A stretch of DNA of 64,000 nucleotides from an uncultured Planctomycetota bacterium (GCA_963823665.1 CAWGMQ010000010.1:1344001-1408000), one strand, 5' to 3'; numbered from the stretch's first letter, positions 1-64,000 are shown. A program made the numbers and translations. The notes: a model not told the origin generated them from the sequence alone.

Positions 1-1
1 T

Positions 2-421
2 TTTTCGACGAAGGCAGTTCTCAATCGCCTCGAGAAAACCGTGCCACCAGGATGGACCGGGCGGCAAGAACAGCCTGTGCGCATTCCCGAATATGACGAG
101 CCCGAGCCCGACATCTGCATAGTCCGGGGTTCCGACGGCGACTACCGGCACCGCCACCCCGACGCAACTGACGTGGGCCTGTTGGTCGAAGTCTCCAGGA
201 AAAACCCAATTGCCGATCGCCAGCAGGGCAATATTTATGGGCGCAGCGGTATCCCCATTCACTGGATCGTCAACCTGGTCGACCGCCGCGTTGAAGTGTA
301 CACCGATCCGGGCCCGGGAGGGTATGCATCCCGAACCGACTTCGGGTCCGGGCAGAGTGTTCCTGTGGTGATCGACGGCACGCCATGCGGCCAGATCGCC
401 GTCGACGACATCCTACCGTGA
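2..421 (+). CDS. Uma2 (DUF820) family PD-(D/E)XK endonuclease-like protein, 5' end outside window
   Basis: Frame open from base 2 (FSTKAVLNRLEKTVPPGW...). Motifs EPEPDI, LLVEVS and YGRSGIPIHWIVNL are typical of Uma2. Confidence 0.85.
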   Translation, partial: FSTKAVLNRLEKTVPPGWTGRQEQPVRIPEYDEPEPDICIVRGSDGDYRHRHPDATDVGLLVEVSRKNPIADRQQGNIYGRSGIPIHWIVNLVDRRVEVYTDPGPGGYASRTDFGSGQSVPVVIDGTPCGQIAVDDILP

Positions 422-453
422 CGAGCCCATCGCCGCGAAACTTGTGAGACCCG

Positions 454-2087
454 TCACCTCAGCTTCACCCGTTCGCCCGCCACCATCGCACCCTCATTCG
501 GCACGAACTCGCACACCACATACACGAGCGCGGGCTCGACAGCAGAGCCCCGCGTCGCCGGGTAACCTTGCACAGACTTGAGCGTGTAAAGGTCTCGATG
601 CTTCTCGATCCACGCCGCAAAGCCCGGCACTTCCTCGGGCCGCCGCGAAAGCAGCACGCACCGTAACGGATGCTGCGCCGAGACGCGGTCCCATCGCGGG
701 CGATCCCCCTCGCGATGCCGCCGTGAGTAGATCCGCTGGTAACACAGGTACTGGTCGGCCCCGTCGTAGCACCACCGCTTGGGTCCAAACGAGATCCCCA
801 GGTCACTCCGCACGCACACCACCTCGCCGCTGGCCGACATCTCCTCCCAGAACCAGCGAGCAAATTCACGTCCGGTTCGGTCCCAAGGTGCGCGGTAGGG
901 ATGGCCCAGGTCGCTGCCCAGCCTGCCGACCGCGAACAGCGCCAGGAGGCATCCGCACGCGACCACGATCCGCCGTCGGACCACCACCCGCGGAATCTTG
1001 GACCAGATCCATGACATCCCCGCCGCAGCCAGAATGAGCACGGCCGGAACCAGGTACAAATTCACCCGCGCACTCAGCCCGAACGGATACTGCCGCAGCG
1101 CCGCCGCAAAGAGCGTCAGCAAAATGGGAAGAGCAAGCACAGCCGCCAACCGCCGGCGCTGCGCAACAGGATCATCGTACCGAGCGCAAAGCAGCCGAAA
1201 ATCACAGGTGTCAGCCACGCCAGCCGAAGATCGCCTCCATGTGGAAACGCGAAGAGCGGTCCGGTCGCCATTCGCAGCAGCCACCGCCAGAGCGCGCCCG
1301 GGTCCAGAATCGAGGGTGGAAACGCGCCGGCCCAGAACTTGAGGAAATACGCACGGTCGTCCGGGGAAACCCGGTATTGCCCGAGAGCGGCCATCAACCC
1401 GACAGAAATGCCCGTGGTCGCCACAAATGCAGCCAGCGGCAGCCCGATCGAGGCCGAGCGTTTCTTGAACAATTCCCAGACAGCGACCACGCCGATCGCG
1501 GCAATCGTGAACAGCGATGGTAACGAAACACCGATTGCCAGCGGCACCACTCCCGCAATCAGCCAGAGCCCCCATCTCGTCCCCGGCGACGAGATCCACC
1601 GCGCGCAGAGCCAGAGAAGCACCAGGCTCACGAGCAAGTCGCTCTCGTACGGCTTCGCCTCGCCCGCATAGCGGATGAGCGGCTCAGAGACCGCGAAGAA
1701 CGCAACCGCCAGAAACGTGCCCGGTGTTCCGCGGCCGAGGTAGCGTCGCGACAACCAGTAGAAGAACGGCACACTCGCCACGCTGGAGCAGAGCGGAAAA
1801 AGCCGCAGTGCAAGCTCTGAGAATCCCACCAATCGCGCCGCAATCCACTCGATCGCCAGAAAACCCAGCGGGCACACCTGACGATAGTCCAGCGGTTGGG
1901 CCAGCTCGCTCCAGTTACGGTCGAGCAGATTCGCCGCGAGCATCGTCTCGTCGCACCACATCGGGTAATTCTGGATCGCTCGCACCAGCCGCAGGATCAC
2001 CGCCACGGCCAGAAACCCCGCGATTCCACGCGTCAATCGCCGCTGCAAAGCGTGTCCGTCGTCGGACGCCGCCGAAGAGTCTTCCAT
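454..2087 (-). CDS. Multi-pass membrane glycosyltransferase (GT-C / family 39-like), one frameshift near 1155
   Basis: ORF 1116..2087 (MWCDE motif after TM1, PLGF, RYAGEAKPY, many hydrophobic helices) continues in the frame of ORF 454..1599 (LPILLTLFAAALRQYPFG..RVNLYLVP). Confidence 0.7.
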
Positions 2088-2202
2088 CGCTTCCCGGTTT
2101 CCACGCGCAGAGGGCCGTCCATCACGCCCACCAACCTCTTATTGGTCATCGGCAGCGGCGGGATTCTAGTCCAGCAAAACTCCGAGCGTCATTCGCCGCG
2201 AC

Positions 2203-2390
2203 TTACCGTTTCTGCGGCTTTTTGGGCGGCTTCAGCTTGATGACTTCCTTCAGTGTCGCGGACGTGCTCGCCCCGAAGTCCGCGCTGCCGCCGCGCGGGA
2301 CGCTGATCGCACGCAGCCCGAGCGCAAGCGGTGCGTTTCTGCCCGCCGGTCAGGTCGAGTGTCGCAATTGCCGTCGCAATGCGTGTCGTC
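2203..2390 (-). pseudogene. Decayed C-terminal remnant of a bacterial Ig-like (Big_3-type) domain protein
   Basis: Minus strand reads TAIATLDLTGGQ /frameshift/ PLALGLRAISVPRGGSADFGASTSATLKEVIKLKPPKKPQKR-stop. This resembles the Big_3 ending (G.H.I...YGG...F..STS..L). No start or N-terminus found. Confidence 0.5.
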
Positions 2391-2565
2391 TACTACTGGT
2401 GCTTGCACCGATTCGCAGCTTTGCCGAAGCGTGCGATACCGCCAACCGAGGCCGGCTTGGTCGGGCCAAGAATCGTTGGCATCGCGTTTGAGTCGGAATG
2501 CAACGCGCGGGTTTCCGATCGTACGCGGCGGCCTTGGCCGTCCGGGGCCTTCCAGGAGCTTCACG

Positions 2566-4122
2566 ATGGCACTCGACAAGAAGTACTACGTCCACACCAC
2601 CGACGATGGTGCCCTGGGTGACACCACCCCGGCCGACATCAACGCGCTGGTGGCCTCATTGGCCTCAGCCAAGCGCGTGGCGGTGGTCTTGCACGGCGGG
2701 CTCGTCTCGAAGAGTGCGGCGCTGGCTACGGCGGAAGGTCTCGTGCAACCGCTTATCGAATCCGAAGTCCATCCCATTTTCGTCATCTGGGAAACCGGGT
2801 TCCTGGAAACGCTCCGCGACCTTCTGCAGAAAGTCTGGGACGAAGATCTGTTCAAGGACCTGGTGAAGAAGCTTTTGCAACACATGGCGGCGACGGTCGC
2901 CGACGAGTATCTGCTGGGCGCGCGGGATGCTCTGGGTTTACCCCAACCGCCCGACGACCTGGAAGTCTCGCGTGAATACCGCAAGTTGAAGCACAACGAG
3001 GAGCCATTCGCTGATGCAAAGACTGCGCAGGCCGCGTGCTGCGTCAAATGACGAGATCCGGCGCCTGCAAGACGATCTCCAGAGCGACCCGCGCTTCAAT
3101 CTCGAAGTGGAGGCGGCTGCCCGCTGGATCGAAGACAAGCAGGACGAGCAGGCCGGCGTCCCGGCCGCGGCGCGGCTTCCGGCGGGGCCGGCGAAGCCGA
3201 CTCTGGCAGACCCGGAAGCGCTCCTCGAACCGATGCCTGCCGGAAGCGCCCGGGAACGGCGAGGCCCCGGGGTTTCTTGTCGGTTGCCAAGGCCGCCTGG
3301 AGCGCGGCTCAGGTCTTCCGCCGCGTCGTTAGCCGCTATCGGGAGGGACGGGACCACGGCGTCTACGCGACGGTGGTCGAGGAGGTGCTGCGCCAGTTCT
3401 ATGGAACCAACGTCGGCAGCGCCATGTGGGGGACTATGAAGCGGCAGGCCCGGGCAGCCTTCACCGACCCCGGCCAGGCGCCAGTTCGCTGCGGCTGGTA
3501 TTTGTGCGAACGCCTCGGGATGATGGTTAGCGGCGGGCACGCTCCGCAGATCTCGATCGTGGCACACAGTGCCGGTGCGAATTACGCCTGTCACATGGTC
3601 GATTACGTCGGAACGACGCGCGGCCCTGTCTTCCCCGACGGCTTCGCGTTCAAAAACCTGCTACTGATGGCGCCGGCCTGCAACTTCGGGCTCTTTGACG
3701 CCATCACCACCGCGCAACCGCCTGTCTTCGAGAACTTCCGCCTGTTCGCCCTTAAGGACGAGCTCGAACGCGGCTACTGGGAGGTTCCGGTTATCTACCC
3801 TCGCTCACTGCTCTATCTGGTGGCCGGGGCATTCGAGAAGGAATCCGACGGTAGCACGGGCGCCTACGACCTGCCGCTGCTAGGCATGGAGCGTTATTAC
3901 ACTCAGTCCGAGACTTACAAGCAGCCGGAGATCGACCGCGTGCGCCGATTTCTCGGGACTACGCCGCCGGGCCGCCAGGTCTGGTCCGTTAGCGCCGGGG
4001 GGGGCCTGGGTTTGGAGGCGGACAGCCGGACTCACGGCCGCTTCTTCCTCGACGCGGAAGATCCGCCACGGCCCACACAGACAATGCGAAGCGTCTTGCA
4101 CGTGCTCAAGAACGGCGTGTGA
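2566..4122 (+). CDS. Alpha/beta-hydrolase-fold protein (HGGL / AHSAG family), split by frameshifts at ~3035-3280
   Basis: AGGAG RBS at 2554, ATG at 2566. VVLHGGL oxyanion-like motif, IFVIWETG, nucleophile elbow IVAHSAGA, LLMAPAC, YPRSLLYLV, C-terminal THG His. Pieces lie in ORFs 2359..3051, 3014..3439 and 3277..4122. Confidence 0.75.
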
Positions 4123-4131
4123 TCCTCATTC

Positions 4132-4647
4132 ATGAATGACACCCATTTCGCAATCGTCGTCGGAATCGATCGTTATCCGCGCCTGGGACGGCATTTGACG
4201 GCAGCGCGCAAAGACGCCGAGGCCTTCGACGCCTGGTTGGCGGATCCCGCCGGAGGTGCGGTACCGAAGGCCAACCGGAAGCTGATCGTTGCCGACCTCC
4301 CAGTGGATGCCACGCCGGAGCAGGCCAAACCGCTCCTTTCGGAAGTCAAATCGGCTCTGTTGGAGGTGAGGGCGGCCTCCGACGCCATCTCCGCGGCGGA
4401 CGAGGCAAGAGACCAGAATCGCTGGGAACAGACGCGTCTCTACCTTTACGTTTCCGGCCACGGCATGGCGCTGCGGTCCGAGGAGGCCGCCCTGCTCACG
4501 GCCAACGCCGGGGTTGATTGGTGGCAGGAGCGCGTCAATTGCGCCGACGTTCACAATCACCTGGAAGTCGATTACAATGGTGGTACAACGGCTGGTGGCT
4601 CAGGTCGAGCAACTCTACACGTTCGCGCTGGACCGCCGTCAGTTTGA
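4132..4647 (+). CDS. Caspase/metacaspase (peptidase C14)-like N-terminal half; catalytic His present, Cys strand absent
   Basis: FAIVVGIDRYP..L....DA.AF..WL (beta1/helix1) and LYLYVSGHG His motif. No DC/DAC/DCC motif follows in any frame nearby. Confidence 0.75.
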   Translation: MNDTHFAIVVGIDRYPRLGRHLTAARKDAEAFDAWLADPAGGAVPKANRKLIVADLPVDATPEQAKPLLSEVKSALLEVRAASDAISAADEARDQNRWEQTRLYLYVSGHGMALRSEEAALLTANAGVDWWQERVNCADVHNHLEVDYNGGTTAGGSGRATLHVRAGPPSV

Positions 4648-5386
4648 GAAAATCCGCACGCTTACGCTGGCACAACTGTCCCGTATGATCGACTTGTCCC
4701 GCACCGCCGTGGCTCGGGCGGTGACACCGTCGCTGGCTTTGCCGGGGCCTCCCCGCCACCAACCGGCCCGGGCGCCGATCGATATCAGCAAATGGTCAGC
4801 CGAAGCATCGCTCAGCGCCGCCAAATCCAGGACGATCGGCTCGGGCGCGGAGGTCAACCTTCCACATGCTGGTTCCAGGGCGCGTTGGCCACCCCAGAAC
4901 GGGCGTGACTATGTCCGCAGCGATGCGTTCGGACGGCTGCTGCTAGACGTGATCGAGCCGCTCGCGCGCGAGTACTCCAGCCACGACTTCGTCGATGCCG
5001 CGGCGGAAATCTTCACTTGGTTGGACACGAAGCTACGCACGAACCGGCGGTTCATCAACGCCCGCCGCTTTCCGACGGAAGCCGACTTCCGTGCGTATCT
5101 TCGCCAGGCCGCCTGGAATGCCGCCCGGATGGCAGCGCGTCGCCTCAAAGCGCACGAGACGCTGCCCGCGGCAGCGTTCGAAATCGACCTGTCGCTCGAC
5201 CCGGTGACCCAAGCCTGCCTTCAAGAAAGCCTCGAGCGGCTGGTTGAGCCACACAAGACTGTGCTCGAGCGATTGTTCTTCGAGAACGACGACCTGGAAA
5301 TGGTCGCCAGCATTCTCGGCAAGACGCCAACCGAGGTCGAAACGCTCTACGCGGAGGCAATCGACCTGCTGAAGCTCGAGCCATAA
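4577..5386 (+). CDS. Sigma-70/ECF-like sigma factor with N-terminal extension
   Basis: DAAAEIF...FRAYLRQAAWNAARMAARR (region 2-like) and LERL...KTVLERLFFENDDLEMVASILGKTPTEVETLYAEAIDLLK (region 4 HTH). ATG 4577 lies inside the caspase ORF; start uncertain. Confidence 0.65.
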   Translation: MVVQRLVAQVEQLYTFALDRRQFEKIRTLTLAQLSRMIDLSRTAVARAVTPSLALPGPPRHQPARAPIDISKWSAEASLSAAKSRTIGSGAEVNLPHAGSRARWPPQNGRDYVRSDAFGRLLLDVIEPLAREYSSHDFVDAAAEIFTWLDTKLRTNRRFINARRFPTEADFRAYLRQAAWNAARMAARRLKAHETLPAAAFEIDLSLDPVTQACLQESLERLVEPHKTVLERLFFENDDLEMVASILGKTPTEVETLYAEAIDLLKLEP

Positions 5387-5401
5387 AAGCCCGCCTGAGC
5401 G

Positions 5402-5599
5402 TTACTCGCTATCCGTCCCGACGCCCACGTCCTCCGGCTCGAGAGCTTCCTTGAGTAAGAAAAGGGCGTTAAGCTTCTGCGCCCGGTCCAGGAAAACGTG
5501 GTCCTTGGTGTGCTTTTCGACGAATTCTTGCACCTGCCGAGCCTGTGGGTCACCGTACTCTCGCAGGAGCCTGGTGTACTCGAACAGTTGATTTGCCAT
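5402..5599 (-). CDS. Small helical hypothetical protein (65 aa)
   Basis: Strong RBS AAAGGAGA upstream of ATG. MANQLFEYTRLLREYGDPQA...; acidic tail. Confidence 0.65.
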   Translation of the reverse strand: MANQLFEYTRLLREYGDPQARQVQEFVEKHTKDHVFLDRAQKLNALFLLKEALEPEDVGVGTDSE

Positions 5600-5737
5600 A
5601 GCGATTTCTCCTTTGCGCGGCAGCCCCGCGCGCCCCGGGGAAGTTTTCTCTACCACTGAGTGCACCGCGGTCAGAATTATTGTGTAAATGGAAGTTCTCA
5701 AAAGAGTTAGGGCCAATCACCCGCGCGCCGGGCGACC

Positions 5738-7356
5738 TCACACGCCCGCCAGCGCGCTCAGCAGCTTCGCACCGTCCGGCACACCCCACCCGGAGGCCGC
5801 GTCAAACCCCGCCTTCGCGGCATAGCCGACGCCCGGGTCCGGATGTGAGGCGTTGTTGCCCGAGGTGACGTCGCGCAATGCGCCCTTGCCGACAGGCTCA
5901 CCGTTTCCACCGTTCTTGTAGAGCAGCGGCGTGAGGAATCGCCGTTGCTTGGCCTGGGGTAACGACGCATTCACCCGAGCGATCAGCGCAGCCCACAGCG
6001 GAGCCGAGGCGCTCGTCCCACCGTTCGGTTGGCGCCTGGTCATGAACACGAGGTCGTAGAGAGGCGGCCCGGCGAGCGCCGCGACGTCGGGCACAACCCG
6101 CCCGTCAATGCTTCCGGAATTGATCGAGGCAACGTGAACCTTCTGCCACGACGGACGATCGAAGACCCTGCTCACTCCGCCCCCGGTCGCTCCACCGCCC
6201 TGGTTCTGAGTCCGGAAACCCGGCGACTCCCACCAGACAACTTCGGAGACGCTTGCGCCGGAACTCTTGAGCATCGTACCCCCAACCGCCAGCACGTGCG
6301 GGCTGCTGCCTGGAAAGTCCACGTGCCCGTGGCCGTCATTCCCGTCGTCGCCCGAGCCGTCGTCTCCCGCGGCGACGCACGTGGTGATGCCGAGCAATCG
6401 GATGGCGTTGAGCCGCTCATTGATCGCTTGAACGGCATTTCCCGACCACCCCACGTCGTCTTCGGCCGATCCCCAACTGATCGAGAGCACGGTCGGATTC
6501 GCCGTGATCACCGCGTTCAGCAAGTCAACCCACCCTCGCTGATCGAACGTCGAGAAATAAACCGAGATCGTCCCCGCGGGGCAGAGCCCGGCGACAATCT
6601 CGATGTCCATCATCACCTCGATGCTTGCGACGAGCTGATCGTTACGTTGGTTGGGAGGAAGCGCAGAAATCTGCTCCTGCGTGAACGCCGGCGCATCGAC
6701 TGAGATCGCCTGCACGTTCGGGACCGCGCGCCGAACTTTTTGCAAAAAGTCGTGACGTCGTCGGCGAAATAGCCGCCGCCGAACTCGGCAATCGCGATGG
6801 TCTGGCCGGCACCGTCCCCGGGTGGAAAGTTGTAGCGGTGCTCGAGATCTGCCGGTGCCACGGGTACCAAGGCGCTGCCGGCGCCGGCGCGGGCCTTGCG
6901 GTGGGCCATGCACCGCTGGTCGAGTCCGAACACGCCGGTCACGATTCCCTTGAGCTCGGCGGGAATCGACAGCGTTCCCTTCCGGCCGCGAAACTCCCCG
7001 TGCTTTGCCGACCGCATGATCGCCATGCCGGGCTTGAACGCCGCTTCCATCGTTTTCGCCGTGCCGCTGACGCACATGCTGCGATTCTCCAGCGACGTAG
7101 TATCAACCTTGAGGCCAAACGCCTTCAGCGACTTCGCCACCTTGTCGGCATCGGATTTCTTGGCACCGAATTTCTCCGCAAGCTCCGCCGGCGTCATCCG
7201 CTGCCCGACGTAGTCATCCGGACCAGGAAGCTTGGGCCCCGAAAGCGTGATCGTCACCACGATCTTCTCGTTGGGGTCGACATCGCGCACGCGGATCGTA
7301 CCGGCCTGCACCCCGCGCTTGCTGCCGGACAAGACCACGTGAGTTTTCGTTGCCAT
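5738..7356 (-). CDS. S53 family (sedolisin/kumamolisin) serine-carboxyl peptidase with prodomain, frameshift near 6740
   Basis: Prodomain in 6613..7356, then GQTIAIAEFGGG. Catalytic EVMMD, ISWG, AAGDDGS, GGTSA, and Ca-site DVTSGNN..GFDAASGWG. No obvious signal peptide. Confidence 0.92.
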
Positions 7357-7501
7357 CTTGGTGCCCTTGGAATGGGAGTGCGCATCCTAGTCGTTGACCG
7401 GGCCTGGTGGAATATGGTACTCGCAACGAGCGACCCGATACCCACGCCGGCCACAGTCGTCGCCTGGAACGAATGGAGTTCTTTGGATCAATTCGAAAGG
7501 C

Positions 7502-8542
7502 TCAGGCTCTCATCTCCTCATGACGAGGAAAGTTCTCGACGGGACGCAATCCCTCGCCAAGCTTGTCACGCTCCGCGAGCAACGCACCAGTACACTCGCG
7601 GGCGCTCTGGCACTCGACGATCCACTTCGCGATGAAAGATCTCCGGGCGACGCAATCGACATCGAACGCCCAGAGAACAGCCATGAGCGGCCAGAGGAAC
7701 AATTCTCCTTCCTTCACCCGGCCGTAAACCAACGGCGGGACCACGTCCCGTCCAAACCAGCCCTCCGTGGCTGAAGCAATCGTTCCGGAAAGCACGGAAC
7801 GAAATCCCTGCCATTGGTAGATGTGTTCCAGGCAGTCACGATAGAACCGATAGCCTGGGTTCGATGGTTCCAGACTCACGGCCCCGAGGAAGCCCCCCAT
7901 TTTCGTCAGCTCCGCAATGGCCCTCAGCGACGCGGCGTCGGACACGTGGTTATAACGGTCAGTGCCAAGGCCGACGCTCACGAGAATCTTGACGATCCGC
8001 GGGTCGAGCGATGCCACAGAGGTGACAGAGACCGCGTCTTCGATGGGATCTCCCAGTCCTTCTTCATCGCCCGCCATGAGCGAGTCCGACCCGCCATCGA
8101 CAATCACGATCGCATCGATCTCGTGAGCTTCGCACAATTGCTCGTACAGCCGGCTGAGCAGAGGGACCGAGAACGCCCTGGCATAATAGGCATAGACGGA
8201 GTGCGGAGCAGTCGCGGGGTAGATCGCGTCGAGGTACGTACAGACATGGACCTCAGGTCCGTAATAGGGATCGGGTTGACTGGCACCCGTGACACGCTTG
8301 GCCACCGCTCCGCCGCTGTCGAAAATGGTCTCGGTTTCGCCGGTGATTTCGTTCGGGTCGCCGAAGGAATAACTTCCAATGACGACCGACTTACCGAGCC
8401 GTTGCAACTCGGGATAAAGCAGCAGGCTATGTACAAAGTCAAACCCACCGCCGCAGCCACACAGCATGACGGACTTCACCGAGGGGTCGGCGAGCTGACG
8501 CAGGAACGGGGGCAGAAATAAGGAATGTTCCGTACTCGGCAT
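7502..8542 (-). CDS. DUF1152 family protein
   Basis: GCGGGFD, VDGGSDSL.GDE.GLG.P.ED and LWPLM motifs. Confidence 0.8.
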   Translation of the reverse strand: MPSTEHSLFLPPFLRQLADPSVKSVMLCGCGGGFDFVHSLLLYPELQRLGKSVVIGSYSFGDPNEITGETETIFDSGGAVAKRVTGASQPDPYYGPEVHVCTYLDAIYPATAPHSVYAYYARAFSVPLLSRLYEQLCEAHEIDAIVIVDGGSDSLMAGDEEGLGDPIEDAVSVTSVASLDPRIVKILVSVGLGTDRYNHVSDAASLRAIAELTKMGGFLGAVSLEPSNPGYRFYRDCLEHIYQWQGFRSVLSGTIASATEGWFGRDVVPPLVYGRVKEGELFLWPLMAVLWAFDVDCVARRSFIAKWIVECQSARECTGALLAERDKLGEGLRPVENFPRHEEMRA

Positions 8543-8712
8543 AACATAATCCGTCCTATGCGCATATCGGCTTTCATGGCGCGCGATCTGCGTCAGCTCA
8601 TAAAGGGCAAGCAGTGAGTAGCCAGTCTACGCTCACTAACCTTGGAGTAATCGTCCCCGGCGCAAACGCCCTGATTGACCTGGTCTCCCCGCGCGTGACC
8701 GCGGACCATCGC

Positions 8713-9387
8713 TCAGTGCTTGGACTCTGAAAGCTTCTTGACGAAGTTTGCATGCGCTGCCGATTTGAGCCCGCGCTCGAGCGCTCGCACGTGGCGGGCG
8801 ATATCGTCTTCCCAGAGTGCCGATCCGTCGAGCCAGAGGCCAGGAAACGCCTTGGAGCGGAAAATCCCCCGGGAATCGGGCCGAACCAGTTCGTATCTAC
8901 CCTTCACCAGGCGGTGCCATCGCACGGCCTTCTCCTCGATCAGAACGGCGACGTAATCACGCACTGTGGCTGCTTCATAGAGGGCTTTCTTGACGCCGAG
9001 ATCGTACGCCGCACTCGTGACGCAAATTTCGGCCGCCAGCTCGGGAGCACCGGCATGATACTTACCTTGGATTGTCGATTGGCCTCCGTACTCAGGACGG
9101 ATCCACAGGTAGTTGTCGGGCTGCGGTGCGCTCTGGCGCATCAGCCATGTCGACTGACTGCCTGCGGCACAGCCCGGAGTGTTCAGGATGTAGATTCCCA
9201 ACCACATCGCAATCCAGAGTTCGGTGCGCCCGTGATCGCTCGATAGCGGGGAAGGCATGTAAACCACTCCATCGATTAGCTCGGCAAACTTGACTTCCGG
9301 CATGGCCTCCCAGCGACGCAGGAATTCCTGAACCGCCAGTCGTTGTCCGGCTCGAAGCGGCTGGTGGGCGCGATGGGCGATTGACAT
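8713..9387 (-). CDS. Uma2 (DUF820) family endonuclease-like protein
   Basis: AELIDGVVYMPSP, PQPD, GAPELAAEI, YDLGVKKALYE, FPGLWLD. Confidence 0.9.
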   Translation of the reverse strand: MSIAHRAHQPLRAGQRLAVQEFLRRWEAMPEVKFAELIDGVVYMPSPLSSDHGRTELWIAMWLGIYILNTPGCAAGSQSTWLMRQSAPQPDNYLWIRPEYGGQSTIQGKYHAGAPELAAEICVTSAAYDLGVKKALYEAATVRDYVAVLIEEKAVRWHRLVKGRYELVRPDSRGIFRSKAFPGLWLDGSALWEDDIARHVRALERGLKSAAHANFVKKLSESKH

Positions 9388-9581
9388 GAACGGGCGCTCC
9401 TATGGCTCAACGAAACCATTGTAACGCCGTGCGCCCAAACGCAGAAGATCGCAGGCCGGTAGCCGGATTAGACTAGCCTTTCGCTCTGCGAAAGAACAAC
9501 ATGGTCGTACGACCCCCGTCGAACGGGCCCTCGACCGCGAGCGTTCGTTCACACTTGAGACTCACGATGGCCACGACATAA

Positions 9582-10226
9582 TTGGCCATCGGGGTGGCCG
9601 ACTTGACTAGCGAAGCACCCAACAGAGCGATTTCACCAGCAACGCCGGCACTCGTGCGCAAGTTCGGCGTCGCCGATGCGATGATCCTGCTCGCCGGGTT
9701 CGGTTTCGCGCTTGCGGGTGGACTCAAGCTTCTCGTGGCTCTCGCTGAGCAGTGCTATTACTTGTGCGAAGTAATCGCCGCGTATAACAGTCCGTTCTAT
9801 GCCAATAGGCCAGCATTCTGGAGATCGTGGGTCGCAATTTACTGGTCTAGCACACTGTATTTGGCGATTCGAGTGTTCGGAATCTTCCTCCTGGGAATGA
9901 CCCCAGCGTTCTTGTTCGTGCGCTTGAGGCGGCCACGCCAGCCCATTCGCGCGTTGTTCAAACAGCCCGGTTTCGTCGCGGGTCTGGCGATCATCTTCGG
10001 TCAGTTCTGGCTGACCGGTTGGCTTCACCGCCTGTACTTCGGCAGGCTCACGGACGCGACGGTGACTGGCGTCGTCGTCGGCGCCATGGTCGCCGTTGCA
10101 TGGGCCGCGTTAATCCTGAGCCGGCAGTGGAAAACAGAGCCGGGCTGGATCGACAGGATGGGGCGAGTGCTCGGAGCCAGCGCGATCGCCGTTGGAGCGA
10201 TTTCCTTCGCGCTCGCTGGGATTTGA
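9582..10226 (+). CDS. Hypothetical multi-pass membrane protein
   Basis: About five hydrophobic segments, RLRRPR..QPG and WIDRMGR motifs; start uncertain. Confidence 0.6.
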   Translation: MAIGVADLTSEAPNRAISPATPALVRKFGVADAMILLAGFGFALAGGLKLLVALAEQCYYLCEVIAAYNSPFYANRPAFWRSWVAIYWSSTLYLAIRVFGIFLLGMTPAFLFVRLRRPRQPIRALFKQPGFVAGLAIIFGQFWLTGWLHRLYFGRLTDATVTGVVVGAMVAVAWAALILSRQWKTEPGWIDRMGRVLGASAIAVGAISFALAGI

Positions 10227-10284
10227 GCCAAGAACGTTCGGCGAACATCAAGGACTGACAGCCCCTCAGCCGGTCGTCCCTGCG

Positions 10285-11484
10285 TCAGCTCCGCAGCACA
10301 GGAAGCCGTACCAAAGACTCCCCCAGCACGGCCTGGGAGTCGAGGCCGAGCCACTCCTCGAGCACGGTCGCGTAGACCTGACGAAAATCGACCAGCCATT
10401 TCAGGTCGCCATCCGCCAGGTCGCAGAGCGACGGATAACGACCGACCACACCAGCCCGCACCGATGGCCCCGCCAGCAGGACCAGCCCGGCTGTACCATG
10501 GTCAGTCCCGGCTGTGCCATTCTCGGCCACCCGGCGCCCGAATTCGCTGAAGCAGACGACCAACACCCTCTCGGCTAGCTTGGCGGCGGCCAGGTCATCG
10601 AGGAAGGCCCGAAGCGCACCGGACAGCTCGGTCACCAGGTCGAAATGCGTCGACAACTGGTACGCGTGAGTGTCATAGCCGGATTGAGACGTATAGAGGA
10701 TCCTTGCGGCCAAGCCTCCCTTGAGCAAACGAGCGACCAGCCGAAGCCGCTCGCCCAGCGCCGTCGCCGGGTAGCCCGCGCCGGCGTCCTTGACGCGCGC
10801 CACGTTCGCAAGCCGGTCGGCCGACGTGTAAGCGTCGAGCGTGCTGCGGCGGACGAAAGCAAGCAGGCCGTCGCCTGGTTCGGCCGACGCGAAGGCACGC
10901 GCCGGCTCGATTCGCGGATTGGGAAGTAGGTCGTCGATCCGCTCCAAGGTCGAGGCGATCGAGCGGCGGCCCCGGATCGCGAGTGGAACAGAGCCGGTGC
11001 CGACAAAGACCGCCGAGGATCGGCTAGGGCCCATGGCGTCGATCCCGCGACCCAGCCAGCCCGATTCGTCGTGGCCTTCCGGTACCAGCCGCGCCGTGTG
11101 CCAGATCCTGGTCGAGCGGAAGTGCGAACGATCGGGATTGGGATAGCCGACGCCGGGGACGATCGCCAGCCGGCCCGATTGCAGCAGCCGCGCGGCCTCG
11201 CGCATTCCAGGGTGCAGTCCCAGCTCGCCGTCGAGCTTGATCAAATCATTCGCCGGCAGGCGGAAGTCGCGCCGATGCCTTGCGTAGCCTTGATCGGCGA
11301 AAGGCACGACCATGTTGATCCCATCATTCCCTCCGTCGAGCTGGATGACGACCAGCACGCGGCCCTCGCGATCTGGCCCAGCCGCCCGCGCCGCGGGGAC
11401 CAGAAAGCCGGGGACCGTTGGCGCCAGAGCGATCAGCGACGAGCCACGGAGCGAGCTTTTCAAAAAGGCACGGCGGGTCCGCAT
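10285..11484 (-). CDS. DUF1501 family protein (Tat-like RRAFLK leader)
   Basis: LVVIQLDGGNDG, RSHFRS, GYDTH, FSEFGRR, GTDHG, DFRQVYA. Confidence 0.9.
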   Translation of the reverse strand: MRTRRAFLKSSLRGSSLIALAPTVPGFLVPAARAAGPDREGRVLVVIQLDGGNDGINMVVPFADQGYARHRRDFRLPANDLIKLDGELGLHPGMREAARLLQSGRLAIVPGVGYPNPDRSHFRSTRIWHTARLVPEGHDESGWLGRGIDAMGPSRSSAVFVGTGSVPLAIRGRRSIASTLERIDDLLPNPRIEPARAFASAEPGDGLLAFVRRSTLDAYTSADRLANVARVKDAGAGYPATALGERLRLVARLLKGGLAARILYTSQSGYDTHAYQLSTHFDLVTELSGALRAFLDDLAAAKLAERVLVVCFSEFGRRVAENGTAGTDHGTAGLVLLAGPSVRAGVVGRYPSLCDLADGDLKWLVDFRQVYATVLEEWLGLDSQAVLGESLVRLPVLRS

Positions 11485-11524
11485 GAAAAACCTCCGGAAT
11501 GCTGGAATCGATGATGCGAATGCG

Positions 11525-12889
11525 TTAACCAACTTGGGCCGCGGGGCTGGCCAGGATGATGGCGACCGCGTGCCGGGCTGCCCCTGGTCCCCAGGCTGAC
11601 GGAGTCCCCTGAAGGCTGGCAATTCGGTCGAGCCACCCGGGTTCCGGCTCGCCGCCGAAAACCAGGTCAGCGAAGAAGCGGAGGACCATCTCGCGGCCCG
11701 CGGGAATGCCATGCCGCCGGGCCAGGGCCAGAGCATCAAACGCCTTTGCCCGGCCGATTCCACGTCCCGAAACGAGGGTCGCGGCATAATTGGCCCTGCC
11801 GATCAGGCCGCGGGACGAGAGCCATGCGCGACCACCCGGCCACCCCCCGACGTTCGGCGGGTAGAACAAGTCCTGGCCCAGCTTAGCAATCCATTCGCCT
11901 ACGATCAGCGTGCTCGGGGGCGGGTCCAACAGCTCGAGCGCCCGTAGCGAGCCGACAACCAGCTCAACCGGCCCCAGCACACGCGAACGCAGGTTGGCAC
12001 GATCCCAGAAAGCCCTCGACCGCAGCACCGTGGCGACCGCCCAGCCGATGTCGAGATCGTGGGCGCGAAGCCCGTCAGCGAGCGCGGCGATCGCTGTCTC
12101 CGAGACCGCGTTCTCTCCCATCAGCCAGTCGCAGAGTCGTCGGGCCAGCCGTTTCGATGCAGCCGGTCGGTGTGTCAAGATCCTTAAGAGATCAAGACCG
12201 GTTAGCTCGCCCGTGTGCCCAAGGATTGTTTTCTTCCCATCGTCGTGTCGGCGGGCATTCTCGTGGAACAGTTCGTCGTCGACCGTCCATCCGGAGAGCG
12301 CCCGTGCGGCCTCTTTCACATCCGACTCGCTGAACTCACCGATTCCCAGCGTGAACAGCTCCAGGAGCTCCCGCGCGAGGTTCTCGTTGGGATGGCCCTT
12401 GCGGTTGCTCGAGGCGTCGAGCCAGATCAACATGGCAGGGTCGCGCACGACCGCTTCGAGCAGCCCGCCAAACGGACCCCGCCCGTGCCGGCGGAACACG
12501 TCGTTCTGCCGTCTCATGGCCGCCAGGTTGTTCACCTTGAGGTTGCTGGTGGCAAAGTGATCGTGCCACAACAGCGTCAGCCGCTCGCCCAGCGGATCCG
12601 GACTGAAGAGCAGGCGAAAGACCCACCACGCTTTCAGCCGCGCGGGATCGTTGGAAGCGACGGCGGCATCGGCCAGGATCGCTGCGGTCGACTCGAAGTC
12701 CGGGGCAACGCCTGCTGATCGTGCCTTCCCGTGCAGCACGCGTTGGATGCTGGCGTCAGGGCCGTCGGCCAGATCACGCTGCAGTTCGTCCCACGTGGCG
12801 GCGAATCCAGCGCGGCGATGGAGGTGAACGACCCGCCGCAGGTCCCACGGAGCCAATTCATCGGGAACGTAGGGTAGCCACGAATCCAT
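11525..12889 (-). CDS. DUF1800 family protein
   Basis: HLHRRAGF, LLWHDHFATS, PNENLARELLELFTLG, PPNVGGW; canonical DUF1800-DUF1501 order. Confidence 0.92.
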   Translation of the reverse strand: MDSWLPYVPDELAPWDLRRVVHLHRRAGFAATWDELQRDLADGPDASIQRVLHGKARSAGVAPDFESTAAILADAAVASNDPARLKAWWVFRLLFSPDPLGERLTLLWHDHFATSNLKVNNLAAMRRQNDVFRRHGRGPFGGLLEAVVRDPAMLIWLDASSNRKGHPNENLARELLELFTLGIGEFSESDVKEAARALSGWTVDDELFHENARRHDDGKKTILGHTGELTGLDLLRILTHRPAASKRLARRLCDWLMGENAVSETAIAALADGLRAHDLDIGWAVATVLRSRAFWDRANLRSRVLGPVELVVGSLRALELLDPPPSTLIVGEWIAKLGQDLFYPPNVGGWPGGRAWLSSRGLIGRANYAATLVSGRGIGRAKAFDALALARRHGIPAGREMVLRFFADLVFGGEPEPGWLDRIASLQGTPSAWGPGAARHAVAIILASPAAQVG

Positions 12890-12941
12890 GGGTCGTCCGC
12901 CAATCAGTGAATGAGGAGAACTGTAAAGTTCTTTCGACCGG

Positions 12942-15861
12942 TCACCGTGGCTGGATTTTCAGATCGCCCAGGTCACGAGTTTCGCCAGGCTGAAGCGCGA
13001 GTCCCTGGACCCACCTGCTGAGGAATGTGGCACCGACGCGGAAATTCAGGTCGTAGACCACGCCGGGAATCAGCCCTTCGACCCGGAATCGCCCGTCCTT
13101 CCCGAGGGCGGGTTCCAGCAGGGTGAAATAGTAGGGGATGTCCGCGAACTGCCCAGGGCCATACCCGACACTGATGACGATGCCGGTCGGGGGCCGGCCC
13201 TCCTCGTCGACTAGGCGGCCGATGAGCGTGCCCGCGGGCTGCAGGCGAACGGAGATCGGCCCTTTTCCGCCTCCCGCGGCCATGACCACCGCGGCGAGCT
13301 TCTTCTCGTGGTGGCGGAAGAACAAGTGCCGCCCGTGTCTCGGGTCGAGGGCCATCGCGGTGAACGCTTCAGAGGCGAGTGTGTCCATGTGTTGACTCAT
13401 CGTCGCGGGACAAAGGTTGACCGCGACGCAGCCCGCCAGGGGCTTACCGTCGGAGTCGAGTACGGTCCCCGCCTGCGAGTTTCCCGGATCGAGAGCCAGA
13501 TCGCACGTGAACGAGTCAGCCCCCTCGGCAGGATCGATCGCAACGATCGCGTGGAAAAACTCCGGCTGGCACAGATGGGGATCCGTATGGAACCAGCCCC
13601 GTTCGTCGGCACCGGGGATCGCGGTGGCACCCTGGCCGACGAGATAATGGTCCTTGGCGGCCCGAGCCGCAACCAGACCGCGGCCGGGGAGCCCGACTAG
13701 CTCGAATGAGCCATCGGGCCCAGTGGTGACTTCCCCTCCGGGCAGTTGACCTACTTCCGCACGATGAGGGTTGTCTCCGAACAGGAAGTATTCGACGACA
13801 GCGGGCACGGGTTTTCCCGTCGCCTTGTCGGCGACCTTGCCGCGGATCGCGACTCCGCGCTTCAAGGCGAAGTCAAGTGCGGCTGGGTCAGGCGCTGTCC
13901 CGGCCGGAGCCTCGGTGCTGGCTCCCAGGTAAGGCTGTCCTCGGCCGGGGTTGGCGGTGATCACGTTCCCGGGCCCGACGGGCAGACCGACCAGGCGGTA
14001 TCGGCCATCTGCGCCGGAGGTCGTCCGCGCAGCTACCCTGATCTCTTCCGCAAGCGATGCTCGGATCGAGACCCCCGCGAGCGGCTTGCCCGTGTCCTTG
14101 TCGCGGACCGTCCCTTCAATCGGGCGCGTCGGTGCCGCCACGTGATCGACCGTCGCGCCGTGGAAGACGAGCGTGCCGAATTCAGGCTTATCCCGCTGCA
14201 TGGCCAGGCGATAAGCTGGACCGGACCGGGTCCGCGCCGAGGTGCCGCCGAAGGATGTAGCGATCGTGGGTCCTTCGATCCAGAGCGAGACGACCCGCTC
14301 CCGGCCGATCCCTGAAAGGCGAAATCTTCCTTCGGCATCAGTAGAGACAGCAAGTTGATCGCGCCATCGGAACAGCTCCAGACTCTTGGATGGCAAGCGC
14401 ATCGCCTCGTTGCTGTCGATGTCCTTCGCCCTGGCCATCGCGGCCTCCCAGGGAGTGAGGTCTTCATTGGGGTAAGCAGAGAGCCAGGACCGGGCGGATG
14501 GTCACGCCGCTAACGGGAAGACCCTCCAGGTCGAGCACCCGGCCGGTGATGGGCACGTCGTCGCGGACCAGCCTGAGCGTCAGGTCCTTGGCGTCGTTGA
14601 TGCTGGTAATCGTGGCCCAGGCCGGTCCGAATCCATGGGCCAGGGCCACGACAATCGGGTTCTTCCACGTCTCCTGCACTTCCAAGGTCTGAAGCCGCGG
14701 GTCGTCAAAGTGATACTGGAATTCTCCGCCGGCGCCGCTCGTGGCGGCCAGCACCGGCGGGCCCTCGAAGAAGAAATCGTCGCGCGGGCCGAGTGGCCGA
14801 TAGCAGTAGACCTTGGCCCCGACCAATGGCTTGCCGCCGGGGTCGAGCACGCGGCCGTGCACACTGAGAAGTCGTTCTGGTTCGTTCGTGACAGCGGGGT
14901 GCGGCGGCCTGGATGCCGGTGCCTGGGGAGTCGAGTCCCCGGTGTGGGTCGACTGGATCGATCCCTCGGGTCCGGCCTTCGCAGGCCCTGCCTGGGACCA
15001 GATGCGGGCCGACAAGACCGGCCGCGACGAGCAAGGCCGCCGCTGTCGTCAGATTCCGGATCTTTCCTACGAGCAGACTCCGCACCAGCGTGTCGGCCAG
15101 CCGGGCCGAGGCCGCGGAGACCCCACCTCGAACAGCGGCCTCGCCTGTGGCCAGACGGCCGGCGAGCTGGGTCAGGGCATCGATCCAGCCGGGTGGAACC
15201 GCGGCCGATACCTCTCGCGCCGAGCGCTGCCGACAGCCCGCCACTGGTGAGTGCCACTCCGCGCCGGGTCAGCCGTGAACGGAGTAGGTCACGAGCAGCA
15301 GCCAGACGGCGGCGGACCGTCGCTTCGCCCGAGCGCAGCTCGAAGGCTGCCTGCGCATGCGTCTTGCCCTCGAGGTAGCAAAGCACGACCGGCAGGCGAA
15401 ACTTCTCGGGCAGCCGCGCGACCTCCTCGTGCAACGGAGCGCGCCAATCTTCGTCACGAGGAGCTCTCCTCGCGCCCGACGAGCGCAGACAGGTCATCCA
15501 CGTGGCCCGTCAAGGAACTCCGCCGCGAGCGGTCGAGACTCGCCTGGACGGCAACCCGATGCGCGACGCGATGCAGCCAGCCCCCGACCGCCTCCCGGCG
15601 CCAGATCGTGCCGGCCCTGCGAATGAGCACCAGAAACGTCGCCTGGAACGCATCCTCGACGTCGGACGAATCTTGCAAGACGGTTCGGCAGACCGCCAAG
15701 ACCATCGGCCCGTGCCGCCCCACCAGTGCCGTGAACGCGCTCTCGTCCCGCGTTGACAGGAACCGCTCGATGAGCTGGCCGTCGGTCAAGCCCGCAACGG
15801 TCCCTGCTTCGAACAACCGATGAATTTGCCGCAGCGCGGCCACCAGGTGTGCACCAGCCAT
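12942..15861 (-). CDS. Planctomycete-type ECF sigma factor with TM segment and C-terminal carboxypeptidase-regulatory-like beta-sandwich repeats; several frameshifts
   Basis: Sigma2 DGQLIERF..RHGPMV..EDAFQATFLVL (15454..15861), sigma4 LPEKFRLPVVLCYLEGKTHAQAA (14580..15497), hydrophobic segment (14705..15244), repeated GRVLD/G.V.D..TGKP..G motifs (14464..15015, 12942..14438). Confidence 0.85.
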
Positions 15862-15941
15862 GTCTTGCCCTCCCTCGTCGAAATCAAGTCTCTATCTTAT
15901 ATTGAGGGTTGGGCGACGCCTCGACGATCAACTTTTTACCA

Positions 15942-17348
15942 TTAAATAATCCGCCTGACCCACTTCTTCTTCGCTTCGTTATACGGCGGATAGAAGAACC
16001 ACGGATCGAGCCACGTCCGCTTGACGAGCACCGACTTCTTGTGACTGAAGGTTTCAAACGTTGCTCGGCCGTGATACGCGCCCATGCCGCTTGGGCCGAC
16101 GCCTCCGAACGGAAGCGAGTGGTTCACCAGGTGCATCAAAGTATGATTCACTGTCATTCCTCCGGAGGTCGTGCGCGCGATAACCTTGGCCTGAACCGCC
16201 GGGTCGGCGCTGAAGAGATAAAGCGCCAGCGGTTTGGGCCGCGAGTTCACCATGGCAATCGCATGGTCGATGTCCTGAACTCTGAGCACCGGTAGGATGG
16301 GCCCGAAGATCTCATGCTCCATGACCGGCGCTTCGCTCGGGACGTTCGTGAGGATCGTCGGGGCGATGTACTTCTCCGCGGGAATCCCGGTTCCCCCCGT
16401 GACGATCTCGCCGCTGCCGTCCAGCAGCTTCATCAGCCGATCGTAGTGCCGGCCGTTGATGATCCGGCCAAAGTCGCGCCCGGCGTGCGGGTCGTCGCCG
16501 AAAAAGTCGTGCAGCGTCTGTTTCATCCTCGCCAGCAGCGGCGCTTCGATTTCCTTGTGTGCCAGCACATAGTCGGGGGCAACGCAGGTCTGGCCGGCGT
16601 TGTAGAATTTCCCCCACATGATCCGCCGGGCGGCGACCTCCAGATCGGTGTGCTGGTCGACGATGCACGGGCTCTTGCCGCCCAGCTCGAGGGTCACGGG
16701 GGTCAAGTGCTTGGCCGCCGCCTCCATCACGATGCGGCCGACCGTCTCACCTCCCGTGAAGAAGATGTAGTCGAAACGCTCCGCGAGCAGAGCCGTCGTT
16801 TCCTCGGGCCCTCCCTGGACGATCTGCACGGACGCCCCGTCCAGATACTGCGGCAGCACTCCGGCGATCAGTCCGCTGGTGGCCGGCGCAAGCTCGCTCG
16901 GCTTCAACACGGCACAGTTCCCGGCAGCGATCGCTCCGACCAACGGCAGCAGCAAGAGCTGGAGCGGGTAGTTCCACGGCCCGATGATCAGCACCACGCC
17001 CAGCGGCTCGCGATAGATGTAGCTTCGCCCAGGCTGGCAGGCGATGGCCGTCGGCACTCGCTCCGGCTTGGTCCACGACCCCAGTTTCTTTCGAGTGAGG
17101 GCCAGCTCGGCCACGATCAGCGCGATTTCCGACGGATACACCTCGAATGCGGGCCGCCCCATGTCGTGGTGCAGAGCATGCCCGATGTCGTGCTCTCGTT
17201 CCTTGAGGAACCGCCCCAGGCCGTCAAGCTGCTTCTGGCGGTACTCCAGCGGACGCGTACGGCCGCTTTCGTAGCGTGCTCGAAGCATTTGCACGAGCGC
17301 TCCCGGCGTTGCGTGAGACGTCTTATCCTCGAGAACCGCACTGCTCAT
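15942..17348 (-). CDS. NAD(P)-dependent aldehyde dehydrogenase (ALDH3 / fatty-aromatic aldehyde type)
   Basis: PWNYP, FFTGG, TLELGGKSP, NAGQTCVAPDY, EIFGP, PFGGVGPSGMG. Confidence 0.95.
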   Translation of the reverse strand: MSSAVLEDKTSHATPGALVQMLRARYESGRTRPLEYRQKQLDGLGRFLKEREHDIGHALHHDMGRPAFEVYPSEIALIVAELALTRKKLGSWTKPERVPTAIACQPGRSYIYREPLGVVLIIGPWNYPLQLLLLPLVGAIAAGNCAVLKPSELAPATSGLIAGVLPQYLDGASVQIVQGGPEETTALLAERFDYIFFTGGETVGRIVMEAAAKHLTPVTLELGGKSPCIVDQHTDLEVAARRIMWGKFYNAGQTCVAPDYVLAHKEIEAPLLARMKQTLHDFFGDDPHAGRDFGRIINGRHYDRLMKLLDGSGEIVTGGTGIPAEKYIAPTILTNVPSEAPVMEHEIFGPILPVLRVQDIDHAIAMVNSRPKPLALYLFSADPAVQAKVIARTTSGGMTVNHTLMHLVNHSLPFGGVGPSGMGAYHGRATFETFSHKKSVLVKRTWLDPWFFYPPYNEAKKKWVRRII

Positions 17349-17533
17349 CGCTTTATTCCCCGGCTCTGGTCGAACGAAAGTGTCACGATAAAGAGCTCGC
17401 GCGACACCGTCGAGCGACGGGAGGTTTGTGGCTGCTCGCCGTGATCGTCTGTTGATCGTAATATAGAGTCCCGCGGCGAATCAAAGTAGTGGGCTACCTG
17501 TTGTGCCGCCGGCTTCGACACGGAGTGACTCGA

Positions 17534-18542
17534 ATGAGCCTGGTCAACCATCAGTTCCGCCTGGCGGGCCGTCCCACCGGTATGCCCGTTCGACTTGACT
17601 GGTCATACACCGAGGAGCCCGTTCCAGAACCGGGCGAAGGCCAGATCCTGGTCCAGGTGCTGTACATTTCGCTCGACCCCGCGATGCGCGGCTGGATGAA
17701 CGAGGGCCGGTCATATATCGCCCCGGTGAAAATCGGTGAGGTCATGCGTGCGCTCGGAGCAGGCCGGGTGGTCGCATCCAGAAATCCTGCCTTCGCGGTC
17801 GGCGACCACGTCACCGGTGTCTTCGGCGTGCAGGAATTTGCGATCTCGAGCGGCGAGGGCGTGATGAAGGTCGACGTTCAATTCGCGCCCCTTCCTCGCT
17901 ATCTCAGCGCCCTCGGGATGCCCGGACTCACTGCCTACTTCGGCTTGCTCGAGGTTGGTCAAGCAAAGGCGGGCGAGACGGTGGTCCTCTCGGGCGCGGC
18001 CGGCGCCGTCGGCGCGGTTGCCGGTCAGATCGCCAAGATCAAAGGCTGCCGTGTGGTCGGCATTGCCGGCGGCCCCGCGAAGTGCAATTACGTCGTAGAC
18101 GAACTTGGCTTTGATGCCAGCATCGACTACAAGGCGGAAGACGTGAAGGCAGCCCTGGCGAAGCACTGCCCCAAGGGCGTCGACGTCTATTTCGATAACG
18201 TCGGCGGCGAGATTCTCGACGCCACGCTGCTCTTTCTCAACCGCCGCGCGCGTCGTCATCTGCGGCGCGATCTCCCAGTACAACAACACCACGCCGATCA
18301 AAGGCCCGTCCAACTATCTGTCCCTGCTCGTCAATCACGCCCGGATGGAAGGATTCGTGGTCTTCGACTACGTCACGAAATACAGCGAGGGGCTCCGCGA
18401 AATGGCCGGCTGGCTCGGTGCCGGCAAGCTCAAGTCGCGCGAGGATATCGTCAAGGGCTTCGAGAGCTTCCCCGAAACTCTGCTCAAGCTTTACACGGGC
18501 GAGAATTTCGGGAAGCTGATCCTGCAAGTTGGTGACGAATAA
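17534..18542 (+). CDS. NADP-dependent oxidoreductase (CurA/prostaglandin-reductase-like alkenal reductase), frameshift near 18245
   Basis: SLDPAMRGWM, GMPGLTAYFGL, GAAGAVG, YFDNVGG; continues via CGAISQYN to GENFGKLIL in the shifted frame. Confidence 0.9.
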
Positions 18543-18574
18543 TAAGCAGAGCCTTTACACACTCGCGGGATCTA

Positions 18575-18805
18575 CTACTCGCAAAGCGATTCCCTCGAGA
18601 GGGCAGAATCAGACGGCGAAACACCGCATTCCCTCGCCAACCCCATTAGCTGACGCTCCCACTCATCGCGTGGAAGCACCGGGAGAGCAGTCTGCAGGAA
18701 ACGCTGTCGCAGCGTGTCGAGCGCCAGTACCTCGGGACCCACCCCGCGGTCGCGGGCCGCCTTATTCAAGGCGTCCTCCAGTTCCGGTTCAAGACTGATG
18801 ACCAT
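18575..18805 (-). CDS. Small antitoxin-like protein (no adjacent toxin seen)
   Basis: MVISLEPELEDAL..AAR.RGV.PE...LR (RHH-like start) and SDSALSRESL tail, as in antitoxins that usually precede PIN toxins; GGAGG upstream. Confidence 0.5.
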   Translation of the reverse strand: MVISLEPELEDALNKAARDRGVGPEVLALDTLRQRFLQTALPVLPRDEWERQLMGLARECGVSPSDSALSRESLCE

Positions 18806-18944
18806 TGGCGCCTCCCACTCCGCCGACGGCTTCAGGAAACCCGGACTTATGGAGCTTCGCGGCGATGAACATCCCAATTGAAGATGCTAGCACGGTTCGC
18901 CGATAATTCTCAATGACGACAAGCGAATTTCGGACGCGAAAGTC

Positions 18945-19775
18945 ATGACTGTATTCCTCGGGCACTCATCCAACGACACCGAGCCCACCCTCAACCTCCC
19001 CGCCTATCTCGCGCGCATAGGATACAAAGGAAGCCTCGATCCGACGCTGGAGACGCTCAAGGCGCTCCATTTCGCCCACGCCTCCACCATCCCGTTCGAG
19101 AATCTCGACATCCTCCTCGGTCGCGGCATCTCGCTTGACCTGGCCGATTTGCAGGCGAAGCTCGTCACAGCGCGGCGGGGCGGATACTGCTTCGAGCAGA
19201 ATGCCCTTTTCGCCGCCGTGCTCGAATCGCTCGGATTCAAGCTGCGTCGCCTGGCCGCCCGGGTTCAGTTCGGCGCCACCGAGATCCGCCCGCGCACGCA
19301 CATGAGCCTTGAAGTCGAGGTTGAGAACGAGCCGTGGCTGGCCGACGTCGGCTTCGGAAGCTCCGGGCCGCGATATCCCATCGCGCTGCTCCGGGGTGAG
19401 CCCGACCAGCACGGCGTGTGGACTTACCGCATCAGGAGCGAGGGCGAAGGATTCGTGCTCGAGTCGCAAGAGCCCGCCGGCTGGGTCGATCTCTACGTCT
19501 TCACCCGCGAGCCTCAATACGCAGTCGACTACGTGGTTGGCAACCATTACACAGCAACTCACCCTCACTCGCCGTTCGTGCAGAACCTGATCGTGCAGAA
19601 GGGCGGATTGAGCTCGCGGCTGAACCTGCTCAACGGCGAGCTGACCGAAGTGACGCCGGTTGGTGCAACGGTGACATCGCTCGCCGAGGACGACGGCCTG
19701 CTCGATCTGCTGGCAGATCGCTTCGGCCTGGAGTTTCCCCATGGAACGCGCTTCCCCCGGCGCACAACGCCCTGA
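18945..19775 (+). CDS. Arylamine N-acetyltransferase family protein
   Basis: IPFENLD, RRGGYCFEQN (Cys), RTHM (His), LADVGFG (Asp) triad. Confidence 0.93.
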   Translation: MTVFLGHSSNDTEPTLNLPAYLARIGYKGSLDPTLETLKALHFAHASTIPFENLDILLGRGISLDLADLQAKLVTARRGGYCFEQNALFAAVLESLGFKLRRLAARVQFGATEIRPRTHMSLEVEVENEPWLADVGFGSSGPRYPIALLRGEPDQHGVWTYRIRSEGEGFVLESQEPAGWVDLYVFTREPQYAVDYVVGNHYTATHPHSPFVQNLIVQKGGLSSRLNLLNGELTEVTPVGATVTSLAEDDGLLDLLADRFGLEFPHGTRFPRRTTP

Positions 19776-19941
19776 CCGCTGTTGCCGCACCGCCGCGATC
19801 GGTAATCGGTGAAGCGTCGTTCTTCCCGCCCCTCGACCGATGATGCCGCAATTCGACACGGCTCCCATCGTCCCTGGACCGTTTTTAAGCGGGGCCGTTA
19901 GAATGATTTTCGCACATTCCCCCAGGGGTCGGAGCGACAAC

Positions 19942-22900
19942 ATGATCCTGAAGCTTTCTGGTCGCGTGCTCGGTCGTAGCGCCGGGCACGTGCGAGGCCG
20001 CCGCAACGACCGCGGAGCAAGGGAATTCTGGCTCTCCGCCGAGTTTCTCGAGCAACGCTGCCTCTTGAGCGATCTGCCTTTGCAAGCACCGTCCGTCGCC
20101 ACTTCTGCCTACACACTTCCGATCGCCTTCGAGCCCAACCAGGGCCAGACCGATCCGCAAGTCAATTACCTTGCGCACGGCGCCGGCTACACGCTCTTTC
20201 TTTCAGAAAGTGCCGCCACGCTCACGCTGCAAGCCGGAAACGACACGTCCGAGGGCATCGCCCTGCGCATGCAGCTTCTGGGCGCCAGTGCCGCCGCCGA
20301 GTCCGCCGCACTTGTTCCCACCGGCGGGATGAGCAACTACTTCATCGGCAACGATCAATCACAGTGGCATACGAATATTCCAACTTACGGCAAGGTGGAG
20401 TACCAGAATGTATATCCTGGTGTGAGCCTCGACTATTACGGCAACCAGGGGATGCTCGAATATGATTTCACGGTCTCGCCCGGCATCTCTCCCGGCGTGA
20501 TCAGGTTCGCCATCCAAGGGGCCCAGTCCGTCACGCTCGACGCGCAGGGAGAACCTCGTCCTCGGCCTGCCGGGCGGCCCTCTGATCGAGCATGCGCCAC
20601 CCTGTATCAGACGATCGATGGCGTCCCGCACGACGTGCCCGGCGGATTCGTGCTTTCCGCCGGCGATCAGGTCGGCTTCCAGGTCGGCGCCTACGACACG
20701 GCGCTGCCTCTCGTGATTGACCCCACACTCGCCTACTCGACCTATCTGGGCGGCAGCCTGGGCGACAAGGCCACGGCCGTCGCGGTCGACCAGGCCGGAG
20801 ACGCCTACGTCACCGGCGAGACCGGCTCAAACGACTTCCCGATCACGACGGGCGCCTATGACAACAAGCTCAACGGCAGCGGCACACCGGGAAACACCGT
20901 GACCGACGTCTTTGTCACCAAGTTCAACCCCTCCGGCCAACTGGTTTATTCGACATACCTCGGGGGTGGAGACCGACGACCACGGCACCGGAATCGCAAT
21001 TCTCAACGGCAACGCGTACGTGACCGGCTGGACCGACTCCACCGATTTCCCCACGACGTCCGGCGTACTCGAGCGGTCCTTCAGCGGTGGCACCGCGCCC
21101 GGCGATGGCTTCGTGACCGAGCTGAACTCCACCGGCACCGCCCTTGTCTATTCAACCTACTTGGGCGGCAGCGACTCCGACCAGCCCAATGCAATCGCCG
21201 TGGATAGCGCGGGCGACGCCTATGTGGTCGGAGAGACCGAGTCGGACAACTTCCCGACCAAGAACCCGCTCCAGACATCCAACGGCGACGAGGACGGCTT
21301 TCTGGTGAAGCTGAACCCGACCGGCACTGCCCTCGTCTATGGGACCTACATAACAGGAATCGGCGACGACGCAGTGAACGCCGATGCGTACGGCGTCGCC
21401 GTCGATCCCAGCAACGAGGCGATCGTCGTCGGTGGCACACAATCCGCCGTCTTCCCCATCACGCCCAATGCCTACCAGACCACGAACAACGGGGCAAGTA
21501 ACGCCAGTGACAACGCGTTCGTGACCAAGTTCAACGCCGCCGGCACCGGCCTTATCTATTCGACCTTCCTGGGTGGATCGGTCATGGACGACGCCTACGC
21601 CGTCGCAACCGACAGTTCTGGTGACGCGTACGTCACCGGCGAGACCTTCTCGTCCGATTTCCCGGTCACTCCCGACGCCGCCCAGAGCGTCTTCAGTTAC
21701 ATCGATACGTTCGGGCTCTCCAACGCCTTCGTGGCCAAACTCGCCCCCTATGGCGGGCTGCTCTACTCCACATTCCTGGGCGGCGGCGGTCTGGATTCCT
21801 CTGCCGGAGGCCAGGCGATCGCCGTCGATAGCCAGGGCGACGCCTACGTGACCGGCTTCACCGCCGACACATCGACTCCGTTCCCGACCGTGAACGCCTT
21901 CGAGCCCGACAAGCCCGGCGACTACGACGCGTTCGTGACAGAGGTTAGTCCCGACGGCTCAAACTTCCTCTATTCGAGCTATCTCGGCGGCGTGACCGCT
22001 GACTACGGCTTCGGAATCGGCGTGGACGGGAACGGCAACGCCTACGTCGTGGGCGAGACGACGAGCACTGCACAGGCGGACGGCGGCACGCTCGCCACTT
22101 TTCCAACGGTCAATGCGATCAAGACGACGCCACCCCCCGCTGGCGAAACCAACGGCTTCGTCACCCGCGTCAACCTGCTCGATCCCGGAGCGGGCACCTT
22201 CCGGTACAGCGTGGACGGCGAGGCAATCTTCCAGACCACCGAAGCCGCCGGATTCGTGACGATCGAGGTTACACGCTCCGGTGGCGACACCGCGGCGGCG
22301 GATGTCAGCTATTCGACCAGCAATGGTACCGGAACAGGCGCCGCCAAGGCCGGCACCAACTACACCGCGACGTCGGGCACGCTCGATTTCGCCCAGGGCC
22401 AGACGACCGCGACATTCAATGTTCCCATCCTGGACGACGGCAAGAACGACGGCGTGCCATACCTTGTTTTCAACGTGGCGCTCTCGGGAGCGACCAACGG
22501 CGCCACGATCGACTCGACGTACGGCACCGGCAAGGTCTGGGTCTACGACATCGAAACGACCAACACCGACAACGACCTCTACGAAGACGCAATCCCGCTT
22601 GCCGGAAGTGTCGTGACAGCCACCGGGTCCAACGTGGGCTACACCTCGAACACGGGATTGGAGTCCGGCGGCGACCCCTACGACATCTACGACTATCCGG
22701 TCACCGACTCCAAGAGCGTCTCCAACCCCAAGAACGACGGCGGAGCCTCCGCCTGGTGGATCTGGTCGCCCCCCGCAAGCGGTATCGCCACCATCGACAC
22801 ATTCGGCAGCAACTTCGACACGCTGCTCACCGTGGCAGAGACAGACCTCACCGTGGAATCGAATCTGGGCGGCGGCCACTTGATCGAGAATGACGACGCC

Positions 22901-25900
22901 CCGGGCATCGGCGACGGCACCAGCGAAGTCACATTTTTCGCCCAGCAAGGCGTTGCGTACCGGATCGACGTCCAGGGCTACGACTCAGGCGGCGGGCCGG
23001 CTGAGGGCAACATCGTCCTCCATATCAACGGGCAAGCGCCGGGCTCGGTGCAGTTCACGGAGCCGTCGTACGACATCGGCGAAAACGACGGCGAGATCGC
23101 CATTCCGGTCACACGCTCAGGCGGCAGCGCAGGCGCCGTCTCTGTGCAGGTGGTCACCGGCAGCAGCAGCGACACCGCCGTGGCTGGTGTCGACTACACC
23201 GCCGTCACGCAGACCCTCACCTGGGCAGCGGGTGATATGAGCACTCAGGATATCGTGATTCCCATCCTCAATCATCACGCCTCCGGCAATAGCCCGACGT
23301 TTACCGTCACACTGGAGAACCCAACCGGTGATGTCGGAATCGGCTCTCCCAGTTCCACGCAAGTCGTTATTTTCCAGCCTTCCTTCCCAGCCGGAACGAT
23401 CTCTCTGGGCGGCACCAGCTTCACGGTGAATGAAGACGCTGGCAGTGTCGAGATTCCCGTCGATCGTTCCAATGAAGGCGAAGAGATCGCGGTTTCCGTG
23501 CAGATCGCGACGGGCGGTGGTACGGCCGTGGCCGGCACCGACTACTCGAGTGTCAGCCAGACACTCTTCTGGACCGATGCCGTTCCGAACGGCGTCGACA
23601 CGATCACGATTCCCATCCTTGATCGCGGTCTGACCAGCGGATCGAAAACCGTCAATATCACCATCTCGAGCCCGACCGACGGCGCAGCTCTCGCCGCGCC
23701 CACCACGGCTGTCTTGACGATCAACGACAACGACCCCGCCGCCGGCACGATCGCGCTCGGTCAGGCGACGTTCAGCGCCAACGAAAACGCCGGTAGCATC
23801 TCCATCCCCGTCACGCGCAAAGCCGGCAGCACCGGTGCCGTCTCGGTCCAGCTCAGCACCAGCGACGGAACGGCCGTTGCTGGCCTCGACTACACCGCCG
23901 TCAGCCAGACCATCAACTGGGCCGCCGGCGATTCAAGCACCAAGACCGTGAGCATTCCGATCACCGATCGCGGTCTCTCAACCGGATCGAAGACATTCAA
24001 CATCACGCTGACAAATCTGATCGGAGGCGCTGTTTCCGTCAATCCCAGCACGGCGGTCTTGACCATCGCCGATAACGACACCGCCTCAGGCGCAATCGCG
24101 CTCGGCTCCGCAACCTACAGCGTGAACGAAAACGGCGGCAGCATCTCGATCCCGGTGTCGCGCACCGGCGGCACAAGCGGCGCGGTCTCGGTCAAGTTCA
24201 GCACGAGCGACGGCACCGGCGTCGCGGGCACCGATTACACGGCTGTCACCCAGACCCTCAACTGGGCGGCCGGCGTTTCGAGCACACAAAACGTCAGCAT
24301 TCCTATCTTGGATCGCGGCCTCACCAGTGGCTCGAAAACCGTCAACATCACGCTTTCAAGCGCCTCGGGCGGCGCCACGCTCGGCAGCCCGAGCACCGCT
24401 GTCCTGACCATCGCGGACAACGATCCCACGCCCGGCGCGCTGGCGCTGGGCGCCGCCACCTACAGCGTGAACGAGAACGGCGGCAGCATCTCGATCCCGG
24501 TGTCGCGCACCGGTGGCTCCAGCGGCGCGGTCTCGGTCAAGTTCAGCACGAGCGACGGCACCGGCGTCGCGGGCACCGATTACACGGCTGTCACCCAGAC
24601 CCTCAACTGGGCGGCCGGCGTTTCGAGCACACAAAACGTCAGCATTCCTATCTTGGATCGCGGCCTCACCAGTGGCTCGAAAACCGTCAACATCACGCTT
24701 TCAAGCGCCTCGGGCGGCGCCACGCTCGGCAGCCCGAGCACCGCTGTCTTGACCATCATGGACAACGATCCCACGCCCGGCGCTGGCGCTGCGGCGCCGC
24801 CACCTACAGCGTGAACGAGAACGGCGGCAGCATCTCGATCCCGGTGTCGCGCACCGGCGGCACAAGCGGCGCGGTCTCGGTCAAGTTCAGCACGAGCGAC
24901 GGCACCGGCGTCGCGGGCACCGATTACACGGCTGTCACCCAGACCCTCAACTGGGCGGCCGGCGTTTCGAGCACACAAAACGTCAGCATTCCTATCTTGG
25001 ATCGCGGCCTCACCAGTGGCTCGAAAACCGTCAACATCACGCTTTCAAGCGCCTCGGGCGGCGCCACGCTCGGCAGCCCCAGCACCGCTGTCTTGACCAT
25101 CATGGACAACGACCCCGCGCCCGGCGCACTTGCGCTCGGTGCCGCCACGTACAGCGTGAACGAGAACGGGGCCAGCATCTCGATCCCGGTCTCGCGCACC
25201 GGCGGCTTGAGCGGCGCCGTGTCGGTCAAGTTCAGCACCAGCAACGGCACCGGCGCGGCGGGCACCGACTACACCGCCGTCACCCAGACCCTCAACTGGG
25301 CCGCCGGTGATTCGAGCACCCAAAACGTCAGCATTCCCATCCTCGACCGCGGTTTGACCAGCGGCTCGAAGACAGTGAACCTCACGCTCTCGAGCGCCAC
25401 CGGCGGTGCCACGCTCGGCAGCCCCAGCACCGCTGTCTTGACCATCATCGACGATGACGGCGCGCCCGGCTCGCTCGCACTCAGCGCCGCCACGTTCAGC
25501 GTGAACGAGAACGGGGGCAGCGTCTCGATCCCGGTTTCGCGCACCGGCGGCTCAACCGGCGCGGTCTCGGTCGACTTCACCACGAGCAACGGCACGGGCG
25601 TGGCAGGCACCGATTACACGACTGTCACCCAGACTCTCAACTGGGCCTCCGGTGACGCGAGCACGAAGAACGTCAGCATTCCGATCCTCGACCGCGGACT
25701 GACCAGCGGGTCGAAGACCGTGAACATCGCGATTTCGACTCCCAAGGGAGGCGCAACACTCGGAAGTCCGAGCACGGCCGTTCTGACGATCGCGGATAAC
25801 GACGTCGCCCACGGCGCCCTCGCGCTCGGCGCCGCCACCTACAGCGTGAACGAAAACGGCGGCAGCATCTCGATCCCGGTTTCGCGCACCGGTGGCAGCG

Positions 25901-27258
25901 GTGGCGCGGTCTCTGTGCAGTTCAGCACCAACAACGGCACAGGCGCGGCGGGCACGGATTACACGAGCGTCACCCAGGTCCTCAACTGGGCCGATGGTAA
26001 TTCCAGCACACAGAACGTGACCATTCCGATCCTCGATCGCGGACTCACCAGCGGGTCGAAAACCGTCAACATCACGCTCAAGAGCCCGACCGGGGGAGTA
26101 ACGCTCGGCAGCCCGAGCACGGCTGTCCTGACTATCAATGATAATGACGCCGTTCCCGCATCGCTCCAGTTCAGCGCTTCCACGTACAGCGTGAGCGAAG
26201 ACGCAGGGAGCATCACAATTCTGGTGACTCGCACCCAGGGCAGCACCGGCGCCGTCTCGGTTCAGTTCCACACGAGCAACGGCACAGCGCAGGCCGGCAT
26301 CGACTATACGGCGGTCACCCAGACCCTCAACTGGTCCGCCGGCGACACGAGCACGAAACAGGTCAGTATCCCCGTCCTCGACAACCCCCAGGCCACCGGC
26401 GACGAGACCATCAACTTGAATCTGAGCAACCCCGCGTCGGGCGCATTCCTCGGCACGCCCAGTGCCGCCACCTTGACGATCCACGCCGTGAAAGCCGTGC
26501 TCCAGTTCGCTCACAGCCAATTCAGCGCAAACGTATTGGACGGTGACGCGACATTGTCGCTCTCCCGCACAGGCAACCTTCTCGACGCGGTAACCGTGGT
26601 TGTGCAGAGCCCCGGCGGGTCGGCGATCGCCCCCTTCCAGAAGTCGATCACCTTCGCCGCCAACGCACAGACCGCGACCTTCACGGTCCCGATCCAGAAC
26701 AACGGCGTGCCCGGCCAGAGCGACGTCACCGTTCCGCTCTCACTCTCATCTCCGGGTTCGGGCGCATCGCTCGGCACCACGGTTTCCGCCAGCCTGGTCA
26801 TTCACGACAACAACCCGTTCCCGCCGCCCGTGACGGCCTCCCTCCAACTGGCGACGGCGGCGATCAAGATGGGCAAAGGGAAGAAGGCGAAGACGAAGAA
26901 GGAGACCGTGCTCGAGCTCACGTTCACAGGCCCCGTCTCGGGCGCCGGCAACCTGGGCGCATATCAGCTCTTCTCCGGCAAGACGAACAAGAAGCACGTC
27001 ACGACATTCAACAAACGCGTGACTCTGAGTTCGGCTCTCTTCACCGCCGGGACCGCAAGCTCGAGCGTGATGCTCATCCCCAAGAGCGCGCTCAACCTCG
27101 CCGTGCCCGAGCAACTGACCGTTATCTCAGCAGACCTCACCGACTCCTTCGGCCGCCCCCTCGATGGCGGCCAGAACTTCATCGCCACCTTCAGCAAGAA
27201 GACGGGCGTGACCGTCACCGCCGCGCGGCTCGAAAGCAGCCCGCCAGCCTCTCCGTAG
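19942..27258 (+). CDS. Large extracellular protein: planctomycete LE-x-R-x-LLS motif, SBBP beta-propeller repeats, PPC-like domain, tandem Calx-beta domains, Lys-rich C-terminal domain; frameshifts near 20550, 20970 and 24790
   Basis: EFLEQRCLLS; FEPNQGQ, LEYDF, LVIDP, repeated YSTYLGG and AVD..GDAYVTG; NFDTLL..ENDD; repeated V.E....I.V.R.GG..GAVSV...T..GTA.AG.DY. ORFs 19840..21207, 20912..24814, 24811..27258. Confidence 0.88.
23069..26520 (+). repeat. Ten tandem Calx-beta coding repeats (345-351 bp period)
   Basis: Unit anchors at 23069, 23420, 23771, 24116, 24461, 24805, 25150, 25495, 25840, 26185. The units at 24116, 24461 and 24805 are nearly identical in DNA. Confidence 0.92.
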
Positions 27259-27276
27259 GGTCCGCCTTTGCGGACC
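27255..27276 (+). repeat. GTAG-type REP-like palindrome, copy 1
   Basis: GTAGGGTCCGC-CTTT-GCGGACC; its TAG is the stop codon of the Calx-beta gene. Confidence 0.75.
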
Positions 27277-27300
27277 GTCTTGATCCAACGATGCGCAGAT

Positions 27301-27624
27301 CTATCGAATCGCCAGCAAGTACACCAGGAGCGCCAGGCAGACCATCACGATGACGACGCGCGAACCCCATTTCGTGAGTCCCTTTGCGCGGAAGTCTCTG
27401 AGTGACCGGGCAGTTCCCGCTCGATGAATTCATCGTATTCAAGATCATCGTCATCATCACCGCCGTAGCCGGCCGGGATACCCGCCTCCCACACATGAGC
27501 GTCTTCGCTCCATCCGGTTCTCGTTATCCGAGCCGCACTCGCGACAAGCGGCCGCGCTCACTGACACGTCAGCCCCACAATGCGGGCAAACGAAGAAGTC
27601 TTCCTTGCGTTTGCGGCGATTCAT
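27301..27624 (-). CDS. Small zinc-ribbon protein with acidic linker and C-terminal TM helix (two frameshifts)
   Basis: CPHCG...CRECGSD, then shifted TGWSEDA..DDDDDLEYDEFIEREL, then shifted KWGSRVVIVMVCLALLVYLLAIR-stop. Confidence 0.65.
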
Positions 27625-27726
27625 CACGATCCGCCCTTCCGTTCTTCCAACCCATGATTCTGGTTCATCCACCAGGTTTGCGCGACATCTGATCATACCA
27701 AGATCATCCCGGCGACAGGCGATGTC

Positions 27727-27748
27727 GTAGGGTCCGCCGTTGCGGACC
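27727..27748 (+). repeat. GTAG-type REP-like palindrome, copy 2
   Basis: GTAGGGTCCGC-CGTT-GCGGACC, intergenic. Confidence 0.75.
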
Positions 27749-27803
27749 ATCTGCTAAGATGTGTTACAAATCGATCCGCCGTCACGGTCGAGGAGGATGT
27801 CCC

Positions 27804-28994
27804 ATGAGCACCCAACGGCTGTCAACATTCGGATTCGCCGCGGCCCTTTGCCTGGTCCTCACACCCGCAGCGATCGGAATGTTCGCGCTGCTGGAAATCC
27901 AGAAGGTTCCGGTGGAGCGACTCGTGACCAATCTGGAAGCGAAGATCAAGAATGATCCAACGGACGCCAAGAGCGTCATGAATCTGGCGCGAGTGCACGG
28001 CATGGCGTACGCGCTCAAGACCGAGAGTGCCGACCTGGTCAAAGACCATGAAGATTGGGGGCCCTGGTTCGGCTACCTGCCGAAATCTGTCCCGTTCAAC
28101 AAGATCAAGCAAACCGAAGATAAGGAACAACAACGAGCGGCCAAGCTGCATCTGTCCAAGGCAATCCTGGGCTTCCGTGAGGCGATCAAGCTCGAGCCCG
28201 ACAACATGGTGGCACGCCTCGGTCTGGCCTGGACCCTCGAAAAATCGGGTGAGAAGTCCATCGCGATCAAGCAATACCGCGCGCTCATCGCGGATGCCTG
28301 GAAAAAAGAGAAGTCCTTGCGCTCCATCCCGATGAACGGCGAAACCATCGTCAGCGAGGCTTCCGACTACCTCATCCCGCTCCTCGACAAGGAGAAGGAC
28401 GAGGACGAAATCGCCACGCTCCGGACGCGAGCCGCGGGGCTGCGAAGGTTGCCGCGCCCCATCACGCCTGTCGCCGTGCCGCTGCGCGATGGATTGCGGG
28501 CGGGCGACATCCTCGATCCCCACGCAGCCGTCGCCTTCGACGCCGACGGGTCCGGTCTGAAAGGGCGCTGGACCTGGATCACCAAAGACGCAGGCTGGCT
28601 AGTTTATGACCCCAAGAACGAGCGCCGGATCACCTCCGGATTGCAGCTCTTCGGCAGTGTGACCTTCTTCCTCTTCTGGAACACCGGCTACGACGCGCTC
28701 TCAGCACTCGACGATAATCGCGATGGCTCGCTCACCGGCAGCGAGCTAACCGGCCTTGCGATCTGGGAAGATTCGCGCAACCCCGGCGTCTGCGACCCCA
28801 GCGAGGTGAAACCGCTTTCGGAATATGGGATCGTCGCCGTCTCATGCCGCTTCGATCGCGACCCAAGTCATCCCGACCGGATCGCTTTCTCCCCAGGTGG
28901 CGTGACTTTCCGTGACGGCAGCACGCGTCCAACGTTCGACGTCATTCTGAAGCCAATCGACCGACCTGTTGCAAGTGTAAAGGCGCACCGATAA
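27804..28994 (+). CDS. Exported TPR protein with C-terminal FrpC self-processing-module (SPM)-like Ca-binding domain
   Basis: AGGAGG RBS, hydrophobic leader, TPR helices (EAIKLEPDN.VARLGLAW), then TP..FDADG..W..D.G.LV.D..LFG..GYDALSALDDNRDG..LAIWED..GI..T.RDG.T..D. Confidence 0.7.
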   Translation: MSTQRLSTFGFAAALCLVLTPAAIGMFALLEIQKVPVERLVTNLEAKIKNDPTDAKSVMNLARVHGMAYALKTESADLVKDHEDWGPWFGYLPKSVPFNKIKQTEDKEQQRAAKLHLSKAILGFREAIKLEPDNMVARLGLAWTLEKSGEKSIAIKQYRALIADAWKKEKSLRSIPMNGETIVSEASDYLIPLLDKEKDEDEIATLRTRAAGLRRLPRPITPVAVPLRDGLRAGDILDPHAAVAFDADGSGLKGRWTWITKDAGWLVYDPKNERRITSGLQLFGSVTFFLFWNTGYDALSALDDNRDGSLTGSELTGLAIWEDSRNPGVCDPSEVKPLSEYGIVAVSCRFDRDPSHPDRIAFSPGGVTFRDGSTRPTFDVILKPIDRPVASVKAHR

Positions 28995-29079
28995 CACTTG
29001 CGATGTTCCGATCTGATCCTCGTTGGCTGGCCCGTAACCGCCAGCCGGCTCTTCTGCGTAATTGAGCGAGGTCGACGCC

Positions 29080-32000
29080 ATGCCCTCAAGCGAGATCACC
29101 TGTTGCTTTTGTCAGGCCACCTTCCCTGCGCCTCCCGGGAAACGGGGCACCACTTTCAAATGTCCGAAATGCGGAGGGCGCTCGCGCGAGCGCCGGAAGA
29201 GCTGAGCAAGGGCGCCAAGGGGCGCTCCGCAGCGATTCGACTCGCTCTCGTTGTCGTCGCAGTGCCTGCACTGGCCGTTGCCGGGATCAAGATCTACACG
29301 ACCATTGCGGAGGAACTCAAGAAGCCGGAGCCGCCTCCCAGGCCCGCCGCGCCAGGTACAGCCGGCTTCGACAGGCAAACCGGCCCAAGCGACGGACAAA
29401 CCGGCCCAAGCGACTCGGGAATGGTCACGGCCCGCAGCCGCGTGTCGGTCTACCCGCCGGCGGCCGGCACGGCAGCGCCAGCAACGATCGCGCTCGGAAT
29501 GCCGTTCGCCGCCCAGGCGCCCGGGTTCAGCAGGAGCGCACGGGCAGGAATTCTGGAGCGCGAGCTGATCCGGCAAGCTTTCCTGCTCGCGGCCCGCGAC
29601 GAGCTGGGCCTGCTCACCCGGGACGAGGTGCTGGGAGAACGGTCGAACCCCGCGGCGCAAGAGACTCCGGTGCCGATATCTCCACGATCTCATGGCAAGG
29701 CGGATTGATCCGTCTCGTCATCCGCCCGTCGGAGGGACTTGAGAGCGAATCGCTGCTCGACCGCGATCTGACCAAAACGGCCGCCGCAGCCGGCGAGCCT
29801 TCAAGCGGCGACCCGGCTCCCGAAGACCTGGCCAATCTGACCGAACGGACCGAGGAGCTCTCGCGAAAGGAGCTGCCTGCAGTCCTGCAAAAGCTCGGCC
29901 TCCGCGGCAAGCCGAACCTGGTGAAGCCTGACGCAGCAGTGCCCTTTTTGATCGAGAATCGACTCTCCGGCCTCGGGTTCACCGAGGTCTTCGCGGCAAT
30001 TAAAGATCTGCATGCGCTGATCCGTGCCGATGGTGAATCGCCCGTTCGCGTGGGGGCCCTGGTTCGCGGCTACGCCCTCCTGGGTTTGCTGTCCGAGTTC
30101 CAGTGGCATCCCGCGCACAAGGCCTACAAAGCCCGTTCGCTCTTGTATGCTCAGCGGCTCTTCGCGCGCGGGCCGAAAGATCCATGGGGGCTTTGGCACA
30201 GGGCTTTTGCCGAAGCGATTGTGGGACTGCACAAGGACGCGATCGCGGACCTGAGGGCTGCCGAGACAGCGCACGAGGCGTCCGGGAAAACGCTTCGACC
30301 TTCCTGGGTCGACGCAATCTCCGCACTCGCACGCTGTGATGCCACGGCGCTGCAAGCCAGGGGAGGTCCACATTCGAAGCTTCAGTCCCTTCTCCGAATG
30401 ACGTTGCTCGAATTCCCCGCGGCGCCCAACGTCACGCTGCCGGCTGCTTCCGACGTCATCAAGCTCGAGCCCGACTGCTATCGGGCGATCGACGCCATGT
30501 GTGCGATCCGGGCGGTATCGACCCTTCACGTCGTGACGCTGCTCGGCCCTCAAACACTTGAAGAAGCGCTGCCGAAAAAGCTCAGCGCGATCGAGTCGCT
30601 GCCGCCTGCCGTACAGGCATTCCTGAAAAAGCCGGAGGGTGGCTCGATCGAGCTGGCGGGGCTGCTCGAGCAAGCCGCCGCACGGGGCCAGGATGCCGGC
30701 GAGTTGTCATGGAGCGCGCTCGGGCACCTGATCCGCGAAACCCAGTTCATCCACGTCTATCGCCGGCTTCTGTTCATGAAGGTCATCTGGAGCGTGCCGG
30801 TCGATGATTTCTGGTCCGAGGCGCGGGGCTGGGTCGCCGGCCATCCGCTCGAGCCTTTGCTCGCGGCACTCGCTAGAGCCTCGGTCCCTGCGAGTCAGCA
30901 ATTCAGTTCTCTGAGTATGGAAAATCTTGAACCGCCAGCAGCCGAGCTGTTTCGGCTCAATGACAGGGTGCTCAGCCCCCGCACGCCTCTATTTACCGCG
31001 TCGACGGACAATCATTCCGACCACGTCGTGCGCGACATCTCGCTCAGAATGCGTAACTTCCTGGAGGGACAGGGTGCCCTTGATATCGCCGCATCCGCCA
31101 GGTTGCTTCTGGCCGTCAGCCCGCACTCGCAGTATGCCAGAGGCAACCTGATCGAACACGACTGGGAACTCGCGAAGTCGCACCTGGCGGAATGGGAAAA
31201 GGAAGCCGCTGGCTCGCCGACACTCCTGGGTGCGATCGCCCGACGCTATCAGGCCATGGGAAAGACCGACGCCGCCGAGCGATTGCTCGCCGAGTACATC
31301 AAGCTGTCGCCCGACTACTGGGCGTTCGAGATGCTGGCCGCGATCTTCAAGAAAAAGGGCGATGAGGCCCGCTGGCTCGAAGTCCTCGAGAAGTTTCTGA
31401 AGGAAGGGGGCGACCCCGGTCTTGATCAGGCCCGCGTCCGCGTCGAGCTCGCCAATCACTACATGAGCCAAAAACAGTGGGACAAGGCCAGGCCCTATGC
31501 AGACGCCGCCGCCACCACCGGTGCGGGCTGGGCGATGATTTGCGCTCAAACCTGCGCGGAAGGCCGTAAGGATTGGGCCCAGGCAGAGCAGTGGGCCCGC
31601 GCGACCAGCGAGCGTTACCCGGCAGAGGCCTGGGATCGTTGGTACGTTCTGTGCAAGGCAAGCGGCACCGGCGACGTTGAAGCGGCCTTCGCGTTCACCA
31701 ATCAGTGGGTCACCGACAACGTCCAGGGAGCCTCGCCCGACTCTCTCGCTCGAATCGCCTCGTTCTACGTGGCCAGCGAAGAGCCCCAGAAAGCCCTGCC
31801 GATCTTTCGCCAGTTATACGCGTCGTCGCCGTCAACCGCGGGTTGCGCGATCGCCTGGCTCATTGCCGACCTGGTCGACGATCAAGCCGCCCGCGACGAG
31901 TATTTCTCGTTCATGGAAAACCGCCACAAGACCGATTCTCCCCACACGGCGGCGACCTGGCGGTTCTTTCGCCAGGCGCTCGATCGCGATGGTGGAAAAT

Positions 32001-32245
32001 CGCTCGACCTCGAGGCAATCGCCAAGGATCAGGAAGGGTCACATCCCAACAGCTTGTGGCTTCCCCATTTCATGATCGGGATGTTCCTCCAGAAGCACGG
32101 CAAGCCGATCGAGGCTCGGCAATACCTGGAAAAATCAGCCGAAAATCCCTACACAAACGCCTGGACCCTCGCCATCGTCCGCGACACGATCCGCAAGATC
32201 GACCAGAGCGCGAAAAACCCGAAGACCGCGCCCGCGGCTCCCTGA
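29080..32245 (+). CDS. Zn-finger / single-TM / large TPR-like helical protein; frameshifts near 29175 and 29690
   Basis: GAGGT RBS and ATG 29080 give MPSSEITCCFCQ...FKCPKCG. This joins the TM LALVVVAVPALAVAGI and then the 846-aa helical ORF 29705..32245. Confidence 0.65.
29376..29414 (+). repeat. Short in-frame direct repeat (period 21 bp) in a linker
   Basis: CAAACCGGCCCAAGCGAC occurs twice (QTGPSD). Confidence 0.8.
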
Positions 32246-32294
32246 AACCGCTTGTGGTCCTCACAAATCTCCTGCGGGTCCATCTCGCCCTACA

Positions 32295-34574
32295 TCATTC
32301 CCGCAACGGGATGACCTGGCTCCGCAGAGTCTTGTACTCCTTCTCAAACTCGGTGATCTCGATCGCCTGATTCACCGCCACGTCGTGGAACACCTGCGTG
32401 GTCGCACTCGTGGGCCAGTCAATCTGAAGCATCGCAACCCGATCGGCCTTGCCCAGCCCGATTGTCTGCCGCAGCGGGTTGGCTCCGAAGCTCGAGCCTG
32501 ACGTCACGTGGCGATAAACGGTGAGCGGCTCCTTGAGGGCGGTCACCACCTTGATCCGCGCGCCGATTGCGGCGCAGTTGGTCGTCTTCCCCACCAGCTT
32601 GACGGTGATCCAGTTGTTTCCCTGACCGGGGTTCTGGAACATGATGTTGTGATATTTGTCACCATCGATGGCACCGCCCATCTCGATGAAGATATCAACG
32701 TCACCGTCGTTGTCCCAGTCGCCGCAGGCGACGCCGTGGCCTTTTTGAAGGTGGCCCGTACGCGAGGTTCCAGTAATATCGGCGAATCGCTTGCCCCCCA
32801 CGTTCTTGAACATCCGGTTCGGGATCAGCAACGACAGGGTGGGGTCGCCGGTGCCCAGGTAGAAGTCGAGCCAGCCGTCGTTGTCGAAGTCGCCGAAGTT
32901 GCAGCCCATCGTGGCAAAGACCATGTCCAGGCCCGATTCCGCGATCACATTGTCGAACCCCTTGCCGCCTCGGTTGTGGAACAGTCTCGGAGAGTCTCTG
33001 CGATGTTTGCGGCCCACCAGGCCGCGAACGACGTCGTCCAGCGTGCGGTCGTACGACGTGGCGAAGATGTCGAGCCAGCCGTCGTTATCATAATCCCAGC
33101 TCCAGCACGCAAAGCCGCCGCGCGGGCCGTCGATTCCCATTTCGCGGGTGACCTGGGCGAATCTCCCGTTCCTCTCGTTATGGTAAAGCTGGGCGAGCCC
33201 GGTCAGGCTGTCGACGAAAAGGTCCGGATAGCGATCGTTATCGTAGTCGATCCAGGTGCAGCCCTTGTAAAAGCCCTGGCCCTTCCCATCGACTCCCGCT
33301 CCGGCGGCGACCTCGATGAACGTGCCGTCGCGGCGATTGCGGTACAGCCGGTTCGGCTGTCTTTCGCACGCGACGAAGAGGTCGAGCCAGCCGTCATTGT
33401 CGTAATCGGCCCAGGCCGCTGCATTGGAATTGACGGGGTCGAGCAAGCCCGACTCCGCCGTGACGTCGGTGAACCGTCCGCCGCCGTCATTTCGCAGGAG
33501 GGAGGGCCGCACCGGGTGCGGCAGCCAGGCGCCGCGGGGAATGTACACGTCCAGCCGGCCGTCGTTGTTGTAATCGGTCTGGTAGCAGACCAGTCCGCCG
33601 AGCTGCCCCGTCAGTCCCGCGGCTTGGCTGCGGTCTTCGAACTTCCCGTCGCCTCGGTTGTGGTAGAACGCCATCGACCCGGCCGGATCCATCGTGGTGA
33701 CCGCGATATCGAGCAGCGAGTCGCCGTCGAAGTCGTCCATGATCGCGCCGCCAGCCTGGTTCAAACGATTCACCCCCAGCAGGTGCCCGACGTCGCGGAA
33801 CTCGCCGATATTGAGCTCGGAATGCAGAAACCTGTCGAGATCGAGCAAATAGCGGCGATCGACCTTCGACGGGTATTCCCCGAGTGTCATGTGCGCGACG
33901 CTCAGGAGCCACTTGACCCCGAGATCGTCGGGAAACTGCTCGAGGTACTCGGTGAAGTACCCGATCGCCATCCGCGATCCCTCGGGCCTTGAGTGCATGG
34001 CCGCGGCATTGATCGGAACGATGCACGAGCTCTCGCCGCGGCAGAGGATGCAATTCTCGTTCTCGCCCAGGCGCATCGCCGAGACGCCCTGGAAGAAGAT
34101 CACGCTGTACAGCCACCTTCGCTCGAGCGAGTCGCGACCGGCGAGCCAGGCTCGGGTTTCCTCGAGGGCTGCCGACGAGCGCCCCTGATCCGCCTCGTAC
34201 TGGTAGATCGCCGCCTTGACGAGCCGGAGAAAGACCTGCTCTTCTTCACTGACCGAGGGCGTCTCGAGCGCCGCGTCGATCCGAGCGAGCTCACGCGAGC
34301 CGGCCGTGCGGAAGACCTCGCGTATCTCCCCGAGCGATGCCGACTCCCGCCATGGCTCGAGCCCCGGCGAGAGCAAGGAGAAGCCGCTCGTGTCGAAGGG
34401 ATTCCGCTCGTTGTAGGGCAAGTGCGAGCGCTTCCTCCCGCCTTTCGTCAAAAGCGAGTGGCCGTAAGCGAGCCATCCGGCCGCGCCGACGAGGCTCGCG
34501 AGCAAGAGCGAGAGAACGACGCCGATGGCGGTGACGGAACGCCCCGTCGACCCAACATCTGTTTTCATCGGCAC
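32295..34574 (-). CDS. CRTAC1-family protein (N-terminal TM, helical Cys-motif domain, FG-GAP/VCBS repeats, ASPIC/UnbV C-terminus), paralog 3
   Basis: Repeated DYDNDG.LD motifs; QKGHGV; AIGARIKV..SGSSFGANP..GLG..WP. Confidence 0.9.
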   Translation of the reverse strand: MPMKTDVGSTGRSVTAIGVVLSLLLASLVGAAGWLAYGHSLLTKGGRKRSHLPYNERNPFDTSGFSLLSPGLEPWRESASLGEIREVFRTAGSRELARIDAALETPSVSEEEQVFLRLVKAAIYQYEADQGRSSAALEETRAWLAGRDSLERRWLYSVIFFQGVSAMRLGENENCILCRGESSCIVPINAAAMHSRPEGSRMAIGYFTEYLEQFPDDLGVKWLLSVAHMTLGEYPSKVDRRYLLDLDRFLHSELNIGEFRDVGHLLGVNRLNQAGGAIMDDFDGDSLLDIAVTTMDPAGSMAFYHNRGDGKFEDRSQAAGLTGQLGGLVCYQTDYNNDGRLDVYIPRGAWLPHPVRPSLLRNDGGGRFTDVTAESGLLDPVNSNAAAWADYDNDGWLDLFVACERQPNRLYRNRRDGTFIEVAAGAGVDGKGQGFYKGCTWIDYDNDRYPDLFVDSLTGLAQLYHNERNGRFAQVTREMGIDGPRGGFACWSWDYDNDGWLDIFATSYDRTLDDVVRGLVGRKHRRDSPRLFHNRGGKGFDNVIAESGLDMVFATMGCNFGDFDNDGWLDFYLGTGDPTLSLLIPNRMFKNVGGKRFADITGTSRTGHLQKGHGVACGDWDNDGDVDIFIEMGGAIDGDKYHNIMFQNPGQGNNWITVKLVGKTTNCAAIGARIKVVTALKEPLTVYRHVTSGSSFGANPLRQTIGLGKADRVAMLQIDWPTSATTQVFHDVAVNQAIEITEFEKEYKTLRSQVIPLRE

Positions 34575-34588
34575 GTTCCTCGCTCTTC

Positions 34589-34610
34589 GTAGGGTCCGCC
34601 GTTGCGGACC
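34589..34610 (+). repeat. GTAG-type REP-like palindrome, copy 3
   Basis: GTAGGGTCCGC-CGTT-GCGGACC between CRTAC1 paralogs. Confidence 0.75.
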
Positions 34611-34626
34611 ATTCCCGCCGGTGTGC

Positions 34627-36891
34627 TCACTCCGGCAATGGGATCACCACATTCCGCACCGTCTTGTACGCCTTCTCAAATTCAATGATCTCGATCGCCT
34701 GATTCACCGCCAGATCGCGGAACACCTGCGTCGTCCCACTGGTAGGCCACTCGATCCACACTTCCGCAATCCGATCGGCCTTCCCCACACCGATCGTCTG
34801 CCGCAGCGGATTCGCGCCGAAACTGCTGCCGGACGTCACGTGGCGATAAATCGTGATCGCCTCCTTTCCCCCCGTCACCACCTTGATCCGCGCACCAATC
34901 GCAGCGCGGTTGGTCTTCTTGCCCACCAGCTCGAGCGTGATCCAGTTGTTCCCCTGGCCGGGATTTTGGAACATGATATTATGATATTTGTCCCCATTTA
35001 GTGCACCGCCCATCTCGATGAAGATGTCGATGTCGCCGTCATTGTCCCAGTCGCCGCAGGCAACGCCGTGGCCTTTCTGAAGGTGGCCAGTGCCGGAGCT
35101 GCCGGTGATCTCCTCGAACCGGCCGTCCGACCGGTTCCGGAACATCCGGTTCGGCACCAGCGTGCTAAGATCCGGGTCGCCGGTGCCCAGGTAGAAGTCG
35201 AGCCAGCCGTCGTTGTCGAAGTCGCCGAAGTTGCAGCCCATCGTGGCAAAGACCATATCCAGCCCCGATTCCGCAATCTTGTTCTCAAAACCCTTGCCGG
35301 CGTTGTTGCGAAAAAGTCGCGACGAGATTCGCGAATGCTTGCGGCCGACCAGTCCGCGCACGACGTCGCCGAGCGTTCGATCGTATGAGTTCGCGAAGAT
35401 GTCGAGCCAGCCGTCGTTGTCGTAGTCCCAGCTCCAGCAGGCGAACCCGCCGCGCGGGCCGTCGATTCCCATGTCGCTGCTCACGTCGCGGAAGCTTCCG
35501 TCCCGATCGTTATGAAAAAGCCTCGCCACGCCGCTCAAGGAGCTCACGAACAGGTCCGGATAGCGGTCGTTGTCGTAGTCAATCCACGTGCAGCCCTTGT
35601 ATTCCTGCTTCTGCCCTTGGACGCCCGCCCGCGCCGCCACGTCTTCGAACGTGCCGTCGCGGCGATTGTGAAACAGCCGGTTCGGCTGCTTCTCGCAGGC
35701 GACGAAGAGGTCGAGCCAGCCGTCATTGTCGTAATCGGCCCACGCGGCCGCGATCGAATTGACCGCAACCTCGAGCCCCGCTTCGGCCGTGACGTCCGTG
35801 AACCGTCCGCCGCCGTCATTGCGCAAGAGTGAAGGCCGCACCGGGTGCGGCAGCCACGCGCCCCGTGGAATGAACACGTCCAGCCGGCCGTCGTTGTTGT
35901 AGTCGGTCTGGTAGCAGACCAGTCCGCCGAGCTGCCCCGCCAGTCCCGCGGCTTGGCTGCGGTCTTCAAACGTTCCATCGCCCCGGTTGTGGTAGAACGC
36001 CATCGCCCCGGCCGGGTCCATCGTCGTCACCACGACATCCAGCAGCGAGTCGCCGTCGAAGTCGTCCATGATCGCGCCGCCGGCCTGGTTCAGACGATTG
36101 AGACCCAGCAAGTGCCCGACATCACGGAACTTGCCGATCCCCGCACGCGGATGCAGAAAGCCGTCAAGATCGAGCCGATAACGCGGGTCAACCTTCGACG
36201 GGAACTCGCCCAGCGTCATGTGGGCGACGTTCAAGAGCCACTTGACGCCGATGTCGTCGGGAAACCGCTCGAGATACTCGGTGAAATACCCGATTGCCGC
36301 CCGCGACCCGTCGGGTTTGGTATGCACCGCCGCCTGGTTGATCGGAACAATGCAAGAGCTCTCGCCGCGGCAGAGAATGCAGTTCTCATTCTCCCCCAGC
36401 CGCATCGCCGATACGCCCTGGAAGAAGATCACGCTGTAGAGCCACTGCTCCGCAACGGCATCGTGGCTTTCGAGCCAGATCCGGGCTTCCTCGAGCGCCG
36501 CCGAACATCTCTTGGGGTCGGCGTCGTACTGGTAGATCGACGCCTTCACCAGCCGAAGCACGATCTGATGCTGGAGGGCGACCGACGGCTTCTCCAGCGT
36601 GGCGTCGATCTGCGCGATGTCGCGCTCCCCGGCCCCGCGGAACGCATCCCGCACTTCCTCGAGCGTCGCCGATTCCTTCCATCGTGGCAGCGCCGGCAAG
36701 ACCGCCGAGAAGCCGCCGGTATCAATGGCCTTCCGCTCCTTGTAGGCCAGGTTCGGCCGCCGGCTCGCGGCCGGCTTCATCTTTGCCGCCGCATAACGCA
36801 GCCACAACATCGCGCCGCCCGAACAGGCGAGCATCACCCCCAGCGTGACCGCGATCAAGGTAGTCGACCGGTGTTTTCGTTCCATATCCAC
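34627..36891 (-). CDS. CRTAC1-family protein, paralog 2
   Basis: Same architecture; long stretches identical to the neighbouring paralogs. Confidence 0.9.
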   Translation of the reverse strand: MDMERKHRSTTLIAVTLGVMLACSGGAMLWLRYAAAKMKPAASRRPNLAYKERKAIDTGGFSAVLPALPRWKESATLEEVRDAFRGAGERDIAQIDATLEKPSVALQHQIVLRLVKASIYQYDADPKRCSAALEEARIWLESHDAVAEQWLYSVIFFQGVSAMRLGENENCILCRGESSCIVPINQAAVHTKPDGSRAAIGYFTEYLERFPDDIGVKWLLNVAHMTLGEFPSKVDPRYRLDLDGFLHPRAGIGKFRDVGHLLGLNRLNQAGGAIMDDFDGDSLLDVVVTTMDPAGAMAFYHNRGDGTFEDRSQAAGLAGQLGGLVCYQTDYNNDGRLDVFIPRGAWLPHPVRPSLLRNDGGGRFTDVTAEAGLEVAVNSIAAAWADYDNDGWLDLFVACEKQPNRLFHNRRDGTFEDVAARAGVQGQKQEYKGCTWIDYDNDRYPDLFVSSLSGVARLFHNDRDGSFRDVSSDMGIDGPRGGFACWSWDYDNDGWLDIFANSYDRTLGDVVRGLVGRKHSRISSRLFRNNAGKGFENKIAESGLDMVFATMGCNFGDFDNDGWLDFYLGTGDPDLSTLVPNRMFRNRSDGRFEEITGSSGTGHLQKGHGVACGDWDNDGDIDIFIEMGGALNGDKYHNIMFQNPGQGNNWITLELVGKKTNRAAIGARIKVVTGGKEAITIYRHVTSGSSFGANPLRQTIGVGKADRIAEVWIEWPTSGTTQVFRDLAVNQAIEIIEFEKAYKTVRNVVIPLPE

Positions 36892-36896
36892 TCTTA

Positions 36897-36918
36897 GTGG
36901 GGTCCGCCATTGCGGACC
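36897..36918 (+). repeat. REP-like palindrome, copy 4 (GTGG variant)
   Basis: GTGGGGTCCGC-CATT-GCGGACC between CRTAC1 paralogs. Confidence 0.7.
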
Positions 36919-36934
36919 GTCCCGCGCGGTCGCC

Positions 36935-39223
36935 TCATTCCGCCAATCGGATCACCGCAGTCTGAAGCGTCTTGTAATCGCCCTCGCCCTCGGTGATCTC
37001 GATCGCTCGATTCACCGGCACATCCCGAAAAACCTGATGGGTCGAACTCGTCGGCCAGTCAATTCGCAGCTCGGCAAGCCGCTCCGCCTTGCCCAGCCCG
37101 ATCGTTTGCCGAAGCGGATTGGCCCCGAAGCTCGAGCCCGAGGTCACGTGCCGGTAAACCCGCATCGGCTCCTTACCCTCCGTCACCGCCATGATCCGCG
37201 CGCCGATCGCCGCGCGATTCGTCTGCTTGCCCACCAGCTTCACAGTCAGCCAGTGGTTCCCCTGGCCGGGATTTTGAAAGAGCACATTATGATATTTGTC
37301 CCCGTTGACAGCACCGCCGGTCTCGATGAAGATGTCGATGTCGCCGTCGTTGTCCCAGTCGCCGCAGGCCACGCCGTGGCCCTTCTGAAGGTGGCCCGTC
37401 CCGGTGCCCCCGGTGATCTCGGCGAATCGCTTGCCCCCCACGTTCTTGAACATCCGGTTGGGGACGAGCATCGCCAGGTTGGGGTCGCCCGTGCCCAGGT
37501 ACATGTCCAGCCAGCCGTCGTTGTCGAAGTCCGCGAAGTTGCACCCCATCGTCGCGAATACCATGTCGAGCCCGGCTTCCCGCGTCTTGTCCTCGAATCC
37601 CTTGCCCTCTTTGTTGCGATACAGCCGGTTGCTCTTGCGCGTGTGCTCCTGGCCCAGCAGCCCGCGCACCACATCTTTCAAAGTAAGATCATATGAAGTA
37701 GCAAAGATGTCGATCCAGCCGTCGTTGTCGTAGTCCCACGCCCAGCATGGAAAGCCCGTGAACGGCCCGTCGATTCCCATTTCTTCGCTCACGTTCTTGA
37801 ACGTTCCGTCGCCGTTGTTTCTGTACAGCCGGCCCTTCCCCGCGAGGTCGTTGAGAAACAGATCCGGAAAGCGGTCGTTGTCGTAGTCGAGCCAGTTGCA
37901 GCCCTTGCAGAACTTCGCCATCTTTTCGTCGACGCCGGCCGCCACGGCGACATCCTTGAACGTCCCGTTTCCCTGGTTGCGATACAGCCGGTTGGGCTGC
38001 CGCTCGCAGGCGACGAACAGGTCCACCCAGCCGTCGTTGTCATAGTCGGCCCACGCCGCCGCGTTCGAGTTGAGCGGGTCGAGCAAACCAGCGTTCCCGG
38101 TGACGTCGACGAAGCTGCCATTGCCGTTGTTCGCGAGCAGCGTCGGGCGCACTGCGTGCGGCACCCACGCCCCGCGCGGGATGTAAATGTCCAGACGGCC
38201 GTCATTGTTGTAGTCGGCCTGGTAGCACACGAGCCCGCCGAACTGGCTCGAGACCCCGGCCGACTCGCTCCGATCCTCGAATCGGCCGTCCCCCGCGTTA
38301 TGGTAGTAAGACATCGACTGCGTGATGTCGTTGCAGGTGACCGCCAGGTCGAGCCGCTCGTCGCCGTCAAAATCGTCCATGATCGCCCCGCCCGACTGAT
38401 TGTAACGGTTCACCCCCACCGCCTCTCCCACGTCGCGGAACTTGCCGATGTCGAATTCCGGATGGGCGAATTTCTCGAGCGAGATCAGGTACCGCGAGTC
38501 CACCCCGTCCGGGTGTTCCCCCAGCGTCATGTGCGCCAGGTTGAGCAGCCACCTGGCTTCGAGGTCGTCGGGAAACCTCGTGAGATACTCCGTGAAGTGC
38601 TTGATCGCCAGCCTCGACCCGTCGGGCTTCGTGTGCACGGCGGCCTGGGAAATCGGCAGGATGCACGAGCTCTCCCCCCGGCACATGATGCAGTTGTCGT
38701 TCTCGCCCTGCCGCAGCGCGGTCGCTCCCTGAAAGTAGATCACCGTGTACAGCCACTGCTCCGCCAGCTTGTCGCGCTCGCCCAGCCACGCGCGCATCCT
38801 CGAGAGCACCTCGTAGGCTCGCCCGGGTTCGGCCTCGTAGTTGAACAGGGACGCCTTGGCCAGTTCGAACACAATCCGGCGATCCTCGGGAAAACCCGGT
38901 TGCGCGAGTTGCCGTTCGATCTTCTCGATGTTGCGGAAGCCCACGCCCTTGAAGACGCGACCGATCTCCTCGAACGTCGCATCGGGCGGCCAGCGGTCGA
39001 GTGTGGGCAGCACCGCGGTGAACCCGCCGGTGTCGACGGGTTTTTTCTCGTGGTACGAGAGTGCTTTGCTTGGGCCTGTTGGTCGATCCGCCGGCTTCCG
39101 CCGATTGGCGATCATCACGGCCGACAGCACCCCCGCTAGCACCAGGCAGCCCAGCACCAGCCAGAGAGCCAAATGCCTCGTCTTGGTGCGCCGAGCCGGC
39201 TGGACGTTGTTGATCGTTGCCAT
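36935..39223 (-). CDS. CRTAC1-family protein, paralog 1
   Basis: Same architecture. Start at ATG 39223, or at GTG 39259 overlapping the upstream stop. Confidence 0.9.
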   Translation of the reverse strand: MATINNVQPARRTKTRHLALWLVLGCLVLAGVLSAVMIANRRKPADRPTGPSKALSYHEKKPVDTGGFTAVLPTLDRWPPDATFEEIGRVFKGVGFRNIEKIERQLAQPGFPEDRRIVFELAKASLFNYEAEPGRAYEVLSRMRAWLGERDKLAEQWLYTVIYFQGATALRQGENDNCIMCRGESSCILPISQAAVHTKPDGSRLAIKHFTEYLTRFPDDLEARWLLNLAHMTLGEHPDGVDSRYLISLEKFAHPEFDIGKFRDVGEAVGVNRYNQSGGAIMDDFDGDERLDLAVTCNDITQSMSYYHNAGDGRFEDRSESAGVSSQFGGLVCYQADYNNDGRLDIYIPRGAWVPHAVRPTLLANNGNGSFVDVTGNAGLLDPLNSNAAAWADYDNDGWVDLFVACERQPNRLYRNQGNGTFKDVAVAAGVDEKMAKFCKGCNWLDYDNDRFPDLFLNDLAGKGRLYRNNGDGTFKNVSEEMGIDGPFTGFPCWAWDYDNDGWIDIFATSYDLTLKDVVRGLLGQEHTRKSNRLYRNKEGKGFEDKTREAGLDMVFATMGCNFADFDNDGWLDMYLGTGDPNLAMLVPNRMFKNVGGKRFAEITGGTGTGHLQKGHGVACGDWDNDGDIDIFIETGGAVNGDKYHNVLFQNPGQGNHWLTVKLVGKQTNRAAIGARIMAVTEGKEPMRVYRHVTSGSSFGANPLRQTIGLGKAERLAELRIDWPTSSTHQVFRDVPVNRAIEITEGEGDYKTLQTAVIRLAE

Positions 39224-39255
39224 CGTGTCAGCTCGATTGTCTCCGGAGCGATCGA

Positions 39256-42200
39256 TCACGGCCCCGCCCCGGCTTTCGCACCTTGCGGCAGCGACCTGGG
39301 CCACTTGCCCTGGTAGGTCACGTTGCGCACTCGCACCTGGGTCTCGTCCGCATAATGAAACAAGCCGAACGATCGCTGATTTTCCGCCTCGATCCGCCGC
39401 TCGTAGATCGCCTGGCCGTTCAGATCGATTGTAACCTTCTCACCCGCGAGCCGCAGCGCCAGGTGGTTCCAGGCTTGCGGCTTGAGGGGCAGCGGCCCGC
39501 TCCCCCGGCGATTCTCCGGCTCGTCACAGACGTTCTCGGGCAACAGGCCCGAGCGCTCGTAGACGCCGTCGGTCAATCGGTGGATCTTCACGCCGCTCGG
39601 CTCGATCAGGAACGCCAGCCGGTCGAGTGCGGGGTGCACCATCAGCTTGCCCGGGTCGAAATAGAACTCGTACTCGACTCGCCCGTCCTCGAGCATCGGC
39701 CGGTGATAGCGCAACACGCTCTCCTGCTTCGTGCCCGCGAGATACTCGTGCACCTTGCCGGAAAGCTCCTCGCCGCGCTGGTTCCAATCAGGGTCGTTGG
39801 CATTGATTTCGCCGTATTCATTGGCCAGCCAGCCGGAGAGGTCGGGAAGCGCCGAGAGCTTGAGCTTCTCGGGAACGCTCGGGTTGCCCGTGATCCTGAT
39901 GCCGCGCGGCACCCGTCTCCGATCCCTGGCAAACGAGCGCGAGCCACGGATCGCGCTCGGCCGGAATGGCAACCTCATACACGTTGCGTCCGTTCACGGA
40001 AGCCGTCATGCGACCATCTTTCACAACAAGCCGGAACGCATACCAGTCGCCCAGCTTCGCCAGCGCCGAGTTGAGCGGCACCTCCGAAATCGGCCGGCCA
40101 AGCTGGAACCGTTCCATGCTCTTCATGTCATTGGCGGGAGCCAGCCCCATCCCGCCGTAGATCACCCGGATCTTGCGTCCCACGATGGACTGTAGCTCGC
40201 AGTCAAGTTGAAAATCCCCGTGAAGGGGCACGCTCAGGTACATCATGTCCACGTCGTGGCCCGGATAGTGCTTCAGCTCGCCGTCATGCGCGTCCCATTG
40301 CGCCAGCGGATTCCCCTGGCCACGGCTTTCGGCCCGATTCTGGGTCACACGCACCCAGCCCGGAAACGTCCCCTGAACGGTCGGCGATGTCCGACCCTCG
40401 TCCTTGTCCTTTTCGGCGAGCGCCAGCACGTGCGCGCGGCGCGCTCGCGGAAGAGCACCTGGTCCCAGACGCGAGTCAAACTCTCGTATGGTCCGTTGGC
40501 CCGCCGTCGCGCGACGGTTTGTTGGACCGGAATGTCCATCATCTGCGCTGCCTGGATGCGCAGTGCCGAGCGCTCGATCGCCCGCGAAGCCAACAGGAGC
40601 TCCGGCCACCGCGCGTAGACCGGTGCCTCGGCGTCGAGCTTCTTGAGCGGTGCCTGGATGGCCGCGATCGTCTTCGCGGCGAGTGTGTCGTCGCCCTGCG
40701 CAATCTGGATGAGACCCAGCAGGACGAGCCGGCCGCGCTCGAACTCCGGTGATTCCGTCCCGCCCTCCGCCTGGACACTCCGCACCCGCCCGGCAAGCTC
40801 GTCCAGCTTGCCGGTGGCCCGTGCCGTGGCCACTAGCTCGAGCGCCGGCGCTGTGATCTCTCCGCCGGTCTCCAGCCTGGTCGCCCCGGCACTCGATGCA
40901 CCGTTAACCGCGGTTGCGTTCGCACTGGGGGCCTCCTTCTCGCACGGTGGTGCCGGGAACGAAGCGCTCGATTCACCCGAAAGCCGCCAGACCGGCCGGT
41001 CCGGCGCTGCAAGCACCCAGGCGGCCAGCCGCTCGTAGCGGTCGTTGGACGTCAGCTTCCGCGCCTCCGCAAGTACGGCTCCGGCCTCGAGCGCGTAGAT
41101 CGACTCGTCAATCAGAGCCCGTCGCGCTCTTCGCTCCGCCACCGAATCGCCCGCTCCCCCGGACGAAGCCAGGTTGGCCTTTTGCGCGGAAGAAAGCGCC
41201 TGCGGCCACCGCCCCCGCAGCACGACGTTCCGCGCCCGCGCCGCGGTGTGGTCCTTGAAATGAAAGAAGCTGAACTGCCGTGACAAACCGGCCTCGAGCG
41301 GTTGCTCGTAGATCGTCTGGCCATTGAGCTCGAGCGTCGCCTTCCCGGCTTCGATGGCGAGAGCCAGCCGGTTCCAATCGCCTCGTTTGAGCGGCAGCAC
41401 TTTCGGCCCACGGCGATTCTGCGGTTCCTCGGCCGTGTTGTCAGCGGGCAGCCCGGAGAGGTCCGAGTAGCTATCTTCGGTCATCCAGTGCAGCCGCACT
41501 CCGCCCGGCTCGACCAGAAACACGAGCCGGTCGAGCGCCGGGTGCACCATCACCTGATCGGGTTCATAAAGGAACTCATAGGAGAGAACATCCCCATCGT
41601 GAAGTGGACGGAAGTAGCAAAGCCGGCTCTGATCGGCTTCGGAGATGCTGCCGTCCTGCATGGCTCGCGCACGCTGCGTGTCTGCAAAGATTCGCCGCCC
41701 GTGGATCACGCCGTACGACGCCGACCAGTCGAAGGCGTCGAGGTCGGCCGGCTCGGCCTTCCTCTCGCTGCTCCGGGTTCGCCGATTTGGCACGCCGCCT
41801 CGAGAGCCCGCTCGATTATTCACGCGGTTGCCGTACGGGTCGATCATCGTCGCCCAGAGACGCCCGGGCACGCTCTCGTTATAGAATGAGGTGATCCAAC
41901 CGTCGAGCCGGCTTCCCTCGCACAGCTTGAGCTCACGCGGAATGGTCGGCTCGCCCGAAAGCGTGAGCCCTCGCCACACCGCGTGGCGGTCGCGATGCGT
42001 GAAGAGGCCCAGCCACGGTGCCGTCGGGCCGGGGTCCTCGTCCTCGAAGTAGAGATGGCCGTTGACCAGGTACCGAACGCGCCCCGGGCTCACCTGCACC
42101 GTCATCCTGTTGAAGCCGTCACGGCGCGACAGTCGCGACGGCAAGTTCACCGACTGCAAATCACCGACCTGAGAGATCTGGGAATTCCCCTGGAAGGAGG

Positions 42201-45200
42201 ACGGCTCGAGCAAGAGGCCGTTGTGAGTCAGCGCCGATTCGGCCCAAGGTCCGTCGAACGCCTCGACTGAGAATTCAAACGTGCCCGTCAGCGGATAGTC
42301 GAAAAGGAGGAAATCGACGTCCGAGCCGGCCAGATGTGCGACCACTGAGTCCTGGGCCGTCCAGTAGTTCGGCGACCATCCGCCAGTCGTCTGGTAGCCG
42401 AAGCCGGCATTGGCCGGGTGCCACCACGCGAGGTTGGTGGATTCGAGCACGTTGGGGGCGCCTTGCCCGCGAGCCAGCGCCTCCGCTAGCTCGGCCCTCA
42501 CTCGCGCCAGGCCCGGGCGGCTGCTCGCCTTCTTGGCACGTCCAACCAGCGCTTCCGCCAGCCGCCGACCGGAATGGACCACGGCCTCGTGTTGATCGGA
42601 TAGAGCAGCGCACGCGAGCTGAAAGTCGGTCTCGGAAAATAAGAGCGGCTCGTTCGCGGCGGCCGACACTGCGCGTTTCCCCACTGCGACGGTTCGCGTG
42701 CGGACCTGGGTCTCCGCAGGCTGCGTCTGGTTGTTCCCGTGCTCGATCTCGGCCGCGCGGCTTTCGATCTCGGGAATCACCCCGTCACCCGCGCCGCGCC
42801 AGCTCGACCAGAAGATGAAGCGTCTGGGCGTTCTCGACCTTCTTGTCGGTCTTGAGCAGTGCGACCGCGCGGGCTTCTGCCGCAAGCTGTTCCAGCGTGC
42901 CCGCGCCTCGCGCCGCCTCGATGAGCGCCCGCGCCGTGCTCGCACCGCGTCCGTGCGGCGATGCGGGCCCGCCTTCCTTGCCGGCCCCGGAGCCGTTCGG
43001 CGCGGACGAGCCTGCCGCCGCTCGCCAGAAGATCGAGGGCACGCTCACCCTGCCGCCCGGCGATGTCAGAATCCGCACCGCCTGCCGGTCTTTCTCGGGC
43101 ATCGTCCAGGCATGCAGCGTCTTGTACTGGTCCTGCACCGGACTGGAAGAGATCCGCGCGAGCACCCGCACGAGCGTGCTGTCGACCGGCGGATCACCCC
43201 CCGAGTACGACGGCGTGTCCAGGAACCGGCCGAGCGTTGCCATCGCGTCGGCCCACAGCCCCGCGCGGGCATACTCGCCCGCGACCCGCTCGAGCTGCTG
43301 CTTCCGGACGTACATGACGTAGTCGCCGGCGTACCGCACGCTGCTCTTCTCCGCCGATTCCAGGTACGCCTCGAGCTGCTTCCGGCCCGCCGAGTTTTCC
43401 CCAAGCTGGAACTGCCGCCGCGCCACGATCAACAAGAGCGATGCCAGCGGCTCCGGCCCTCCCGAGGTTCTCGAGCCCTTTGGTGCAGGAGTCCAGCAAG
43501 GCGAGCGCCGCCTTCGCCACTTCCGGCGCACGATGCTCGAGCGCCGGGATCGCCGCATGACAAGCCAGCTCCGAAGTCGTTCGCGACGTGTCATTCTTCA
43601 TTCGCACAGCGATCGCCCCGAGCGCCTCGATCGAGCCCGCGCGATCATCGGCCGCGATCGCAAGCTGGGCCGCCAGGATCAGGCCCGGAAGTGCCGCCAT
43701 CACGTGTCCCTGCCGTGCAGCGATCGCACCCTTCAGGTCCTGCGACTTCCCCGCACGCACAGCCCACTCCGCCAGCAGCTTGCCTACACTCTGCGGGCTC
43801 TTGAGCGCCGCGCCGCCCAGCGGCGTCGTGTAGAGGAACAGCTCCGTCGGCCGCTCCGGCGGCATCACCACGTCGCGCAGCGCTTCGTATACGGCTGCCG
43901 GCGCGACCTTGTGCTTCTGCCAGATCGGGTCGAGCTTCATGAGATTGGCGACGACTCGCGGCGCAGCCGGATCGTTCGCGCCCTCGTCGATCATCCCTCG
44001 CTGCACCCGCATCATCCGTGCCTGGTCATTGTTCACCGGCACGACCGGCGGCCCGGCGCGCAATGAGTCGTGCACGGCTTTCAGGCAAAGCTCCGGCAGG
44101 TCGTGCTCTGCCGCCAGCCGCGCGATCTGCATGGCCTGCTCGAACCGATCGAGCGTGAGGATCGACAAGCCCGATCGAGCCCCGGCTGCAGTGCCACGCC
44201 TGGCGGCGGCAGCCTTGCCAGCGGCGCCTGGCCGCTGTCCCGCGGCTTTGCCAGGCTGGGTCACTTGAACGTTCCCCTTCCCCTTCGCCGGTGCCTGATT
44301 CTGATACGAGACCAGTTTGACCAGCGGCCCTCGCCGGGCCGGCTCACCCGCGTCGGCTCGCGGCGGCGCCGCCTTCGTCGCCGGCGCCGGCGCACCTGCT
44401 GCGCACCCGCGCGGGCCGGAACCGGCCCGGCCTTCTTCGCCTTGTTCTGCGGCGGATTGACGACGATGTCCAGCATGCGGCCCCAGGCGGCGAGTGCCCC
44501 CGTGCGATCGCCCTTCTCGAGCGCCCGTTCACCCTGCTCGCGAATCATCGCCAGGTAAAACGTGTTGTCGGTCTGCCGCCGCGCCGCCTCGAGCGCGGGG
44601 TGCCAACCGCTCCGCGAGCCTGGCTGTATCCGGGTCGTCCTTCAGGCTCCAGCAGGCCCGCGCCACCAGCCAGAGCGGAATCTGCCGCGCCGCCAGCGCC
44701 CTCTGCCGCGCATCGCGCGCTCGCCGGCCCCGAGCGCCTCGAGCGGCGTCTTCTCGACGAGCCCCAAAAGCCGCGCAACCGCCGGCGCCTTCCGCGCCGG
44801 ATCATTTCCCGCCATCGCCCGCAGGGCCTCGCAGATCGCCAGCCCGAGGTCGTCGGGATGCTTCTTCCGCGCTTCCTCGAGCGCGGCTGCGAGCTGATCG
44901 TCACCCTTCTCGCCAGCACGCTGCTTCGCTGGCGCGGCGGTCACCGCCTCGGCAAAGAGGCTGCGCACCCGGGCCTTCGCAAGGTCGCGCGGGTGCGCAA
45001 GCACCATCATGTCCAGGAACGGCTCGTCTTTTTTCGGTTTGCTCGAGCCCGCGAAGGCACCGCTCTCCGGCGGCTTCGCAGGCTTCGTCGCTCCACCGGC
45101 ACCCGCCGGGCTCTCTTCAGACTTGATCAGGCGCGAAAGCCCCGCGGCCAGCTCGTCCGGAGTCACGGCGTCGAGCGCCCGCGTGAGCCCCACGTTGAAA

Positions 45201-48200
45201 AAGCCCACCGAGCCGTCGCCGCTGACGAAATACCGCGGTGAGTCGGGCGCCAGCTCGGCCGAGAGCCCGATCGCCTGGTTGTACAGGAGCACCGCGTCGG
45301 CCGCGAACCCCAGCTCGAGCAGCTTGTCGGCGGCGCTCGCCAGCCCCTGAATCTTCATCTGTTTCAGGTAGTCGACGGGATAGCCGATATTCTGGCTCAT
45401 CGACTCGTCGGTCTTTGAGAATTTGAGGAGCAGCCGCCTGATGTCTTCGCGGCGATGGTCTCGGTCGTAGAGACTGATCAGCTTGGCGGCCGGTCCATTG
45501 ATCTGGAGACGGCTGTACGGGTCGTCGTCGGGGCGATGGAGCGCCGCTTCATAGACCGTGTAAGCCAGGTTCTCGGGTTGCGGCATGGTTTTCCAGCTCC
45601 TCGCCGACGATCCAGTACACGTTCGTAAACATGTTCGCATCCGGCTTCTTTTCGAGCAGCGGCTGCAAGCCCTTCCGGGCTTGATCAAACCGGCCCAGCC
45701 GGCAGTCCAGCATGGCCAGGAGCACCTCGCCCGCCGTCCAATCGGGCATCGCCTTGCGAGCTTTCTCGATCTGGCCCTTGAGCTGCTCGAGCTGGCCGTG
45801 GCCCGCCGCGTTGTCCAGGACCATCGAGGCGATCGAGGTCGTGCGGCCGTCTCCACTGTATGAGAGAATGTTGAACATCTCGTACCACTGATTGAGCGGC
45901 TGAAACGATGCTGGGTTCGGAATCACCGCCTCCAGCAGATATCCCTCCATTTCGGGCATCTGCCAGAGATCAAGCTGCGGCATGAGCCGCAAAAGCTGCG
46001 ACCGCTCATCCGGGAACGCGTCCCATGCCTTCTTCATGAAGCTCGCCGCCCGGCTCCTGAAGGCCTTGTCATTTGACATGTTGGAAATCATGTTGAATAC
46101 ATAGGCAGACTGTCCGAACTGGCGGAAATCCATCTGGTCGAGCAGCTTCAGGAGCTCTTCGCTCTTGCCGGCCTGCTGAAACGCGTTCTGGACCTGGAAG
46201 AAGAAGCGAGTGAGCACGACGGGGTCTTTCTGGAGCAGCACCTTGTAGTGCTCGATGGCCGCCGCAGCCTGGTTCTGCTGCATGAGCTGCTGCGCCACCT
46301 GGATCCGCAGGTTGGAATCATCCGGCCGTAGCGCGATCACACTGGCAAGCTCGGCCGTCGCTTTCTCGCGCTGGCCCGAGGCCTGATAGTAGTCCGCCAG
46401 CGTCTGGTGCAGCCCGATCGACCTCGGCGTCTTCTTGAGCTGCTCCGTCGTGCGCTCGATGAGCTGGGCGAGCCGACCGGAGTGCGCCAGCATGTTGATG
46501 GCGGCGTTGCGGTTGGGGTCCACGGCGCCCGTCGCCCGGACGTTGACGGCACTCCCCGCGCGCACGGCCGAAGTCGACCGCAGGATCTGCATCGCCACTT
46601 GCACGGCAACGTCGAGCTGACCCTGCCGCTGGTATTGCAGCATCATGCCCGCCAGAGCGCTCGCCTGGTTGCCGGCGCGGCGGCGTGCGCGCCCGAGCAC
46701 GGCCTCGGCCAGCTCGTGCAGGCCGAGCTGGTGCATCTGCCCGGCGAGCCGAACCTGCGTGTCGGTGTCCAGCCGCAGTCCGAACAGCCGCTCTGCCGCC
46801 TGCCGCGCACGCTCGAGATCGCCGGAGAGCACCGCCAGCCTGAGTGCGATCTCCTCGCGCCGCTTCATCCGCGTGTTGTCGAGCGGCTGCACCGATTCAG
46901 TGGTCTGAAGCGCCGCTGCCCGGTCCCCCTGTTGCTCAAGCAGCTCCGCCAGGTCCAGCCGCAAGTCCGACTCCGGCTTGGATGTCTCGGCAACCTTGGT
47001 GATCTCGGCGGTCGCATCTTCCTTGTCATCATCCCACCACAACACGCTCGCCAGCGCCATCCTCGGGTAACTCGCATCGACCGCGGTCTTGGCCTCGGCC
47101 ACCTGCCGGCGAAAGTGACTCACCACGTCGCTCGTCAAGTCGTCGCGCTTGAACAGGTCGAACGCGCTGCGAAGCACCTGGATCGCCGAGGCGTCGAGGT
47201 ACTCATTCGGCGACGGGAAGCCGACCTGCGCCTGACGAATCAGCGCGCCGCTGGAGGTCTGCATCATAGCCGAGCCGACAGTGCCGCCACCTCGCGCCGA
47301 AGCGCTGCCCGGCGTCTGCCGCTCCAGCCGCTTTCTCGCGGCGGTGAGCTCATGATCGAGGATCTTCAGCACGTCATCATGGGCCTTGGCGTCGGCTCGG
47401 ACGGTCATGCATTGGGCGACCGCCGCCGCCGACCCGGCGAAATAGAACGATCCAGTGTAATAGTACTGGCCGCCGCGACTGCTTTGCAGCCGCTCGTAAC
47501 GGTCGCAGAGCAAGAGCAGGCTCTCGACGTCCCCCTTCTCGGCCGCCAGGCCGAAAACGCCCGCGATCTGCCCGATCTTGGTTGCGCCCGCGATCGATTC
47601 CCGATAGAGCTTCGCTTCCTCGTCAGTTCGCTTGGCTCGCTTCAGCTCGGTGAACACGATCTGGAGAATCTGGGTCTCCGCCAGCTCCGGCCGGCGGGCT
47701 CGCAGCGCGCGGTAGCACACGAGCGCATGGTCCAGCTCGGCCGCGGGCAAGGGCGGAGTCGTGTCCTTGACCTGGTTGCCACTTCCACTTCCAAGGCCGG
47801 TAACGATGCGCTGTCCAGCGGTGCGCTCACGCCCGCCCAGAGAATACAAGTACGCCCACAGCGCCAGCGGATCGTTGGGCGCACCCTGGCTCAGCCGCTT
47901 GCCGGCGGCGACGATCCCGGCATTGTCGTAGCGCAGCAGGCTCAGGTAAAACCAGTCCCACAGCGCCCGCGGGTCGGCAGGGCTCTTTTCCCCGGCCTTG
48001 CGAAACCTCGCGATCACCTCCTCGCCCCGCGCCTTGCCCTTCTTCTCGGCGAGCGCCACCAGCCAGGCCAGGCTGGCCATTCGCGCCTGGCCGAAGTCAC
48101 TCGGTGCCCACACCGTCGGCAGCGCCCGGCTCGACAGCACAAGGCGGTTGTCCAGGTTCGTCGCCCGTCGGATCTGAAGCACCTGGGCCAGCCGCTGTTC

Positions 48201-51200
48201 GATCGGATGCCCGGTCGTTTGTCGCATCGCGCTCGGCAACGTGCTCGCGGCGTTCAGCTTGGGGTCCTTGCTCCGCGCCCTGCTCATGGCACTCAGCTCG
48301 TCGTCCGGATTTCCCAGCTCCAAGATCGCCCCGAAACGCTCGGCGGCCAGGTCAGGCTTACCGGCGTCGACGAGTGAGATGCCCAGGCGATAGATCGACT
48401 CCCAGTCGTGTGAGTCTTTCCGCACGAGCGCATCGGCAATCTCGGTCACCGGCCCCGCCTTCTTCTGCGAGAGCAGGTTGTCCATTGCCGAGAAGATCCG
48501 GTGGCGGTCGCTTTTGCCGGAGGCCATCTTCGACCACACGTCCTCCGCCTCCTCCAGCTCGCCGCTACGGGCATAGAGCTGCGCCAGCCTTGACGCGCCG
48601 TCATCAGAAGGCGCCAGATCGTTCTGTTGCTTCTGATACCGCGCCGCCGTTTCCAGGTCGCCCTCCTCCTCGGCCAGCTTGGAAAGCTGCTGCAAGAGCC
48701 GAGTGTCGCGGGTATCCGTCGCCAGCAGCCGCTCCAGCTCGGCTCGCGCACTGCCGAGATCGCCTGAGGATGCATAGGCCTGTGCCATGCAGATCGCCAC
48801 GTCCCGGCTCTTGGTTTGCCCAGCACCCGGCGCCGCCGCCTCGCGCTCCTGATGCTGCAGCCGCGTGAATAGCCGGTCGAGCTGATTGCGCTGGAGGTAA
48901 AGCTCGGTGAGCTTGCTCACCGTGCCGATCTTGCCGTCGAGGTCCTCCGACTTGTCAAACGCCCGCCAGTACATCTCGATCGCTTCATCCGTGCGATACT
49001 GCTCGGCCAGGGTGCCCGCCAGGGAGAGCGCGATCTTGGTGTCATTCGGGTCGAGCCGCACAGCCCTGCGCAACGCGTCGAGCCCTTCGTCCGGTCTGCC
49101 CAGCCCGAAGCAAAGCTGGGCAAAGAACTCGTAGCTTTCCGGGTTCCCCGGCGCCGCCGCCAGCAAGTCCCGCCCCGCCTTGAGCGCCGGCTCAACCCGC
49201 CCCAGCCGCGCCTCGAGCCGTGCCACACCCGTCAAATGCTCGATCCGATTGCGGCGATCAATCTCCGCCAGCCGCAAGAGCGCCGCCGCTGCATCACCCA
49301 GGCTCCCCGCCGACTCGCGCAACCGGGCTGCCAGCGTCCACGCGGGAACCGACCGCGGGTCAATCTCGAGCGCCTTGTCAGCCGCCCGCACCGCCTCCGG
49401 CAGCTTGGCATCGGCCTCCAGATAACGCGCGAGCACAATCCAGGTCGGAGCCGACGGTTGCTTTGCGGCGGTCAGCTCGCGTTGCATGGCCTCGACTCGC
49501 TGGGCCACGCGATTGGCAGCCTGGTCGTTCTTGACGCGAGCGTCCAGAACTGCGTCCTTTTCTTCATCCTTCTCGGCAAGCTTCGCCGCGGCCGCAAGCT
49601 GAGTCTCGGCATCGTCATACTTTTCGAGGCGATGGTTGAGGCTCGCCAGCTTGAGCCGCAGATCAAAGCTGTCCGGCTCGAGCCCGACAGCTTCCGCAAG
49701 CGGAGGCAGGGCCTCCTTCAAGTATCCGAACCCGGCGAGCACCTCGGAGAGCCTGGCCAGTGTCCTGGAGCCCCGATTGGCTCCCTCAGCGATCTTGGCC
49801 CATTCGGCCTTGGCTTCATCGGAACGCTTGAGGTTATGCAGGTATTCGCCAATGTATTCTCGGTACTGGGGGTTGCTCGGGGCGAGAAGGGCGGCCTTGC
49901 GATAGAGCGCGAGTGCATCGTCGGTCATCTCCGCCTGCCGGAGCAGGTCCGCGACCTGCGCGGCGGTGACGGCATCATTCGGCTTGGCGTCGAGCATCTT
50001 GCGCCAGATGGCGGCGGCAGCCGCCTTCTTCTCGGGCCCGGCCTTGGTGGTGTCGCGCAGAACGAGGGCACCCCAGTCTCGGAGCGTGTCGGGGTTATTG
50101 GGCTCGGCTTGATCCAGGGCTTCGTACTCCCTGGCCGCCTCGGCGAACTTCTGGTCGTGGACGAGCTGCGAGATCAGGGCGAGTCGGAGATCGCGTCTCG
50201 AAGGAGCAAGCTTGACGGCCTTGTCAAACCAGACGTGCGCCTCGGCCGCCCGTCCCATGCCGGCGAGAGTGCGGCCCAGCCGGACCAAGGCTTCGACATC
50301 ATCCGTTTCGCGTTTGGTCCATTGCTCGTAGTAGTTGACGAGGCCCGCCTGATCATCGTTTCGAAGAAAGACCTCTTCGATCTTGCGCCGGACTTCACGA
50401 TGGAGCCAGCTATCAGGCCGGAGCTTGCCCAGCATGGTCTCGAAGTCGTGAAGCGCCTCCTGGGATTTTCCCAGCCGGACTTTCAGATCGGCGGCCGAGA
50501 TGGCAAGCTGAACCTGGCGGAAAGGATCGGTGGCCTTCTTTGAAAGAGCCTCAAACCGAGGCAGCGCGGCGGCGGGTTGATTTTCCTCGCCGAGCGTCTG
50601 CGCGATCTGTTCCTGGACGCGAGTATCGCCGGGAAAGAGTGCCTCAAGCCGAGCCCAGACCTGGAGGGCCTGGTCGTTCTTCTGGGTGCGCTGGTAAACG
50701 CGGCCCAGAGCTTGAAAGATATCCAGCAAATCGGTGCGAGCGGGCTTGCGAGCGAGAGCGCGCTCAAAGGCTTCGGCGGCATTCTCGGGCTGGCCGATCA
50801 GGACGAGTGCCTGCCCAAGATAATAAGAGGGTAGGGGGTCATCGACCCGGTGGGTTTCGGCCTGCTTGAGCGCCGTCACGGCGGCGGCGTCCTGTCCGCG
50901 CTGAAACTCGAGCAGCCCGAGGATCAGCCAGGCAGCGCCGTCGTCGGGTTTCTTGTCGAGCCGATCGCGATACGACTTGATGAATTCATCAAGCGATCCG
51001 CGCTCGACATGATATCCGTACACGCGGTCCAGCGGCGTGCCGCGCCGCGGGTTCTTTTCGAGCAGCGAGAGGAACCGCTCCATCGACCGCCGCTCGCGAG
51101 TTTCGCTTGCGTCGGCTTCATCGACCGGCACGGCGGCCGGGGCGGGGCGAGGTTGCTGCTTTGGTTGTGAGTTGCCGCTGCCCTGAGCGCCTGCGGCAGA

Positions 51201-51269
51201 GGCGAGCACGGTTGCATAAAGGAAGATGGTCGCGATCAAGTGACGTAGCGTCCTGAAGTTTAGCAACAT
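39256..51269 (-). CDS. Giant (~4000 aa) signal-peptide TPR protein with C-terminal DUF1583/DUF1581 domains; about eight frameshifts
   Basis: 1906-aa TPR ORF 45549..51269 continues through 44642, 44261, 43194, 42785, 40345, 39818 and 39256 pieces. Two copies of Y.RP..DG....YEF...P...VHPALDRL.FL.EP.GV..H..T (DUF1581-like). Confidence 0.8.
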
Positions 51270-51519
51270 AAATTCATCCTCATGCGACGGGGTGCTCTCG
51301 CCGACATTCGGTGCTGCGCCCTGCTCTCCGGTTGGCCCTCACCCCAGCCCTCCCGCGTGCGCACAACTGCTCTTCAAACTGCGACGATTGTCAAGGATGC
51401 CAGCGCGCAAGATATCGGCTCTGAATTGCTTCGTCAAACAAAATGGCGTTCGCGGCACACGGTGAAAGCTCCTGCCGCCCGGCACGCGAATGTGCGCGCG
51501 TCTTTGAGATTAACCGCGC

Positions 51520-51543
51520 CTAGGGCCGACACCCCTGTCGGCC
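51520..51543 (+). repeat. Second REP-like hairpin type
   Basis: CTAG-GGCCGAC-ACCCCT-GTCGGCC in the divergent intergenic region; single copy seen. Confidence 0.4.
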
Positions 51544-51735
51544 GGGCGTCGAAACGTGCCACGATCCGTTTTACATCGAGGAATTCGATGCGACGATTCA
51601 ACGGTCACTCACAGTCCGCGCTGCGTCCAGATGCTCAATCACAGTTTGCCGGTCTGCAGGCTCGGCGTACTTGGCTGTTAAGACCGTTCCGCGCACACTA
51701 AGATGGTATGAACGGTGGTTGGATGGAATGAAAGC

Positions 51736-52020
51736 ATGGAGCTTCGCTTTTGGATCGACGCTGAAACGTCTCTGCCGCACATCTTCAATCATGGCGTCAG
51801 CGAGGAAGAAGTGCGGCACGTCCTGAGTCGGAGGGGAGAAGAATTCCCTGGCCGTGATCATTCGCGGATACGGCTGGGTCAGACGGCCGCGGGTCGGTAT
51901 CTTCAAGTTGTTTACGTGATGGATGTTTCTGGCGACGGGGCATTTGTCATCACAGCCTTCGACCTGACGCCAAAGGCGAAGCAAGCATTTCGAAAGCGCC
52001 AACGGAGGAAGCGGAAATGA
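51736..52020 (+). CDS. BrnT/DUF4258-like type II toxin (putative RNase)
   Basis: HIFNHGVSEEEV..VL, R..LGQT.AGRYLQVVY, FVITA.DL, basic tail. Confidence 0.7.
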   Translation: MELRFWIDAETSLPHIFNHGVSEEEVRHVLSRRGEEFPGRDHSRIRLGQTAAGRYLQVVYVMDVSGDGAFVITAFDLTPKAKQAFRKRQRRKRK

Positions 52021-52226
52021 CCAAGAAGAACAAACAGTTGTATCCCGACGGTTGGAGTGAAGAGCGAATCCGCAAGGTCGCCAAGCATTACGACGATCAG
52101 ACCGAAGCCGAACAGGTAGCCGAACACGAAGCGGCCTTTCGCGCCGAAGGCCAGACGGTCATGGTCGTGCCCACGGAGCTCGTACCAGAGATCGTCAAGC
52201 TCATTGGCAAGAAACGCCCGGCGTAG
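52017..52226 (+). CDS. Putative cognate antitoxin
   Basis: ATGA overlap with the toxin; 69 aa with acidic core HYDDQTEAEQVAEHE and VP.ELVPEI tail. Confidence 0.65.
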   Translation: MTKKNKQLYPDGWSEERIRKVAKHYDDQTEAEQVAEHEAAFRAEGQTVMVVPTELVPEIVKLIGKKRPA

Positions 52227-52382
52227 GACTTGCGCTCCGGGCCCTCTCGAACGGCCCTTTGCCCGACAATCGGCAGGCTGACTCCGTCCACGTACTTCCT
52301 CCTCGCGCCGCGATCTTCTGCCAGGCCGGCTGAGCCTGATCCTGTCTCCGCTGGAACTGCTTCAACGACTCGCGCAATCCCG

Positions 52383-55300
52383 TCATGGCCCGTTCGGCTC
52401 AGCCGCCCCCGCTCTTCCCGGCACAGCTCCCGCGGCCCGATTTCCGCCGGCCGCCCGCCGCGGCTTGGCCTCTGGCGGCGTGACGACCAGCTCCAGCATC
52501 CGTGACCACACCCGCGTCGCCTCGGTCCGATCATTCCGGTCAAACGCCGCCTGCCCCTGTTCCCGCAGCATCGCCAGCAGCCACACGCGATCGTCCTGCC
52601 GGCGAGCGGCTTCGAGCGCCCGCGCCGCGAGCCGGTCGCCGACCGCACGCACGGACGACGGATTCGCCTGCCGGCGGCATTCGCGGGCGACCAGCCAGAG
52701 CGGGATCTGCCCCAGGGCTGCTGCCCGCTCGCGAGCGTTCGCCCTGGCACCGCCAGCCAGCGGCTCTAGCGGCGTCTTCTCGACAAGCGCGGCGAGCTGC
52801 TCGAGCGCTGCATGAATACGGGCATCGTCGTGCGATGCCAGGGCCTGGAGCGCAAGACAGATTGCGACCGACAGATCGTCGGCGTGCGCCTGTCGCAGCG
52901 CTTCGAGCGGTTGCACGAGCCCCGCGAGCTCGGTGGCGCTGCATGCGAGCAGCGAATCGGCGACCAGGCTGCGCACCGACGCCTGGTCGAGGCCGCGGGG
53001 ATGCACGATCGTCATCAGATCGATGGCCTGGCCACCCCGCCCGCCCGCCGGTCCCATCGCCGCGGCCCCTGGCTTCGCCGTCGCTTTCGCTTGCGCCGCC
53101 GCGGTAATTGCCCGCGGTGCCAGCGCGCTTAGCTCGGATTCGCTCATCCCGGCAATCGCGGCGTTCAACCGCTCGCCGATCTGGCGCGGAACGGCGGTCA
53201 TGCCGGGGAACATCGACGACAAGAGCGAAGGATCCACTCGCTCGCCCAGACTCTCGCCCTCGCGCAGAATGAGCACGGCGTCGGCTGCGAACCCCAGCTC
53301 AACCAGCGACGCCCCGATCGCATTCAGGCCCACCAAATGAATCACCCGAGCGGTCTCCTCGGCGTACCCTTGCGGGTTCCACGAGCCGCGGGCAAACGCG
53401 AGCAATGTGTGGCGGGCTTCCTCTGCGCGGCCCGCGCGCATCGCCAGTTGCACGAGATCATGGACGGGAATGTGGTCGGTCGCGTTCAGGAACCGAAATT
53501 GAACGAATGCGTGCGGATCATCGCAACATGCCTCGTAGGCCGCCAGAGCGACGTCCCGTGTGGCGGCATATTTCTCGAGCTCCCGGCCAAGCATCCAGTA
53601 GACGAACACCCTGTAGACGCCGATTTCGTCAACGGCCTCGTCTTGCTTCAGCAATTCGATTGCTCGCGGCACGACGGCGCGTGCTTCATCGAACCGGCCG
53701 GCGCGGCAGAAGACCATCGCTTGCAGCGGGCCGGCTGCCAGCCACTGCGGCGAGCGCTTCGCGGCGACGTTGATCCGTTCGAGCAGGGCCTCGAGCGATC
53801 CGCGCTCCTCCGCCAGATCCAGAAGCCGCAGCACCGCCGGCGTGGGCTCGTTCTTCACGGCGGTGGGAGCGTTCAATCCCAGCGGGATTTGCCAGGCGTA
53901 GGCGAGGTACATGGCGATCGAAGACCGGGCCGAACCGGGCAAGATCCCGTCGCACGCATACTCAAACATTTCGGGCAACCGCCAGATGTCGTCGCGCGCC
54001 ATGCGCCCGGCAAGAATCGGGTGCTGGCCCGGGAAGGCAGCCCACGCCCTGCGATAGAGCCGCTTGACTCCCTCGCTCGTCTTCGGGTCAGGCGGTGCGA
54101 TTTCGATGAGGCGGACGATGTAGGAGCTGGGCACGTCCGCGAGCGCCTTGACGTCGACCCCGTTGAGCAGCTCGATCAGCTCGCCGGCCTTGCCCGCTCG
54201 CTCGAACAGCGTCGTCATCTCGTACATTGAGTTCGCTGCGAGATACGGGTCCTTCTCGAACACCCCCTGGTAATAGCGCAGGCCCGCAGAGGATTCGCCG
54301 CTCTCGACGAGTTGAAGGGCCAGCCGGAGCCGGAGCTCGTTGTCTTCCGGCCGCAGCTCCGCGACCCGCGCCATCTCGATTCGAGCGCGGTCGCTCTGGC
54401 GAGCGGCGGTGTAGTAATCGGCGAGCGTGTGGTGAAGTGCGACCGAGTTCGGCGTCTTCTTGAGCTGCTCGCGAGTGCGCTCGATCAGCTCCGGAAGTAG
54501 GCCCGACGCCGCAAGCACGCGCATCGCCGCCGGTCGCGCCGTTTCCGCATCGAGGGAGGATTGCGACGCAGCCGCAAGCGAGCTGCGGGTACCGCGCAGG
54601 ACCTGCATCGCGATCTGCGCGGCCGCTTCGAGCTTGCCCTGTCGTCCGTACTGCGTCATCAGCTCGACCAGCGCGCCGCTCTGTCCCCCGGCGCGGCGGC
54701 GGGCGCGGCCGAGCAAGGCTTCGGCCAGGTCGTGCAATCCAAGCTGATGCATCTGGCCCGAGAGCCGGATCTGCGTCTCGGTGTCGAGCCGCAGGCCGAA
54801 GAGCCGCTCGGCCGCTCGCCGCGCTCGCTCAGCATTTCCGGTCGCGATCGCCGCCGTGATCGCCAGCTCCTCACGGCGTTTCAGGCTCATGTTGTCCAGC
54901 GGTTGGACCGCGTCCAGAATCTCGATCGCATCCGCCGGCAATGCCTGTTGCATCAACAAGTCCGCCAGGTCGAACCGCAGATCCGACTCGGGCCGCCCCG
55001 CGTTGACGACTTTCGTCAGCTCGGCGATGGCCTCGTCCTTCTGGTCGGTCCACCACAGGATCGCTGAAAGCGAAAGCCGCGGGTAGATCGCCTCGGCCGG
55101 GGTCGCTGCACGGTCGGTCTGGCCCCGGAAGTGGCTCATCAGGTCGCTCATCAGGTCGTCGCGCTTGTAGATCTCGAAAGCCGTGCGAAGCACGTAGAGC
55201 ACCGTCAAGTCGAAAAACTCGTTGACTTGCGGATACGTCATCCGCGCCGACACTTGCCGGGATCCGAGCGGGATCCGGAGGGTGGGTACATACCCCGGCG

Positions 55301-58300
55301 AACCCGACGTGGCGTAAAGCGCCCGCCGCGCACGAGCCGCGGCGCCTGGCGACTGCTGCTCGTTCTTTCGCCGCGCCGCCTCCAGGTTGAAATCGACGAG
55401 CTTGAGCACCTGCGAATAATCCTTCCGTTCCGCGCACGCGTTCATCCCCTGGCACATCGAAAACTGCGGGGAAAACGAGAACGAGCCGGTCGAGTACGTC
55501 GGCGTCGACCTGCCCGTTTGCAGGCGGTCGTATCGTTCGAAGAGCAGGATCAACCCGTCCACGTCACCCCGGTCGGCCGCCAGCGTGAGCGCGCCGGCAA
55601 TCTGGCCCAGCCCGATCGCACCCTGGACGGTCTCGCGATAGAATCGGTCCACGTCGTCCAGCCGCTTGGCCAGCTTGAGCTCGTTGGCGACGTTGACCAC
55701 AACCTCAGCCTGGGCCAGTTCCGGGCGCCGGGCCCGCAACTCGCGATAGCAGGCGATCACGTGATCGACTTCGCGTTTTTCAAGCGGTTTGGCGTTCTCT
55801 TCGCCCTGCCGGGCTTGCAGCGGCGCCGCTTGTCGCACCTGCGACACGATGAAGCGCTGGCCCAGCGGAGCGTTGCGAGCCCCGAGCGCATGGAGAACGG
55901 CCCACAGAGCCAGCGGGTCAGCCGGGGCGCACTCGCTCAATCGTTCGCCGGCCTCGAACGCCCCGGCGTGGTCATCGCGCATCACACAGAGGTAGAACCA
56001 GCTCCAGACGGCGCGAACGTCGGTCGGAGTCTTCATCGCCGCCGCGCGAAACCGAGCGAGCACGCCATTCATCCGGCTTGGCTGCTCGCGTTCCGCGAGG
56101 CTCAGAAGCCAGCCCAGCGCCGCCATCCGGGCCTGCCCGAAATCGGCCGGCGACCAGGAATAGCCTCGCGGCGGAGGCACGGGCAGCAGCTTGCAGTACC
56201 GGCGGATGACGTAAGAAATGCCGACGCGGCCCTCGAGCGGCATCGTGGCGTTCCGCGAGGCGGCGAAGCTCGCAGTCGGCGCCCCCGTGGCTTGGAGCCG
56301 CGGGTTGCGCGCCTGCGCCCTGGCAAAAGCACTCGGCTCGTCGTCGCCGATCGGTAGCTCGATCAACTTCGCAAACTGGGCTTCGGCCTGTTTCGCCCTG
56401 CCGAGCTGCTCGAGCGCCAGCCCCTGGCGGTATAGCGCCTCCCAGTCTTTTGGGTCCGCGCGCAGGCTCGATTCCGTGATTTCGAGCACCGGCAGCGGCC
56501 TGCCGTTCGTAAGCAGATTGTCCATCGCATGGAAGACGCGAAACGACTGGCTCTTGCCCGCGGCCGCTTTGGACCATACCAGCTGCGCTTCCTCCAAGTC
56601 TCCCGCCTTGGCCAGCAGACTCGCGAGCCGTGCCTGCCCGTCCTCGCTCGCCGCCAGCTCCTCGTGCATCTTCTGATAGCGCGCTGCAGCTTCCAGATCA
56701 CCTTCCTCCTCCGCGAGCTTCGAGAGCTGGCCGAGCAACCGCGTGTCGCGAGTATCGGTGGCCAGCAGCCTCTCCAGCTCCGCACGGGCGCTTCCCATAT
56801 CGCCAGACGATGCATACGCCTGCGCCACGCACATGGCGACATCCCGCTCGCGCGCTTCCCCCGCCAGGCGGCGCTCATCGGTGTCCTGGTTTTGCAACCG
56901 CGCAAAGAGCCGGTCGAGCTGGCTGCGCTGGAGGTACAGCTCCGTCAGCTTGCGCACGACCTCCAGCTTGTGATCGAGCTCTGCGGCGCGGTCGAAGGCC
57001 CGCCAGTACATCTCGATCGCTTCCTCCGACTGATACTGACCGGCCAGCGTCTCAGCTAGCCTGAGCACGATGCCGCTCTCGTTCGGGTTGGCCCGGACTG
57101 CGCGCCGCAACGCATCGAGGCCTTCCTCCGGCCGCCCCAGCCCGAAACAGAGCTGCGCGAAGAACTCATAGCTCTCCGGGTTCCCCGGCGCCGCCGCCAG
57201 CAAGTCTCTCCCGGCTTTCAAAGCCGGCTCGACCCGCCCCAGCCGCGCCTCGAGCCGTGCCACACCCGTCAAATGCTCGATCCGGTTGCGGCGATCAATC
57301 TCGGCCAGCCGCAAGAGCGCCGCCGCGGCATCACCGAGGCTCCCCGCCGCTTCGCGCAACCGGGCCGCCAGCGTCCACGCAGGCACCGACCGCGGATCAA
57401 TCTCGAGCGCCATGTCAGCCGCCCGCACCGCCTCTGGCAGCTTGCCATCGGCCTCCAGATACCGCGCCAGCACACCCCAGTCCGACGCAGAAGTTTTTTG
57501 CGCAGCGGCCAGCTCGCGTTGCATGGTCTCGACTCGCTGGGCCACGCGATTGGCAGCCTGGTCGTTCTTGACGCGAGCGTCCAGAACGGCGTCGCGTTCT
57601 TCGTCTTTCTCGGTAAGCTTGCCCGCTGCGGCAAGCTGCGTCTCGGCGTCGTCATACTTTTCGAGGCGATGATTGAGGCTCGCCAGCTTGAGCCGCAGAT
57701 CAAAGCTGTCGGGCTCAAGCCCGACGGCTTCCGCAATTGGAGGCAAAGCTTCCTTTAGATATCCGAAGCCGGCGAGCACTTCGGAGAGCCGGGCCAGCGT
57801 CTTGGAGCTGCGATTGGCTCCTTCGGCGATCGTGGCCCATTCAGCTTTGGCTTCGTCGGGCCGTTTGAGGTTATGCAGGTATTCACCGATGTACTCCCGG
57901 TACTGGGGGTTCGCCGGGGCGAGGTCGGCGGCCTTGCGGTAGAGCGCGAGTGCATCGTCGGTCAGGGCCGCCTGCCGGAGCAGGTCCGCGACCTGCGCGG
58001 CGGTGACGGCATCATTCGGCTTGGCGTCGAGCATCTTCCGCCAGATGGCGACTGCGGCCGCTTTTTTCTCGGGCCCGGGCTTGGTCGTGTCGCGCAGGAC
58101 GAGTGCTCCCCAGTCCCGGAGCGTGTCGGGATTATTGGGCTCGGCCTGATCCAGTGCCTGATACTCGCTGATGGCTTCGGCGAACTTCTGGTCTTGCACG
58201 AGCTGTGCGATGAGAGCCAATCGCAAGTCGCGCCGAGAGGGCGCTAGCTTGACGGCCTTGTCAAACCAGACGTGCGCCTCGGCCGCCCGCCCCATGCCGG

Positions 58301-59240
58301 CCAGAGTGCGGCCCAGCCGGACCAGGGCTTCAACATCGTCTGTTTCACGTTTCGTCCATTGTTCGTAGTAGTTGACGAGCCCGGCTTGGTCGTCGTTTCT
58401 GAGGAAGACCTCTTCGATCTTGCGCCGGACTTCACGATGAAGCCAGCTATCCGGCCGGAGCTTGCCCAGCATGGTCTCGAAGTCGTGAAGCGCCTCTTGT
58501 GATTTTCCCAGCCGGACTTTCAGATCCGCGGCCGAGATGGCGAGCTGTACCTGGCGGAAGGGATCGGTGGCCTTTTTTGAAAGAGCCTCGAAGCGAGGCA
58601 GCGCGGCGGCGGGCTGATTCTCCTCGGCGAGCGTCTGGGCGATCTGTTCCTGGACGCGTGTGTCGCCGGGGAACAGGGCTTCGAGCCGAGCCCAGAGCTG
58701 GAGAGCCTGATCGTTTTTCTGGGTGCGCTGGTAGACGCGGCCCAGTGCTTGAAAGATATCGAGCAAGTCGGTGCGAACAGGCTTGCGGGCGAGAGAGCGC
58801 TCAAAAGCTACGGTGGCATTCTCGGGCTGGCCGATCAGGACGAGTGCCTGCCCGAGATAAAAGGAGGGCAGGGGGTCATCGGCCCGGTGGGTTTCGGCTT
58901 GCTTGAGCGCCGTCACCGCGGCGGCGTCCTGCCCGCGTTGAAACTCGAGCAGCCCGAGGATCAGCCAGGCGGCACCGTCGTCGGATTTCTTGTCGAGCCG
59001 ATCGCGATACGACTTGATGAATTCATCAAGCGAGCCGCGCTCGACATGATAACCGTACACGCGGTCCAGCGGCGTGCCACGTCTGGGGTTTTTTTCGAGG
59101 AGCGACAGGTATCGCTCCATCGAGCGCCGCTCGCGGGCTTCGCTCTCAGCGGCAGCGTCTTGCGGCTGGGCCCCGGCCCTTGTGAGAAGAAGACACAAAA
59201 CGATCGCGATCGCGCGAGCGGGCCAGTAGTGAAACGCCAT
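52383..59240 (-). CDS. 2285-aa signal-peptide TPR protein, paralog of the N-terminal part of 39256..51269, lacking DUF1581/1583
   Basis: Intact ORF; shares LEKNPRRGTPLDRVYGYHVERG, WSP.DFGQARMA.L.W and AAERLFGLRLDT.TQ with the long paralog. Confidence 0.88.
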   Translation of the reverse strand: MAFHYWPARAIAIVLCLLLTRAGAQPQDAAAESEARERRSMERYLSLLEKNPRRGTPLDRVYGYHVERGSLDEFIKSYRDRLDKKSDDGAAWLILGLLEFQRGQDAAAVTALKQAETHRADDPLPSFYLGQALVLIGQPENATVAFERSLARKPVRTDLLDIFQALGRVYQRTQKNDQALQLWARLEALFPGDTRVQEQIAQTLAEENQPAAALPRFEALSKKATDPFRQVQLAISAADLKVRLGKSQEALHDFETMLGKLRPDSWLHREVRRKIEEVFLRNDDQAGLVNYYEQWTKRETDDVEALVRLGRTLAGMGRAAEAHVWFDKAVKLAPSRRDLRLALIAQLVQDQKFAEAISEYQALDQAEPNNPDTLRDWGALVLRDTTKPGPEKKAAAVAIWRKMLDAKPNDAVTAAQVADLLRQAALTDDALALYRKAADLAPANPQYREYIGEYLHNLKRPDEAKAEWATIAEGANRSSKTLARLSEVLAGFGYLKEALPPIAEAVGLEPDSFDLRLKLASLNHRLEKYDDAETQLAAAGKLTEKDEERDAVLDARVKNDQAANRVAQRVETMQRELAAAQKTSASDWGVLARYLEADGKLPEAVRAADMALEIDPRSVPAWTLAARLREAAGSLGDAAAALLRLAEIDRRNRIEHLTGVARLEARLGRVEPALKAGRDLLAAAPGNPESYEFFAQLCFGLGRPEEGLDALRRAVRANPNESGIVLRLAETLAGQYQSEEAIEMYWRAFDRAAELDHKLEVVRKLTELYLQRSQLDRLFARLQNQDTDERRLAGEARERDVAMCVAQAYASSGDMGSARAELERLLATDTRDTRLLGQLSKLAEEEGDLEAAARYQKMHEELAASEDGQARLASLLAKAGDLEEAQLVWSKAAAGKSQSFRVFHAMDNLLTNGRPLPVLEITESSLRADPKDWEALYRQGLALEQLGRAKQAEAQFAKLIELPIGDDEPSAFARAQARNPRLQATGAPTASFAASRNATMPLEGRVGISYVIRRYCKLLPVPPPRGYSWSPADFGQARMAALGWLLSLAEREQPSRMNGVLARFRAAAMKTPTDVRAVWSWFYLCVMRDDHAGAFEAGERLSECAPADPLALWAVLHALGARNAPLGQRFIVSQVRQAAPLQARQGEENAKPLEKREVDHVIACYRELRARRPELAQAEVVVNVANELKLAKRLDDVDRFYRETVQGAIGLGQIAGALTLAADRGDVDGLILLFERYDRLQTGRSTPTYSTGSFSFSPQFSMCQGMNACAERKDYSQVLKLVDFNLEAARRKNEQQSPGAAARARRALYATSGSPGYVPTLRIPLGSRQVSARMTYPQVNEFFDLTVLYVLRTAFEIYKRDDLMSDLMSHFRGQTDRAATPAEAIYPRLSLSAILWWTDQKDEAIAELTKVVNAGRPESDLRFDLADLLMQQALPADAIEILDAVQPLDNMSLKRREELAITAAIATGNAERARRAAERLFGLRLDTETQIRLSGQMHQLGLHDLAEALLGRARRRAGGQSGALVELMTQYGRQGKLEAAAQIAMQVLRGTRSSLAAASQSSLDAETARPAAMRVLAASGLLPELIERTREQLKKTPNSVALHHTLADYYTAARQSDRARIEMARVAELRPEDNELRLRLALQLVESGESSAGLRYYQGVFEKDPYLAANSMYEMTTLFERAGKAGELIELLNGVDVKALADVPSSYIVRLIEIAPPDPKTSEGVKRLYRRAWAAFPGQHPILAGRMARDDIWRLPEMFEYACDGILPGSARSSIAMYLAYAWQIPLGLNAPTAVKNEPTPAVLRLLDLAEERGSLEALLERINVAAKRSPQWLAAGPLQAMVFCRAGRFDEARAVVPRAIELLKQDEAVDEIGVYRVFVYWMLGRELEKYAATRDVALAAYEACCDDPHAFVQFRFLNATDHIPVHDLVQLAMRAGRAEEARHTLLAFARGSWNPQGYAEETARVIHLVGLNAIGASLVELGFAADAVLILREGESLGERVDPSLLSSMFPGMTAVPRQIGERLNAAIAGMSESELSALAPRAITAAAQAKATAKPGAAAMGPAGGRGGQAIDLMTIVHPRGLDQASVRSLVADSLLACSATELAGLVQPLEALRQAHADDLSVAICLALQALASHDDARIHAALEQLAALVEKTPLEPLAGGARANARERAAALGQIPLWLVARECRRQANPSSVRAVGDRLAARALEAARRQDDRVWLLAMLREQGQAAFDRNDRTEATRVWSRMLELVVTPPEAKPRRAAGGNRAAGAVPGRAGAAEPNGP

Positions 59241-59406
59241 GATCGAGACCTCGTGCGGCGAGCGACTAAGCGGAGGCGTGACCCGCGGATTCTCTCAAGA
59301 TCACCTTCTAGAAGGAAGCGTCAATCGGTGCTCCGCGGCCGATTCTTTTGTTCTGCCGGTTGGCTTGAGCCCGGCTCGTTCGTCGGCTACAGTGCCGCGA
59401 TGCCTG

Positions 59407-60028
59407 CGCCCGGTGGTGAGCCTGGCGGTATTGTGCGACGAGCAGCGGAGTTGGCGGCCGGACCGATTCGTGTACAATAACTTGGGCTGTGACCTCGACT
59501 TTCGGTTCCCGAGGGTCAAGCTGATCGACTATCGCCGGGACGAGGCGGCCCTCGAGCAGTCTGCCAATCCGTTTGCGGCCGTCATCCTGGCGCAGCTCAA
59601 GGTTCTCGAGACGCGGGATGCCCCTGCGACTGCGCTGGCAATGGAAACTTCGCCTGGTTAAAGGTCTCTGATGATCGCGGGCTCAAACGAGATCAAGTGC
59701 GGCAGCTTTTTCGTGTGCTTGACTGGATGTTGGCCTTACCGCCCGAGCTCGAGCAATCGTTCCGAACCGACCTCGAGCGTTTTGAGGAGGCACGACGCAT
59801 GCCTTACGTGACGAGTATTGAGAGACTGTGCGCGAAGAAGGATACAAGGAAGGCGTGGCAGGGGGCTTGCAGATCGCCATCCTCAAGCTCCTGCAGCGCA
59901 AGTTCAACAAAGTGCCTGCCAAGCATAGCCGGAAGGTCCACTCGGTGCACGATATTGAGCGGCTGAGCGCATTGTTGCAAGCCGCGACTGACTCCGGGAC
60001 GCTCGACGAATTCGTCTCGCTGCTTTGA
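59407..60028 (+). pseudogene. Rpn/YhgA-like (PD-(D/E)XK, DUF4351-type tail) gene remnant lacking the N-terminal nuclease region
   Basis: RPVVSLAVLCDE..WRP..F....GC...FRFP.VKLIDY..LEQSANPFA, then frameshifted WKLRLVK..LFRVLDWMLALP.ELE..EEARRMPYVTSIER..REEG. Confidence 0.8.
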
Positions 60029-60259
60029 GGAGGCACGACGCATGCCTTACGTGACGAGTATCGAGAGACTGTGCGCGAAGAAGGCGTCGCCGAAGGCTTG
60101 CAAATCGCCATCCTCAAGCTCCTGGAGCTCAAGTTCAAGAAAGTGCCAGCCAAGCATGAACGGAAGCTCCGCTCGGTGCGCGAGATCGGTTGGCTGAGCG
60201 CATTGTTGCAAGCCGCGACTGACGCCAGGACGCTCGACGAAGTCCTCTCGCTGCTTTGA
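59781..60259 (+). repeat. Tandem duplication of the Rpn C-terminal cassette (243-bp unit plus a copy 12 bp shorter)
   Basis: TTTGAGGAGGCACGACGCATGCCTTACGTGACGAGTAT(T/C)GAGAGACTGTGCGCGAAGAAGG at 59781 and 60024; both units end CTCGCTGCTTTGA. Confidence 0.92.
60042..60259 (+). CDS. Stand-alone Rpn C-terminal (RpnS-like) cassette, with a one-base frameshift after ~10 codons
   Basis: GAGGAGG RBS, ATG MPYVTSIERL, then REEGVAEGLQIAILKLLELKFKKVP...LDEVLSLL. Confidence 0.6.
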
Positions 60260-60547
60260 AGACGATCGCGGCGCGGCTCCACTTCTGGAATGAGGCGGCG
60301 AAGCCACTCGGCCAATCCGGCCCTAATGCTTCGCACGCGGGCTCGCTTGCCGGGTCCGCGCCAACGAAAAAAACGAGTCGAATGGGACCAGAGCGACCGC
60401 CCTCCGCCCTGGCTTTTCGCGAAATGGCTTTTGACTATTGTCCGACTTCCAGTCATCCTGGGATATCCGGGTCCGCCTGGACCGCGATTGACGCTTTTCG
60501 AAGAAAAAGGGCCCGGTGCGAATAGCGGACTGTGAGGAATCTCCCCC

Positions 60548-61570
<1,023 letters not shown>

Positions 61571-61599
61571 GCTTGCAACCGGGCACGTTCCAACAGGAT

Positions 61600-61623
61600 G
61601 GTCCGCACAGAACGGACCCTTTC
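61600..61623 (-). repeat. Degenerate copy of the REP-like palindrome
   Basis: Minus strand reads AAAGGGTCCGTTCTGTGCGGACC between moxR and DUF58. Confidence 0.5.
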
Positions 61624-61626
61624 GAG

Positions 61627-62505
61627 ATGGCACTCTTCGATTCCGATTTCCTGAAGAAGCTGGAGTACCTGTCGCTCGTCTCGCGGCGGGTCTTTCGCGG
61701 CCAGCTTCTGGCCCAGCGCCGCACGATGCAGCTCGGCGGCGGAATCGAGTTCGCCGACCATCGCGAGTACACGCCGGGCGATGACTTCCGCTACCTCGAC
61801 TGGAACGTCTACGCCCGCCACGGCGAGCTCTTGCTCAAGCGCTTCCAGGAGGAAGAAGACCTGCACGTCTACCTGCTGCTCGACTGCTCGCGCAGCATGT
61901 CCTTCGGCGATCCGCCCAAGTTCGATTACGTGCGCCAGGTCGGGGCCGCTCTGGCCTACATCGCGCTTGCCGATCTAGACCGAGTCGCCATTGTGGCCTT
62001 CGCCGGCGACGTGGTGGCGGATTTTCCGCTCACTCGCGGCAAGGCGCGCATCCTGTCGCTCCTCAAGTTCCTGGAAAACCTCGAGCCGCAGGGGGCGGCC
62101 ACCGATCTCGCCCGGGTCGCACGGAGCTTCGTCCATCGCGGCCAGCGCAGGGGTCTGGCCCTCGTGCTCAGCGATCTTTTCGATCCCGGCGGATTTCAGC
62201 ATGGCCTCGACCTGCTGCGCCACCACCGTTACGAGCCGCACGTGATTCAGGTCTATGACCGCCGCGACGCCGAGCCCGAGCTCAAAGGCGACCTCGAGCT
62301 CTTCGACGTCGAGACCCAGACGGTCCAGAAAGTCACCGTCACCGAACGTAACCTGCGCCAGTACAAGCGCATCTTCGCCGACTTCCTGGAATCGGTCGCG
62401 CGCTACTGTAACTCCTACGGAATCGGCAACACTCGCTCGAGCACTGACGTGCCCTTTGACGAGCTGCTCCTGCGCATGATGCGCGCGGCGGGAGCGGTCG
62501 CATGA
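61627..62505 (+). CDS. DUF58 family (VWA-like) protein
   Basis: EFADHREYTPGDDFRYLDWN, LLDCSRSM, VLSDLFD. Confidence 0.93.
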   Translation: MALFDSDFLKKLEYLSLVSRRVFRGQLLAQRRTMQLGGGIEFADHREYTPGDDFRYLDWNVYARHGELLLKRFQEEEDLHVYLLLDCSRSMSFGDPPKFDYVRQVGAALAYIALADLDRVAIVAFAGDVVADFPLTRGKARILSLLKFLENLEPQGAATDLARVARSFVHRGQRRGLALVLSDLFDPGGFQHGLDLLRHHRYEPHVIQVYDRRDAEPELKGDLELFDVETQTVQKVTVTERNLRQYKRIFADFLESVARYCNSYGIGNTRSSTDVPFDELLLRMMRAAGAVA

Positions 62506-64000
62506 GCCTGGTCAATCCGGCCGCACTGATCCTGGCTGGGCTGGCGCTGCCGATCATTGTTTTCTACATCTTGAAGATCCGCCTCCGCCGGATTCCGGTC
62601 TCGACCCTTCTTTTCTGGCAGCAGATTTTCGAGGAGAAGAAGCCGCGGTCCCTCTGGCAGAAGCTGCGGCATCTGCTCTCGCTGCTCCTGCAGCTCGCGT
62701 TTCTCGCATTCCTGGTCATTGCTCTGGCCGACCCCATCTTCCGCTGGCAGCAGGCGCGGGCGCGGCGGCTCGTGCTGGTTGTCGACAATTCTTCAAGCAT
62801 GAATGCCAGTGATGTTGCTCCCAGCCGGCTCGAGGCGGCCAGGGAGGAAGGCCGGCGCTTGATCGAGGGCATGCGGGCCGGCGATGAGCTGGCGATCATC
62901 GAGGCCGGGGCCCGCACCCGCGTGGTCTGCGGGCCGACCGACCACGAGCGGACCTTGCGCGACGCCCTGGAATCGATCACTCCGGGCGACGGACCGACTC
63001 GCGTCGAGGAGGCTGTCGCGCTCGCCCGGCGCCTCCTTTCGGGTTCCGAGAAGGTGCGAAAGCTCGTGGTGATCTCTGACGGCAGCTTCGACCGGGCCGC
63101 CGCGCTCGCCCGCGAGGAGAACGTCGAATTCATCGCGATCGGCAAGAAGACCGGCAACTGCGGAATCACCCGGCTCCAGGCCCGCCGCAGCCTCCTCGAC
63201 CCGATTGGGTACGAGATCCTCGTCGAGGTGTTGAACGCCTCGGACGAACCGGCGTCATTCCGCCTCGAGCTCGATCTCGACGACGATCCGATCGACGTCG
63301 TACCCATGAACCTGGCCGCCGGCGCTCGCTCGGTGCACGTCTTCGAGAAGACATCCGCGGAAGGCGGCCGTCTGCATGCCTCGATCGACCGCAAGGACGC
63401 CCTGCCGGCCGATAACTCCGCCTGGGCGATCCTGCCGCGCCGCGCCCGTCAGCGCGTCATCCTGGTCACGCCCGGCAATCTGTTCCTCGAGAAGGTGTTC
63501 GAGGCGATTCCACTCGTCGACCTCGAGGTGGTGAAAGTCTCGAAAGACGGGTCGCCCGACCAGGAAGCCGCCAAGGCGTGGCAAGTTGGGGCCAAAGCAC
63601 TCGCTCCGAACGAACCCCCTCCGGTCGTCGTGTTCCATCACAAGGTGCCCGACGCGCTCCCGCCCTGTCCCGTCTTCGTGATCGAGCCCGAGCGCGCCGG
63701 CGCGCTCTGGGAACTCGGCGAGCTGGTCCAGAACCCGCTGGTCGCGAAACAAGACAAGGAATCGCCCTTGATGTTGCACATCAGGCTCGACAATGTGCTC
63801 ATGCCCGAAGCACGCAAGCTGACGCTGCGCACGCCCGCGAAGGTGCTGGCCGAGTCATCCTCCGGAGACCCGCTCTACGCCGTGCTCGAGCGGTCGCCGG
63901 GGGCAGGGGAGGGTGCAGTCGTCGTCCTCACCGTGAACCTCGACAAGAGCGACCTCCCGCTCCAGACCGCCTTTCCAATCATGACGGCGAATCTCCTCAA
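62502..64000 (+). CDS. BatA-domain / VWA membrane protein, 3' end outside window
   Basis: MSLVNPAALILAGLALPIIVFYILK..VSTLLFW (BatA double TM), MIDAS VVDNSSSM, VISDG; ATGA overlap with DUF58. Confidence 0.88.
   Translation, partial: MSLVNPAALILAGLALPIIVFYILKIRLRRIPVSTLLFWQQIFEEKKPRSLWQKLRHLLSLLLQLAFLAFLVIALADPIFRWQQARARRLVLVVDNSSSMNASDVAPSRLEAAREEGRRLIEGMRAGDELAIIEAGARTRVVCGPTDHERTLRDALESITPGDGPTRVEEAVALARRLLSGSEKVRKLVVISDGSFDRAAALAREENVEFIAIGKKTGNCGITRLQARRSLLDPIGYEILVEVLNASDEPASFRLELDLDDDPIDVVPMNLAAGARSVHVFEKTSAEGGRLHASIDRKDALPADNSAWAILPRRARQRVILVTPGNLFLEKVFEAIPLVDLEVVKVSKDGSPDQEAAKAWQVGAKALAPNEPPPVVVFHHKVPDALPPCPVFVIEPERAGALWELGELVQNPLVAKQDKESPLMLHIRLDNVLMPEARKLTLRTPAKVLAESSSGDPLYAVLERSPGAGEGAVVVLTVNLDKSDLPLQTAFPIMTANLL

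Follow-up and report, generated by a model that had tools for sequence, protein, structure and literature searches.

A probable decayed hydrolase-caspase-X::sigma cassette in the genome of an uncultured Planctomycetota bacterium

Introduction

Pairs formed by a caspase-like protein and an alpha/beta-hydrolase have been described in Lysobacter capsici, where LcHydrolase is reported as a zymogen activated by LcCaspase, of ~300 aa as judged by fragment masses and with a middle fragment of 4.7 kDa (Evans et al., 10.1101/2025.11.14.688446), and in the vWA-MoxR (VMAP) systems, for which the pairing is reported as obligate (Kaur et al. 2020, PMC7159879). A link between a protease and a sigma factor is known from CalpL-CalpT-CalpS, reported as a type III CRISPR Lon-SAVED protease, an anti-sigma and an ECF-like sigma (10.1101/2024.05.08.593097), and from the type III-E system Csx29-Csx30-RpoE (Strecker et al. 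2022, PMC10028731).

The locus analyzed here lies in a stretch of 64,000 nucleotides (the window) from an uncultured Planctomycetota bacterium (GCA_963823665.1, CAWGMQ010000010.1:1344001-1408000), and had been described in an earlier note as a protease-gated module that was not recognized as a named system. That last view could not be kept, given that hydrolase-caspase pairs are already described in the two sources cited above, and the locus is very probably a relic of a new variant within a known protease-effector kind. As in LcHydrolase/LcCaspase and the VMAP pairs, the hydrolase and caspase-like genes are adjacent and co-oriented; the weak lipase/esterase affinities and the wide distribution in Actinomycetota and Pseudomonadota are also shared with the published modules, and two conserved basic-small dipeptides surround a middle segment, in predicted loops, as they do in LcHydrolase. 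The hydrolase of the present family is longer than LcHydrolase, however (~480-510 aa, with a ~100-aa insert; a comparison made with the published description only), its gene comes first, and a separate protein of ~500 aa, here named X, follows, in contrast to the pair as described in the preprint text. Unlike the published caspases, as described in the same sources, there is no fusion to WD40 or STAND domains, and no vWA or MoxR genes lie nearby.

With CalpL-CalpT-CalpS and Csx29-Csx30-RpoE, the ancestral cassette shares a defence-type protease linked to an ECF-like sigma and to a small or partner protein by which the sigma would be held, an analogy which suggests a proteolysis-to-transcription output. 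Yet the protease here is a plain C14-like caspase instead of a Lon-SAVED or TPR-CHAT protein, X carries the sigma-like domain by covalent fusion, with no separate bound substrate, and a hydrolase effector is also part of the cassette. No cas gene, TPR-CHAT or Lon-SAVED protease was found in Pfam scans of the neighbour genes.

Results and Discussion

The cassette in other bacteria

Among the 80 hydrolase loci retained out of 238 matches, the caspase family was present in 70, so that the pairing of hydrolase and caspase-like genes read from the window proved strongly conserved, and X was present in 68. The order hydrolase-caspase-X on one strand was almost always kept, and the genes flanking the cassette were unrelated between loci; the trio is a self-contained cassette, conserved across phyla. 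In nearly every caspase-bearing locus, the caspase gene comes immediately after the hydrolase gene, and the window also has this arrangement, with a gap of 9 bp. X would comprise one helical and two beta-sandwich domains and end in a C-terminus that varies between members, and in intact relatives this protein may act as a sensor or regulator of the caspase.

Fusions of X to a sigma-like domain were rare, being found in the metagenome locus L123, in the proteins P0216-P0218 (698-702 aa, with X at ~5-507 and sigma at ~527-700), in one partial protein and in the window. In L123, the hydrolase (3794-5494), the caspase (5498-6574, 358 aa), the X::sigma fusion (6561-8720, 719 aa) and the small gene that runs convergently to them are all intact and collinear with the window. 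None of the 80 genome hydrolase loci had a sigma-like gene or the 65-aa gene in its vicinity, so the link to sigma rests on few sequences, and a search of 40 relatives and 400 genomes of the phylum returned no sigma orthologue, only generic ECF matches (E 1e-6 to 1e-8). These absences would fit a locus put together by chance from pieces of unrelated genes in a variable region, without shared ancestry as a system. This explanation is nevertheless contradicted by L123, which carries all four genes, and by P0216-P0218, in which, as in the partial protein, X is joined to a sigma of the same family; it is extremely unlikely.

The connection of sigma to the hydrolase-caspase pair that the earlier note had drawn thus stands through the X fusions of L123 and P0216-P0218, although the third gene, X, had been missed; likewise, the neighbourhood comparison recovered the co-occurrence of hydrolase-caspase with sigma (L123) but not that with the S53 peptidase, absent from 94 loci. 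For the ancestral system, it is fair to speak of a protease-plus-sigma conflict module, because the pair is conserved, sigma is fused to X and there is a 65-aa partner.

Truncation of the caspase and probable loss of most of X

All of the ORFs called in the earlier note were found in the window. On the + strand, three hydrolase pieces (2566-3051, 3014-3439 and 3277-4122) are followed by the caspase-like ORF (4132-4647) and by the overlapping sigma-like ORF (4514/4577-5386), while the - strand holds the 65-aa ORF (5402-5599), convergent partner of the sigma-like gene, and S53 peptidase ORFs in two frames (6613-7356 and 5738-7075). The three tightly packed + strand ORFs, however, are not the intact genes that had been supposed: the hydrolase is frame-broken, the caspase truncated and the sigma ORF chimeric. 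The family assignments based on Pfam only were all under threshold, and were upheld by deeper evidence alone.

The caspase family (~350-360 aa) is characterized by the motifs SGHG and FADCCR, which supply the His-Cys dyad of the relatives. Only the N-terminal ~146 codons of the ~355 aa typical of the family are kept in the window (4132-4566, + strand), including SGHG, and after 4566 the ORF runs out of frame until the stop at 4647. The alignment covers family residues 1 to ~146, and residues 6-147 of the 358 in the L123 caspase; the FADCCR Cys motif and the C-terminal domain are gone, and with them the dyad. Matches of the window copy to Pfam PF00656 (E=0.021) and to NCBIfam caspase_w_EACC1 were under the cut-off, and the PADLOC caspase profile gave E=1.1e-7, compared with 1e-11 to 1e-12 for full-length relatives; the family profile itself matched the MALT1 paracaspase (E=3e-4).

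Since the intact form in L123 is collinear, the window has an internal deletion of ~2 kb, whose junction (4564-4582, + strand) brings codon ~148 of the caspase next to codon ~475 of X, as counted in an L123-type operon. Downstream, the C-terminal tail remnant of X (4583-4760, + strand) is in frame with the ECF-sigma-like domain (sigma2 + sigma4; 4886-5386, + strand), which starts at the WPPxNG motif of the family and looks intact. The "sigma" ORF is therefore chimeric, the final ~50 residues of X being followed by this domain: residues 72-337 of the window frame (from 4583) aligned to residues 476-719 of the L123 X::sigma protein with 41% identity (E=5e-57). As judged from this alignment, ~475 residues of X have been lost through the deletion.

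The locus is, very probably, a decayed copy of a hydrolase, caspase and X::sigma cassette with its convergent 65-aa gene, no longer functional as a protease system. Lacking the catalytic Cys, the window copy cannot serve as a protease switch, and the "half-caspase" of the earlier note is a deletion product; the catalytic half having been removed, this copy is probably dead. The term covers the protease arm only, because neither the sigma ORF nor the 65-aa gene is broken, and the two could still work as a stand-alone pair.

Four one-base frame breaks were found within 7.4 kb of the assembly, which indicates an imperfect consensus quality. They affect genes whose relatives are unbroken, and at least two of them fall at short homopolymers; the breaks in the hydrolase, the S53 gene and a glycosyltransferase-like gene are probably errors of assembly. 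The same observations could be extended to propose that all the breaks and the deletion are artefacts, and that the organism has a functional, intact L123-like operon plus the small gene. Errors in long-read consensus, however, are typically one-base indels and not clean 2-kb losses such as this one; moreover, both flanks of the junction align well to L123, and neither a second copy nor a leftover of the missing part was found elsewhere in the 16.46-Mb assembly, where the hydrolase, the caspase and the X tail are single copy each. The purely artefactual explanation is accordingly improbable, and the 2-kb deletion is probably real.

The inserted segment and the S53 neighbour

All parts of the decayed cassette lie in a ~3.5-kb segment (2269-5734) that is absent from the syntenic site of a same-genus genome (G001), whose DNA matches the window at 2008-2094, 2215-2268 and 5735-5840, the last two matches being separated there by only ~113 bp. 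A search for terminal repeats and for a target duplication around the segment found neither. The S53 sedolisin gene, which includes a pro-kumamolisin activation domain (5738-7356, - strand), lies outside; one missing base near 6735 breaks its frame. In G001, the orthologue is intact (543 aa) and adjoins the glycosyltransferase-like gene with no insert, and no S53 homologue was found in the 80 hydrolase loci plus 14 sigma loci (94 in total). The S53 gene is an ancestral neighbour, unrelated to the module of which it had been considered a member.

These results bear on the working CRISPR-independent proteolysis-to-transcription switch which, in the earlier note, the five ORFs were proposed to form as they stand. 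Gene order and tight spacing agree with such a switch, as do the relatives in which a sigma-like domain and a small protein accompany the caspase cassette, but it is contradicted by a caspase devoid of catalytic Cys and C-terminal domain, by the position and distribution of S53, and by a sigma ORF whose N-terminus is a leftover of X; a working switch in the window is, in consequence, very unlikely.

The hydrolase as a predicted zymogen

The alpha/beta-hydrolase gene (2566-4122, + strand), of a ~480-510-aa family predicted to be caspase-activated zymogens, has two frame breaks of one base each, near 3012-3048 and in a C4/G4 run (3265-3272), and contains one TGA. It retains the nucleophile motif AHSAG, in agreement with the invariant H-S-x-G of the family, and its C-terminal piece is 56% identical to the L123 hydrolase. 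Two basic-small dipeptides bracket the ~100-aa insert: [RK][GAS] was found in 89% (profile column 120) and 99% (column 221) of the caspase-linked hydrolases (n=70), and in 40% of the caspase-less ones (n=10). A regex scan, which took in 69 of the 80 hydrolases and left out 11 with no anchor-motif match, recovered the second site in 59/59 caspase-linked sequences; the six that lacked it were all caspase-less. In the window, site 2 is kept as R-G, and site 1 is R-D, which departs from [RK]-[GAS].

The AF2 model of a hydrolase homologue (L010; pLDDT 89.4, pTM 0.90) placed the two sites in loops (116-120 and 227-234). Foldseek gave no match for this model at E<=0.001; the best VIA-align match was the dienelactone hydrolase 9bld_A (Z 12.7, rmsd 3.9, 203 aligned), and nearly all the remaining rows were esterases or lipases. 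On the basis of the model, the fold is that of an alpha/beta-hydrolase with a Ser nucleophile. In intact relatives, the caspase would cut the hydrolase at the two conserved [RK]-[GAS] sites beside the ~100-aa insert and, by analogy with LcCaspase/LcHydrolase, the active lipase/esterase-like enzyme so freed would kill or arrest the infected cell.

The sigma-like domain and its small partner

Scores of the sigma HMMs were all under their curated cut-offs, as in TIGR02937 (E=2.4e-5, 24 bits; cut-off 42.9 bits), and Pfam Sigma70_r4 matched with E=0.009. The family profile matched the sigma4 of SigF/FliA in PDB (E=0.003), and the L123 model retrieved SigL, SigH and sigmaE by Foldseek (probability 0.99-1.00, 160-180 columns, E ~0.01). 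An ECF sigma2/sigma4 fold is supported by the models, the HMM scores staying under the curated thresholds. The predicted fold is shared with ECF (group 4) sigma-70 factors, including E. coli sigmaE-RseA (PDB 1or7, a Foldseek match), from which the family differs in those scores and in an unusual N-terminal motif, WPPxNG...NRRFIN.

In 10 of the 14 sigma loci, the sigma gene is directly followed by a homologue of the 65-aa gene in convergent orientation, which makes the small gene a conserved partner. Co-folding of the sigma domain with the 65-aa protein, as had been suggested, predicted binding with a score of 0.67 (best control, 0.00). Among 157 solved complexes, 116 attain this mark, as do 2 of 215 mismatched pairs; agreement between the runs was no lower than 61% of contacts, and the pLDDT of the partner was 70 or more. 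The predicted interface brings sigma residues 205-267 against residues 2-13 and 38-52 of the small protein, a prediction that puts the latter on sigma region 4 and makes it a candidate for an anti-sigma or a co-factor. A small helical partner on sigma4 is also seen in sigmaE-RseA, although here it would be a soluble protein of 60-65 aa encoded convergently, and not a co-transcribed classical anti-sigma domain. Where sigma is fused to X, its region 4 would be held by the 65-aa protein, and the sigma-like domain may either be cleaved free or serve as bait.

It is possible, although clearly less probable than decay of the protease arm, that the remnant has been kept as a stand-alone regulatory pair of sigma and 65-aa protein, with the hydrolase as a silent passenger. 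Both ORFs are unbroken, their binding is predicted, and an ATG and a sigma-70 promoter-like match (4550-4578) occur at the deletion junction; the latter, however, is a consensus match only, the sigma ORF carries ~100 extra N-terminal residues absent from stand-alone forms, and the segment is missing from the sister genome, and is thus not needed by the genus. Such free pairs, formed by a sigma of ~175 aa and a convergent small gene, do occur in L120-L122, L124-L126, L129 and L130, where a conserved membrane protein of 150-166 aa often comes first.

Gene content and reading frames of the locus

All the open reading frames (ORFs) listed in the earlier note were recovered in an ORF scan of the window: three hydrolase pieces (2566-3051, 3014-3439 and 3277-4122, + strand), a 171-aa caspase-like ORF after a 9-bp gap (4132-4647, +), a sigma factor-like ORF overlapping the latter (from 4514 or 4577 to 5386, +), a 65-aa ORF (5402-5599, -), and a sedolisin (S53) peptidase gene in two frames (6613-7356 and 5738-7075, -). 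Among these ORFs, Pfam matches were significant solely for the pro-kumamolisin and S8/S53 parts; the others were weak (NonGDSL and DUF900 for the hydrolase, E 0.01-0.06; Peptidase_C14, E = 0.021; Sigma70_r4, E = 0.009), and no family was assigned to the hydrolase by Pfam, PADLOC or NCBIfam.

When compared with homologues, which are unbroken proteins of 470-491 aa, the hydrolase pieces are one gene with two frame breaks, the first near 3012-3048, where an AAA run is present, and the second in a C4/G4 run at 3265-3272. Frame 1 of this gene (2566-4122) contains one TGA only. Read-through of this codon, or its use for selenocysteine, was ruled out, since frame 1 is Arg/Pro-rich nonsense after the TGA (3051-3265) and it is the frame 2 peptide that aligns to homologues (in one of them, to residues 164-232). 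In a membrane glycosyltransferase-like gene (454-2087, -), the frame is likewise broken near 1122-1143, which leaves two overlapping ORFs (1116-2087 and 454-1599). This is probably one more single-base error of the assembly; the orthologue in G001, a genome from the same genus, is a single 588-aa frame. The S53 gene lacks one base near 6735 with respect to an intact 543-aa orthologue in G001. Four one-base breaks within 7.4 kb (~1122-1143, 3012-3048, 3265-3272 and ~6735) point to consensus errors, and frame breaks in this assembly (16.46 Mb, 12 contigs, 91.9% complete) need to be allowed for before annotation. The genome is very large for its group, as is that of G001 (16.1 Mb; estimated contamination ~3% in each), the listed relatives having 4-14 Mb.

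A conserved hydrolase-caspase-X cassette

Loci related to that of the window were retrieved by an alignment search with the hydrolase, using one genome per species, which yielded 238 relatives. Among the best 80, which were kept, a member of the caspase family was present in 70, bearing out the hydrolase-caspase pairing suggested in the earlier note, and a third protein, here called X, in 68. The usual order was hydrolase (~500 aa), caspase (~350 aa) and X (~500-550 aa), with gene ends overlapping or almost abutting, and one lineage (loci L015 and L016) was arranged as caspase-X-hydrolase. Several of the loci lacking a caspase stop at a contig edge (L025, L029, L034 and L053). These results define a compact three-gene form of the hydrolase/caspase pair, with 238 matches in many phyla and X as an obligatory third protein. 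Its hosts included Brocadia, Planctomycetota, Verrucomicrobiota, Chloroflexota, Streptomyces, Pseudomonas, Cupriavidus, Pedobacter and Chryseobacterium, among others. Neighboring genes were unrelated, either housekeeping or miscellaneous, and no vWA, MoxR or STAND genes were found among those scanned.

X was not assigned to any Pfam, PADLOC or NCBIfam family. Its C-terminus varied among loci, and stop-to-stop frames, which may represent fusions or read-through into a neighbor, contained Cpn60/GroEL-like (L084, 5309-8815), TPR (L086, 8854-10830) and M4 peptidase (L083, 8785-10770) regions. In two Planctomycetota metagenome-assembled genomes (L085, 6299-10054, and L088), the hydrolase shared one frame with an S8 subtilase, and both loci lacked the caspase as well as the basic-small site described below.

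The window copy as a probable deletion relic

An exhaustive search (E <= 0.001) found 943 relatives of the caspase-like ORF, typically of 345-365 aa, to which the query matched over residues 1 to ~145 only. In the family alignment the SGHG histidine motif was conserved, also in the window copy, which lacks the FADCCR cysteine motif and the C-terminal part of ~190 aa; on this alignment, the "half-caspase" of the earlier note is a truncation. A caspase fold for the family is supported by the PADLOC caspase model (E = 1.1e-7 on the window copy), by NCBIfam caspase_w_EACC1, below its cut-off, and by a match of the family profile to MALT1 (E = 3e-4).

The sigma-like ORF was considered as the missing C-terminal half of the caspase, and this was rejected. 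Its near-length relatives (8 among 5.8 billion proteins) were mostly ~175 aa long and started at a WPPxNG motif that corresponds to residue 104 of the window ORF, whose residues 1 to ~60 resemble instead the C-terminal tail of X. The same two parts were joined in a partial database protein (P0212), in which the sigma-like part comes after an N-terminal part resembling X (E down to 1.4e-23 against X proteins). Based on these similarities, the window ORF is a chimera of an X tail and a sigma-like domain. An intact operon was found in a metagenome locus (L123), consisting of a hydrolase (3794-5494), a 358-aa caspase (5498-6574) and a 719-aa protein (6561-8720) that matched X over residues 16-530 and the sigma family over 553-722 (X::sigma), with a convergent small gene immediately behind it. 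The hydrolases of the window and L123 were 56% identical, the window caspase piece aligned to residues 6-147 of the L123 caspase (49% identity), and the window frame from nucleotide 4583 aligned to residues 476-719 of X::sigma (41% identity, E = 5e-57). Judged by these alignments, the ancestor of the window copy was an operon like that of L123, from which ~2 kb were lost, between about codon 148 of the caspase and about codon 475 of X. No further copy of the hydrolase, caspase or sigma/X genes was found in a search of the genome. The junction was placed at 4564-4582, and the window copy is probably a deletion relic of the cassette, both readings being taken from the assembled sequence alone.

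A promoter-like sigma-70 match (TTCACA-17-TACAAT, 10/12) was located at 4550-4578 (+), exactly over the deletion junction and reaching as far as the start codon (ATG) of the chimeric ORF; 3.7 kb contained two sites of this kind, with 0.3 expected from shuffled sequences.

Insertion of the cassette and status of the S53 gene

In G001, the DNA matching window positions 42-2094 and 5735-7377 is contiguous. Finer mapping showed homology at 2008-2094, 2215-2268 and 5735-5840, with ~113 bp in place of window positions 2269-5734. The caspase and sigma ORFs were not found in G001 or 39 other relatives, except for one weak caspase match in G015; no sigma orthologues were found in these 40 genomes, and 400 genomes of the phylum gave just generic ECF matches. 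Homologues of the S53, sigma and 65-aa proteins were found in none of the 80 hydrolase loci, and the S53 gene was also absent from 14 sigma loci. The ends of the 3.5-kb segment showed no convincing terminal repeats, either direct or inverted. By this comparison, the module is an insert and the S53 gene a bystander. The link drawn in the earlier note between hydrolase, caspase, sigma factor and small protein is real, as L123 indicates, while the S53 peptidase, which it had included, falls outside the module (G001 and 94 loci), and the copy in the present genome is a broken one, to be read as a relic next to a bystander.

Upstream of the S53 gene, the window carries a gene for a DUF1152 protein (7502-8542, -), and G001 has an aldehyde dehydrogenase gene at this place, so that, in terms of gene order, the DNA beside the locus was rearranged a second time. 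A putative endonuclease gene of the Uma2 family followed (8713-9387, -; Pfam E = 1.8e-22), and several copies of similar DNA (66-75% identical) were scattered in G001. A 5' partial ORF (2-421, +), grouped with the Uma2 genes, also matched multiple places in G001.

Proposed activation of the hydrolase in intact relatives

Gating of effectors by proteases is increasingly recognized as a main principle of bacterial immunity, and it was shown only very recently that the alpha/beta-hydrolase/caspase pair functions as a zymogen system. According to the preprint text, LcHydrolase is cut by LcCaspase at two R/G sites and is toxic once its N and C fragments are made separately (Evans et al. 2025, bioRxiv 10.1101/2025.11.14.688446). 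In the account of Kaur et al. (2020, PMC7159879), the caspase domains of the systems studied were always neighbored by an alpha/beta-hydrolase. Both the zymogen logic and the pairing are therefore already described.

The same two-site pattern was observed in sequences and models of the cassette hydrolases. In the 70 caspase-linked hydrolases, [RK] followed by [GAS] occurred at profile column 120 (89% per position) and at column 221 (99% and 97%), and in the 10 caspase-less ones the dipeptide was present in 40%. A motif-anchored scan, which covered 69 of the 80 hydrolases, found the second site in 59/59 caspase-linked proteins; it was missing in six caspase-less ones (L029, L046, L074, L075, L085 and L088). 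In the model of the L010 hydrolase (pLDDT 89.4, pTM 0.90), K118/A119 lie in a low-confidence loop (116-120) and K229/G230 in another loop (227-234), and the predicted alpha/beta-hydrolase core is built from the N- and C-terminal parts. Its best VIA-align match was 9bld_A (Z 12.7, rmsd 3.9, 203 aligned), followed by PGAP1, phospholipase A1, esterases and lipases; Foldseek returned nothing in the PDB at E <= 0.001. Given this site pattern, its likeness to LcHydrolase and the known pairing, we infer by analogy that the hydrolase is a caspase-activated zymogen effector and X a sensor or regulator: in intact relatives, the caspase would cut the hydrolase at both basic-small sites, unlocking the toxin.

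In the AF2 model of L123 X::sigma (pLDDT 82.1, pTM 0.71), residues 10-230 form beta-sandwich domains and residues 237-390 and 424-531 a helical domain; a disordered linker (537-553) precedes the sigma-like helices. Foldseek gave generic beta-sandwich matches (adhesin/pilin) only for the X part, and none for the helical domain. A structure search of the ESM Atlas with residues 1-535 recovered X-resembling clusters (696-805 aa, TM 0.42-0.55) that carry PF27295 Y4kD_C and, in 79-97% of their members, Peptidase_C14, the remaining clusters being unnamed; these matches hint at X-like regions fused to caspases elsewhere.

The sigma-like domain and its predicted small partner

Judged by its open frames, X carries varied C-terminal domains, among them an ECF-sigma-like one with a predicted small partner. 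The sigma-like family matched TIGR02937 (E = 2.4e-5, below cut-off), its profile matched sigma factors alone in the PDB (SigF, FliA sigma4, E ~0.003), and Foldseek related the modeled domain to SigL, SigH and sigmaE (probability 0.99-1.00, 160-180 columns, E ~0.01). Fusions with X were few: L123, P0216-P0218 (698-702 aa; X at ~5-507, sigma at ~527-700), the partial P0212 and the window remnant. A long open frame at L128 was ruled out as a further case, having no X match and aligning through its sigma part alone.

In 10 of the 14 sigma loci, the gene immediately behind the sigma gene, on the other strand, encodes a homologue of the 65-aa protein. The co-folding of both proteins proposed in the earlier note gave a score of 0.67 (best control, 0.00), a value reached by 116/157 solved complexes and 2/215 mismatched pairs, with contact agreement of at least 61% and partner pLDDT of at least 70. 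The model places the two helices of the small protein on sigma residues 205-267 (region 4), which supports its predicted binding to this region. The sigma-like domain may be an output freed by cleavage, or a bait.

A candidate caspase-to-sigma switch

Protease control of an ECF-like sigma factor is known from the CRISPR-linked Csx29/Csx30 (Craspase; Strecker et al. 2022, PMC10028731) and CalpLTS (bioRxiv 10.1101/2024.05.08.593097) systems, as outlined in these sources, and the cassette is a candidate CRISPR-free parallel to their circuits. None of the three-gene form with X, the X::sigma fusion and the small, predicted sigma4-binding partner was found described in a literature search, and a caspase/ECF/anti-sigma defense system corresponding to the cassette was not found either; figures and supplements of the Evans preprint may show related neighborhoods. 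That intact relatives form a CRISPR-independent caspase-to-sigma switch, combining hydrolase toxin, sigma release and a 60-65-aa anti-sigma in one cassette, is considered rather unlikely. Upon infection, besides unlocking the hydrolase toxin, the caspase would cut X::sigma within its disordered linker, directly ahead of WPPxNG, and the convergent 60-65-aa protein would act as a sigma4-binding anti-sigma. If true, a single cassette would link the killing of the cell to a transcriptional alarm. An [RK][GAS] dipeptide was present upstream of WPP in 4/4 fusion sequences inspected; because it is often expected by chance, a cleavage-type site there is kept as speculation.

The freed ECF-like protein would have exactly the size of the free-living members of the family. 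These free sigma genes (~175 aa) were found in other contexts, often after a conserved protein of 150-166 aa (L121, 55-546; L122, 25-453; L124, 1203-1703; L127, 1719-2174; L125, 45-251) that has predicted membrane helices and a helical C-terminal part. This protein, conserved at pairwise E-values from 1e-12 to 1e-50 and without a Pfam family, may be the membrane anti-sigma of a free cassette.
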